This document shows, in pieces, positions 1 to 64,000 of a stretch of DNA of 64,000 nt; position 1 is the first letter of the stretch, and the number at the start of each line of letters is the position of its first letter. The notes beneath the pieces were generated by a model. That model was not told the DNA's origin. It saw only the letters and a list, made by a program, of their open reading frames with translations, and ran no database searches. The DNA lies in NCBI GenBank assembly GCA_951406725.2, contig OX597819.1:60078001-60142000 (forward strand), in the 5' to 3' direction. The position numbers and the translations under genes are program-made. The stretch comes from Octopus vulgaris (lineage: Eukaryota).

Positions 1-683
1 AGGAAGGGCATCCAGCTGTAGAAACACTGCCAGACTAGACTGGAGCCTGGGGCAGTCCCGAGCTCTCCAGACCCCGGTCGAAACCGTCCAACCCGTGCTA
101 GCGCGGAAAACGGACGTTAAACGATGATGATGATGATGATGATATATATATATATGTATGTATGTATGTGTATATATGTATATATATATATATATATCTG
201 GCACAGCCAACTGGTTCGCCAGTCCTCAGTCAAATCGTCCAACTCATGCTAGCATGGAAAGCGGACGTTAAACGATGATGATGATATATATATATATATA
301 TATATATTTATATGTGTGTGTGTGTGTGTGTGTTTATACATATCATACAGGTGTAAAATTACAGTTGTATTGATATACAATTTTATACATTGCTAATAGA
401 TTGGCTTTGCATATCAGTGTGAAAAGGCATAATTTAATATATATATATATATATACACACACATATACACACACACAAGCATGTGCATGTATACATACTG
501 TCTTTAAAAATCATTTACCCACGAGTAAATAATTTATAAATCTAAATTCAATTATGTGTACATGTATATAAACATTATATTAATGTTTGTTTTACATTCA
601 GTTATAATAAAAAAAACAATTTTACATTAATCAGATGGGTTACTCTATATTTTTGTAGAGTACAAATTTATTATTCTTAAACA

Positions 684-765
684 AGTGACTTTAAAGTTTC
701 AGTCAACGAAGCCATTGTTGAGCAACTCAGCAATGGCTTAGTTGGCCAAAACTAAGTCACTGTCA
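684..765. mobile_element. Short palindromic element, same family as 60641 and 13291
   Basis: AGTGACTT..AAGCCATTGTTGAG CAA CTCAGCAATGGCTT..AAGTCACT. Confidence 0.55.
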
Positions 766-1959
766 GTAACATTTTTGTTTAAGAATAATGTGTGTGTGTG
801 TGTGTGTATACATACATATGCAACTGTTATTTTCTTTTTAAGCACGAGACAACTTTTCTTTAACTCAATTACTTTGTTTCAAATATATCATTACAATTTT
901 TCGTATTTTTTACTTACTGAAATTATGTATATATCTTTTTCCTTCTCAAAATTATCCTCTTTTCCAGTACTTCACTGATACTGTATGAGAGCTTATTTCT
1001 TTCTCTTTTTCCCTTTTTTTTTTCTTTGCATGAATGGGAAAGGTAACACCAATAACCCTTTTGATCTCTTTTTTTAAGGGCTTCTTAGACTGATAGGAGG
1101 GAGGTTGGGAAATTCCCTCTGACCTGTGTTATGGTCTGAAGGCTTGCAACAGTATGGTACCCTACTAAAGGCACCAAAAAAGGGCCAGGTAGTGGGTGGT
1201 GTTACCCTGAGTATCAGATCCAAGTCTACCACTTAAGAATTGAACAGTTCTCTAGATGGGCTTCTGTGCAGTTTCCATTAACCAAATTTCACACTAATCC
1301 AAGGTGTTGTGCAGTGAGCTTGAACTTGAGATGGTTGAGTTGCAAAGCTGGTATCTTAACCACATAGCCATGGTTGCACCAAGGAAATTCAAGGAATAAA
1401 TATGCGAAAACAGGTAAGTTTCTTTCCATGTGCTTGAACTGAATATAACCCCTGAAAAAGTGCCCCACTCCATCCCATATAAATACAAAGGCACTATACA
1501 TCATCATTGTCATTATCAATATTTAATGTCCACTTTTTCATTGTTGCATGGGTCAGAAGGGATTTGTGGAGGTAGATTTTCTGGAGCTGGATGCCCCTCT
1601 TGTTACCAACCCTTACCTGTTTTCCATGCAAGGTAATATTTTACCTTGAAATATACTGTGATGTGTACACTTTCCTGCAATCATTCAGGTGCTTGTCTCC
1701 TGCTGGATGGAGTACTTTTTTTGTTGCTCCTATCAACTGCAAAACATACTGAGATATATGATATATATAATAGAGAAATTATACAAAATGTATAAATAGA
1801 TGATGAATAAAGCTGGCACAGTTTCAATTACCCGTTGTTATCCATAAATTTATTGCAGGAACTTTGTAGTGGTGGTTGGGGTAACAGTATTATAAAATAG
1901 AATGAGTAAAAGATTTTATTGGATATGACACATTTTGACCCGTTCTATTTATGTGTGTG

Positions 1960-1995
<36 letters not shown>

Positions 1996-3440
1996 TTTTA
2001 ATTTGTGCTTTTCCAAGGTAACATAGGTTTGCAGGCAGGCTCTTATGGACAGATTCTCTTTTGGTTGCCAAATCATACTAATTATTCAAAGTAAGGGGTT
2101 CCTTTATACCACAGTTTGTCAAATGTGCCCAGTGACTGATCATAATGTCGACAGGGGGTGTCAGCATCAACACCATTTTTCATCCAAATGGGGGTTTATC
2201 TAGGTTACACACAATCATGCGCAGGCATGCAAACATGCACACACACATATCATCATCCTCGTCATCATTTAACATCCGTTTTCCGTGCTGGCATGGGTTG
2301 GACAGTTTGACTGAAGACTGGCAAGCCAGGAGGCTGCACCAGGCTCCAATCTGATCTGGCAAGGTTTCTACAGCTCGATGCCCTTTCTAATGCCAACTAC
2401 TCCAAGAAGGTATTGGGTGCTTTTACATTACAGTGGGGCAGTCAGGTAGCACTGGCATTGACCACATTTGGATGGTACTTTTTATGTGCTACAGGCATGG
2501 GAGCCAGTCTGGGAGCACTGGCTACATTGGTGCTTATTATGTGCCACCAGCACGGGTGCCAGCCATGACTACAATCCCACTTGACTCAACAGGTCTTCTT
2601 AAGCACAGCGTATTGCCCGGCGATTCAGGGGTACTTTGAAATGGACTGGTTTCCATAGGTTGGATGGTTTGATAGGACCCAGCTGACCTTCGGCACAGCT
2701 TCTATGGCTGGATGCCCTTCCTAACACCAACCTACTTTACAGTATATACTGGGTGGTTTTTTCATGGCACCAGCACTTGTGAGGTTATCAAGTGACTTGC
2801 AAGACCGGAAAGAACAAATAAAGAGACAAACCAATACTACTAAGTGACTAAGTGGGAGAACAAAACCTTCAAGAATAGTTGATCAGGGAGGCAGATAGAT
2901 GGTTATAAGAGTGTGAGGGGAGAGTACCTGTTGACAGGCTTCATGCAGTTTCCTTCTACCAAACTCCCTCGCATGACATTAGTTGACCTGGGGCTAACAG
3001 TAGAAAACACCCGAGAAGCAGCACTAAATCTGAAATCACACATTGCAAAGCAAAACTTCTTAAACATGTAGTTGGACCTGAGTGTGTGTGTGTGTGGAAG
3101 GGGCTAAAACACCTACAGAGCTGCTTCACCACCATCAGCTACAGCATTTGGAGACAGAGTACAACAGCATCCTCAATAAACAAGTGTTTTACCCCCAAAA
3201 ATGTATACACACACACACATATGTATATATATATAATGTGTGTGTATGTCTATCTATCTGTCTATATATAATCCTGGTGGTTACCATGTTTCTTCAATGC
3301 TGGCTAACCACACCAAATGTTGGTTATACCTGAGTTAGTAATAAGTTACTTGATTCAGGTAATTATTCATGTTTGGTAAATCTGAGTGTCCTTTTCAGAA
3401 TTGCATAGTTTCCGTAGAGTAACTAATAGAATTTATAATG

Positions 3441-3557
3441 GTCAGGAGAACAGAGATTTCCCTCATCTATAATTTTATTAAACGGTTATTTACAGTATTC
3501 TTTCATGGGCCTATTTAATAAAATTATAGATGTGGAAAATCTCCATTCTCCTGATGA
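3441..3557. repeat. Inverted repeat, 44-bp arms, ending in CTGATGA
   Basis: TCAGGAGAACAGAGATTTCCCTCATCTATAATTTTATTAAA and its inverse at about 3513-3554. Confidence 0.65.
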
Positions 3558-6500
3558 TTATTAATACTACATATATATTGTGTGTGTGTGTATATATCTA
3601 TATATATATAATGGAACAAAAATGCGATAGAGGACAATAAAACATCTGGACAGATACACGATACAAAGGCAGACAGGAAAACAACAAATAGAAGGACAGG
3701 AAAAAAAAGGATGAGTCATTTTTGGCCTTTCATCAGTCAAGTTTCCAGATTGTCCTTACAGTTTTGGGCAGTTACATTTGAGACTGTTGAAATCTGGTTG
3801 CCCCCCACGAAAAAGTCTAAGCTAAGAGCATTAGATTTTTTTGTAAGAAAGCAAGCGAATGTGTAGGACAACAAAGACAAAAAAATGGAGATGAGAAAAT
3901 AGAATGTCAAAGGAATAAATATGTTATGAAGTTCATAACATAATTGTTTATTTGCTTGTCATTCTAATTCCTTATTCAACTCTATACTTAACTGATACTT
4001 CATTCTGAAGCATTTGTACAATTAAGTGAAATATTGAAATACATATATGTATATATATATATATATATATACACACATGCACGCACACACATACATACAC
4101 ATGCACATAAACACGTACATGCCTATTTTTTTTTATATCTAATATTTTACAATTACAATCCATTACATTTTTTTTTTCTAAAATAGAAATTCTCTTTAAG
4201 TAACCTTAAATAAAACTTTCAAAAATAAATTTAGATTTTAAACATTGAAACTAGATATGTTTCTTTGGATTTTAAACAAAACTATAATTAAAAACTTTAA
4301 TCTTTAAACTATAAATTATCATGTAATTTTTCTTTTTTTTTTGAAAAAAAATTTTTTTCTTTTTTCTCTTATATCTTAAGCAAGCAAGACATATTCATTG
4401 AATTTACTAAAATTTAATATTTTGAATATCCTCTTCATCTTTTTATACTTCTGTCTTTAACGAAGTAAGTATCCACCTATGTAATCAAACAGTAAATCTT
4501 TCATTATTATTATTATTATTATTATTATTAAAGTGGTGAGCTGGCAGAATTATTAGAGCCTCGGAAAAAAAAATGTTTTGCAGCTTTTCTTCCAAGCCAT
4601 TACGTTAGTTCAAATTCCACCAAGGTCAACTTTGCCTTTCATTCTTTTGTGGTCAATTAAATAAAGTACCAGTCGGAAACTGGGGTCAATATAATCGACT
4701 ACCCACCTCCTCCTAAAATTGCTGGCCTTGTGCCAAAAGTTGAAAGAATTATTATTATTATTATTACTATTATTACTATTATTATTATTAATTTTGAATT
4801 TTCCACTATGTTTAATATATAGAAAGACTACCATTCTATATAACAATTATTGTTGTCATGGTTACCACTGTTCAAATCTTTTAACACACAAAACATAATT
4901 TGTAAAAGTACTGTTCATTAAAGATTTTCAGCTATTTTGCAAACTGTTGTTGTTTTAATATTTTTAACAATAATAATGATAAAAAAAAGCTGTTTTTTTT
5001 TTTTTTAATTTTATTTGTAAACTTAATTTCAATTTTAATTTACCTGATCTGAATATGTGTTCAAGTAGTTTTTAAAAATAACTTAATCTTAGTTACTCAT
5101 TATAAATACATTAGATAAAAAAAGTAAAGACCATTCTGAGAATTTTTTTTTTTTAAACTTGAGTCTTGGCTGTGTGGTTGTGATGTTCATTTGGTGACCA
5201 CATGACTTCAGGTTCCATCTTGCTGCACACTACCTGGGACAAGTGTTTTCTATAACTTTGGGTTGATCAATACCTCAAGTGAAATTATCTAGATGGAAAC
5301 TGTAGTGAACCCTTCATCGTCATCATCCTTATCATTTAATGCCCGTTTTCCATGCTGGTATGAGTTGATGGTTGGATAGAATATAACCCTTTAGTGTTCG
5401 CATTATTCTGCCAAAATTAATGCTTCTTCATCCTCATTGTTTTGAACTAATCATACATTATCTTGTAGTTATGAGATTTTGATGAGGTAGCTGTTAATTT
5501 TTTAAACAATATTGTAGGATTGGTGTGAGAGACCAGATAGGGCTAGTTTGAACATAAAACAGGTAGAATATTTTTGGCCGGATATGGCCGGTTTAAATGC
5601 TAAAGGGTTAAAGAACCACAGCTGCTGTGTCAACTTCAGCATGGTTTCTGCAGCTGGATGCCCTTCATAACACCAACCACTTTACAAAGTGTACTGGGTG
5701 CCTTTTTGTGCCACCAGCACTAGTGCAAGACAAGAAAAAAACACTTAGAGAGGGGGTGGGGTGGCTTTATGCCAGGCTTTGAGAGGCTAAAGTATGATAG
5801 AGGTGCAATCACAGGTATCTTACTATAGAGAAAATACATGACTAACCCATGTTATATAAGGATGGGAGATATATGTGTGTGTAATATTTAGCATATTTTA
5901 CTGCATTTGGACACATGACCTGCTGCAGAAATAGTCCTGAATGCATTTGAACATGTTAATCATGACTTTATTCTCTTTTACTTGTTTCAGTCATTTGACT
6001 GCGGCCATGCTGGAGCACCGCCTTTAGTCGAGCAAATCGACCCCAGGACTTATTCTATCGGTCTCTTTTACCATACCACTAAGTTACAGGGATGTAAACA
6101 CACCAGCATCGGTTGTCAAGCAATGTTGGTGGGACAAACACAGACACACAAACACACACACACACATATATATACATATATACAACAAGCTTCTTTCACT
6201 TTCTGTCTACCAAATCCACTCACAAGGCTTTGGTCGGCCCGAGGCTATAGTTGAAGGTACTTGCCCAAGGTACCATGCAGTGGGACTGAACCTGGAACCA
6301 TGTGGCTGGTAAGCAAGCTACTTACCACACAGCCACTTCTGCACCTATATGTGAATATATTTTATTCAACACTACTTTCTACAACATTATTCATCCATAT
6401 CGGCAAACTTACCATTTGCTGTTTTGATAAGAATAATTTCATTTTTGTCAAGCTGTGAATGACAGATTTTGTTTTTATAGGCAACAAAGTGAAATGCACA

Positions 6501-7096
6501 TATTCTGCAATCCAATGATATTCACAACCCTAAATGGGTTTTCACATGTAGAGGAGAATTTTCTCTCGGGTCTATTTTTCCAGCAGCAGGTTTTATCACA
6601 TCCAAAGGTGTTAAATATGACTTTATATGAATGTGTATGTGACTGTTTCTGTATACATTCATGTTGTGACACTGTGTCTCCTGTAAACAATATGCTGTGT
6701 CTCCTATAAACAATATGCTCCATGCCTCAGCAGTTTTGCAGTTTCATGTGGAGACCAACGGAATATAAATACTTTGCTTAAAACATCAGGGTTGGTGACA
6801 GGAAGAGCAACCGGTTATGGAATGATGGAATCTTCCCCTGTCAAAGATAACACACGAGTGTGCAACTTTTGTTGAATGACCTGCACAAATGATTTGTTTA
6901 TTGTGATTAAATACATGTGCTATACATTAGCTCATCCTCTCCATCAAACCAACGTTGCCTGAACAGGTGCACAAGTGTGTCACACATCAAATGGCGAAAT
7001 GATTGCAGAGCAATGTGAAGCAAAGTGTTTTGCTCAAGAACATAATGTGCCACCCATTCCAGGAATTGATCTTATAATCTAGCAGTCATCTTAACC

Positions 7097-7286
7097 CAAC
7101 AATTCTCAACCAGGATGCCCCAGAACCCTAGGGTTCCACAAAGGGTTCCACAAGAAAGAGTGAGATAAGCTAATGCCAATTTCATGACCATAATATTACT
7201 ATATATGCATAACGTATTGGTTATTGGAATATTGTAATATAGACATCATCCTATCTAACCTTTTATATTATCAAAAAAATATAACA

Positions 7287-7342
<56 letters not shown>

Positions 7343-7789
7343 AATTCTATAATTATAAGCTTAATCAAAGCCTAGTAGATTCGTTATTTTTTTTCTCTTT
7401 ACCTGCATGAGTTGAGAGTATTACTGTCTGGGAGATATCTTATGGTAGTGGAATAGTATTTAACTGGTATTTCTAAATTTCGGTGAGTGGTGAAGCAATT
7501 TTTACTGAACCCTAATTATGATTATGCTTATAATTATAGAATTTTTGTATAAGGTAACCGATAATGGTTCTTTTAACATACCGAACTACTTGGTAAAGTT
7601 ATTAATAATTAATTCATTTTACCCTTCATTATATATATATATATATATATATAGGATATTTACCATGTGAACTACAATGAAAATATATGAGAAAGATATA
7701 GTATATAAATTTTTTTTCTTGTGCAGGGGTTCCTTGAAACGTAATTTATTTTAAGGGTTATGCAAGAGTAAAAAGGTTGAGAAACACTG
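7097..7789. mobile_element. hAT-type non-autonomous element inserted in a SINE
   Basis: Ends CAACAATTCTCAACC and GGTTGAGAAACACTG, 8-bp TSD TCTTAACC/TCATAACC. Confidence 0.75.
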
Positions 7790-8382
7790 TCATAACCACT
7801 AGGACATGTGCCTCCACTATAGAATACTGTTTCAATAAATGACATTCAACCTATACTGGCATAGAAGTTGGCATAAAAACGATGCTAATGATATCAAATT
7901 CCTTTAAACTTTTCTACTCTAGGCACAAAGCCCAAAATTTTGGGGGAGGGGGCCAGTTGATTAGATTGACCCCAGTATGCAACTGGTACTTAATTTATCG
8001 ACCCCGAATGATTTAAAGGCAAAGTCAACCTTGGTGGAATTTGAACTCAGAACTCAGTAAAACTGACGAAATACCCAAATTTCTCTAAACTAAAGCTTCA
8101 ACTACTTTAATCGCCCAATTCTCTTGTGGTTTAAGCAATGTGGCCCTAGAACGATGAAATCCTTTGTGAGTGAATTTGGTAAGTGAAAACTGAAGCAAGT
8201 CCGTTGTATAAGCTATGTATGTTTATGCTTACATTCTACCCGACAAAAATTGCAAGCAATGAATGGAGTGGTTTTTATCACATTTCTTATCAACAAATCA
8301 TCCATTTGTTTCATGCCTTTAAATACTTGTCAAATATGAGATCTCTTATTTAGAAAAAACAGGTAAGGGTTAGCACATGGGG

Positions 8383-9474
8383 GAATCTTTTCATTTTGAA
8401 GGCCAGATTTTCCTAGTTAACTAAACAATTTGAAACTTCGTATACTGGTAGAATGTGTCAAAAGAAAACATTATTGTAAACAAAATTGTAATTCGTAACT
8501 TCAACGTAGTTTAATTTTAAGAATTTTAACCAATGAAATCGCAGCATTCGAGCTCAAATTATTTACCTCTTCTTCTGTCTTCTACATGTGCTAGAAATAA
8601 CAGCTATATCTCTTAAATCGATTAATTTCGTCGCCCAATAAAAATATTAACGGTATTGTTTGAATATTTTCTTTATTTTTTTTTTACTGAAAAGGCTTCT
8701 CCCATGGTTTTGAAGGGCCAGAAACAACAAAAACAAAACAATAATATGCCTAAATCGGTCTCGAGTTTGCGCGTGGAGTGTGAGTAGTATTGTAAAAATT
8801 TGCGAAATATTTTTTCATAAAATGATGCCCCCAGCTTGTCGGAAGCTGTGATATAAATTGGGAAAAAAATCCTCGACACCAGTGCGTAATTGGTACTTAA
8901 TTTATCGACCCCGAAACGATGAAACATTGACCTCCCCCCCCTTCTGGTTTATTTATCTTTTGTGCAAATTTGTTGTGGCAAGTGGCAAAACACGAACGTG
9001 TAATGTATGCTTGTGTGCGTATGTGTGTGTGTGTATGTATATGTCCGTTTGTATGTGTGTGTACGCTTATAAATTAATTACTATGTGCTTGTGCAAATGT
9101 ATATGCATGTGTTTGAGAGAGAGAGTGTGCGTGTGTGTGTCGTTTGTATGTGTGTATACGCTTATATATTAATCACTATGTGCTTGTGTAAATGTATATG
9201 CATGTGTTTGAGAGAGAGAGAGAGAGTGTGTGTGTCGTGCGTCTGCTATATTTCTTTATCAATATCGATAACGCAGCAATGCTGGGATTTCATTGGTTAA
9301 AATTCAAAGATGTTGGTATTTCATTGGTTAAAATTCTTAAAATTAAACTACGTTGAAGTTACGAATTACAATTTTGTTTACAATAATGTTTTCTTTTGAC
9401 ACATTCTACCAGTATACGAAGTTTCAAATTGTTTAGTTAACTAGGAAAATCTGGCCTTCAAAATGAAAAGATCC
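8383..9474. mobile_element. Non-autonomous DNA transposon with 155-bp TIRs, Merlin-like
   Basis: 8385-8539 and 9318-9472 are apparently perfect inverted repeats. GG...CC termini, imperfect 8-9 bp flanking duplication (GCACATGGG/GCAATGGG), and an internal tandem duplication of about 96 bp. Confidence 0.75.
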
Positions 9475-9970
9475 GCAATGGGAAATGCATCCAACCATAA
9501 AACAAACCTAAAAAAATATATATTTAACCAGTGCTAGCATGGACAAACAGACATAAAATAAATAAATATAATCAATAAAAAGGGGAAACTATAATTTTTT
9601 TAAAATGAAAAAAATTTTTTAAATTCAAACCCTAGTTTTTTTTTTTTCTTAAATTTCTAGAAAAAAATGCTCTGATAATTTCTTTTTAAAAAATTTATCT
9701 TGTCTTTCTCAATCACTTCAGATTTGACTTTTATCAATTGCTACATTTCCTACATACGTGTATATTGTTTTTGCTTGTTTTTACATCAGATTTTTCCATA
9801 CAAGCATAACTAAAGAAAATGTATATTTTTAGGTATGGATGTGTAGTTAAGAAGTTTGCTTCTCAATTACATGATTTTAAAGTCAGTCCTATTGCTTGAC
9901 ACTTTGGTAAATTATCATTCAGGCCAAAGATTTGGTAGTTGTAAACTGAAAAAAAATGTCATATATATAT

Positions 9971-10156
9971 GTAAATGTAAAATGTGACAATTATTCGGTA
10001 GCCATGATAAAACCCACACCGCCATCTCTTCAGTTATCTGGTCATCGGAGTTTTATCATGGCTACTGAATAATTGTCACATTTTACATTTACAGATAAAT
10101 TCCTCTATTTACATACTATCGAGGTCTCTTTCATTCGTTTGTTGTCTTACCATTTC
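9971..10156. mobile_element. Fold-back element in (TA)n (43-bp arms plus unique tail)
   Basis: 9971-10013 and 10050-10092 are near-perfectly inverted. CTGAAGA occurs on the minus strand in the loop. Confidence 0.65.
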
Positions 10157-11167
10157 TATCTATCTATCTATCTATATATATATATCATCATTTAACATCC
10201 ACATTCTAAGTGTGTATATATGATTGTCTTATCTTGATATGATAATTGTAAATGAGTGTCAACATTATAGAAGTTTTCAATCTTGCATGAAAATGTGTCC
10301 AGCCATCAGGGAAATATTACTTTACAGATGAGGTTTGGCTACAGGAAGAGCATCCTCAGTAACCTCTGTCTGATCTTGTACAAGTCTTGGAAAAATGAAT
10401 ATTAAAACAACGATGATGATGATGATTTTGTCTAAGTGCCTACTTCATCCCCTCACAAAATAAACTTGTGTCCTGTTCAGAAAGGGGATGTTTTGTACTT
10501 TTGGTTGCTTATATATCGGGGAAATCAAGATAAGTTCTGAGCTAATGACCCTGTAGGTTCATTACAAATATAAGACTTTAAGCAGACAAATTGTCTTAAT
10601 GCAGATAGTTTTCCCTATTGAGGAAATTCAATACTATTGTAAACTAACAAATGACTTGTTAATTCTATAATCATTGCAAAGTATATCTGCATTAAAGAAA
10701 GGAGTCTCTACATGATCATTCAGCATGGTAGAAATAGCAGTTGTATTTTCCTCCTGTATTGTGTGGTAAAATGTTTGCTTCCCAATGGTATGGTTTCAGG
10801 TTCAGTCCCAATGTGGTACCTTGGGTAGATAGCTTCTACTGTAGCCTTAAAGAAGGATTTGGCAGATGGAAACTGAAAGAAGCCTGCTGTGTGTGTATAT
10901 ATATACTTGCACACATTAATGAACAGTGAGAATGAATGCTCAACACTGCATTGGTGGATATTTTGGGAGTTGTTTCCCCTGTTATGCATATTTATTTGTT
11001 TACTCCAAAATCTCATGCAACCTTGTTTATTTTATCAAGTTTTTATCCAAGATGGAGACGAACACCAACGTCCTATGTGACAGAATTGATAATTGTTAAG
11101 AGATCTCTCTCTCTCTCTCAACATGAAACCAATGGTAGCCTGGTTAAATCACAAATAAAATGTATAT

Positions 11168-11200
<33 letters not shown>

Positions 11201-13290
11201 AATTTTCTTTTTCTTGTTTCAGTCATTTGACTCTGGCCATGCTGGAGCACCACCTTTTAGTCAAACAAATCGTCCCCAGGACTTATTCTTTGTTAGCCTA
11301 GTACTTATTCTAACGGTCTCTTTTGCTGAACTGCTAAGTTACAGGGACGTAAACACACCAGCATCAGTTGTCAAGCGATGTTGCGGGGACAAACAAACAC
11401 ACACACATATACAACAAGCTTCTTTCAGTTTCCGTCTACCAAATCCACTCACAAGGTTTTGCTTGGCCCGAGGGCTATAGTAGAAGACACTTGCCCAAGG
11501 TGCCATGCAGTGGGACTGAAACCCGGAACCATGTGGTTGGTAAGGAAGCTACTTATCACACAGCCACATATATATATAATGTATGTATGTATGTATGTGT
11601 GTGTTTTACAGCCTTGATGTCACATGACTTTTGTAAACCAGTGTCAGTGTAACGCAGGCAGTGTCTTTTTGTTTCTAATCTCCTGTGAGAAACATATCTG
11701 ATCAGAGAGAAATATCACTTTACTTGGAAACAAGTGAGGGTTGGTAACAAGGTCGTCTGGCTGTAAGAAATCTGCCTCAACAAATTCTGTCTGATCCATG
11801 GAAGCATGGAAAAGTGGATGTTGAAATGATGATGGTGATGATGATATTCTACTGTCTTAAAAAAAGATACATTGGACACAGGATTATGTAATCTTGAAAG
11901 AAAACTAAAAAACTGGCTGGGCATGGTTTGATTGGCTTTCATCATGGATCAGCTATATTAAGACTGACCTGGTGTTAGACAACTTGCAGCTGACAAAGGA
12001 GTGTTTATGTGTAACAGCAGTGAAATGTCCTTCAAATTACACTGTGTCATCTTCAAAATGAAGGACACATTGAATAATGTAGTTTTTGGTGTACAATACC
12101 TATAAAAAAAATCGTATGGAACATCTTTAGCCAGAGGTCTGTTTGGCCTTTGGCATTCAGATTATTCTGTCAAAGAAATGCCAATTAATCACATTATTTT
12201 GAATTAATTGTGAAGGTACATGGCTCATGGGTTAGAGTGTTGGGTTCACAATCATGAGGTAGTGAGTTTGATTCCCGGATCAGATTGTGTGTTGTGTTCT
12301 TGAGCAAGACACTTTATTTCACATTGCTCCAGTTCACTCAGCCGTAGAAATGAGTTGCGATGTCACAGGTGCCAAGCTGTGTCAGCTTTTGTCTTTCCCT
12401 TGGATAACATCGGTGACATGAAGAGGAGAGGCAAGTATGCATGGGTGACTGCTGGTCTTCCATAAACAACCTTACCCCATGATCATTCATGACCAAAGTG
12501 GGGTCCTTCATTCCTTTGAATTAATCATACGTTATCTTGTAAATTTCAAGAGTTTGATGATGATAGTTTATTTTTTAGAATGACATTGTAGGGTAGGTGT
12601 GAGAGGCTGGATCTGATTGGTTTGAATGTAAAACAGGCTGAATATCCAGGTTGGAAATGACTGGTTTAAATGCCAAAAGACTAAGTCTAACTTAACTCAG
12701 CCAGTGAAAAACATGTCTTGAGCAACAAACACAATACAATGTCTGTTCCCCACTTGATTTTCCTGTGATCTCTATAATGATATTGAAATTGAATTAATTT
12801 ATATATTTAACAGTGCAAACAATGAAAAAAAAAAAACCCCTTTATACAAGGTAAGAAGGCTACATGAAAAAATGATCCCTGAGAGATACTTTATAACTGA
12901 CATGTACTTCAAATATAAATAAAAATGGAAAAACTACAAATATGTAATTTGAATTTATTTAAAACATCCAAAATACAAATTTTATTTTATTTGTTATATA
13001 AATGCACTTTTCAGTAAAAATCATTATGCTTTTAATTAACATTAATTAAACACAGTTTATTGTTAAAATTATCTTGAGTTTCTTATGTCTACATAAAACC
13101 ATGGTTTTAATTAAAATTTATCATTTTCAGTATAAATTATCACAGTCCTTATATGTAACACATTTAAGAGTCAGTCCTGACATTAAACTGGATTTCATAA
13201 AAGTCCACAATTCCAAGCTACATTTGCTTGTTCATAGTAAATTTACAGAAAGCATTTTAACTCTAACAAATTATCATATGTATGTGTGTG

Positions 13291-13515
13291 TTTTTAACAA
13301 GTTAACGGTTGACAGTGACTTCAAAGTTTTTTTGTCATTGTTTTTATCATACTGTAAAGTTTTCTAGTTTTACAGGCTTTATATATATATATTTTGGTTC
13401 ATCATATGGATGGGGCTTAGTGGTTGCAATGTATGTGTGGTTTAATAGTGTTTTTGGTAGCTTATAAAAAGACAACGAAACTTCAAAGTCACTGTCAATC
13501 TTTTCCTTGTCAAAA
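13291..13515. mobile_element. Fold-back element, same family as 60641 and 684
   Basis: TTGACAGTGACTTCAAAGTTT (13309-) and CGAAACTTCAAAGTCACTGTCAA (13476-13498) are inverted. Confidence 0.6.
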
Positions 13516-14069
13516 TAAATATGACAATCTACTTAAATTTTTCAACTGATCCTTCAGTTAATATTTTACTGTTTTTATATATAACTATACATAAAAACAA
13601 ACATACATACACATTTATATATGATATACATACATCAAATTAAAGGCCAAATTATTAGAGTGATGATGGCCTTGTATAGTATTGCCTCCTTCAATTTTAA
13701 TAATTAACATTAGAGCCGTTCATGCACCAATCTGTTGTTTTTCTACTTTTTTCTTCCTCACATCCCAGAAAGTTAAAAATTCCAAATGCCAAAACACTGA
13801 TCTTTCAACACAACCAGCATCTTTGATGAACCAACAAGGATGGCTTTATGTGGTCTTTTGACTTGCCGAGCAGATAAAATCTCCCTCAAATTACACCTTA
13901 CCATTACAGATTAAAAAAAAAAAAGAAGACATCAGATACTGTAGTCCCTGATATGGAACAAAAAATGAGGAATGGTACTAGTTGGTATATCTTTGATCCC
14001 TAGGTCAATCATTGTTGATCTGTTCCAATACATTTTTGAAGATAATTTTCTTCAAATATAAAATAAATG

Positions 14070-14315
14070 TTCCTTCTCGAGCCATGCCAGGCTCATAAGG
14101 GCCGGTTTCCCGGTTTCAGTGGTGTAGAAATTCCCCACCTGGATGGGACGCCGGTCCGTCGCAGGATTACTCATTTTTGCCAGCTGAGTGGACTGGAGTA
14201 ATGTGAAATGAAGTGTTTTGCTCAAGAACACAACGCATCGCCTGGTCTAGGAATTGAAACCACAACCTTACAATTACGAGTTCAACACTCTAACCACTAA
14301 GCCATGTGCCTCCAC
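14070..14315 (-). mobile_element. tRNA-derived SINE with TTGAGCAA(A/G)ACAC head (relatives at 6760-7815, 12213-12510, 20430-20702, 48781-49085)
   Basis: A box TGGCTTAGTGG, B box GGTTTCAATTCC. Flanked by the duplication TCAAATATAAAATAAAT. Confidence 0.75.
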
Positions 14316-14915
14316 TCAAATATAAAATAAATAAATAAAACTCTCAAAATATCTTATATTGGTAATATTTCTTCACTACTGCACCTAAATGCATGGAAGC
14401 ACCATAAATCAGATCCTCAGACATATGGAACAGAGGAGTAACTTGAAAAAAGACACTATTTTTTTTTCAGTATCGGTGTAACATTCATTGATGTGTGGTT
14501 AAGAAGCTTGCTTGGCAAGCACATGGTTTTAGGTTCAGTTCTACTGCATGACACCTTGGGCAATATCAATAGAATAAGTACCAGACTTTAAAAAAACAAA
14601 ACATATGTACTAAGCTTGATTTGTTCAACTACAACCATCAAAGCAATGTCCCAGCATGGCTGCAGTCCAATGACTGAAGCAAGTGAAGTATTAAAAGTGT
14701 TACTGGTACTTAATCAATGACACCCAACCCTGCCCCATATGGATGAAAGAAAAGTTGACTTGGATGGGATTTGAAGAGAAAAAGTAGAAGATTAAATTTG
14801 AATACTACAGTCAGACCATGTGGCACTTCTCTAACACACACCACATTTGCAATAATAACAATGAAGAAAATAAAAACCATGCTTTCTCATACAGGTAGGA
14901 AGCAGTATATATATA

Positions 14916-15132
14916 TTAACCCTTTTGTTACCAAATTTCTGTTGAAAATAGACTGCCTTTGTTTCAATTACTTTTGAGAATTAGAGAGAATTTTGTAAAA
15001 TAATTATCATTTTTAAGCTGGTGTTTGGAACATAAGTAAACATGAAGTTTTGTTGGAAGATCACTTTAAAACAGGAAGTATATATTACAGAACCAGAGGT
15101 GGTTTTAGGTGAGATGGTATCAAAAGGGTTGA
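14916..15132. mobile_element. Second TTAA-CCCTTT MITE family (also about 26150-26342, 30624-30850, 37337-37735)
   Basis: TTAACCCTTTTGTTACC ... GGTATCAAAAGGGTT, with shared internal GCTGGTGTTTGGAACATAA. Confidence 0.65.
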
Positions 15133-15871
15133 AGAAAGATGTTATCTCTAATGATATTAGCAATATAAGAGAAATTGAATGACTTCAACTAGGATGAAAT
15201 CGAAGTCCTGGCACACATTAGGAGGAAACAAAGAGCAGATACATATTACTATGAGCCAATGGGAAAAGCTTTATATGATTGCTTGACCAGCAACCAAGCC
15301 CTCCAATAAACAAGCACACATTAGATAATGTATTCTTACATCTATTCCTAAAACGACAGGGTGGTCACAGCTAGAATGCCTTTCATTATAAGTTTGTTTG
15401 ATCAAGGTTGACCTGGGCCTAAACAACAATCAGATATTTTAAAAGTATATATATATATATAAATGGCGGTGCCCCAGCATGGCCACAGCTCATTAGCTGA
15501 AACTGGAAAAATCAAAAATCAAATCATATATATATATATATATATATCTGCATTTAAAGAGCAGCAGCAGAATCTGTTGTAAGAGCAACAACAACAGCAG
15601 TTTTTGTTTGTTCAGCACCTATTCTGCAAATTTCATACACTATCTACAGCAGTTTATTTGACATGTGCTAATGTTGATACGATTTTATTGTACAACATGT
15701 AATTGGGGGGGGGGGAGAACGCATTGTGAATTTGAATAAAAGAAGTTGTAATAATGCCTACAAAATTTGTTTTCAACCATTGTGTGTATGTGCGTGTGTG
15801 TGTTAAAAACAAAAAAAATACTTTTGAGAACTTGAATAATAGGAAGAAAATATTTACATTTTTATCAAAAT

Positions 15872-16321
15872 ACTATGACCAGGTGTTGCCGGGTCGCAGT
15901 AAAAATTTTTCACTAAATCAAGAGCTAAGTTTCTTATCACATTTAAGCTCAGGCCAGTTTTGTTGTTTATGAGCTAGTTGGAGATTTTTATGAGAGTAAT
16001 TAATATTCATTGGACTTCGGTTTTCACACCTGGAACGGCATAATCATGGAAAATTAGCAGGACTGCACGTGCCATTAGTTGGACAAAAAGGAGGCAGATG
16101 AAAGCGAAAAACTCGAATTTGGCCGCAAAATAACTTATGGCCATAAGGGGTCGGTTTATCGATTTTTTTAATGGCTTTCTGGGGTGACTGGGGAAATGAA
16201 AAGATCTTCACGACCACCCTCAGACATTTTTGAAAGCCCATAGAAAATGTGAGCCTTTTACGTGAAAAACTGTGGATTTGTATAAAGGACACAGACATTT
16301 TGCCATTTATAGATATAGAGA
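15872..16321 (-). mobile_element. Non-autonomous Helitron-like element
   Basis: On the minus strand it starts A|TCTCTATATCTATAAA and ends with hairpin CCCGGCAACACCTGG followed by CATAG|T. Confidence 0.6.
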
Positions 16322-17053
16322 TGTTGCTGTTATCAACTGTTTAAGCCAATTTAGAAGTGAAAACAGTTGAATTAAATTAAATTAATATTTTATGATAGCA
16401 GTTCTGAAAGTTCATATTTTTCTTATAAAATTCACATGTTAATAGTTGATCTCCTTCTGATGGCAGCTGGGTGGTGGTAGTAGTAGTAAAAGTTTTAACA
16501 ACAGCCACTGTTAAAACTAATTCTACCATTGTGACCCAGTAGTCATCAGGAAACCAATAACTGCTATCAGGAACTTTCAGAACTGCTTTCATGAAACATT
16601 AATTTCCTTTTATTACAAGAGCAAAATGGCTTAAACAATTGAAACCAGTAGCACAATTTGATAAAAATGTTCCTCCTTTTACTAATGGAAAAGTTCTCTA
16701 AGTAATTTCTGCTTTTGTTTTTAACCTGTTAACATTATAAACACACACACACACATATATACATATATATACATATGTGTACACACATGCATGCATTATC
16801 ACAGCTTCTTTTATTCAAATATCATATTGCTGTTGTTGAGTCCCTCATTACCAGACAAGATATCCCTCATTACCAAGGTTATTGATTAAGGTTATTGATT
16901 CATTATGTAATGTAGACAATGTAAACGTTTATGTGCTTCTTGGTAGCTAATTAGTCCAATTGTTGAGACAGACTTTTCTTTTTTATTTTGCACCGAGTGC
17001 AAAGGTAGTCAACATGGGTTTGGTGTAAATCACTACCAGCTGTTTATATATAT

Positions 17054-17326
17054 ATATATATTAGAAGAAATGAGGTACTCAGAAATCTGGATGGTTTTAT
17101 ATTTACAGATTTTTATTAACATGTCACATGTTTTTATAAATCATAGATTACCACTTGCATCCACTCTATGTGTGTTTTTATATTGTTAAGAGGTTAAAAA
17201 CAAGTGGTAACATATGATTTATAAAAACAGGTGACATATTAATAAAAATCTGTAAATATAAAACCATCCAGATTTCTGAGTACCTTATTTCTTCTAATAT
17301 ATAATACCTGTACATCATCTCCAAAC

Positions 17327-17330
<4 letters not shown>
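17054..17330. mobile_element. Fold-back element in (TA)n (about 100-bp arms)
   Basis: 17054-17157 is an inverted copy of 17201-17303, followed by a short unique tail. (TA)n flanks both sides. Confidence 0.7.
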
Positions 17331-17370
<40 letters not shown>

Positions 17371-17669
17371 GACTTTGGCTCAAAGTCATGTACATATTAC
17401 TATGTAACATACTGTATTTTACCTCCAATAAACATTACTTTAATCCATTCGTGGCTACATTTCTAATGAAATACAATGTGTGTTTCAGTTAAATTTGAAA
17501 ATAAGTAAGAATATGGAGGGATTTAGTAAAATAATGGGACTATTTATTATTTTTTTCATATATTTTTGCAATATTAAGCTAATATTTGGAACAAACTATA
17601 ACTAAAATTTCTTATATAAAATTACAATGAAAATTTTTCATAAAATATAAACATTTTAAAACAGGGTTT

Positions 17670-17703
<34 letters not shown>

Positions 17704-18735
17704 TTGTGTATAGTGCTCAAGTGCACTACAACTCACCAAAAAACAGAATTAGGGTTGGTAACAAGGCTTAAGAAAGTAAAGATAAAGTACAGAAAATTAC
17801 TAATGCCATAAAATGTAAATGCAGTCAACAGATTCATGGGAAAACATGTGGCATTCCACAATATTCCAGAATGTAATATAACAACTCCTCTTTGGACTAC
17901 TTTTCTATTTTTGGCTTAAATCTAATAGAACTGTAAGTGATGAAGTACAGCACTTCACTGGTTGCTTAGTATTTTAAGCTTAAGACTGCAGACAACTGTC
18001 TCAGGAATCAAATTAGATCACTGTAAGCCAAAGGAACTTAGGCATTCTTTGACACCATCAATGCTGCTCAACAGCAAGGTGGTGATCTCAGAAGGTGCCG
18101 AAAATCATTGTGATATCTGGTGTATAGCTAATTAAGAGAATGTACTGTAGTGTGAACTGTATGTAAAATATACATAATATTCATATTATACACAGCTACA
18201 TAGACAAACTCATTCAATTCATGTTTTCAATGAGTATGATCTTAAGTGAATGTAAACTTTTAAGTACAGAGCTTGAAACCAAAATTTGTGGGGTCAAGAA
18301 TTACTTCATACAGTAACAATAATAATGGTTTCAAATTTTGGTACAAGGCCTGAAATTTGGGGAGAGGACTTAAGTCGATTACATCGACTCCAGTACACAA
18401 CTGGTGCTTAATTTATCAACCTCTGAAAGGGTGAAAAGCAAAGTCAACCATGGCAGAATTTGAACTCAGCATTTCACCTGGTGTGCTAACAATTCTGCCA
18501 GCACGCAACCTTAATAATAATAATATTTTCTACTCTAGGCACAAGGCCCCAAATTTTGGAGTAGGGGCCAGTCGGTTAGATTGACACCAGTATCCCACTG
18601 GTACTTAATTTATCAAGCCCGAAAGGATGAAAGGCAAAGTCAACCTTGGCAGAATTTGAACTCAGAACGTAGCAACGGGCGAAATAGTGCTAAACATTTC
18701 ATCCGAGGTGCTAACGATTCTGCCAACTCGCCGCC

Positions 18736-18773
<38 letters not shown>

Positions 18774-19297
18774 TATAATAATAATAACAATGATAATCAT
18801 AATCATCTCAGATATCTGGAGACAAAATGAAATATGAATTTCTAGTTATATGCAGTAAATTCAACAAAATTAGTTTATTTCAAATAGCACCTTTAACATG
18901 AAAAATAAATATATTACAAAATAGTTTCAAAATATTAATTTCACAAACATTGCCAGCAATTAAACAAACGACTAAATATTAGAATATTATTATGAATGTC
19001 TTCTAACAGTGTTACCAACCCATCAAACCCATAACCGCTAAACTTCAATAGATAAAAGTTCCTAATTTAGGCAAAATGGCAGCAATTTGTGGGGAGGGAG
19101 TCAGTTGATTTTGTATTGTATAGATAGTAAAATCAGTAAATACATGTATGAATTGCTTTTCTTTTGGTTGAATCAGAGACTTGCCATTCTGTGTTTCGCT
19201 TGTAGATATATAGATTAGCAGGAGACTTGATCAAAATAAAAATATTCTTTTCTAGAACGACATCAAGTACTCTTTCTTCCAACAGTCAATACTAAAC

Positions 19298-19324
<27 letters not shown>

Positions 19325-19331
<7 letters not shown>

Positions 19332-19643
19332 ATATCACTGTGATCACCATGACTGACCAGACTATCAGATGTTGCTACACATCGCTGGTCACAATGCACT
19401 TCGCATTGTTTTAGCCTTCAAATGACGCCATCCCGCTGGGTAAGTGAGCAGGCCAACAGAAGAAAGAGTGAGAGAAAGTTGTGGCGAAAGAGTACAGCAG
19501 AGATCGCCACCACCCCCTGCCGGAGCCTCATGGGGCTTTAGGTATTTTCACTCAATAAACACTCACAACGCCCGGTCTGGGAATTAAAACCGCGATCCTA
19601 CAACCGCAAGTCCACTGCCCTAACCACTGGGCCATTGCGCCTC

Positions 19644-19646
<3 letters not shown>
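19325..19646 (-). mobile_element. tRNA-derived SINE (OR-like head) in (TA)n
   Basis: Minus-strand head GGAGGCGCAATGGCCCAGTGGTTAGGGCAG, B box GGTTTTAATTCC. Confidence 0.75.
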
Positions 19647-19675
<29 letters not shown>

Positions 19676-22030
19676 CTTTAGAAGTGTATTAGCTCTAAGA
19701 GTTCAAGTTCTAGAATAATAAAAATTCTTAGAGATAGAAGTTTTGTTTGATAAGAAAACCTGACTGGTAATTAGTTGTAAATCAATAACCTTTGTCATAA
19801 CATCTCAATAATTAATGAAGGTATTTTTTTTTTATTATATTTAAAAAGCAGAAGCATGGACTATTCAATCTATAACCTACAGTAGAGCTAAATTCTAAGA
19901 GCAAGGTTAAATGGAATGCTTTGAAACAAGTATTTTGGTGAAACCCTTTCTAAAACATTGAAGCGATCTTGCTTTGTGAACATATAGTCTGATTGCTCTG
20001 ATTAATAAAAGGACTAGAATTCAACTTTAAAATTTATCATGTAAAAGTATAAAAATTGTTATTCCAATTCAAGGATTCCATATGAATTGATGCTATTAAA
20101 TTAGATGTGATAAAGATTTATTTCAAGCATTTTATTTCTAGTTTCAGCCGTTTTATATGTCACTACTGAAAAATTTATAAGTACCACTTGAGCAGTGAGG
20201 ACAGTGTAATTGACTTAACTACTCCTGGGTATGAGTATAAAAACTGCACCCCTCTGCCAAGTTACATCGGGCCAGCGTGATCTGAAACTCAAATTCATGA
20301 CCTCCACATCAGACTGTGGTTGGTGGAGAGAACATGCTGAGGTCCTTGTCCTGCAGTGGGCTGAACATGGGCAAGGCAATCCAATCCACTGAAAAACAAT
20401 AGAAAAATGCTTAGGACTTAGGTCTGTTGTGAGCCCCAGGACTGATAAGACGGAAGCTTAATCCAGTTTCCTTGGCGGATAAGTGACTGAGGTAACAACA
20501 CTCCCAACTGAATGGGACAGCAATCCGTTGCAGGGTTGACTTCCCAGCTATTGATGGAACTTATTTACAGCTAAGTGGACTGGAGCAATGTGAAATGAAG
20601 TGTTTTGCTCAAGAACACAACACATCACCCACTCTGGGAATTGAAACTATGATCACAGAATTCTAAGTGCAACACCCCAACCACTAGGCCATGCATCTTC
20701 ACACAAATTTGAAGTATTTTATTTGTATTTTATAAATCATTACCAAAATTATAAAATAAATTTGAAAGTGGTTGAAATAACTATGGAGAGCAAATTTGCT
20801 AAATAGAATTCAGTACTCTTGTTATACTCCACCAAAGCCAGTCCCAACGTGTGGTAAAAGGAGGTGTACTGGTGATGGGTTGGCACCCCATCCCATAAAA
20901 TAATTCACCACTACAAAAACCACCAGAATTAGAAGTCAACACCATCAAACCCCTCTGCAGGGTCCCAGGATTAGAAAGGATGATGTTTGGGATCTGACAC
21001 TTGATAAAGATGACTGGAAGACTCTAGTAGCCTGATGTTCATTGAATAGGAGGATCTTAGTGCTAAGAGATAATCATATTTTTAAAATAGAATTTATTAA
21101 AATGATTAGATTCACTGATATTATTTTACCAAAAGGTTTCTCTATTTTCGTAAGGAGTTAATTTGTTAGCAAGCATGCCTACTTCCATTTTTACTTTTTG
21201 GCTAAACAATTAGACCCAGTTCCCTGAGATAAGAATTCATAACTTTATTGTTCTAATTTCTCATGTCAATTCTCATGTCGACTGACTGTTTTCTCAAGAC
21301 TTCAAATTAAGAGTAAAAGGGCTTCCCACATACATTCACAAAGAGATTTAATCTATGGAAGGACTGAATAACCATAATCCAAAGATCACAAATATTTTGC
21401 TAAGAAGATAGAGACAACACTAACTGAACATAGTTGTCATCAATAAAATAAGCAGCATGAAATTTAGATGTTTTGCAATGCCCAGAAAATTTTTAAAAGA
21501 CAAAAATATGGAATTAGTCACACTGACTGTTACACATTTTGTCAAACAATATTTAAACTATGAAAATGGAAATTTTCATGGGAATGAAAAAATTCATGTA
21601 ATATAAAACAAAAAAAAACAAAAAACAAAAAGAAAACATGAAATCTAACAGTTGGTCTTTGTCTTCAGCAGTCATCTTTACTCAGCAACATTTCTTGGAA
21701 GCTCAGATTTATATAGTTTTGTTTTAAGACAACTTTTAAATATCATCAAGGAATCTTTGTGAAAACTGATCCATTTACACTTGAATTTAAAGATCAAAGC
21801 ACCAGGCAATCATTTAACAACAAAAATAAACTGTAATAACCATCAACACCAGTTCTAACCAGGAAACTGAAAACGGCCAACAAGAAGTTAAAAGCTAATT
21901 TGTTTTTTAAAGGAAGCAATTATATTACTTTGTTTTCTAATGGGAGTAACTACTTGTTTCCTATAAAGAGTAATTATATTCTAACTGAAGTAATATAACT
22001 AAGTATACAACATAATACAAAATAAACATT

Positions 22031-22442
22031 AGGCGCAGGAGTGGCTGTGTGGTAAGTAGCTTGTCTACCAACCACATGGTTCCGGGTTCAGTCCCACTGC
22101 GTGGCTCCTTGGGCAAGTGTCTTCTACTATAGCCCCGGGCCAACCAAAGCCTTGTGAGTGGATTTGGTAGACGGAAACTGAAAGAAGCCCGTCGTATATA
22201 TGTATATATATATATATATGTGTGTGTGTGTTTCTGTGTCTGTGTTTGTCCCCCTAGCATTGCTTGACAACCGATGCTGGTGTGTTTATGTCCCCGTTAC
22301 TTAGCGGTTCGGCAAAAGAGACCGATAGAATAAGTACTGGGCTTACAAAAGTATAAGTCCCAGTGTCGAGTTACTCGATTAAAAGGCGGTGCTCCAGCAT
22401 GGCCCCAGTCAAATGACTGAAACAAGTAAAACAGTAAACAGT
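22031..22442 (+). mobile_element. tRNA-derived SINE family A, full length (minus-strand copies at 5968-6348, 11205-11570, 28303-28712)
   Basis: A box GTGGCTGTGTGGT, B box GGTTCAGTCCC, internal (TA)/(TG) tract, GTAAAA-repeat tail. Confidence 0.85.
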
Positions 22443-22748
22443 ATTATTTTTGCATTACAATTGGGAAGCTATAAGACTTTATCATTATATGCAGCTATCA
22501 GGTTTTCAACAGTGAGTGTAATAATATGGTGAATTAAAAACTGCTCAGTAATTCAGAGATCAAATGGCAATGCTAATGCTTCCGAGTTTTAAGGTGGAGA
22601 AAATAACTCAGACTTGGATTAAAAATAGTGACCAAACAATTTCACTTAAATTCTGAAACTGGCAACATAATTCAGATTTAAAGGTTTTCATTCACACACC
22701 AAACACACAACACACATGCATACACACACATCAAACAAAAGAGTGGAA

Positions 22749-22754
22749 TTTATT
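22749..22754 (-). promoter_or_regulatory. Candidate AATAAA polyadenylation signal of C17orf75
   Basis: First AATAAA I noticed on the minus strand downstream of the stop (about 1.2 kb 3' UTR). The AT-rich context makes this weak. Confidence 0.3.
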
Positions 22755-22828
22755 GTATTACATTTAATTCTCTAGTTACATGCATTTCAACACTACATGG
22801 TATATACATTCCATTAATATAAATATTA

Positions 22829-22859
<31 letters not shown>

Positions 22860-23930
22860 TGATATGAATATAAATGATTTTGTAATATCACAACATATTG
22901 CATGTATCTCCTAAGACAAATGTTCAAAAGTAATGAGTGTGTGTGTGTGTATATACTGATGTATGCTACATTGCAGGAAAAGGGATGAACATATGGTTGA
23001 TCTTGTGATAAAAATATTAAAAATAAACCCAGATGAACCTAAAAACAAAACTTGCATAATAAGCTTTATCACCCTTAATATAAGAATTTGGTCAAGAACT
23101 GGTGTTTCATCAGTCATTATACATACATATATATTACCCCAACAAGCGCATATTGATATATTCACATATACACACACATACATAAACCCTCTTCTTTCTC
23201 TAGATGTAACATGCATGCATACAAATGCTTAACTTTGACTGAAAAGCTTTCATTAAATAACTGCTCCCTTAAACATGATAAACTACTTCCTTGTAGGAAC
23301 AGCCATCATAGTTGTGCCTATGGCAATTAAAAACTGTCACACCAATGTCGGCTGTTAACAAGCAAGTGCTTCATTAAGACCGAAAATAATAATGATCCTT
23401 TCTATTATAGGCACAAGGCCTGAAATTTTGGGGGAGGGGGCTAGTCGATTACATCGACCCCAGTACACAGCTGGTACTTATTTTATCGACCCCAAAAGGA
23501 TGAAAGGCAAAGTCAACCTTGGCAGAATTTGAACTCAGAATGTATACAGATGGCTGAAATGCCATTAAAGCATTTTGCTTGGAGTGCTAACGATTCTGCC
23601 AGCTCGTCAGCTTACTGAATATAATAATAATAATAAAAATAATTTAAGACTGAAATGTTAACATGAAGTAAATATTAATTTAACAATGACCTTAAAAAAG
23701 AAGGAATCATCATTTTGAGCTAACAAGACCTAACAATACCTTCCCTCGATCACTCCATTACGATACTCCAAAGGCACCAGTATGGAACACAACAGAAATA
23801 AACCATCATCATCAATAAATAAATAAATTTTTTTTTTAAATCAAAAATAAATAAAAACAAGAATCAATATCAATTTACAATATGTGATTTGGAGTTTTCA
23901 GGTTTTTTTTCTTTCATTCTTTTCCCTTTT

Positions 23931-24081
23931 TCACGACATCGTTTGAGACATTTCCTCAGTTTCTTGAATGAATTCTTTCAGAACCGCAAGAGCATCTTTG
24001 TCATCTGATTTCAAGTCTAACAACTGGCAGTATTTCAAGAGGATGTTTGTATAGCCAGAATATTTGAGAAACATATAAGCC
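23931..24081 (-). CDS. C17orf75: C17orf75 terminal coding exon: RAYMFLKYSGYTNILLK...VLKEFIQETEEMSQTMS*
   Basis: Acceptor tatatttcag, TGA at 23933-23931. Part of ORF 23931..24134. Confidence 0.93.
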
Positions 24082-27000
24082 CTGAAATATAAATCAGTAA
24101 TACCAATTGCTGTCCCATTTTCAACATTTAACATACACAGTTGTGGCCAACAGTTTGGAACATAAGGTGTGAAAATTAGAATTTTTATATTAAATGCACA
24201 AAGTTATATCTAATTTGCAATATGGTGTAGCAATTTGGTCTAGAACTATATTTTTGATTTTGCCTGTTTTTTCTTCTAGATATTGGATCAGTTATTTGGT
24301 AAGTATATCTCTATGGTGTATATATTTGAATCGAATTGTACTTGGGAAGAACAATTTTGATTTTAAAAAATGTTCCAAACTTTTGGCCATAACTGTATTA
24401 TGAGGGTAAAATATTAAAATTAACCAGGATGAAATACTTTATTAAGGTAAGATACTAAATATCTGTGGAGACCTGCATTTAAGTGAGAGCATAAGCAGCA
24501 TGAGGAAAAAGGCAAGGCAGTAAAGATATATCATCTCTAAAATGGATGAGTAAATTATCTGGATGGCAAAAATACTGTGTTGATAGCGGAAGATGAGCAA
24601 GGGGTATGCCAGTGCAGAAAACATTAAAAGCAAGAGCACTCAGCACAAAACTCCGTCAAGGCAACACCAACATCCTCTCAATGATTAGCTGGAAATGATT
24701 TTTAAAATGAGAATATCTCGCAAACGAGAATACTAAAAAATGAACCTGACTGCTCTCAAAAATTAAGTAAAAAAACCAGGAAAATAATCCAGTATCCTTG
24801 TCTGGTACCTAATCAATCCCAATGGTAGTCATGGAATGTGAAGGTGGATGTGCAGGCTGTGTGTGTGTGTGTGTCATCTGCAGTGGGAATGGGGACAGTT
24901 TTCTCTATGAAGGCCTTTTCTAATCTATCCACTGATAGTGTCTTTACAACCATTATCTGTGCATGAAAGAAAATGGAAAGGACCTGCATACGGTACTGTT
25001 AATGGAGGTTTAACAACATCATTACATACAAAAACGTGAGTTCAAGAAGTAAAGTTTCCTTCAAGGCAGAGCTAGAGGTGCAATTGTCAAGAAGGTAAGA
25101 GGTATTAAACAGGAGCGATGTATTCAAAATTGGTAAAACTAAAAATTGTCGAGGATAAATTAAATTTATTATTGTTACTGAATATGTTAGTGTTATTTAA
25201 TTTCCGAACAGTTTTGCTGCCATTTGTTTATGTATTTTGATTTCTTTATCCATCAGTTTCTACTAAGATAGAGACGTGAGTAAAATTAATAATAGAGAAA
25301 CGAAAATTTGAAACAGAAACGCTGCCATAACTTATATGGAATCTATGAGCGTACTTTCAAGGGAGGTAATCGGAGAAAAACTTGAAAGTCAACATAAGAT
25401 CATAATCATGTAAAGTAAATATAACAAATAATCCAGAATCCTTGTCTGGTATCGGATTGATCCGAAAAGCTAATCAGTTTGTGCCAATCATGAGGCCAAA
25501 CATCCCTGAAAGTTTCATCCGAATCCATCCAGCGGTTCTTGAGATATCTTGTCCAGAGACAAACAAACAAACACAACTGAAAACAATACCTCCGCCTTCG
25601 CTAAGACAGACGTAATAATGATAAAACAGTATTTAAGTTATACTCAATGATCCCCACCCTTCTCTGTGTGTGTGTATATGTATATATATATATATATATA
25701 TATACATATATATACTCTTATATGTATATATATGTATGTATGTATGTATCTATCTATCTATCTATATCATCATCATTTTAACATCCACTTTCTGATACTA
25801 GCATAGGTCACACAGAAATGAAGCAGATTTCCTATGGCTGGATGCTCTTCCTGTTGCCAACCCTCGCTTGTTTCCAACCAAAGTAATATTCCCCTTAACC
25901 AAGTAAATTTTAGTGGAAGATTAGAAATGAGGGATACCATTTATGTGATGGTGACAGTTGTGTGCAATTACCATGTGATGTCTGAACAAGGAGGCACAAA
26001 TACACATCAATGTGTGTGTGTGTTTGTTTGTTTGTGTCTACTTATGGTATTTAACTGTGCTCCTTTGAGCTCTGCTTTTGAATCTCACTCCTATGCCAAT
26101 CTCCTTCCTATTTCAATAAAGTCATACTAGGGGACAAAAAAAAAAGGACTTAGCTAAGCCTTTCATTCTTTTTAATAAATTTCAAAAATTTACAATAACT
26201 AACGAGTATTTAAGATGATGCTTGGAACAGAATGTTGCATAGGATTTTAATGGAAGGTTTTAAATTAAACACAAACTCTTTAAAACAGTCAGTTTTGTAT
26301 CATGAAATCAGAAGTGATCTCAGATTGGTACAAAAGGATTGAAGTCACAAAGCATTTGCTGAAAACTAAACTAGTATCTATCGAGCAATGACACTAACTT
26401 ACAAGACAAAATAATTTGTGTGAAAAAAATTAAGTCTACAAGGCTAAAAGAAGAGTAAAACATAGAAACAATCAGTTCTTACCTATATAAAGCATAATGG
26501 TCATTTTCGGCAAGTTTTAGGAATCTATTTAAAGTATTTATATCCTGTATACACTGTAAAAGAAATAAAAGTCCAACAGTAAAGTTTCAAGCAATGACAT
26601 GTAGACTTTGGGTCTTAAAATCTTCATAAGCTGTTAATTTTCATGTTTGGTTAAAATAAAGAAATTTTGAATTCATTTATTTTTTTAAATTCAGTCAACA
26701 CACATATAAAGTAGAATATGTTATGTGAAAGACTACTGATTAACGATTTTGAGAGCATGCTTCTAATAACTTACATTCCTTAACCTATTAGCATTTAAAC
26801 TGGTCATATCTGGTCAAAATAATCTACCTGTTTTATGTTCAAACTGCTCAGGTCTGGTCTCTCACACCTACCTACAATGTCATTCTGAAAATAAGCATAG
26901 AGCTTAATGCTTAAGGTGTTGCACTTACAATCATCAATCGTGGATTGATTTCAGGACAGAGCAGTGTGTTGCATTTTTGAGTAAAATACTTCATTTCACA

Positions 27001-30000
27001 TTACTCCAGTTCACTCAGCAATAACTGGGAGTGAAATTTTTTTCCCACGAGAGTTCTGGACCCCAGTAATGAACTCATTTACATACAGCCAATCAGAGCT
27101 CCCCTTGACCTTGTTGTTAAGTTAACAAATGCACTCTACCAAGTAAACTCGGTCAAACTAAAGGGTTTGACCCGAGCAAAACAAATAGTTTGACTGTAAA
27201 CGCAAGACGAAGAGCGGTGTTGTAAATCGACCGATCGCTAAGTTATGCCTGATTTTAGAAGGAGACAAGTAATTAGATAGATTTGTATCTATATCTATTA
27301 TATGGGATTTTGTTAGGGGCTCCATATGGTAAATATGTGGATGGGAAAAATGTGGGTAGAGGGTGATGTGCTAGCAACCCTCTCCCCTTACTGTTTTACA
27401 AAGTAAACAACAACACAATTACGCAGAGGCAGCCATGGTTGAAACAAGAACAAGCTCAAAAAGCTTTATTAATGGGTATAGGTCTGTTTCGCATTTTATC
27501 ATCATCAACATCGTCATCGTTTAACGTCTGTTTTCCATGCTGGCATGGGTTGGACGGTTCGACCAGGGTCTGGGAAGCCAGGAGGCTGCACCAGGCTCCA
27601 GTCTGATCTGGCAGTGTTTCTACAGCTGGATGCCCTTCCTAACACCAACCACTCCGTGTGTAGAGGGTGCTATTTACGTGCCACCGGCACAGGGGTCAAA
27701 GGAGGCTGGCAACATCCACAATCGGTTGGTGCCTTTTATGTGCCACCGGCATGGATGCCAGTCAAGGCGGCACTGGCATCAGCCACGTTCAGATGGTGTT
27801 TTTTACGTGCCACCGGCACGGGTATCACAACTACAATTTCCATTTGATTTTTATTTTGATGTTGATGTACTTGACTCAATAGGTCTCCTCAAGTACAGCA
27901 GGTCACCCTACGATCCAAGGTAAGCACAGCAGGCCGTCCTGTGAGCAAAGGCCATCCTGCGAGCAAGCAGGCCGTTGTATTTAAAAATGAAATAATCATA
28001 TCTTAGATAGAATTGGTTAGTCTATTTTATATATTGTGTTTGTAAATGAAATATAATTGTATGTTAGACAAAAGTGGTTAAGCTAGTGAAAAATAATTCC
28101 TTCCTACCTGGAGCTTGTATGAATCAATGGTTACTTTGAGACACAATGCATTGTGTCGGTCACTGTTAATAAGTTTCTCGGCCCAATCTTTACAAAACCT
28201 GCAGCTTTCTGAAAATTGAGAGAACAGAGTATTAGATACATTAATTAAAGTATGCATGGGGGTAAATGTATGAAAATAGGCAGCTGCTTCATCAGAATGA
28301 ATACTCTTTTACTCTTTTACATGTTTCAGCCATTTGACTGTGGCCATGCTGGAGCACCACATTTAGTCAAGCAAATCGATCCCAGGACATATTCTTTGTA
28401 AGCCTAGTACTTATTCTATCGATCTTTTTTGCCAAACCACTAAGTTACAGGGATGCAAACACTCCACCATTGGTTGTCAAGCGATGTTGGGGGGACAAAC
28501 ACAGACACACAAACATATACACACACATACATATATACATACATATATATGACAGGCTTCTTTCAGTTTCCATCTACCAAATCCACTCACAAGGCTTTGG
28601 TCGGCCCGAGGCTATAATAGAAGACACTTGCACAAGGTGCCACGCAGTGGGAATGAACCCAGAACCATGTGGTTGGTAAGCAAGCTACTTACCACACAGC
28701 CACTCCTGCACTTAAATGATAAACTTTTGTTGCTGTTTATTTCTAAATCAGTCCAATGATCAAAAATATTCCAGATGTAACCAGGTTTTTGTTTTGTATA
28801 TCAGTGACTATATTGTCCAGTGAGTCAATCCATTTTTAAGAGAGGAGTGTCCAACCCATGGAAAACAAATGTTAAATGATGATGATGATGAAGATAATGT
28901 GATTTGAAGAAGATTTCATAGTTATTTCTAGTAGACTGAGTAATTGCATAAATGCTACCCCATTGACTTTATAAATGATGTAAGCTTGAAATAAGTGATC
29001 AATGTAGAAATAAACCAATGAAACCATGAAATAGCATCTGTTCTTTCTTTTACTGTTTTATTAGTCAAAATGTAATAGAATATACATCATCATCCCCATT
29101 TATATCTGCTTTCCATTCTGGCATAGTTTGGATGGATATATTTAGAATGATCAATAACACGTCTACTAATTTTAGTATGACTAATACATTATGACTCATG
29201 GGGGACTTTTTCTGCAACGCTTTCAAAAATCATGTCTTCTAGCAGTGACTATCATCATTCATCCTCCTCCTCCTCCTCATCATCATCATCCTTTAACATC
29301 TGCTTTCCATGCTGGCATGGGTTAGACAGTTTGACTGGAACTGGTAAGCTGAATGGCTGAACCAGGTTCCAGCCTGATTTGACATGCTTTCTACAGCTGG
29401 ATGCCCTTCCTAACGCCAACCACTCTGAGAGTGTAATGGGTGCTTTTTATGTTCCACTGGCCCATTTACACAACACTGGCAACAGCTACAACTCCATGAT
29501 TATGATTTCACTTGGCTTGACAAGTCTTCTCAAGCACAGCATATTGCAAAAGGTCTCAATCACTTGTCATCGCCTCCATGAAGCCATAAATAACATGAAA
29601 TTATATAAGATATTTGGCTTTTAAAACAGAATTTATCCTTAAACATACACCTCTATATTACACCTTTACAAAATTAATCTTTTATAAATTTTCTTTGATA
29701 AGCAGCCAAATATTCAAATTTCATCTGTGGTCTCAAGAAAAAAAAAAGGCAGGGCATACTGGATAATGTGCTTTTATAAATACACTATGTCTTAACAAAA
29801 GATGGGATGGTCACAGCTGGAATATCTTTCATCAATAAACCTGCTTAATCATGGTCAAACAACAATAGGGATCCTTTAAAAAGCTGCTCTCACAGTGAAA
29901 TGAAAAACTGTTTACCAAAACTTACCATCTGGTTCAAATTTGAAACTTTTTCCTTGATCAATAGTCAGACAGATTGTCTTACTGCTTTCTTTTTCCCCTT

Positions 30001-31044
30001 TGGCTGGGTAGTTAGCAGTGGATGTACCTGTATGCAAAACTGGTTGAACATCCAAAGTCTGCCAGCTGTCTCCACTGGAAGACATATTACAGCTACTATG
30101 AAGGTTGCTGATGCCATCCAGTGTACAACTCCTAATAAAGCTGGAAAACAAAGAAAAGGGTTTTATCTTAGAGCCAATTGTTTACATTTCTTATCCATAT
30201 ATAGAATCTCCCAATTTTTTGCAATTTCCTAACAGTCTTCGGTAGGCTTTAATCCTTTGCTTCTACATTAGTACTACATCATAAAAAAGATCCCTGCTTA
30301 GTTGTTAATTTCCAGCTCATTTAATACCAACTTGTCTGATGAAACCATCCCTGTTCTATAATACAAATAATCAGTTTTATAGTGATCTAAATTTAAATAT
30401 TCCATCAAAATTTCACATAAACTTTAGTTTTAAACACCAGGTTAATAATGATAAATTTATTTTACTAAACGCTTTATTATTTTCGAAATATGGTAACCAA
30501 TTAAAGAACATTTAAGTGTCTTTAGCATTTGACCTGGTGAAAATGGCAGCTGAACCTCTCTCAAGTCATATTCTATTGTCTAGGAAAAGAAAGAGCAATA
30601 GGAAAATACTGTATTAGAAACAGTAACACTTTTGTTACCATATTTCTGTTGAAAAACACTGATTTAGTTTCAATTAATTGTGAAAATAGCAAAGAATTTC
30701 GTAAAATGACTGTCATCATTATGCTGGTGTTTGGAACATAAATTAACAGAAAATTTTGACAATAAGTTTTAATTTAGATCACTTCAAAACAAGAAGTGTC
30801 GATCTGAAAACCAGGGCTGGTCTCAGGTGAGTTGATGACAAAAGAGTTAAATTTGGAATAAAAGATGGGATGGTCATGCCTAGAATGTCTTTGATCAGAA
30901 GTCTATTTGATCAGGGTTGACCAAGGCTGAACAACTACTACTTTTGTAGTATTAACTTTCTATACAAAGCTTAGTATTTATCCAGTAAAAGAATAAAAGA
31001 ATCTCCCAATATAATAATGAGCATAGTGTTTTTATATATTTGTG

Positions 31045-31080
<36 letters not shown>

Positions 31081-33003
31081 TATATATATGTATATATGTC
31101 CAGAGTCATGCCGGACATGGAAGAGGACAGAAAATAGTCACTCAGTGAAGGAGAAGTAGTGAAAGTAATAGCCCAGAGTGAGAGAAAGTAATAGCAATGA
31201 GAGAAAGGAAGGCGTGATGGATGAATAAAGAAGGAAGGGGTGAAAAAAATCAGTGTTTCAACTCTGTGTGAGTATATGTGTATATGTGTGTGTGTGTACA
31301 AGGGAAGTATGTGAATGTTTGTATGTTTGATTATTATGTACCTTATCTTGATAATAATAAAACTGTAGGTATGTTTGTGTGTAACTGAAATATCTCAGAA
31401 ATAGTACATTTTATCTTATTCCTTTTTACATATTTACTTTCATACTTACCTTCGGCAGTACAGTACAAATTTTTGTGACATTTGGACCTCTATTTAAATG
31501 ATTAAACACAATTTTTGCTATTTCTTGATGAAAAAATACATGGCTTCCATGACATCAACACACATACAGAATACACACACATATAATGAATGTTATGGCA
31601 TGTCAATCAACACAAACACATGTTTGCTATCTGTGACATATACACATACATTGTCCTCGCACTCTCTAAGAAAAAAAAACGTTGACTTTTTGATGTACAC
31701 AATATCTTAATTGTTTAGAAATATTTTGAACTGAAAGTGATTTCATTATCCAAAGTTTGTTAATTTATGTAAAAATTTTTTTGTTTATTTACTTTTGTTT
31801 TAAAGTGAAAGAGAGGAGAAAGTGAAAGATATATGTGTATATGAAATGGACTTGAGTGAAAGAGAGAGAGAGAGGAAGACAGAGAGGGAAAAAGAGTGTG
31901 AGTGAAGGGGTGTGTTGTCATGTATACGTACGTACATCAATACATATGCATACATCTTTTTTGTATGTACGTATGCATGTGTGTGAGAAAGAGAGTGTGT
32001 GTATGTGAGTGAGTGAACATCTGTGTTCTCATGTATGTGTATGTGGCATACTCTCTCTCTCTTTCTCTCTCACACACACACACATGTATTTCATACACAC
32101 GTTCATACAACTTTCACTTTCTCCTCCCTTTCACTTTAAAACAAAAGTAACAGATGATTTTCAAGATAAAAATTGTTAAGAAGCTTCTACTCATGTAAAT
32201 TGTTTGGATAGTTCCAATTAAATAAGTCCAGAAATTAGGTTAAATATATATACATGCATAACTACCGTGAATTCCCATTCTACAAAATGGCAAACAATTC
32301 CGTGAATACTTTACCAGGCAAGGCTGGGTAGTAAGTCTAATTTATATATAAAATACTACAATTAGCCGTCATTATTGATGGCACGTGGTCAGCTAGTAAG
32401 TACATAAAAATATAATTAATTTTCTAGTAATTTGTGGGTTGTGAAGAGGGATTAGTTGATTAATCCTTTAGCATTGAAACTGGCCATACCCAGCCCAAAT
32501 ATACTATCAGCATTATGCTCAAACTGGCCTCTCACACCTACCCTGCAATGTTATTCCAAAAATATATAATTACATAACTGAAATCTCAAAGCTATGAGAT
32601 AATGCAGAATTAATTCAAAATGATTTGAATAAATAAACATTAATTTGACAAAGTAATCTGAATGCTAAAGGGTTAAATCAACCTCAATTTTATTTGACTG
32701 GTATTTCGTGTTATCAATGCCAAAAGGGTGAAAAGCAAAGCTGATTTCAGTTAGATTTGAACTCAGAACAGTAAAAAGCTGTAACAAAATATTACAAGGC
32801 ATTTTATCAGGCACACCAACAATTCAGCCAACTCAATGAATAATAATAATGATTGTTCTTTCTAATTTTGGTCAAGGCTAGCAATTTCAATGGGAGAAGA
32901 GAATCAATTACATTGACCCCCAGTGCTCAGGTGTTCCTTGAGCCAGAAGAAATGCCACTAAGCATTTTGTCTGAGGCAGTAATGAGTTTATTAGCTCATT
33001 GCC

Positions 33004-33041
<38 letters not shown>

Positions 33042-35178
33042 TCTTTCTGCTATAGGCTTGAAATTTTTAGGGAGGGGCTAGTCTATTATACTGACTTCTG
33101 TGCACAACTAGTACTTATTTTATTGACCCTGAAAGGATGAAAGGCAAAGTTAACCTCAGTGGAATTTGAACTCAGATTGTAAAGACAAATAAAATGCCTT
33201 TAAGCTAACAACTCTGCTAGCTCACCATTTTAATAATGATAATAATCCTTTCTATATGGTTACAAGGCCTGCAATTTTGGGGGAGGGGACTAATCAATTA
33301 CATCAACCCCAGTGTTTCACTGGTACTTAATTTATTGACTCCAAAAGGATGAAAGGCAAAGCCGACCTCGGCGGAATTTGAACTCAGAACACGTTGATGG
33401 ATGAAATGCCGCTAAGCATTTTTTGCCTGGCATGCTAATGACTCTGTCAGCTTGCTGCCTTAAATAATAATAATAATGATAATGGTTTCAAATTTTGGCA
33501 CCAAGCCAGTAATTTTGGGGCAGTGAGATAGTCATTTACATCGACCCCAGTGATGAGTTGGTACTTACTTTATTGACCCAAAAAAGATGGCAGGCAAAGT
33601 CAGCCTTGGTGGAATTTGAACTCAGAACATAAAAACAGACAAAATGCTGCTCAATATATTAACAATTCTGTCAGTTCATCACCTTCTTAATAATGATAAT
33701 AATAATTCATTCTTTTATTGGCCACAAGGGCTCACATAAAATTACATTAAAAGACATACAACAATATAAAAGACAAAAACAGGACGATAGAATGGGTTTT
33801 ACAATGTGTAAACAATATAAATAACAATTAAAAATTAAACAAATTAAAACTTCCAATAAGGGAGGCGCTTTAAGGACCTCGTGGAAAAACCCACAAAAGC
33901 CACAGGTGTCTGAACAATAGGGCAAGAGCCCTTCTCCTTTTTATTTTTACAGGTGTACGCTCAGAATTGGTCCTTTCACACTGGCCATTCTTCCAACACT
34001 CACCCACATTTTCAACAAACTTGCTACAGGGCAACACTTCCCTCTCCACCCCCAACTTCCTGAGGGCTTGGCCAAAGAGGAAAGTGCCTGTGTCCACCAT
34101 ACTACCTCTTTTGATAATAATAATAATAAAATATTAGTTGACGTTGCTTACTTTTGTATATCTTTCCTCAGTTGCTCAGAACCTCCATTGATTTCCAGCT
34201 GTATTCCAAGTAATGCCTACAAAACATGATATGCCTGCATCGTAACTATTGTGCATTGAATAAAAGAAATAAGATAACATTCTAATAGAACTCACGGATC
34301 ATATGTTTAATGTGTGTGTGTGTGTGTGTGTGTTTGTTGTTTATCTATTTAAGCCTGACATTTATTCTAGCAGTCACTTTTGCCCACTAAGTTATAAGGA
34401 CACATAAACAAAGCAACACCAGTTGTCAGACAGTGGTGAGGGATACACACACACAACTGAGCTAGGTTTCTCTAAGAAGCCTATGAAACTTTAAGCCATC
34501 TGGCACTGAATCAAACTGTTTTAAACAATCTCCTAATATAATAATGAGCATAGTGTTTATATGTGTTTATATATATATATATATATATATATTTGTCCAA
34601 AATCACGCAGTAGGAATGAATGGTGAAGGGAGAGGAAGAAAATAGTAATTCAGTGAAGGAGAAGTAGTGAGAGTAATAGCCCCAACTGAGAGAAAGTAAT
34701 AGCAATAAGAGAGAGGAAGTGGCAAAGAGCACATCATGTATCTTCTGTTTTTCTCAGTCACAACATATGGAAAGGGTGATAGATAATTAACGAAGGAAGG
34801 GGTGATGGCAAACTTAGTGGTATGATGGAAGTTTGATGGCGAAAAGAAAAGTCAAATAGCATTTCAACTTTGCGTGAGTATATGTGTGTGTATATAAAAG
34901 GGAGTTATGTGTGTGTGTGTGTGCAATGGAAGTGGAATGGTGGACATTCAACACTGAAAAGAAAAATCAAACAGCATTTCAACTCTGAGTATATGTGTGT
35001 ATGTGTGCGTGTGTACAAGGGAAGTATGTGAATGTTTGCACCTGTGATTATTATGTACCTTATTTATATATAAATACTACCATTAGCCATCATTTTTGAT
35101 GGCATAAGGCCAGCTAGTACACACACACAGAGGCAGTGCCCCAGAATGGCCACAGCCTTAGGCCTGAAATGTATAAAA

Positions 35179-35216
<38 letters not shown>

Positions 35217-38200
35217 GAAAAAGGAAATGGAAGATAGATTTAGTTTGAATCTTTATTCATTATGACAATCGTTTTGACCCATCCTGCATCTGTCCCACAG
35301 AGATAGGATATTGTGCATCTGGTTTTATATACATATATATGTATGTATATATGATAGGCTCATACACAGTTTGGTCTACCAAATCCACTCAAGACTACAA
35401 TAGAAGACATTTGCCCAAAGTGGCAAGCAGTGGGACTGAACCCAAAACCATGTGGTGTAAACCACATAGCCAGGCCTTCAATTATATCCATGCCTTTACT
35501 CTTTAGCTGGTTTTTTCATTGCACTGCAGCCACATGAGGGTATTGCCATCTTAGAACTGACCAAGGCTGAACAGCTACAACAATAATAAGGAACTGTACC
35601 AATCCTAAAATATTGTTGCAGAGCATTTCCTTTGATACTCTAACATCCTGTCCATCTATTTAATGCCCTGCCAGACTAGCCTTTCATAAGAACTAGTCTT
35701 TTAATAAGAGTTGACTCAGAGCTAAACAAGAATAGTAACAACAAATTAAACAGGATTAATGTAATTCTATCTCTAAAAGCACCATTTGATAACTGATGCA
35801 ATCTCTTCAATTTGAACAGCTTCTTAACTGGAAAAAATACTGAGAAAATTTATAAAACAAAATGCATGTAATTAATTTCAATTTCTAAAAGTAAGTACAT
35901 TTACAGTTTTGCATTATTTTAGAGTTGTGCTTCCCAGCCTTTTAAAGAATAATGACATCATCATCATCATCATCATCATCATCATTTAGCGTCCGTTTTC
36001 CATGCTAGCATGGGTTGGACGGTTCAACTGGGGTCTGGGGAGCCCGAAGGCTGCACCAGGCCAGTCAGATCTGGCAGTGTTTCTACGGCTGGATGCCCTT
36101 CCTAATGCCAACCACTCCGAGAGTGTAGTGGGTGATTTTATGTGCCACCGACACAGGTGCCAGACGAGGCTGGCAGACGGCCACGCTCGGATGGTGTTTT
36201 TATGTGCCACCGACACAGGTGCCAGATGAGGCTGGCGGACGGCCACGATCGGATGGTGTTTGTTACGTCCCCAAAGCACGGAGGCCAGTCTATGCGGTAC
36301 TGGCTACGGCCACGTTCGGATGGTTTTCTTGTGTGCCACCGGCACTGGTACCACAAAGATACAAATTCCATTGATGTTCATCTATTTTGATTTGTTTTGA
36401 TTTGATTTGATTTTCACTTGCCTCAACAGGTCTTCACAAGTGTCACAAGAAGGAAGGTATGCACAGGTGGACTGACTACGTCCCAGGTAGGGGCCACGGG
36501 TTATGGCCTGACTAGTCTTGCCGGGTCTTCGGATGGTGTTTTTATGTGCCACCGACACAGGTGCCAGATGAGGCTGGCGAACGGCCACGATCAGATGGTG
36601 TTTGTTGCGTGCCCACAGCACGGAGGCCAGTCGATGCGGTACTGGCTACGGCCACGTTCGGATGGTTTTCTTGTGTGCCACCGGCACTGGTACCACAAAG
36701 ATACAAATTCCATTGATGTTCATCTATTTTGATTTGATTTGATTTGATTTGATTTACATTATTTACATATTTACATTCGATGGATATTTGTCCTCATCTT
36801 GTTTGTTGTTAACACAACACTTCAGCTGATATAACCTCCAGCCTTCTTCAGGTGTCTTGGGGAAATTTCGAACCTGGGTTCTCATTCTTAAGGTATTTTT
36901 CGATGTTAGCATTCAGGTCACTTCCTGGTACCGAACTCGGAATCTTGGGGTTAGTAGCCCGCGCTCTTAACCCCAAGATTCCAAGTTCGATTCCAAACAG
37001 TGACCTGAACAATAACAATAATAATAATAATTATTATAATAATAATAATAACATTGGAAAAATACCTTAGGAATGAGAATCCAGGTTCGAAATTTCTCCA
37101 AGACACCTGATGAAGGCAGGAGAGTATATCAGCCGAAACGTTGTGTTAACAACAAGCAAGATGAGGACAAATATCCGTCAAATGTAAATAATGTAAATAA
37201 TGTACATAATGTAAATAATGTAAATAATGTAAATAATTCCTCTTCTCTTAAATATAGAACAATGACATATTTTGTTTCACTTTGTTTCATTAAAATCAAG
37301 ACAACACATTTATTAATCTACTTCTTTTAAAAAAATTAACCCTTTTAAACCATTGTTACCATATTTTGTTAAAATAAACAGCATTTCTTCCAATTTTGAA
37401 AGTAATGAAAACTTTGTCATTAAACTGGTGTTTGGAACAAACCCTGGAATTTTGGAGGAGGGGTTAAATCGATTGTATCAACCCCAGTGCTCAACTGGTA
37501 CTTATTTTATCAACCCTGAAAGGTTGAAAGGCAAAGGTGACCTCAAGGGAATTTTAATTCAGAATGTAAAGACCGACGAAATACCACTAAGCATTTTGTC
37601 TGGTATGCTAACAATTCTCCCAGGTCACCACCTTTGGAACATAAATTAATATGGAATTTTGATGGAAGGTTTTAATTTAGACCACTTTAAAACAGAAAGT
37701 TTGTATCATAGGTGGGGTGGTATCAAAAGGGTTAAATCTCATATAACTGAAGGATAGAATATATTTAGGTTTATGTACAAGAGCAATCATGCACTATCAA
37801 AATATGTAATTAGTGTTATCATTTGCAAATGTGAAAAATTAGAGATAAAATATTCTGACCTCAGACAATTTTATGACACACCCAGAGTGGGACGCACCAC
37901 GTTTTTGTTACGAATGAGAACTTACACAATAAATCAAGTGATGGATGCTGTCATGTAAAACATCTATACACCGACATAAATAGTCCATAGCAATCACTGG
38001 CCAGGCTTCAAGGTAGTCTTTCACACAAGTGTCAATCTGACTCAACTGGAAGAAGATAAATAGCATTTATTGAAATAGGGTTCTAACATTGATTACATGG
38101 CCACAAAACTCTGGAGCAATTATTGTCAATATCAACCCCAGTAAATCACAGGTATTCACTTTATTGATCCTAGCAAGATGAAAGGCAAACTAGAAGCTAG

Positions 38201-39428
38201 CATGATTCAAGTTCAAGGTATTTCATTTGACACTACCTATTCAACCAATCTAAGGATCTTAGGTTTGTCTATATGCAGGTTCATTAGCCTGGAGCTTTTC
38301 CTGGTTTCTGTGGCTATAATGACAGAGAATACAAAACTTCTCACTGAACAAGATGCCAGTCCATTGCTGTTGCTGGTACTTGTTTCCAACTGAGTGGGCA
38401 GGGGCAATAAGAAATTAAGTGTTTTGCTCAATAACTCAATATGTTGTACACTTTGGGAATTGAAACCAAGACCTTATTATCATCAGCCCAAAACTTTAAG
38501 CACTAGCCTATGCATCTACACATATTCTGCCTACTCTTTGCCCTAATTTCTCGTACAGGCAAAGGCCAGAAAATTTGTGAGGAGGAGGAACACAAACGGG
38601 GATATCAGTTTTAGTACTGTCAAGCTCGGAAGGATGAAAAACAAGGTAGACCTTGCTGGGACTTGCACTCACATTGCAAAGAACAGTAACTAAATACCAC
38701 AAGGTATTTTGTCTGATACTGTTCGTTTAACGTCATCATCATCATCATCGTTTATCATTATTTCAATAATAATAATAATAATAATCCTTTCTACTATAGG
38801 TACAAGACCTGAAATTTTGGGGGAGGGGGCTAGTCAAGCTGATCGACCCCAGTACGCACCTGGTACTTAATTTATCAACCCCGAAAGGATGAAAGGCAAA
38901 GTCGACCTCAGCGGAATTTGAACTTAGAATATAGCGGACAGGCGAAATACTGTTAAGTATTTTGCCCAGCATGCTAACATTTCTGCCAGCTCACCACCTT
39001 AATAATAATAATAATAATGGTTTCAAATTTTGGGGGAGGGGCCCAGTTAATTAAATCGACCCCTCAACTGATACTTATTTTCTTGACCCCAAAAGGATGA
39101 AAGAAAAAGGTCAACCCCAGCAGTATTTGAACTCAGAATGTAAAGCTGAATGAAATGCCACTAAGCATTTTGCCTGGTCTACCAACGGTCCTGTCAGCTA
39201 GTTGTCTTAATAATACTACTACTAATAATAATGGTTTCAAATTTTTGCACAAGGCTAGCAATTTGGAAGTTGTGAGCTAGTCATTACATCAATCCCAATA
39301 CTCAACTGGTACTTTATTTTATTGATTCTGAAAGGATAAAAGGCAAAGCCAAACCCTGTGGAAATTGAACTCAGAATGCCACTAAGTCTTTCACCTGGTG
39401 TGCTAATGATTCTGCCAGCTCACCACCC

Positions 39429-39462
<34 letters not shown>

Positions 39463-42400
39463 CCTTTTTACTATAGGCATAAAGCTTGAAATTTGGGGGA
39501 AGGGGATAGTCAATTACATCGACCCCAGTGTATAAGTGGTGCTCATTTTATCAACCCTGAAAAGATGAAAGGCATAGCTGACCTTGGTGGAATTTGAACT
39601 CAGAATGTAAAGCCAGATGAAATACTGCTAAGCATGTTAACGATTTTGCCAGTTCGCTACCTTAACAATAATGATGATGATGATGATGATGATAATGGTT
39701 TCAAATTTTGCCACAAGGGCAACAGTTTTGGGGTAGGGGATGAGTCGATGACATTCACCTCAGTGTTTCACTGGTACTTATTTTATCGACCCCAAAAGAT
39801 GAAAGGCAAAGTCGACCCCGGGTGGAATTTAAACTCAGAATGTAAAGATGGATGAAATGCCACTAAGCATCTTGCCCAGCATCCTAATGACCCTGCCAGC
39901 TTGCCTCCTTCAACAGTAATAATTTCTAGCATTGTTACATTGTGACAAACTTTATCATAAAATGAAGTCGATTAAATCAATTCCAGTTCTTAACATGCCC
40001 TCATTATAGTGTCTTTGAAATGAGACAGTGATGATAATAATAATCCTTTCTACTGGAAGCAGAAGGCCTCAAATTTGGGAGAAGGGATTAAGTTGATTAC
40101 ATTGACCCCAATGCATAACTGGTACTTATCTAATCAACCCCAAAAGGATGAAAGACTAAGTTGGCCCTGGCAGAATTTGAAGTGATAATAATAATTATAT
40201 AAATCATAATAAAAATAAATATTTTCAAATTTTGGCACAGAGCCAGTAATTAGGGAAAAGATAAGCAATTACATCAACTCAAATATGTACCTATTTTAAT
40301 GACCATAAAAGGCAAAGTTGACCCCAGTGGAATTTGAATTCAGAAGGTACAGATGGACGAAATGCCATAAAACATTTTGCCCAGCATACTAACAGTTTTG
40401 CCAACTTGCCACCTTATATAGTCATATAATAAGGTAACAATGTCATTGCATGTGGTATGGTTTAGTTATATCTCACAGATAGGCCCCCATCCTGGTCTCT
40501 TCAAATAAAAAGCAGATCCTTAAAAAATATTCTTACATACTCATAGATTCTTTTACAGTTAAATCAAATGTTTGAGTTATATTATGAATGATATTGTACA
40601 ATACTGCTTTACCATACATCATCCGGTAATGCACCTCAGTACATCATCAGTGATGTTTCCTAGGGTCATTAGGTGATTTGGGTCTTTCAACATCAGACAC
40701 CCTTACCCAGGAGACCTGGGCTAGGATTGACCAAGTCCCAGCCTGTGGTCCAGTTAGTACTGCCCCTTCCAGAGCTCATACCTCTCGATTCTCAGCCGCC
40801 TTGAAGGCAATCTCTGCTGCCTCTATAACCAGTTTAATGACCCTTTGCTTACTGGCCCCTGTGATGCCCAGCATGTTATAAACTCTGCAGAGGGACTGGC
40901 CTGTAAACCCTCTAGATCTTATCTCAATGGGGGTCACACTTCGCTTGCTACCCATTACTTTGGCATAGTTCCATCAACTCTACATCTTTCCTCCTTTTAT
41001 TCTCATTTGCCTCCTCGATGTGGTCCTCCCAGGGAAGGGAGAGTTTTAACAAAATCACCTGCTTAAAAAGTGAATCTAAAAAGGAAAATAAATATAACTG
41101 GTTGAAAAAAAAATTATTGTTAATTATAACTTACATAAGATTATTCCAGCTTAAATGAGAATATTTATGAGAGTTAAAAAGAAAAGTTATCAAAAATATA
41201 TAAAAAGTTTAATACAACCAACATAAGTCATTTGATGCAATTTTAAAAAATAATACAAGCAAATTTGAAAATAAATTTTTAAATAGCAACAAAAAAGAAG
41301 TAATTAACCAAAGCAACTGATGATGATGATGTTGCTTTTACAAAAGTAATTTTGTATTAAAGACTCAATGATTTTTTTTTAAGCAAATGGATAAATAAAA
41401 AATATCAGGGATACTAAATGTACTAATGTCAGTAGATATTCTATGCTTTAAAGCAGAGGTTCCCAACCTTATTTTACTTGTGGACCCCCTGAGAGCTATC
41501 TTATCATGTGTGAACCCCATATATGCACATGCAAATTTTTGAAATAAAATATCTGTTTGTAGGTTAGTAAAAACTAACAATGAAACAATTTCGTTATATT
41601 CATAACATAAATTCCAAATACAAATGTTGGAAATTTCAATAAATACAAGTACCTCTCCTAGAAAACAAAATTTATATATGGACCCACAAATTACAATTTC
41701 TCACTTGTGGACTCCCTTAAAGCTTTTGTGGACTCAGGGGGGGGGGAGGTCACGTGGACACTGGTTGGGAACCCTTGCATTAAAGCAAATCTAATTAGTA
41801 TTTATGAAGGCAAAAAGCAAGTACGATAATTTGCAATTAAACAGACTAGACATGAGACGGTTATTAGCAGTTAAGTTCACCTTGCTGTATGCTTCATTCT
41901 TGTTAAATTAAATAATGTGTGGTATGCCAAATGAGAATGTTTCAGATCTGTTCTGGTCAAAATTTATGACTTAAAATATGGCCTCTCAAACATTATCTTT
42001 TTATGAGTTATGATAAAGTGAAGTGGAAAAAAAATGTAATGTAAACTAAGAAAAAAAGGGAGTTAATTTAACTAAAAACAATTTAGACAATGACCCCTTA
42101 GCAATAAAACAGTGATTTTACAACATTTCTAACATATGCCACCTGTTCCAAATATAACTTACTTATATCTCTATGAATAAGTCAGTAGTTTATATTTTTT
42201 TCATTAGCTTCTTAAAGTTCTGTTTAAAATCTAAAAAACTATTTGAATAGACACAAATACAGAAAAATGAGAGGCAACAAAGAAGTCCCTTCATGCTTGA
42301 AATAGCAGCCAAAACTCTCTTATATTATGCTTACAACTGTCTTTAAAAAATAAGGAAGGACTTATTAGATAATGTAGTTTGAGAACTCCCACCCCCAATA

Positions 42401-43031
42401 ACCCCTTCCATGTTATCTTGTTCTAAATACACAAAAATCAGACTCTACAATGGATTCTCAGTGACCTGAAGGATTATGGGACGTCATCATTGTGTGTGTG
42501 TGAGTGTGTGTATGTGTGTGTGTGCATGCATACATATGTGTGTAGCTTGTCCTATTGGAATTTTTTGCTTTAGTATTCTGAGAGAAAAATCATAGGGATA
42601 ATTTCAAAGACTTTTACAGAAAATAAGGTGTTTTTGGTGTGTGTGTGGGGGGTTTTCTAATCATAAAGAATTGTACTGTCATTACTTCCTATAGAAATAG
42701 AAAAGTAACATTCAGTTTAGAAAATATTATATCTTGATATAATGTGTAGTTTATGAGGAAAACATAAATAAATGTTGGTGTTAATGATTAAAAAACTCCG
42801 TTTTGAAAGTATGCAATGGAAAATAAGACAAAATTCTATTTGTTCAGCAAATATGAAGCATTCTCATAGAAATATAACGAAGAGATTTAAATAATGAGAT
42901 ACTAAAGTAAAATCATGAAGGAAACGGTAGTGGTGGTGGTGGTGGTGGTAGGAGAATGAAAGTTGATAGTGATGAATATAGCAACTGAATGAATTCAATG
43001 GCAAATAAAATGCCATGCCATACAGAAAAGA

Positions 43032-43064
<33 letters not shown>

Positions 43065-46000
43065 GGGGAGTGGAATTATGAATACAAGTTATCAGTGAGT
43101 GTAAGATAAAATGTTATAATGGATGTGCCAAAGGTATGGAACAGAAGGGGCCGTGAGAAGATTGACAATATTACATCTCTTTCATTTTTAGTTTAAGGCC
43201 CTGTGCTTCCCTCCCCTACCCCTTCTCCTTTCATGATCAAAGAATCAAGCAAAATCCCTCACTGAAAGCCTCTAAACTCCAGCTAGGTTTAGAGTTTAGT
43301 ATAGAAATCAACTGTAGAAAGTGAATTTTGCTACCAAATTATCGCTAAATTTGTGAAAGAAAATGTTTTAATTTTAAATTATAACACATCTAAAACTAAA
43401 ATCCTCAAAATTTACTTCCTCAATTTACTTCCTCATTAAAAGTAATCTTTAATCAAAATGAATAAATTCATTAATCCTTAACTAAAAATTAATAAAGGGA
43501 TATTACTGTAAATTTTCATCAACCAGAGATACATTTCCTTCTTGATAAGAAATAATTTATCAAAGACACAGGCATAGACAACCTCTTTCAAGAAGTGTGC
43601 TGCATCAGGTAATTTTTCGCTAGGTGTGCCATTCAGAAAGCCTCCATGGGATACAGTCTGCCCATAACTGTTCTAAATGATAGGGGCTCTATTCCCCAAA
43701 GCTACATGAATGAGGCATGTTGAATATAGTGTCCTATCCAACAATGAAATACCTGAAGTAGATATAAATTCAGGAACTATAAACTGGTACTGCAAAACCT
43801 TGCTCCTAGTTTGTTTCATCTACAATCATTAGAGGTAATGAAACTAAAAATCTGCTACACTAATTTCACATTAGTAGTCAGCATTAAGAATATTAAGAAG
43901 TTAATCCTGTATAGAATGTATTTGTAAAACTACATTTTCCAGTATTATGAACTATAAAAAAAAAAGGGGGGGGGACTGTAAAAGGAACGTATGAAAAAAG
44001 TCTAGAACTTCGGATTTGATAGAGTTATACAAACCAAGATTAAAAAAAAGAATTCTTCAAAATGATGTCCCCTGCTAAAGCTTTGGTTTATCAAGAGAAT
44101 CATTTATGCCTGCATATTAAAGTGACTTGAATAAGAGAGTGGAAAATGTAAGAATCATGTATAAGCTGTTAATAAAATGTTAGTATTATAAATATAGTGT
44201 TAGTAATTTTATTAAGATTGTAACTGTAAGTGGAAAACGTTTTGAGTTTATTAGATAACACAACTAATGACTTGATAAAGAAAATGAAATAAGAAATTAC
44301 AGAGAAAATAAAGATTTGTAAATTAAATAGATGACAGATTTGCTTGTCAGCTGCTTGGCCATAAGCAGCTGAGCATGTCCCTTGGTGGATGACAATATGT
44401 GCATCTCTGATCACAAGCTGAAGTAGTGGGGTAGCATTGTAGCCATGTGTTAAGAGGGATTCTTTGGGGTTTGAATAATTCACCCCAGGAAACATGGGTG
44501 TTTCATTCATCATCCTTAGACAACTCTTATTCAGGGACCTTTCGAGTGGGATGGGCTACTCGACCTGAAAAAAATTCTAAATGGGCCCCACCTGCAAAGT
44601 CATGCACTACTTTGATATGAGGTCACCATGTTACACACACATTGTTGTGATGCATGTGCCTAGTGCAACATTATCAGATAGGTAGTCATCATGGGTATAC
44701 TGGGCTTTGTTTATTTGTATCCCAGCATCACTCTGATGGCAAGTGCAGCTCTCCTACTCAATGATAATAATAATAATAATAGTAATAATAATAATAATAA
44801 ATCGTAGAAGGCCTGAAATTTTGGGGGAAAAGGTGCTAGATGATTATATCGACCCCAGTACCCGATTGATACTTATTTTATCAGCCCCCAAAAAAAGAAA
44901 GGTAAAGTTGATCTTGGCAGAATTTGAACTCAGAATGTAAAGGCAGACAAAATGCTGCTAAACATTTTGTCTGGCTTGCTAATGATTCTACCAGCTCATG
45001 ACCGAACACATATTTATGTGGTCAACATTAGAAGACTGATAGGTGAAGTCCATCCAGGATGGAAATTGAACTCAGAACATAGAAAGATAAAAATAAATCT
45101 ACAGTGAAGCAGCTTGTTTGATGCTCTACCAGTTCTGCCAATTCACTGATATGTAACCTTAATAATAATAATAATAATTAATGGTTTCAAATATTAAGGA
45201 GAGATAGGTGGGGTGGGGTAGCGGGTTGGTCAATTACAATTGACCCAAGTACTTGACTGGTATTTTATTTCATCAACCCTGGAAGGCTGAAAGGTTAAGT
45301 TGATCTTGGCAGAATTTGAACTTAGAATGTAAAGAACCAGAAGAAATGCTGCTAAGCACTGTGTCCAATGTGCTAACAATTCTGCCACTCACCACCTTAA
45401 TAATCATAATGATATTTTTCTGTATTTGCCACAGGGACGTCAGATGAGAGGGACATTACAAGGATAGTTTACAATTCGTATGAGGGTTTAAACAAGAGGT
45501 GAAGAAAAGGGGAAGGTGAGAGTGAAATGAGGTAAAAGTATACAGAATATACAAAATATGTGAACACATAAATGCTGTAGTCCTCCAGATAAAGAATCTC
45601 CAGTTATGGCATCATGATGATGATGATGGTGATGATGGTGATGGTGGTGATGATGATGATGATGATGATAATAATAATAATACCCTGATGCAGTACCAGG
45701 TAGTGGCTCTCATGGCTTCTGAGCTTAACTGATAGGAAGTGTTATCATGTACATTGTTTTGTCTTGGTACAAAAGATGGGCTACAGCAAATATTCTGCTC
45801 AATACCACAGATTTGCTTGTCAGTTGTTTGACCTTAACCAGTTGAGCACATCCCTTAGTGGCTGACGATATGTGCATCTCTGACCACGAGCAGAAGTAGT
45901 GGGGGAGCATCATAGCCATGTGCTGAAAGGAATTCTTTGAGGTTTGAATAATTCACTTTGAGAATTTTGTTCAGTGTGCTATCATTTCTGCCAACTCAAT

Positions 46001-47978
46001 AATAATAATAATAATAGTAATATAATGATTTCAAATTATGGCACAAACCCAGCAAGTTCATCCCGAAAGGATGAAAGGCAAAGCTGACCTCGGTGGAATT
46101 TGAACTCACAATGTACAGATGTATGAAATACCACTAAGCATTTTGCTCGGTGTGCTAACAATTCTGCTAGCTTGCTGCCTTAGTAATAATAATAATAATG
46201 ATCCTTTCTATTAAAGGCACAAGGCCGGGAATTTTGAGAGAGGGGACCAGACGAGTACACCGACCCCCACTGTTTCACTGGTACTTAATTTATCAACCCT
46301 GAAAGGATGAAAGGCAAAGTCAACCTTAGCAGAATTCGAACTCAGAACATAGTGACACTAAGCATTTTGCCTGGTATACTAATGATTCTGCCAGCTCAAT
46401 GCCCTAATGATGATAATAATAATAATAATAATAATAATTTAAAGCTTTTGGTTTGAATAGTTCAAAGCTAAATTTTCTAGCACACTTTCCTGGACAATAT
46501 AGCAAAATACTGTTCCTATTATGAAAAGAAAAAAAAAATGAAGGTAATATGAAGGCAGGGAGAGAGGGAGAGAGGGAGAGAGAGAAGGAAAGTGAGAAAG
46601 GAAAAGTGAGGAGAAGAAAGAGAATGAGTAGGAACTTCTGAATTGTGATTATATTTTGTTGGGAGGATTGAAATGAAATAGAGAAAATAATTAAATAAAA
46701 GTTAAAGAATGCAGCATACACGATGAATTGGATTAGTCTACAAAAATATTGGGGATCTATACCACTCACCACTCATATTAAAGAATTACAACTGAGGTTT
46801 TCTAACTAGTTTTCACACAATTGAAAAGAAAAAGAAACCCAGAAGCAGTTCTCTCCCCTTCAGGACAATAGTCACCCTCTGTCTTACCTCATAGTAATTG
46901 CTCTCCCACTTTCTCTCTCTTACACACACACACTCCACAAATAACTCCAAATAGCCGTAGTTCCCAGTCAAATAACCACATGTATGTTTATTTGCAGCAA
47001 TAATATAAAATGTCTCCAGAAAACTGAAATGCGACCCAGAATCAAATATTAGTTCCCAAGTTGGGATAGTGATCCTCATGAACATCCAAGACAGTGCAAC
47101 TTGAAGAAAGCTAATCGATTGATTGGCAAGAAGGTATTCACTAACATATGCTGTCTCCTCTCTCAGTATTTTATACGACCATTTCTACCATTACCTCTAA
47201 CCCTCAGAACTAATTACTTTGCACACTACATACACCCCCAACGTTTATCTGACATACTTGTCTTCACTCTTCACATCGCCTATTCTGTCCTTCGCCTCCT
47301 TCACTGAACTAATCACTATTCCCAGCTCTTCCTACCCAGATTATCAACCCACTGGAATTCCTCTCCTAACCATTGTTGACTTACAGCTGGTTAAGCTAAA
47401 CATCAATCTCATCGGCCTGGGAGTGCAAGTGAGAATCATGAGAGCAGAAACCCCTTCCTCTTGCCTATTTAAAGTGGGAAATGTAGATATATCATCATCA
47501 TCTAACGTCCGTTTTCTAAGATGCTGGCATGCATTGGATGGTTTGACAGGAGCTGGCCAACCAAAGAGCACTCACGTCTCCAACTGTCTGTGTTGGCATG
47601 GTTTCTATGGCTGGATGCCCTTCCCAATGTCAACCACTTTACAGAGTGTATTGGGTGTGTTTACATGGCACCAGCACCTGTGAGTCCACAAGACAAGGGC
47701 CTCTCAGCTGAGAGAGGGAGTGGGGGTCATGGCCATAAAGGACATGCCTGTATGTATGGATGGCCATGATTTTTACTTATATATATATTTTTCGCCATGG
47801 TAGATCGTTAGCCACTACACACATTTTTTTCTCTCCTTGTTTCTTTCTGTGTTCTTTTCTGTGAAAGAGCGTAGGCTCGAAATGTTAAAGACTTTTTCAA
47901 TTCCCGAGCGTTATACTAATACATCTGTTTGTTGTCTACAACACCTGTCGTCTTTTGTTTTTTTGTGAATTCTCCCTA

Positions 47979-48015
<37 letters not shown>

Positions 48016-49183
48016 ATAATCAAAATAATCAACAAGGATATCCTTGTTGCTTATTTTGATTATAATCACCCCATTTGATTTATATGGATAATACCATACC
48101 AAATTCTGGTGCCTTTAACTTAAGTACCATATTCATCTGAATCTTATATATATATATATATATATGAGACACATGTCCTCGCTAACTCCTTCACCCAATC
48201 CCTTCTTGCCAAAATGACAATTCTCTGGAATTTCCTCCCAGTTCATATTTTCCCAGCAGATGTTGGCTTACACATGTTGAAGATGAGCATAAACCACATC
48301 AACTACATTAGTGTTGAAGGGCTGGTGTAGGCCATTTGTTCTTCTTGCCAGGTCACAATAAAACTAGGTAGATGTCACTAAAAGAAAATTAAACAAGTCT
48401 AAGACTCAAAGGTTATTTTTCTTCTAATCTAAACCAGAAAAAAAAACTAAGTGTACTACATTTATTCAACAATAATTGATTCCAGTTAAGAGTTTTTCCT
48501 AATGGAATTTTGTTGCTGCCAACTGCAATGTATCAAAGAATGGCTATTAGATTTGTGACTTGATTTAACAGAAGTTGTTTACTACAATAAACTGAATAAT
48601 CATGTTTTATTCATTACATCCATCTAATCTAGCAATTAAATCACACACATACACACAAATATCTTGTTGACACTTTAACCTGAGATAAGCTACATTATTT
48701 AAAATTAAAAACATTGATTATGAAATATAGGAGATTCATCATCACCATTATATGTATATATATATATACACATATATAAGGAGCACTCCATCAGTTACAA
48801 CAACGAAGGGTCCCAGCTGATACGATCAATGAAACAGCTTGCTTGTGAAATTAATGTGCAAGTGGCTGAGCAATCCACAGGCATGTGTACCCCTAATGTA
48901 GTTCTCAAGGAGATTCAGCATGACAGAGTGTAACAAGTCTGGCCCTTTCAAATACAGGTACTACTCAATTTTACCAGCTGAGTGGACTAGAGTGTCTTGC
49001 TTGAGGACACAATGTGTCGCTGGGAATTGAACTCATGACCTTATGACCATGAGCCAAATGCCCTAACCACTAAGCCACGCACCTTTACATATATATATAT
49101 ATATACTGAAATATTTTAACTGAGAAAGATCTTATGTAATAGATGCATTTCCTATTATTTATTACGCATACCTGAAACATACA

Positions 49184-49225
<42 letters not shown>

Positions 49226-52200
49226 CATACATACATACATACATAGAGGAATGCATAATTTTATACATACTTACACTGCTATACTTCATTCTATCTGTTT
49301 AAAAAGAGACTAATATATTTAATCTAATAAAAGCCCAATATGTTTACATATAATGTCTATAATTTGGTAAATATATTGTACACAACTCTTCAGTGTATAT
49401 GTTGTTTGTTTGAAATCTTTTGTAATCTTTACAAATCAGGATGTAATAAGAGGACAAAGTTGCCAAGTTTAATGTATTAAACTGTAACTCTCTAAAATGA
49501 ATGAGTGAGTGTTGGGCAGCTATAAGAAACAGCAGCTGCGACCAGGTGAACTACAGTGATTGTGAAGGAATAGCAAAATCATTCAGTACCTTGCTGTTTT
49601 TGTCTGTCACTTTGGTAATCTATATCATTGAAACATAGTTAATACACATTAATAAAAAAAAAAGAAAACAAAACAAAAAACACACATCAAAGCAGTAAAT
49701 AAGGATTTAAAGAAAAGAAAAAAAAATTAAATGGCAGTGCTATAAAGTTCATGGAAAACCAGCCAACATTGATTAAATTCTAGATTGAACAAAATAAAAA
49801 AAATGATTTCTAAATAAGCAATGGAAATAACATAAATACATATTCCGATGGCATCAGATTAAATAGATATTTGCATTTTATCTTAACATTTTAAATTTCA
49901 GGAGTTAAATTTTTAATGTAAAAACTAACTTTCTGGAGTTGGAATATAAAATTTTAGAAAGCATAAATACATGAACATGAAAACCAACTTTCTGAAGCTG
50001 CCCATTTCTAACTTAATTTCTAATAATTTCTGATTTAAACATTTCATATCTGATAGTAAAAACAAAACTAATGTCGTAATATATTCTTAATAAAATCAAT
50101 TAACTAATAAATTGCAACAAATTTTTGTTTAAATTGTAATAAATTATAGTAATAATATAATTTTGCCAATGGAAAAGATTTGTATAGGCAATTGGATCAA
50201 TACTGGTATAATACAGATTATTTCATTGATTGCAAAAAATTCCCTGCAGACAGGAGTCAGAAAAAAATATAATAATAATAATGATAATAATAATAATAAT
50301 AATTTTCAAGAAGTGAAAAAGACTGTTTTAACTGGAACATCACATTTATTGAGAAGAGTATTGTTGCTGTGAGAGCAATTGTCTTCTTCTCTTTTTCTAC
50401 ATAGCTTCATTTGATTTTGTAAATGAATAAACTAGTGTGCTTATTTTCATGGCCTATTGATGTATATAGTGAATTTCTTTGCCCTATGTGTTGGGAAGGC
50501 ACTCAGCAAGAAATGGAAACAAAATCGAAAAAAGAAAAACTCACAACAATAATAATCTTTTCTACTGAAGACACATGACCTGAAGTTTTGGGGGAGGAGT
50601 AAGTCGATAACATTAATCCCAGTACTCAACTGGTGTTTATTTTATCGATACCGACAGGATGAAAGGCAAAGTCAACCCTAGCAGCATTTGAACTCAGAAC
50701 GTAATGACAAATGAAATACTGATAAGCATTTCACCCGGCATGCTAATAATCCTGCTGTTTGCCACCGAAATAATAATAATAAAAGATGGGCTACAACAAA
50801 TATTCTGCTCAATACCACAGATTTGCTTGTCAGTTGTTTGACCATAACCAGTTGACCATGTCCCTTAGTGGCTGACGATATGTGCATCTCTGATCACGAG
50901 CAGAAGTAGTGGGGGAGCATCATAGCCATGTGTTGAGAGGGATTCTTTGGGGTTTGAATAATTCACCTTTGGAAACATGGGTGTTTCGTTCAACATCCTT
51001 AAACGACCCTTATTCAGAGACCTTTTGAGCAGGATGGGTTACTCGAGCAGAAGAAAATTCTAACTAGGCCCCACCTGCAAGGTCATGCGCTGTTTATCTT
51101 GATATGAGATCACCATGTCACGCACATATGGTTGTAATGCATGTACCTGTTGTACCCTTATCAGACAGGTAGTCATGATGGGTATACTAAGCTTTGTATA
51201 TTTTATCCCAGTGTCACTTTGATGGCATGCACTGCTCTCTCACTCAATAATAATAATAATAATAATAATATTAATAATAATAATAATACAACAATCAGAA
51301 CAGTATGATGCAATATGTAATATATACAGATTGACATTGCTTATTGAAATGAACAATAATTTCAACAATGTTGTTTACTTCAATAAACAAAGTCAATCTG
51401 TATTTTATGACATAATGCTACATACTCTTTTTATTGTGTATCCGCCTCCAAGAAGAGTTACATCAATCTTGATAAATTGAAAATGAGTTGTATATGCTAG
51501 TTTTGAAATATTTTTATCCTTTATTACCAACAAAGTCATCAAATTATGACAAATTAATAAACTATATTTTTTAGTTTTAAATAACATAAATATAAGGAGT
51601 TTTTAGATACTTTTCCTAAGTCCAAAAGTAGGAACATGCAAACTTTATCCAGGTGTTGATGGTAACAATCTTAAGTAAAAATGCATGTTATTAATAAAAA
51701 AAAAAAGAAACTAGTTTTAATAAGTTAATGAATCTAGCTAGGTTTTTAGTTATTTGATGCAAGCAATAATCTTCTCTTATTAAAACTTTTGGCCAATCAT
51801 TCTCAGTTGCCTAATTTTCTTCTCTCTCTCTCTCTCTTTCTCTCTCACTCACTATTGTTCTTGGGAAAAGAACAAACATTTTAGTTAATCTAATGTTTCA
51901 TCACAATTTATTATTGTAATTTCTTGAACATTCTGTGGAAATCAGATAAATCCACTGGAAATTTAATTGAAAATTTAACTGCGAAAAACAGTTTTATATA
52001 TAATGAACTTCTTGTATACAGTGCTCAGGTACACAACTCAGAGAAAGTAGCCACAAGTGCATGGGCAGTACATAGAATAATGTACAGGAAGTGAACAGTG
52101 AATGAATCGTTTAAAAAAAAAAGGGGGAAGGGGACATCAGGTGTACTGTTGGTGAATTTCAAGAAGCATGGAAGTTTTGATGGATGTACTGTCCTGACAG

Positions 52201-55200
52201 CTAACAATTGATGCGAGTAGTTTATTTCATGCTTCAGAAATTCTGAACATCAAAAATAGTTTCTAAAAGTCATGGGTGCGGTGTTGTTTTTTTGATTTTG
52301 TAAGCATACCCAAGAGTGTTAGACATATGGAATTCAAAAAGGTGCCCAAGGTTGTTGTTGGAATGATGGTGCATAATTTTGTGAGTGTCTTGGAAGTCAT
52401 TTGCCAGGAACATTCAGAGTAATGACAGTGGGTATTTGTCTGGTTGCACATTTCTGAATAGTTTCCAAGATAAGGATTCCAGACTGGTGCTGCAAACTAA
52501 ATGATGCTTAAGACATCTTCAGCCTTCTTGACAATTTTAGAAATATGGTTTGTCCAAGGTGAATTGTAGTTGACCAGGTCATGTTCACTAGCAGATTTCT
52601 TAAGATTGGTATTGTAGAGGGAGTATGTAAACATTGGGTTTTTCCTCCCAAAATGCATTTGTCCACAGTGAGCTTGCGTTATCAGCCAATAATCCATTGC
52701 TGCATTATGTCCAGGTCTGATTGCAGGAAAGATCTATAGCATATAGGGTCTGTTCTTTATATCTCAAGGTACAGTTTGGTGTCATCTGCATATTTCAATA
52801 GTGTAACATTCTTTAAGTTGGCATCTTTGTCATTAATATATGCAACAAACAACAGGGTTCCAAGAACAGATGTCATTTCATAGGATGCTGAATGCTGTCC
52901 TAAAACCAGGAGAACCTCTCTTCGACTGATAATGAAGGGCTTCAGTTAGTTATAAAGATCCTCTTTCAAACCCATTGCAGAGTGTTTTGCTATAAGTCGT
53001 TTATGTGGCACAGAATTGAAGGCTTTAGCAAAGTCAAGATAGATAATATCCACCCATAAGCTGCCATCAGTGATTCAGGTGATGTCTTCAAGAAACTCAA
53101 TGAGATGGCCACAGCAGTTTGGGATAAATCCATATTGTGAGGGTTGAATAAGGCTGTGAGAGTTCAAGAAATTGGAAGTGCAGCAGACAATGTTCAGTAG
53201 AAAAGACTTATGTTCCTTTATATTCTGAGTTCAGTCGCTGCTAGGATCAACTTCACCTTTCCTCTTTATGGCAATAACTAAGATAAAGCATCAGTCATGT
53301 ACTGGGGTCAATATAATAAACTGTTCTTTCATCCAAAACTTCTGTTTTGGCAGACGTTAAACGAGGATGATTATTATTATTATTTATTACTTCTGCCTTA
53401 GCGAAGGTGGAGGTATTGTTTGCAGTCATGTTTGTCCATGGACAAGATATCTCAAGAACTGCTGGATGGATTCGAATGAAACTTTTGGGGATGTTTGGCC
53501 TTGTAACTGGCATGAACTGGTTAGATTTGGGGATCAATCCAGTACCGGATAAAGATTCTGGATTATTTTCCTTGTTTTTTACTTAATTTTTGAGAGCGGT
53601 CAGGTTCATTTTTAGTATTCTTATTTGTAAGAGCAGTCGAGCTAATTTCAGATATTCTCATTTTAAAAATCATCTCTGGCTAATCGTTGAGAGGACGTTG
53701 GTGTTGCCTTGGCAGAGGTTTGCACTCTCTGAGCGCTCTTGTTATTATCATAATAATAATAATAATTATTATTATTATAAAGGCAGCAAGTTTGCATAAT
53801 CATTAGAGCATCAAACAAAATGGATAACTGCATTTTAAATACCTTTAGGTTCTGAATTTAAATTCTGCAGAGGTTGATTTTGCCTTTTATTCTTTCGGAG
53901 TTAATAAAATAAGTACAAGCTGAACACTGGGATTGATATAATTAACTAGCTCACCCCTCCACCACAAAATTTCAGGCTTTGTGTCTATAGTAGAAAAAAT
54001 TATTATTATTATTACTATTAAAAGGAGAGGTGGAAGCACTTCAAATGTTCAAAGACCATGCCAGTCACTTAACATACAACTGGTTTCAAATTTTGTCACA
54101 GGGCCAGCAATTTCAGGGGAGAGGGCTAGCCAACTATATCGACTCCAGTTCTCAGGTGGTACTTATTTTAGTGACTCCCAAAAGGATGAAAGGCAAAGAC
54201 AACCTTGGCAGGATTTGAACTCAGAATGTAAAGACAGACAACAAAATACTTCGCAGCATTTTGTCCGGCATGCTAACAATTCTGCCAGCTTGCTGCCTTA
54301 CACTTAACATATAATTAACAATTCACTGCATTCAATTCATGAAAGTTTTGACTCCAGAACCAATGAAATATATATGTACCAGTATTATACTAGGGTTGAT
54401 TCAATGAACTATACAGCCCTTCACCCCACCACTACTAATGACAATTAGGCTAAACGAAAAGAAATCATTCCAGTGAATTTTTTTTCTTTAAGAGAGACAG
54501 CCATATAACATTGTTCCTACAAATAATGAATCGACCACATAAAAAACATAATTTGAAACGGCAAAAATGTATTCAGGTGGTCGTTTTAACATTAAATTAA
54601 CTTCACAGTGAAATTAAAAGTCTGACGACAAGACTGATGTTGGTTAATAATTATGTATACCCAACTGACAATAGATACTGAGACAATGATATTGTTCTCC
54701 TATATGAATATACAAAATATCTATTTATCTATCGATATTAGTATCTATATCATGCTATATAAAATCAAGTTTTGACAACAAAAACTAAATCTAAATATCA
54801 ACAATCCAAACATACACAAACACACTATATATATATATATATATATACATATTATATATACCAGAGTAAGCACATAAATGCGAAACAAGGTGGAAAAAAT
54901 AGTACTCGAATACCAGAGGTAGAGTAATATGCTTTATTAAAAAGCAACAAAAATATCACAAAAACTGTTACTCAGAGTTTCACGTTCCCGTTAATCAGAC
55001 AATTTGTTTAGAATGGAACAAAAATATACAATTAGTTTGATAGATACATAATTGAAAATGGTTTTGTTTCATTGGTCCTTTCAATAACCGGTTGCATGCA
55101 ATAACAAATTGCGGTATTAAATCATATTATTATAAAAATCAAAGGAAACCTTAAATAAAAAATAGCTTATAAAGAAGGACAGAGCCTGAATACCCAGAGT

Positions 55201-55568
55201 AAATAATTAGTTGTAAAATATTAATCAATTAATAAATTAAAATTTTGAATTAATTTATTAATATTTTACAGCTAATTATTTTACTCTGTCCTTCTTTATA
55301 AGCTAGTTTTGATTTAAGGTTTTCTTTGATTTTTATTAACAATATGATTTTATACCGCAATTTGTTATTGCATGCAACTGGTCATTGTAAAGACCATTAG
55401 TTGAAAGGACCAATGAAATAAAACCATTTTCAAATGTGTATCTATCAAACTAGTTGTACTTCTGCATATAACTTTATCTTGCTCCATTCTAAACAAAACT
55501 GTCCGACGAACAGGAACATGAAACTCTGAGTAACAGTTTTTGTAATATTTTTGCTGCTTTTTAATAAA

Positions 55569-55608
<40 letters not shown>

Positions 55609-58600
55609 TATGTGTGTCTGTGTGTGTTTATAGATGTAAACAATACAAGGTTTCACACTAAATTAGACAAGCAAATTACTTTCTATTCTGTCATAATAAG
55701 CCATTTCTCTTAGTTAGCAATACAAACAAAAATCAAATAAATACATTCTGATATATATAAAACAAAAACTACAAAAGTCACACTAATATGGAGTGTAAGA
55801 AACTGATTAAGTTACAAGATGCAAAAAAAAAACACAAACAAAACAAACAAAAGAAATAACCTGAAGACAAAACATTTAAATTAATCACATTTATGTTGGT
55901 TTAGTTTCAAAGATCATAAAATATGAGTGACTATATTACCTCGGCATCAAGGTATTGTAGAACACCTCCACTATAATCATCAAGATCAACACGAAAGGTA
56001 GGCAAGTGTTAAGGAGAATCAAAAGATGTAGATGGTTGCATAGAAATCTGTAAAAATGGGTGATTAATTTATCAATTGCAGCGTCGAAGGTGTTTATAAG
56101 ACATTTAAGGAACACAAAAACCGTTAGATTCACTTCAACATTTAAATTTAATTTGCCAAAATATTTTCATTGCTTTGAGACCGTGAGCATGGAATTTTGT
56201 CAGTGAACAGGTCGCGGTCTCAAAGCAACGAAAATATTTTGACAAACTAAATTCAAATGTTGAAGTGAATCTAACGGTTTTTGTATGTTTCTTAAATGGC
56301 TTATAAACACCTTCCATGCTGCAATTGTTTTTGTTCCAGCACACAATCTCAGATCAGGTCACTTGCTATGCAAGTACATCTCTGTAATTTATCAATTACT
56401 CTCTGATTTTATTTATTTATTTATTGCTTTTGCAGACAAAAGAAAAAAAGTAACTGTTTAACCCTTTAGCAGTAAATTCGGTCATATCTAGCTGAAATAT
56501 TCTACCTGGTTTATGTTCAAATTAGCCAGATTTGGCCTCTCACACCTACCTGCAATATCATTCTTAAAATATACAATCACATTATTGAAATCTTGAAGTT
56601 ATGAAATAATACATGATTAATTCAAAACAATGTGAATAAAAAAGCATTGCATTTGACAGTAATCTGAATGCTAAAGGGTTAAATACCAATATTTATGGAT
56701 CTTCAAACAGTTTGTTAAGTCAAGACAACTGAGATGAATAATAAAATGTGCCAAACGTGGCTGATGCCAGTACCCACTGACTAGCCCCCGTGCCAGTGGC
56801 ACGTAAAAAGTACTATCCGAATGTGATCGATGCCAGGCCCACCTGACTGGCTCATGTGCCGGTGGCACGTAAAAAGCTCCTGCTACACTCTTGGAGTGGT
56901 TGGCATTAGGAAGGGCATCCAGCTGTAGAAACATTGCCAGACCAGATTGGAGTCTCGTGCAGCTGCTGGCTCTCCAGACCTCAGTGAAACCGTCCAACTC
57001 ATGCCAGCATGGAAAACAGACATTAAATGATGATGATGATGTGCAACACCTGATTCTATAATTCTTTCATTATATAAGATGATGATTAAGTTAAATTCTA
57101 TAAATAAAAAAAGGCCTTCAGTTTATCAGGAACAGATTCCTGTGTGTTCCAATACTTTTAACGGTGTTGTAATCATCATCATTGTTCTGTGACACTTTCC
57201 AGTCTGGCATAGATTGAACAGATTTCCATAGTCTAAATCCATTCTTATTCAGATGATTGTCCTCTAAAACAAATCAAAGGATCATATCTTACTCCTATAC
57301 TTCACTTTTGCTATGGTTTCTACAATTGGATAGCCTTCTAACACCAACCACTTTACAGATTGTACTAGGTGTATTTTAATGTGGCACCAGCACTAGAGAG
57401 ATTGCTATGTCCTCAGCTAGTCCACCCTCTATGATGTCTTTGTTTATCAATTACTTACAGAGTGTACTGGATGCATATTATTGTGGTAACAGCACTAGAG
57501 AAGCTGTCATATCAACAGCCAGATAAAAAGAGACTACTCTCAATGTTGTCTTTGTTTGTCAACTACTTTACTAAGTGTATTGGGTACATTTTATTCTGGC
57601 ACCAGTACAAGAAAAGTTGTCTTGTCCCCAATAAGAACAGTCTTCTGAATTTTGTTTCCATTCCTTCGAAGCAAACATGACCAAGAAAGCGAATAATAAA
57701 TATTAACAGATTGTAAATGGTATCTGATATTGCGTATGTACATAAACATGGCTGTATAATTAAGAAGTTTGTTTTGCAAATATGTGGTTCCAGGTTCATT
57801 CCCTCTACGTGATACTGTAAGCAAGTGTCTTCTACCATAGAGATGATGCTTGCTTACAACTATTGCATAATGTCAAGATAAGGAGACACAAACAAACCAA
57901 CACACATGTACACATTATGTAGAACAGAGCCATTCTGCATCCAGTCCTTTAACAAGAAGCTAAATCACTAAGTTCAAAAAGGACCATTAGTCTCTGTAAT
58001 TAAAAGAGAAAACAAAATGGAAAATAACTCCAATAATTCGTGCTTAACTCAATGCAAAAACAAAAAGAGAATAAAAATAATAGAAAGAGATGAACACAAG
58101 TTAATAGTAAAGGATATTGTTCAAGTGAATCTTCTTGACTAAACAGGAAACACACTAGATAATCTCCAGTAGATGTAGTCCGAGATTTTGGTGACGGGGG
58201 TAGCACCGGTGTACTTTTGCAGGCAGGATTTGAATCAGATTTCCATAGGCAATAATAGCAGACTGATGGAAAATCTGAATTTTCACTGAAAAAGAATTTC
58301 TTTCTTTTTTATAAAATTGAAACAAAAATGAATCAGGTATGAAAATAAATAATAAATAAAATCACAGAATGGTTTATACTACCAGTTAAAAATAGCAGGC
58401 AAGTCAAAAGAAGACAATGTTATTTTTAAGGTTGTCCTTGATAAAGAAAGAGAGAGAGCAGTCATGGATGGAATGTTACATATCAATGCTGAGGTGGAGC
58501 TAAATAATACAACTGTTAGCTACTCTACTGTGAAATGGATCAATATTCAGCTGGACAGGTAGAGTCCTGTCCTTTGTCTAAGAGTGGAGACCTGATCCTT

Positions 58601-61200
58601 AATTTAAAGTATGAATTAGTCAACCAAATAGAATTCTGAAATTTGTACAATGACTGACTGAATTTAAGTTTCAATCATAATCTGAGAGAAATATTATTGT
58701 GGAGCTGAGCAAAGTGCTAGAGTTAATATGTGTACATCTATGTGATAAAGAAAGCTGCTTATTAATTAGCTTGGAGTATACAACTTTTACTAAAGGAAAG
58801 TAATTATTAAAGTCTATATTATCTAGAAAATTCTTACAAATTCCAATTGTAATATATATTTTTTTTATCAAAATTGGTTTTCAATCATCTTTTATTATTG
58901 AAGATTTCAACTAAGCAATTCAAACATAAAAGTAATTTCTATTCACTACAGCATAGTCATCTTACATTGTAAGGTAAGATTTCTAATATTTCTCTTTATA
59001 CTAGTGGAAATAAAGAGGCTGCCCTCCATAATACCTGATTTCTTCATAAATTGAGTGCTTAGTATGCTTGAGTGCTTACTGTGTTTGAGTGCTTAGTATT
59101 ATTCTGTAGTGAGACATGTTAGCAGTTTTGTTGTTGCAGCATAGCACAGTCATCCTTTGCCCATTTCATCCATTTACTACTGTCTGCAGAAGGATACATG
59201 TGGCAACATGGTCTTTTCAAGTGTCAGAGAGAGCTGCTGTTGAGACATCAACATGCTGATATGACGTTGTCAAACTGTTCAGTGATTATAAGCACACGTA
59301 ACGACATGCTGACATTTACTTTGTACACCACACATCTTACAAATCATTTAATCTAGGCAACACACTAACCACCAAGGACCATGCCATAGTAAGTTTGTCA
59401 AATGCCTCCAGCCATCTCTACACCTGAAATCACTTATTCATTTTACACGCATTATTATTTGTTCATACATTCACATGCATACTGTAATATCAATTACTCC
59501 TGCAAGGTGGCGAGCTGGCAGAAACATTAGCACGCCGGGCAAAATGCTTAACAGTATTTTGTCTGTCTTTATGTTGTGAGTTCAAATTCCGCCGAGGTCG
59601 ACTTTGCCTTTCATCTTTTCAGGGTCGATAAATTAAGTACCAGTTGCGTACTGGGGCCGATCTAATTGACTGGCCCCCTCCCCCAAAATTTCAGGCCTCA
59701 TGCCTAGAGTAGAAAAGAATACCAATTACTGCCACTCATACAAGAGGGTGTCCTCTCCTTAATAAAGTATGTTTATTTCTTTATACATTTGCTTCCTGAT
59801 CTGATTCTCTTTCATCACTCATTCAATGAACCTTGCTGCCAGTCACTACAATTTAACCTCATTGAATTAACTCGAAACATTACAAACTGGTGAAATTGCA
59901 TTTCATTGTAAAATACCTATATTTGAAACCTTCCTACATGCACACTATAAAATATGCTTTCTAAAGTGGTAATTATAACTTTTAATATCCCTTGTTACAA
60001 TTCTAAATTTATCTACTGACTGAGTAAATACTATTAGACAAATAAAAGATACAGAAGAGAATTAGTGGTAACATATCAGAAAAATGATACAAGTTGGGAA
60101 TCAGAAATGTAAATATTATTTAGTGACCAGCAGAAAACGACCAGGAAGGCAGTCTTTTTGCTAGTTATAATAATGAAGAATGTATTGACATTTACAAGTA
60201 TCAGAAAGATTTGAAGAAAGCAGGTATGGTTGCATGGTTAAGAAGATCGCTTGGCAACTGCATAGTACCAGGTTTCATTTCACCGTAGGATTCTTTTGGT
60301 AAGAGATGGTATTATGCCTCATCAAAAGAAATAATTATAACTAAAGTTTGGATAAAGGTAAAGAAAAGAAAATTTATGGAGCTTATCCATAATCCAAAGA
60401 GAGAAAATTCCATAAAAAACATTTCAAAATCTAAATCTTCATGGATTTAAAAAAGAGGATTTCAATATTCACCTAGAAGTTAAGCTAACAACATTTCCGC
60501 TACCAATGCAGTCAACACCTTTCGATAAACGCTGTACCAAACACTTCCGCAACTCAATTTCAATCCCTGCATTTAAATCTGTAGCTACAATAGAAAGACT
60601 GTAAAGAAAAAAAAAGATATATACATCTGTATACATATATAAGAAGAGGAGTGACAGTGACTTCGAAGTTTTGACCAGCTAGATTTTGTCAGACTGTCCT
60701 ATGAAGACTAGCAGACTGAAATTTCAAAGTCACTGCCACTCCTCTTCTTGGAAAAGTACAATAATATGTATTTCACAAAAGTATTGAGTACTTCTCCCAT
60801 TTAATGTTAAATAGTTTTTATTATAACTCAACATAAACACACACATATATAGTAATAATAATTAAATTCAAAAGAAAATTTAATGTAAATTTAATTAAAA
60901 TTTTGTTTGGGAATTTAATGACAAGACTAAAAAGGAACACATGTAAGATTAATACTCAAAATCATAGTAAATACAATGACAAAAGCCTAAAGTTTGCAAG
61001 GCACCAGAAGACCTCAAGAGACATGTTTACATCCATAGAACATCATTATCACTTTGCTAAATCTTCATTTGTCATTCATGACAAGAGGATCCATCATATA
61101 TATATACGTATCCTACCTTAGTTCTTCAATGTCATCATCACCCTTCTCTTGGTCCTCTACTGCAGCTTCACTTTTCTCTTGACACTTCCGTGGTTTGGAC
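23931..61200 (-). CDS. C17orf75: C17orf75/NJMU-R1 orthologue (subunit of the WDR11-FAM91A1-C17orf75 complex), 10 coding exons in window, 5' end missing
   Basis: Exons 61117-61200, 60473-60598, 58118-58285, 55940-55997, 37926-38045, 34152-34216, 29926-30140, 28108-28208, 26483-26553 and 23931-24081 join in one frame with matching phases to a TGA. Motifs ELRKCLVQRLSKG..GSGNV, VCYYCL, YLVCFL, FRVDLD, RFCKDW, IQDINTLNRFLKLAENDHYALYRAYMFLK match recalled human NJMU-R1 (ELRSFIAKRLSRG..GLGNV, GCYYCL, YVVCFL, FRLELD, RFCEDW, IQDTNNLKRFIRQAEMNHYALFKCYMFLK). Confidence 0.93.
24630..25618 (-). mobile_element. Longer copy of the same HINE-like element
   Basis: 24630-24822 and 25425-25618 are homologous to the two halves of 53384-53743, with about 600 bp extra internal sequence. 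Confidence 0.6.
26483..26553 (-). CDS. C17orf75: C17orf75 exon (71 nt, phase 0-2): CIQDINTLNRFLKLAENDHYALY
   Basis: Acceptor tttcttttacag, donor AG|gtaaga. Highly conserved peptide. Confidence 0.94.
28108..28208 (-). CDS. C17orf75: C17orf75 exon (101 nt, phase 1-0): ESCRFCKDWAEKLINSDRHNALCLKVTIDSYKLQ
   Basis: Acceptor caattttcag, donor CAG|gtagga. Contains the RFCxDW motif. Confidence 0.92.
29926..30140 (-). CDS. C17orf75: C17orf75 exon (215 nt, phase 2-1): NFIRSCTLDGISNL...KSFKFEPD
   Basis: Acceptor ttttctttgttttccag, donor G|gtaagt. Lies in ORF 29912..30151 and its phase fits both neighbours. Confidence 0.9.
31002..32396 (+). mobile_element. Helitron (copy 1), interrupted by a second Helitron
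   Basis: A|TC start, 3' hairpin GCCGTCATTATTGATGGC then CTAG|T. Homologous to 34529-35117. Confidence 0.7.
31346..32340 (+). mobile_element. Nested Helitron
   Basis: Inserted between A and T of CCTTA|TTTATATA (empty site visible in copy 2), no TSD, TC start, hairpin CCAGGCAAGGCTGG then CTAA. Confidence 0.65.
32676..33690 (-). repeat. Head-to-tail array of about 5 SINE family B copies
   Basis: Same unit with (AAT)n spacers. Confidence 0.8.
33700..34110 (-). mobile_element. 3' end of a LINE (Tx1/L1-like) with AATAAA and (ATT)n tail
   Basis: Minus-strand remnant RKLGVEREVL, then a T-rich UTR and GGCCAATAAAAGAATGAATTATTATT. Confidence 0.45.
34152..34216 (-). CDS. C17orf75: C17orf75 exon (65 nt, phase 0-2): ALLGIQLEINGGSEQLRKDIQ
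   Basis: Acceptor tgttttgtag, donor AA|gtaagc. Aligns to recalled ALSYTPVEV...KRDINR. Confidence 0.88.
34529..35117 (+). mobile_element. Helitron (copy 2, uninterrupted)
   Basis: A|TCTCCTAATATAATAATGAGC start, hairpin GCCATCATTTTTGATGGC then CTAG|T. Confidence 0.7.
35959..36752 (-). mobile_element. SINE-like element with GTGGCAC(G/A)TAAAA (Deu/Nin-like) modules, internal tandem repeats and (GAT)n tail
   Basis: Same tail at 1-140, 2250-2640, 27499-27975, 29280-29585 and 56748-57041. Confidence 0.75.
36753..37260. mobile_element. Penelope-like fold-back element with inverted pLTR-like arms
   Basis: About 36755-36907 and about 37050-37200 are reverse complements. An internal small inverted pair and a (AATGTAAAT)n tail are present. 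Confidence 0.75.
37102..37147 (+). ncRNA. Minimal hammerhead ribozyme motif of PLE type, intact core
   Basis: GACAC-CTGATGA-AGGCAG...CAGCC-GAAAC-GTT-GTGTT, with palindromic AACGTT replacing stem III. The mirror copy at 36811-36858 (minus) reads CTGAAGA...GAAGT. Confidence 0.65.
37926..38045 (-). CDS. C17orf75: C17orf75 exon (120 nt, phase 0-0): LSQIDTCVKDYLEAWPVIAMDYLCRCIDVLHDSIHHLIYC
   Basis: Acceptor tatcttcttccag, donor TGT|gtaagt. The 40 aa align to recalled ...IKSYLSSW...IQRVVLL...LLHA. Confidence 0.9.
38545..40415 (-). repeat. Head-to-tail array of about 8 SINE family B copies separated by (AAT)n
   Basis: Repeated unit of about 210 bp containing GGATGAAAGGCAAAGTCGACC..GGAATTTGAACTCAGAA on the plus strand. 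Confidence 0.85.
41454..41777. mobile_element. hAT (Charlie-like) MITE
   Basis: TIRs CAGAGGTTCCCAACC and GGTTGGGAACCCTTG, 8-bp TSD CTTTAAAG/CATTAAAG. Confidence 0.8.
47790..47976 (+). mobile_element. Penelope-like 3' terminal fragment in (TA)n
   Basis: TGAAAGAGC GTAG GCTC GAAATGT hammerhead-like hairpin plus GAAA. Flanked by (TA)n. Confidence 0.45.
48166..48390 (+). mobile_element. L2/Crack-like LINE 3' remnant (a related piece is at about 47050-47420)
   Basis: Translates as SLLAKMTILWNFLPVHIFP..LHMLK, resembling the LWNSLP C-terminal LINE motif. Confidence 0.45.
50783..51290 (+). mobile_element. Retroposon 3' end with (AAT)n tail (copies at 44331-44800 and 45683-45960)
   Basis: Three highly similar copies sharing ACAGATTTGCTTGTCAG..GTCCCTT.GTGG.TGAC.ATATGTGCATCTCTGA. 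Confidence 0.65.
52010..53185 (-). mobile_element. 5'-truncated, decayed CR1-clade LINE (reverse transcriptase remnant)
   Basis: Minus-strand peptides QYGFIP, DIIYLDFAKAFNSVPHKRL, VLGTLLFVAYIND and YADDTKL, with frameshifts and stops. Confidence 0.85.
53384..53743 (+). mobile_element. Helentron-associated (HINE/DINE-like) element
   Basis: 5' TTATTACTTCTGCC.. with subterminal inverse ..CCTTGGCAGAGG and 3' hairpin GCACTCTCTGAGCGC-TCTTGTT. Confidence 0.6.
54961..55005 (-). ncRNA. Minimal type I hammerhead ribozyme motif (G8U core variant)
   Basis: Minus strand reads AAATTGT-CTGATTA-ACG GGAA CGT-GAA-ACTC T GAGT-A-ACAGTTTT, with a perfect stem II and GNRA loop. Confidence 0.7.
55495..55540 (+). 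ncRNA. Minimal type I hammerhead ribozyme motif (decayed)
   Basis: AAAACTGT-CCGACGA-ACAGGAACAT-GAA-ACTC T GAGT-A-ACAGTTTT: 8-bp stem I, core (U4C), stem II with two mismatches, palindromic stem III, GUA triplet. Confidence 0.7.
55940..55997 (-). CDS. C17orf75: C17orf75 exon (58 nt, phase 2-0): HFRVDLDDYSGGVLQYLDAE
   Basis: AC acceptor after the U12 branch site, donor GAG|gtaata. Matches recalled FRLELDKY motif. Confidence 0.92.
56078..56384 (+). mobile_element. Fold-back Penelope-like insertion with 13-bp TSD inside the U12 intron
   Basis: Arms about 56074-56183 and 56214-56326 are inverted. Direct repeat TAATTTATCAATT at 56065-56077 and 56385-56397. Confidence 0.75.
56462..56678. mobile_element. 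piggyBac-like TTAA MITE (family also at 5387-5607, about 12146-12682 split by a SINE, 26780-26895, 32460-32676)
   Basis: TTAA-CCCTTTAGCA ... TGCTAAAGGG-TTAA. Confidence 0.75.
58118..58285 (-). CDS. C17orf75: C17orf75 exon (168 nt, phase 2-2): SENSDFPSVCYYCLWK...DYLVCFLFSQEDSLE, ending at a U12 AT donor
   Basis: Acceptor ttctttttcag. Exon ends GAA CA|ATATCCTTT. Conserved CYYCL and YxVCFL motifs. Confidence 0.92.
59504..59720 (+). mobile_element. Young solo SINE family B copy (others at 4531-4750, 7910-8075, 18325-18740, 23395-23615, 44790-45400, 46030-46405, 50555-50770, 53778-54300, 62442-62845)
   Basis: AAGGTGGCGAGCTGGCAGAA head, B box GAGTTCAAATTCC, GCCTTTCATC..GGGTCGATAAA core, CAATTACT duplicated on both sides. 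Confidence 0.85.
60473..60598 (-). CDS. C17orf75: C17orf75 exon (126 nt, phase 2-2): SLSIVATDLNAGIEIELRKCLVQRLSKGVDCIGSGNVVSLTS
   Basis: Acceptor tttttctttacag, donor AG|gtgaat, strong similarity to recalled NJMU-R1. Confidence 0.93.
60641..60825 (+). mobile_element. Fold-back element of the GACAGTGACTTCGAAGTTT family (hammerhead 3' half)
   Basis: Inverted arms 60641-60672 and 60718-60749. Related copies at 684-765 and 13291-13515. Confidence 0.6.
61117..61200 (-). CDS. C17orf75: C17orf75 exon (84 nt, phase 2-2): SKPRKCQEKSEAAVEDQEKGDDDIEEL
   Basis: Acceptor ttccattctag, donor AG|gtagga. Only one frame is open, and its acidic peptide corresponds to the region before the conserved SLS motif. 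Confidence 0.8.
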
Positions 61201-63485
61201 CTAGAATGGAAAGTAACTTTTATGATGTCAAGGGTAATTCACAATGGTAAGAAAGATAGGGTGCAAGTGAAGCAGAAAACGTAATGATATTTGTTATTGG
61301 CAATAAAAACTGGATGCAATGCAGATGGTTTTATGGAGGTAGCCATCATTATCTTCATCGTTGTTTTAATGTCCACTCTGCCATACTTGCACAAGTCAGA
61401 TGGAGTTCATTGAGGCAGATTTCCTAGAGTCACTTACAAAGCATCAGTCAACCAGGAGCTACAAAAAAATATGCCCCATCTTCAATCTTGTAACATTTGT
61501 TGCTAAAATATTTTTTATATGAGTAAACATTTTCCACCCCAACACAGGTACTACAACATATTTAATAAGTGCACTATCGAATTCTCATGCCTCACTACTC
61601 CAAACTTTGTCCAGATAATGACTGTTTTCAGCCTTAGAAAGATTCAGCCTCACACTACTAATACCAATCCAAATAACCTCAAGTATAATTGAAATCACCT
61701 GATAAATTGATCTTTAAATTCTAGATGTTTAGATCAGATATCATTTACCAAAGCAAAGTAATCCTATATAGGCCTCATCAGTAATTCATTTAAGTCCTGT
61801 CTCTACCAAAATATTAATTCCTTCTTTAATCCTGCCTAATATAAAGTCACTTCATTGTCAAGATGCAGAGATTAATCAGAAAACAATAACTAAAACCATT
61901 TCACTGATCCTGTGATGTGTGCATCATTGAAGCTTCCCACATTCTGTTCTCCAAGGAGAAACATTAAATATACACTCTGAAAGAATCACATTATGGTCAT
62001 ACAAAAACAATCATTAAGTAATACCTTATTCCTTACAGGTGAATCTCCAGTACCATCTGGAGTGATTAATGCTAAATATTTTGTCCCATTTGTACTTTTA
62101 CCCAACCTCTGCTTTTACGTTAACCTCCTACACACAATCATGCATGCACTTTACCATATCAAGAAAACACTGGCTCACACAAATGCATAACAGCATCTAT
62201 GTACACAGGCCTCTTCTAACAAACAACCCCAACTGTTAATATGCACACATGCATGTGCACACAACAGGAGATGCACCCATCCACATCTGTACATGACCAT
62301 GTCTTCATGCATGTATGCACACTCTCAATTGGCACCTAATGCACACCTAACCATAAGAGATACTCTATGCTCTGATTTACCAGTCATATACTCTATTGCA
62401 CCCAACACATTTCCCTGTATTGTACTGTAATCTAGTATATTAAGGCGGTGAGCAGGCAGAATCGTTAGCATACTGGTATTTTGTCAGCCACTACGTTCTG
62501 AGTTCAAATTGTGCCGAGGTTGACTTTGCCTCTTCATCCTTTTAGGGTTGATAAATTAAATACCAGTTGAGTACTGGGGGGGGGGGGGTCAATGTAATTG
62601 ACTATTCCCCTCACCCAAATTTCAGGCCTTGTCCCTATAGTAGAAAGAATTATTATTATTATTATTATTATTATAATTGTTAGAACACCTGGTGAAATGT
62701 TTAGCAATATTTTGTCTGTCTTCATGTTCTGAGTTCAAATTCTGCCAAGGTAAACTTTGCCTTTCATCCTTTTGGGGTCGATTAACTATGCACTGGAGTC
62801 AATCCCCTCCTCCAAGCTGCCCTTGTGGCAAAAATTTGAAATCATTATAATTTACTGTACTATGGACATGTAATTAGAATGTTCCAGGATGAATTGCAAG
62901 GTGGATTCTTCAAGTCAAGCCAAGCAGCAGGAGAGATATAGGGGTAGACCAGGAATGAGGTGGGTGGATAACACCCATAGTTTTAGTTGGTCATGCTTGG
63001 AAATTCAGCAGGAAAGTTTAATGGCAGATACTTGTGATAGGATCCTATGGAAGAAGTGCCTGGGGATTCTACCCCAACAAACTTCCCAAATGTATGTGTT
63101 TATTTGGCTACTTATTTGCATAGGTGCATCTGTATGCATACTCTTGTGTAGATATATTTGTATACATATGTCTGTGTATATATAAATAGATGTGTGTATT
63201 TTTCCCTTGTTAACAATTAACACGGAAAAAATTTATAAATAGTTACCAGGGTATCAAAAAATCACTCAAGTAAAAAGGTTGTAACTCCTTGTTTTTAAAG
63301 ATAGAAACTTCGGGTTTACGTGAAATATTTTTAATAATATATATAAATAAATAAATGGAGTTAAACGCAGCTGTTATTCAAATTCTTTTACTTCCGACAC
63401 ATTTTAAAGATATCATTGGTATTATTATTATTATACATAAATATATATACACATATGTCTGTATATATATATATATATTTATGAA

Positions 63486-63845
63486 TGGAACGCAATGGCC
63501 CAGTGGTTAGGGCAGTAGACTCGCGGTTATAGGATCGTGGTTTCGATTCCTAGACTAAGCGTTGCGAGTGTTTATTGAGCGAAAACACCTAAAGCTCCAC
63601 GAGGCTCCAGCAGGGGGTGGTGGCAAACACTGCTGTACTCTTTCACCGCAACTTTCACTCTTCCTTCCTGTTTCTGTTGTACCTGTATTTCAAAGGGCCA
63701 GCCTTGTCATACTGTGTCATGCTGAATCTCCATGAGAACTATGTTAAGGGTACACATGTCTGTGGAGTGCTCAGCCACTTGCATGTTAATTTCATGAGCA
63801 GGCTGTTCCATTGATTGGATCAACTGGAACCCTCGTTGTTGTACG
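63486..63845 (+). mobile_element. tRNA-derived SINE with the head of 19325-19646 and the tail of 48781-49085
   Basis: GCAATGGCCCAGTGGTTAGGGCAG head, GTACCTGTATTTCAAAGGGCCAG tail. Confidence 0.75.
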
Positions 63846-64000
63846 ATTTATGTATGTAAATATGTACATTTATATCTTGAAGGCCAAACAGTCTATCCTT
63901 TCTTTCCCTCCCTCCTCAACTTTTCTATCCTCACAACCCATGCAGAACCTTACAATTTAAAAGACATGCTGTTGTGTACACATACAATCACACAAACTTG

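What the first reader, a model, noticed from the sequence alone, without database searches (positions are those of the whole stretch)
54861..55570. Giant intronic palindrome carrying two back-to-back hammerhead ribozyme motifs
Seen: about 640 bp fold-back in (TA)n. Each arm has a complete type I hammerhead layout, consensus AAAACUGU-CUGA(C/U)GA-ACG GGAA CGU-GAA-ACUC U GAGU-A-ACAGUUUU. Stem III is palindromic with a 1-nt loop. Established: Penelope-like elements carry minimal hammerheads whose palindromic stem III favours dimeric folding, and often insert with inverted pLTRs. Inference: this is a non-autonomous PLE-derived family. The two arms carry different lesions (minus arm G8U; plus arm U4C and CpG-decayed stem II), so an active ancestral ribozyme can be reconstructed.
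Basis: partly seen in the sequence, partly recalled or inferred. Interest (0 to 1): 0.75.

Follow-up and report, generated by a model that had tools for sequence, protein, structure and literature searches.

The report
Decayed Penelope-like insertion, variant hammerheads
This intronic palindrome is an old head-to-head pair of fragments of a Penelope-like jumping gene, and both of its self-cutting-RNA motifs are damaged and likely dead; its relatives show that the family carried a non-standard ribozyme core and that such pairs likely form when the two ends of a DNA break are each primed at a different site on the element's RNA.

Summary
The fold-back is real: 638 bp, 276 of 304 aligned bases match, one type I hammerhead layout per arm, (TA)n flanks, in an intron of an Njmu-R1-like gene. 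It is not a non-autonomous family. Relatives run upstream into an RT + GIY-YIG ORF of the Hydra clade of Penelope-like elements. The true lesions are G8U and stem II. C4 also dominates an intermediate subfamily (95 of 100), a second, intact Hydra family (97 of 100) and an unrelated minimal hammerhead, while the youngest sister has canonical CUGAUGA. In that young sister, 35 of 38 head-to-head pairs join one tail-less and one tailed arm, and none joins two arms ending at the same site. No 5' end of 100 lies at the cleavage site; 60 lie 10-60 nt upstream of it. Best reading: both DNA ends are primed on uncleaved RNA, one at each start site. The locus is ordinary; the family-level pattern is moderately new and testable.

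The parts
54826..54859 (.). left (TA)n target microsatellite
   Evidence: Hydra-clade elements insert into (TA)n (Craig 2021)
54861..54931 (-). 71-nt 'tail' between 3' end site 1 and site 2, present on this arm only
   Evidence: family copies end at +37 or +109 from the predicted cleavage site
54861..55242 (-). left arm: 5'-truncated copy (starts about -304), ends at site 2
   Evidence: L001
54961..55006 (-). hammerhead of left arm, core CUGAUUA: G8U at 54993; U4 and U7 are likely CpG decay of C4 and C7; stems II and III intact; predicted cleavage after 54969
55242..55249 (.). head-to-head junction in AT-rich, locally palindromic 3' UTR sequence
55249..55569 (+). right arm: 5'-truncated copy (starts about -295), ends at site 1, no tail
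55495..55540 (+). hammerhead of right arm, family-type core CCGACGA; stem II broken by two CpG-type G>A changes; predicted cleavage after 55532
55570..55603 (.). right (TA)n target microsatellite
55940..55997 (-). host exon (Njmu-R1-like gene); its GT donor at 55939 opens the intron that holds the palindrome

Best explanation
The palindrome is a decayed head-to-head pair of 5'-truncated copies of the 3' end of a Hydra-clade Penelope-like retrotransposon in an intronic (TA)n, likely made in one event in which the element's enzyme cut both DNA strands and primed reverse transcription from each end on uncleaved element RNA, one end at start site 1 and the other at site 2. SHOWN: the arm is a high-copy repeat that continues upstream into an RT-thumb-CxCX5C-GIY-YIG ORF; copies have two fixed 3' ends 71-75 nt apart; inverted pairs join one end of each kind; the family's hammerhead core was CCGACGA; the motifs here carry G8U or a broken stem II. 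INFERRED: the two cDNAs were joined at their 3' ends through short AT-rich or palindromic microhomology, giving the fold-back; the ribozyme does not cut the template before copying, so a U4C core is tolerated and spread in several families; both motifs at this locus are inactive and serve no host function. Odds: identity about 0.95, inactivity at this locus about 0.9, double-priming mechanism about 0.65.
For: Family: 2976 first-look candidates, 40 scored; other copies 82-89% identical; 532 exact hits, control 0. Link to the ORF; L070/L097 holds RT, EN and the hammerhead in one copy. Intact sister family: 727-aa frame with DKT, CxCX5C and no Cys pair between the GIY- and YIG-type motifs, matching the Hydra definition and the Hydra alignments of Craig 2021. 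Core state in the first 100 listed hits, counted by eye: window family C4 83; intermediate subfamily C4 95; youngest subfamily U4 100; second Hydra family C4 97, with tandem 717-aa frames 99.9% identical; unrelated minimal hammerhead C4 about 72. Pair rule: 35 of 38 young pairs are site 1 + site 2 and the other 3 have one intermediate end; P about 2e-8 against independent choice. In the old family 19 of 30 pattern-picked loci are pairs, and 18 of these join a short and a tailed arm (read by eye). Pairs exist in which the tail-less arm is the longer by more than 30 nt (young L243, L256, L201; old L006, L033, L036, L053, L055, L059), so each arm holds sequence that the other lacks. 0 of 100 young 5' ends lie within 3 nt of the cleavage site. 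In vitro, a PLE extends both DNA strands, starts at two sites that define the tail, and does not need hammerhead cleavage (PMC11167929).
Against: No bench data. In 30 of 38 young pairs the arms end within 30 nt of each other, mostly just 5' of the hammerhead; a fold-back model also explains this, and the window pair (-304/-295) fits either model. The young sample is 105 arms from the first 82 Mb of one contig. It was partly picked by a pattern that needs the whole hammerhead, which depletes ends at the cleavage site, and one old partner arm (L053) does start at +1. Pfam gave no hit for the 727-aa protein and only a sub-threshold GIY-YIG hit for the 717-aa one, so the clade rests on motif comparison, not on a tree with reference PLEs. 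No intact ORF of the old subfamily was seen (longest frame 279 aa in 30 loci). Stems do not covary within the lineage. Whether C4 hammerheads cleave is disputed in the papers read.
Confidence: 0.85

Rival explanations
1. Same element, but the inversion arises by fold-back: one cDNA primed at site 2 snaps back at a short palindrome (or self-primes on an antisense template), copies itself, and the endonuclease resolves the intermediate at site 1.
For: 30 of 38 young pairs are near-symmetric, with a hot spot at a CTAG palindrome at -43 (12 of 100 ends). Self-priming was proposed for Adineta elements (PMC3846280). The tail was ascribed to EN resolution in Craig 2021.
Against: Pairs whose tail-less arm is longer by up to 640 nt cannot be a copy of the tailed arm, nor the reverse. 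Both 3' ends correspond to RT start sites in vitro in another PLE.
Confidence: 0.25
2. A non-autonomous, retrozyme- or MITE-like family whose palindromic unit moves as a whole and whose ancestor had a canonical CUGA hammerhead.
For: High copy number; many copies are short inverted pairs.
Against: The centre of the palindrome differs from copy to copy; the sequence continues into a coding ORF; the core is CCGA in 83 of 100; no tandem 150-400-nt unit was seen in the loci fetched.
Confidence: 0.04
3. The hairpin has been kept by the host as an intronic double-stranded element that guides A-to-I editing or splicing of the Njmu-R1-like gene.
For: It lies about 370 nt from a 5' splice site and is predicted to fold at -369 kcal/mol on the host strand. 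One low-depth contig from a presumed RNA run has 5 T>C changes (A>G on the host strand) in the left arm; the family has T at 4 of the 5 positions.
Against: One contig, depth 3.3, 1 of 4 runs laid, with no DNA control. Editing of any long duplex is expected without function. The arms have drifted 9% apart with indels.
Confidence: 0.07

Closest known systems
Hydra clade of C-terminal EN+ Penelope-like elements (Craig et al. 2021; bioRxiv 10.1101/2021.04.23.441226 passages; PMC8557442 supplement Files S1, S2 and alignment passages)
   Same: Single ORF, DKT, CxCX5C linker, no CCHH, (TA)n target, inverted 5'-truncated copy, tail on one end, type I hammerhead with a 4-bp palindromic stem III and 1-nt loop. 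Coral Hydra-2_Amil has the same stem I core (CUGU/ACAG) and stem III (ACUC-N-GAGU-A).
   Different: All Hydra rows of File S2 have CUGA, whereas this subfamily has CCGA. Stem II is 3 bp + GNRA against 4 bp in the coral element. The tail is 71-75 nt against the 30-40 nt stated for PLEs. Hydra-1_Obim has another hammerhead, so this is a different family.
Minimal PLE hammerheads (Cervera and de la Pena 2014, PMC4209133; parts 1-2 of 4 read)
   Same: Type I, palindromic helix III, predicted to work as dimers, dispersed as truncated copies, opposite-strand pairs 100-700 bp apart.
   Different: Their min-HHRs have a longer helix II with G10.1-C11.1; here it is A10.1-U11.1 (A.G or A.A in younger subfamilies). 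The core variant named in the parts read is U3-A8, not U4C.
PAc Poseidon element of Anolis (Frangieh et al. 2024, PMC11167929; passages and part 2 of the main text read)
   Same: Two RT start sites bound the tail; AT-rich targets; both DNA strands are extended; uncleaved RNA is the main template.
   Different: The parts read give no model of head-to-head pairs or of the one-site-per-arm rule. In PAc the ORF starts inside the hammerhead; in the sister family here the ATG lies about 180 nt downstream of the cut site.
U4C (CCGA) hammerheads of viroids and viroid-like RNAs (PMC3088659, PMC9608096, bioRxiv 10.64898/2026.09.16.752053; passages)
   Same: The same core change occurs naturally.
   Different: Those are type III motifs in replicating RNA circles, in single variants or one strand. 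Here the change is the majority state of several genomic retroelement families with hundreds to thousands of exact-pattern copies each.

Membership tests
Hydra-clade PLE | single ORF with RT and C-terminal GIY-YIG endonuclease | tested here: met
   Broken frames in old copies; intact 727-aa frame in the sister family, 73% identical over the RT piece. Pfam silent.
Hydra-clade PLE | DKG modified to DKT | tested here: met
   NSDKTRN in the 727-aa sister frame; not read in an old-subfamily copy.
Hydra-clade PLE | CxCX5C linker and absence of the CCHH cysteines in the endonuclease | tested here: met
   CNCKEETCC in L077 (old) and CNCKNESSC in L134; no Cys between the VY and YTG motifs.
Hydra-clade PLE | insertion into (TA)n | tested here: met
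Hydra-clade PLE | placement in the Hydra clade on an RT tree with reference PLEs | not tested
   Only motif comparison by eye with supplement alignments.
PLE insertion architecture | 5'-truncated inverted copy, tail on one end only | tested here: met
canonical hammerhead ribozyme | core CUGANGA / GAAA / UH | tested here: not met
   Family CCGACGA; window minus arm CUGAUUA, plus arm CCGACGA. It is met in the youngest sister subfamily.
canonical hammerhead ribozyme | three helices around the core | tested here: met
   All 15 pairs form in family copy L035; the plus arm lacks 2 of 3 stem II pairs.
canonical hammerhead ribozyme | covariation of stems | tested here: inconclusive
   None within the lineage, where subfamily differences fall mostly on unpaired positions; stem II differs with pairing kept in coral Hydra-2_Amil.
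canonical hammerhead ribozyme | self-cleavage | not testable with these tools
   Indirect only: 0 of 100 copy ends at the cut site.
non-LTR retrozyme | non-coding tandem repeat unit with a hammerhead in each unit | tested here: not met
   The unit is a 3.36-kb coding element; here the arms are inverted, not tandem.
Neptune-clade PLE | CX2-5CxxC linker plus CCHH endonuclease | tested here: not met

The most novel reading that the evidence does not exclude
Hydra-clade Penelope elements insert by obligatory double priming: one enzyme complex primes both ends of a break, always one at each RT start site, on uncleaved RNA whose 5' end or stall point lies just before the hammerhead. The ribozyme is then not a template-trimming device, and several unrelated families of this genome have independently fixed a down-tuned U4C core that still cleaves as a dimer or with protein help. 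One lineage returned to U4 while losing the 10.1-11.1 pair.
Probability: 0.4. Interest if true: 0.65.

Novelty: new variant of a known kind. Interest (0 to 1): 0.45.

Why it matters
How Penelope-like elements form inverted insertions, and what their hammerheads do, are stated open questions. This genome holds thousands of young copies and intact ORFs of two Hydra families, one with a canonical core and one with U4C. They give a natural pair for testing whether cleavage matters, and a strict rule (one arm per start site) that any mechanism must explain. CUGA-based descriptors would miss the C4 families, so hammerhead counts in such genomes may be too low. The locus itself is a fossil.

Tried and rejected
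Rfam scan of 53500-57000: no hammerhead hit among 9 matches at E<=10. Pfam on three old ORF pieces and on the 727-aa protein, and PDB sequence search: nothing significant. My first clade guess, Neptune, was dropped after the motif check. A tree of 13 endonuclease segments splits old from young copies by 0.31 changes per site but has no root, so it does not give the direction of U4/C4. The ladder C4 > C4 > U4 rests on haplotypes and copy divergence only. The third C4 family could not be tied to an ORF: no tblastn hit of the two Hydra proteins in 42 loci, and the Neptune-type endonuclease in L312 belongs to a neighbouring insertion. No RNA holder is listed on record; four presumed RNA runs were laid as contigs only, so ends and strands cannot be read. 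A second laying with a DNA control gave no result, so the editing hint is unreplicated. Lunse et al. 2017 on dimeric PLE hammerhead variants is not held; it may already list U4C. Earlier-findings look-ups by place (near), sequence and words returned nothing.

Full report
OBSERVATION. The two arms align with 276 matches in 304 columns (90.8%) plus indels; the paired part is 54932-55569. Each arm has a type I hammerhead layout: minus strand 54961-55006 (core CUGAUUA, stem II ACG-GGAA-CGU) and plus strand 55495-55540 (core CCGACGA, stem II ACA-GGAA-CAU). Both have GAA-ACUC-U-GAGU-A. Rfam does not detect them. Contigs of presumed RNA runs show a spliced minus-strand transcript with exons at 61117-61202, 60473-60598, 58118-58285 and 55940-55997. 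Pfam Njmu-R1 matches, each below the cut-off, fall on two of these exons and on window 26470-26565. The palindrome therefore lies in an intron; the next exon below 55940 was not mapped.

FAMILY. The right arm has 2976 first-look candidates in the 2.8-Gb genome; 40 were scored, and other copies are 82-89% identical. Copies end at one of two fixed 3' ends, +37 or +109 from the predicted cut, and are usually followed by (TA)n. Upstream they continue, variably truncated, through about 1.1-1.3 kb of 3' UTR into an endonuclease and RT frame; L070/L097 has RT, endonuclease and hammerhead in one copy. An RT piece finds a young sister family, 73% identical, with dozens of 727-aa open frames in 3.36-kb tandems. 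Its protein has DKT, a CxCX5C linker and no CCHH. These are the marks of the Hydra clade in Craig et al. 2021 (passages; supplement tables and alignments). The family is thus autonomous in origin; no intact frame of the old subfamily was seen in 30 loci. The host is probably an octopus (inference from genome size and likeness to Hydra-1_Obim).

CORE. With the 5' core box left free, the old pattern has 532 exact hits. Of the first 100 listed, position 4 is C in 83, T in 13, A in 3 and G in 1; G5>A, the mirror CpG change, occurs 12 times (counted by eye). U4 copies, including the window's minus arm, are therefore decay products of C4. An intermediate subfamily (GCAA loop, G or U at 11.1) has 1441 hits with C4 in 95 of 100. 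The youngest (A at 11.1) has 3539 hits with U4 in 100 of 100 and CUGAUGA in 97. A second Hydra family, about 45% identical in protein, has 3455 hits with C4 in 97 of 100 and intact 717-aa frames 99.9% identical between tandem units. An unrelated minimal hammerhead has 7868 hits with C4 in about 72 and U4 in about 26 of 100; its parent was not found. These patterns require intact flanks and so favour less decayed copies. All Hydra rows in File S2 of Craig et al. have CUGA, so C4 is probably derived, more than once; the unrooted tree does not prove the direction. Within the lineage the subfamily differences fall on positions 4, 7, loop II, 11.1, loop III and outer stem I; there is no stem covariation. 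The coral Hydra-2_Amil motif keeps stems I and III and has a different, paired stem II. On activity the papers disagree. U4C 'considerably decreases activity in vitro' but allows viroid infectivity (PMC3088659, passages and section 8). It did not affect cleavage in a PLMVd variant (PMC9608096, passage). Single mutants of the CUGA turn had low activity in a scan (PMC9901934, passages). CCGA cores also occur in viroid-like circles. My searches for U4C or CCGA with hammerhead found no report for PLEs, but Lunse et al. 2017 was not available and the supplements of Cervera 2014 were not read.

ARCHITECTURE. I mapped 105 distinct arms of the young family from the first 82 Mb of contig C1. The input was 60 search loci plus 40 regions that I chose to cover most of the 70 further listed tail hits; four loci gave no hit above the 85% filter. 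56 arms end at site 1, 46 at site 2 and 3 in between. Of 38 head-to-head pairs, 35 are site 1 + site 2, none is site 1 + site 1 or site 2 + site 2, and 3 have one intermediate end (P about 2e-8). Of 100 5' ends not cut by a locus edge, 0 are within 3 nt of the cleavage site, 60 lie at -60 to -10, and 12 lie at a CTAG palindrome at -43. Part of this sample needed a whole hammerhead to be found, which biases against ends at the cut. The old family behaves alike: 19 of 30 pattern-picked loci are pairs, 18 join a short and a tailed arm, most junctions lie near -40, and one partner arm starts at +1. The window is such a pair, with its junction at -304/-295.

MECHANISM. Established: PLE insertions often have an inverted truncated copy and a tail on one end. 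In vitro a PLE cuts and extends both DNA strands, starts at two sites that bound the tail, and uses unprocessed RNA (PMC11167929). Inferred here: each end of the break is primed at a different site, and the two cDNAs are joined at their 3' ends by microhomology. The argument against simple fold-back is that in several pairs the tail-less arm is the longer one (up to 640 nt in L243), so neither arm can be a copy of the other. Near-symmetric pairs would follow if both RTs stop at one RNA end or stall point, but fold-back explains them too and stays the main rival. The searches showed no paper with this double-priming model or these counts.

THIS LOCUS. The minus arm has lost G8; the plus arm has lost two of three stem II pairs. 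The motifs are on opposite strands, and on the host strand the sense motif is predicted to be paired along its length in the hairpin. Both are likely dead. One contig of depth 3.3, in 1 of 4 runs, shows five T>C changes in the left arm, four of them not explained by the family's majority base. This is compatible with A-to-I editing of the intronic duplex but is unreplicated.

EARLIER NOTES. One search lists an unchecked note of a CCGAUGA core in a 359-nt repeat of this genome, and one of copies that begin at the cut site in another family. I did not test either.

VERDICT. The locus is an ordinary fossil of a known clade. The family-wide U4C cores and the one-site-per-arm rule are a modest, testable addition. 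Interest 0.45.

Noticed in passing
window 55998-58117 (-): U12-type AT-AC intron in the Njmu-R1-like host gene: ATATCCTT 5' site, TCCTTAAC branch point, AC end. The U12 motifs are recalled.
   Followed up: partly
window 55002-55162: One low-depth contig of run X5 has five T>C changes (A>G on the host sense strand) inside the left arm; possible hyper-editing of the hairpin.
   Followed up: partly
L134-L136, L143, L144 (for example G000:C4:132437500-132447400): Very young Hydra-clade family with intact 727-aa frames in tandem and inverted arrays; hammerhead with canonical core but A.A at 10.1/11.1 and only 2 bp in stem II.
   Followed up: yes
L294-L298 (G000:C1:57208000-57223500): Second young Hydra-clade family, 2.58-kb tandem period, 717-aa frame, CCGAAGA core, long stem II and an extra U before GAA.
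   Followed up: partly
L182-L193, L302-L331: Abundant minimal hammerhead repeat with mostly CCGACGA core, unpaired A before stem II, and apparently two 3' ends; parent element not found.
   Followed up: partly
young-family junctions, for example L158, L169, L239: Recurrent perfect fold-back at a CTAG 43 nt upstream of the cut site; may mark the pLTR transcription start.
   Followed up: partly
window 56073-56327: Another nested inverted repeat (arms 88-93% complementary) inside the U12 intron, close to its 3' end; it gives weak miRNA-like Rfam hits.
   Followed up: no
window 53736-54299: Older inverted pair of a common short repeat, 72-79% complementary, in the same intron as the finding.
   Followed up: no
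L139:7488-7535 (+): A canonical CUGAUGA minimal hammerhead of yet another repeat family.
   Followed up: no
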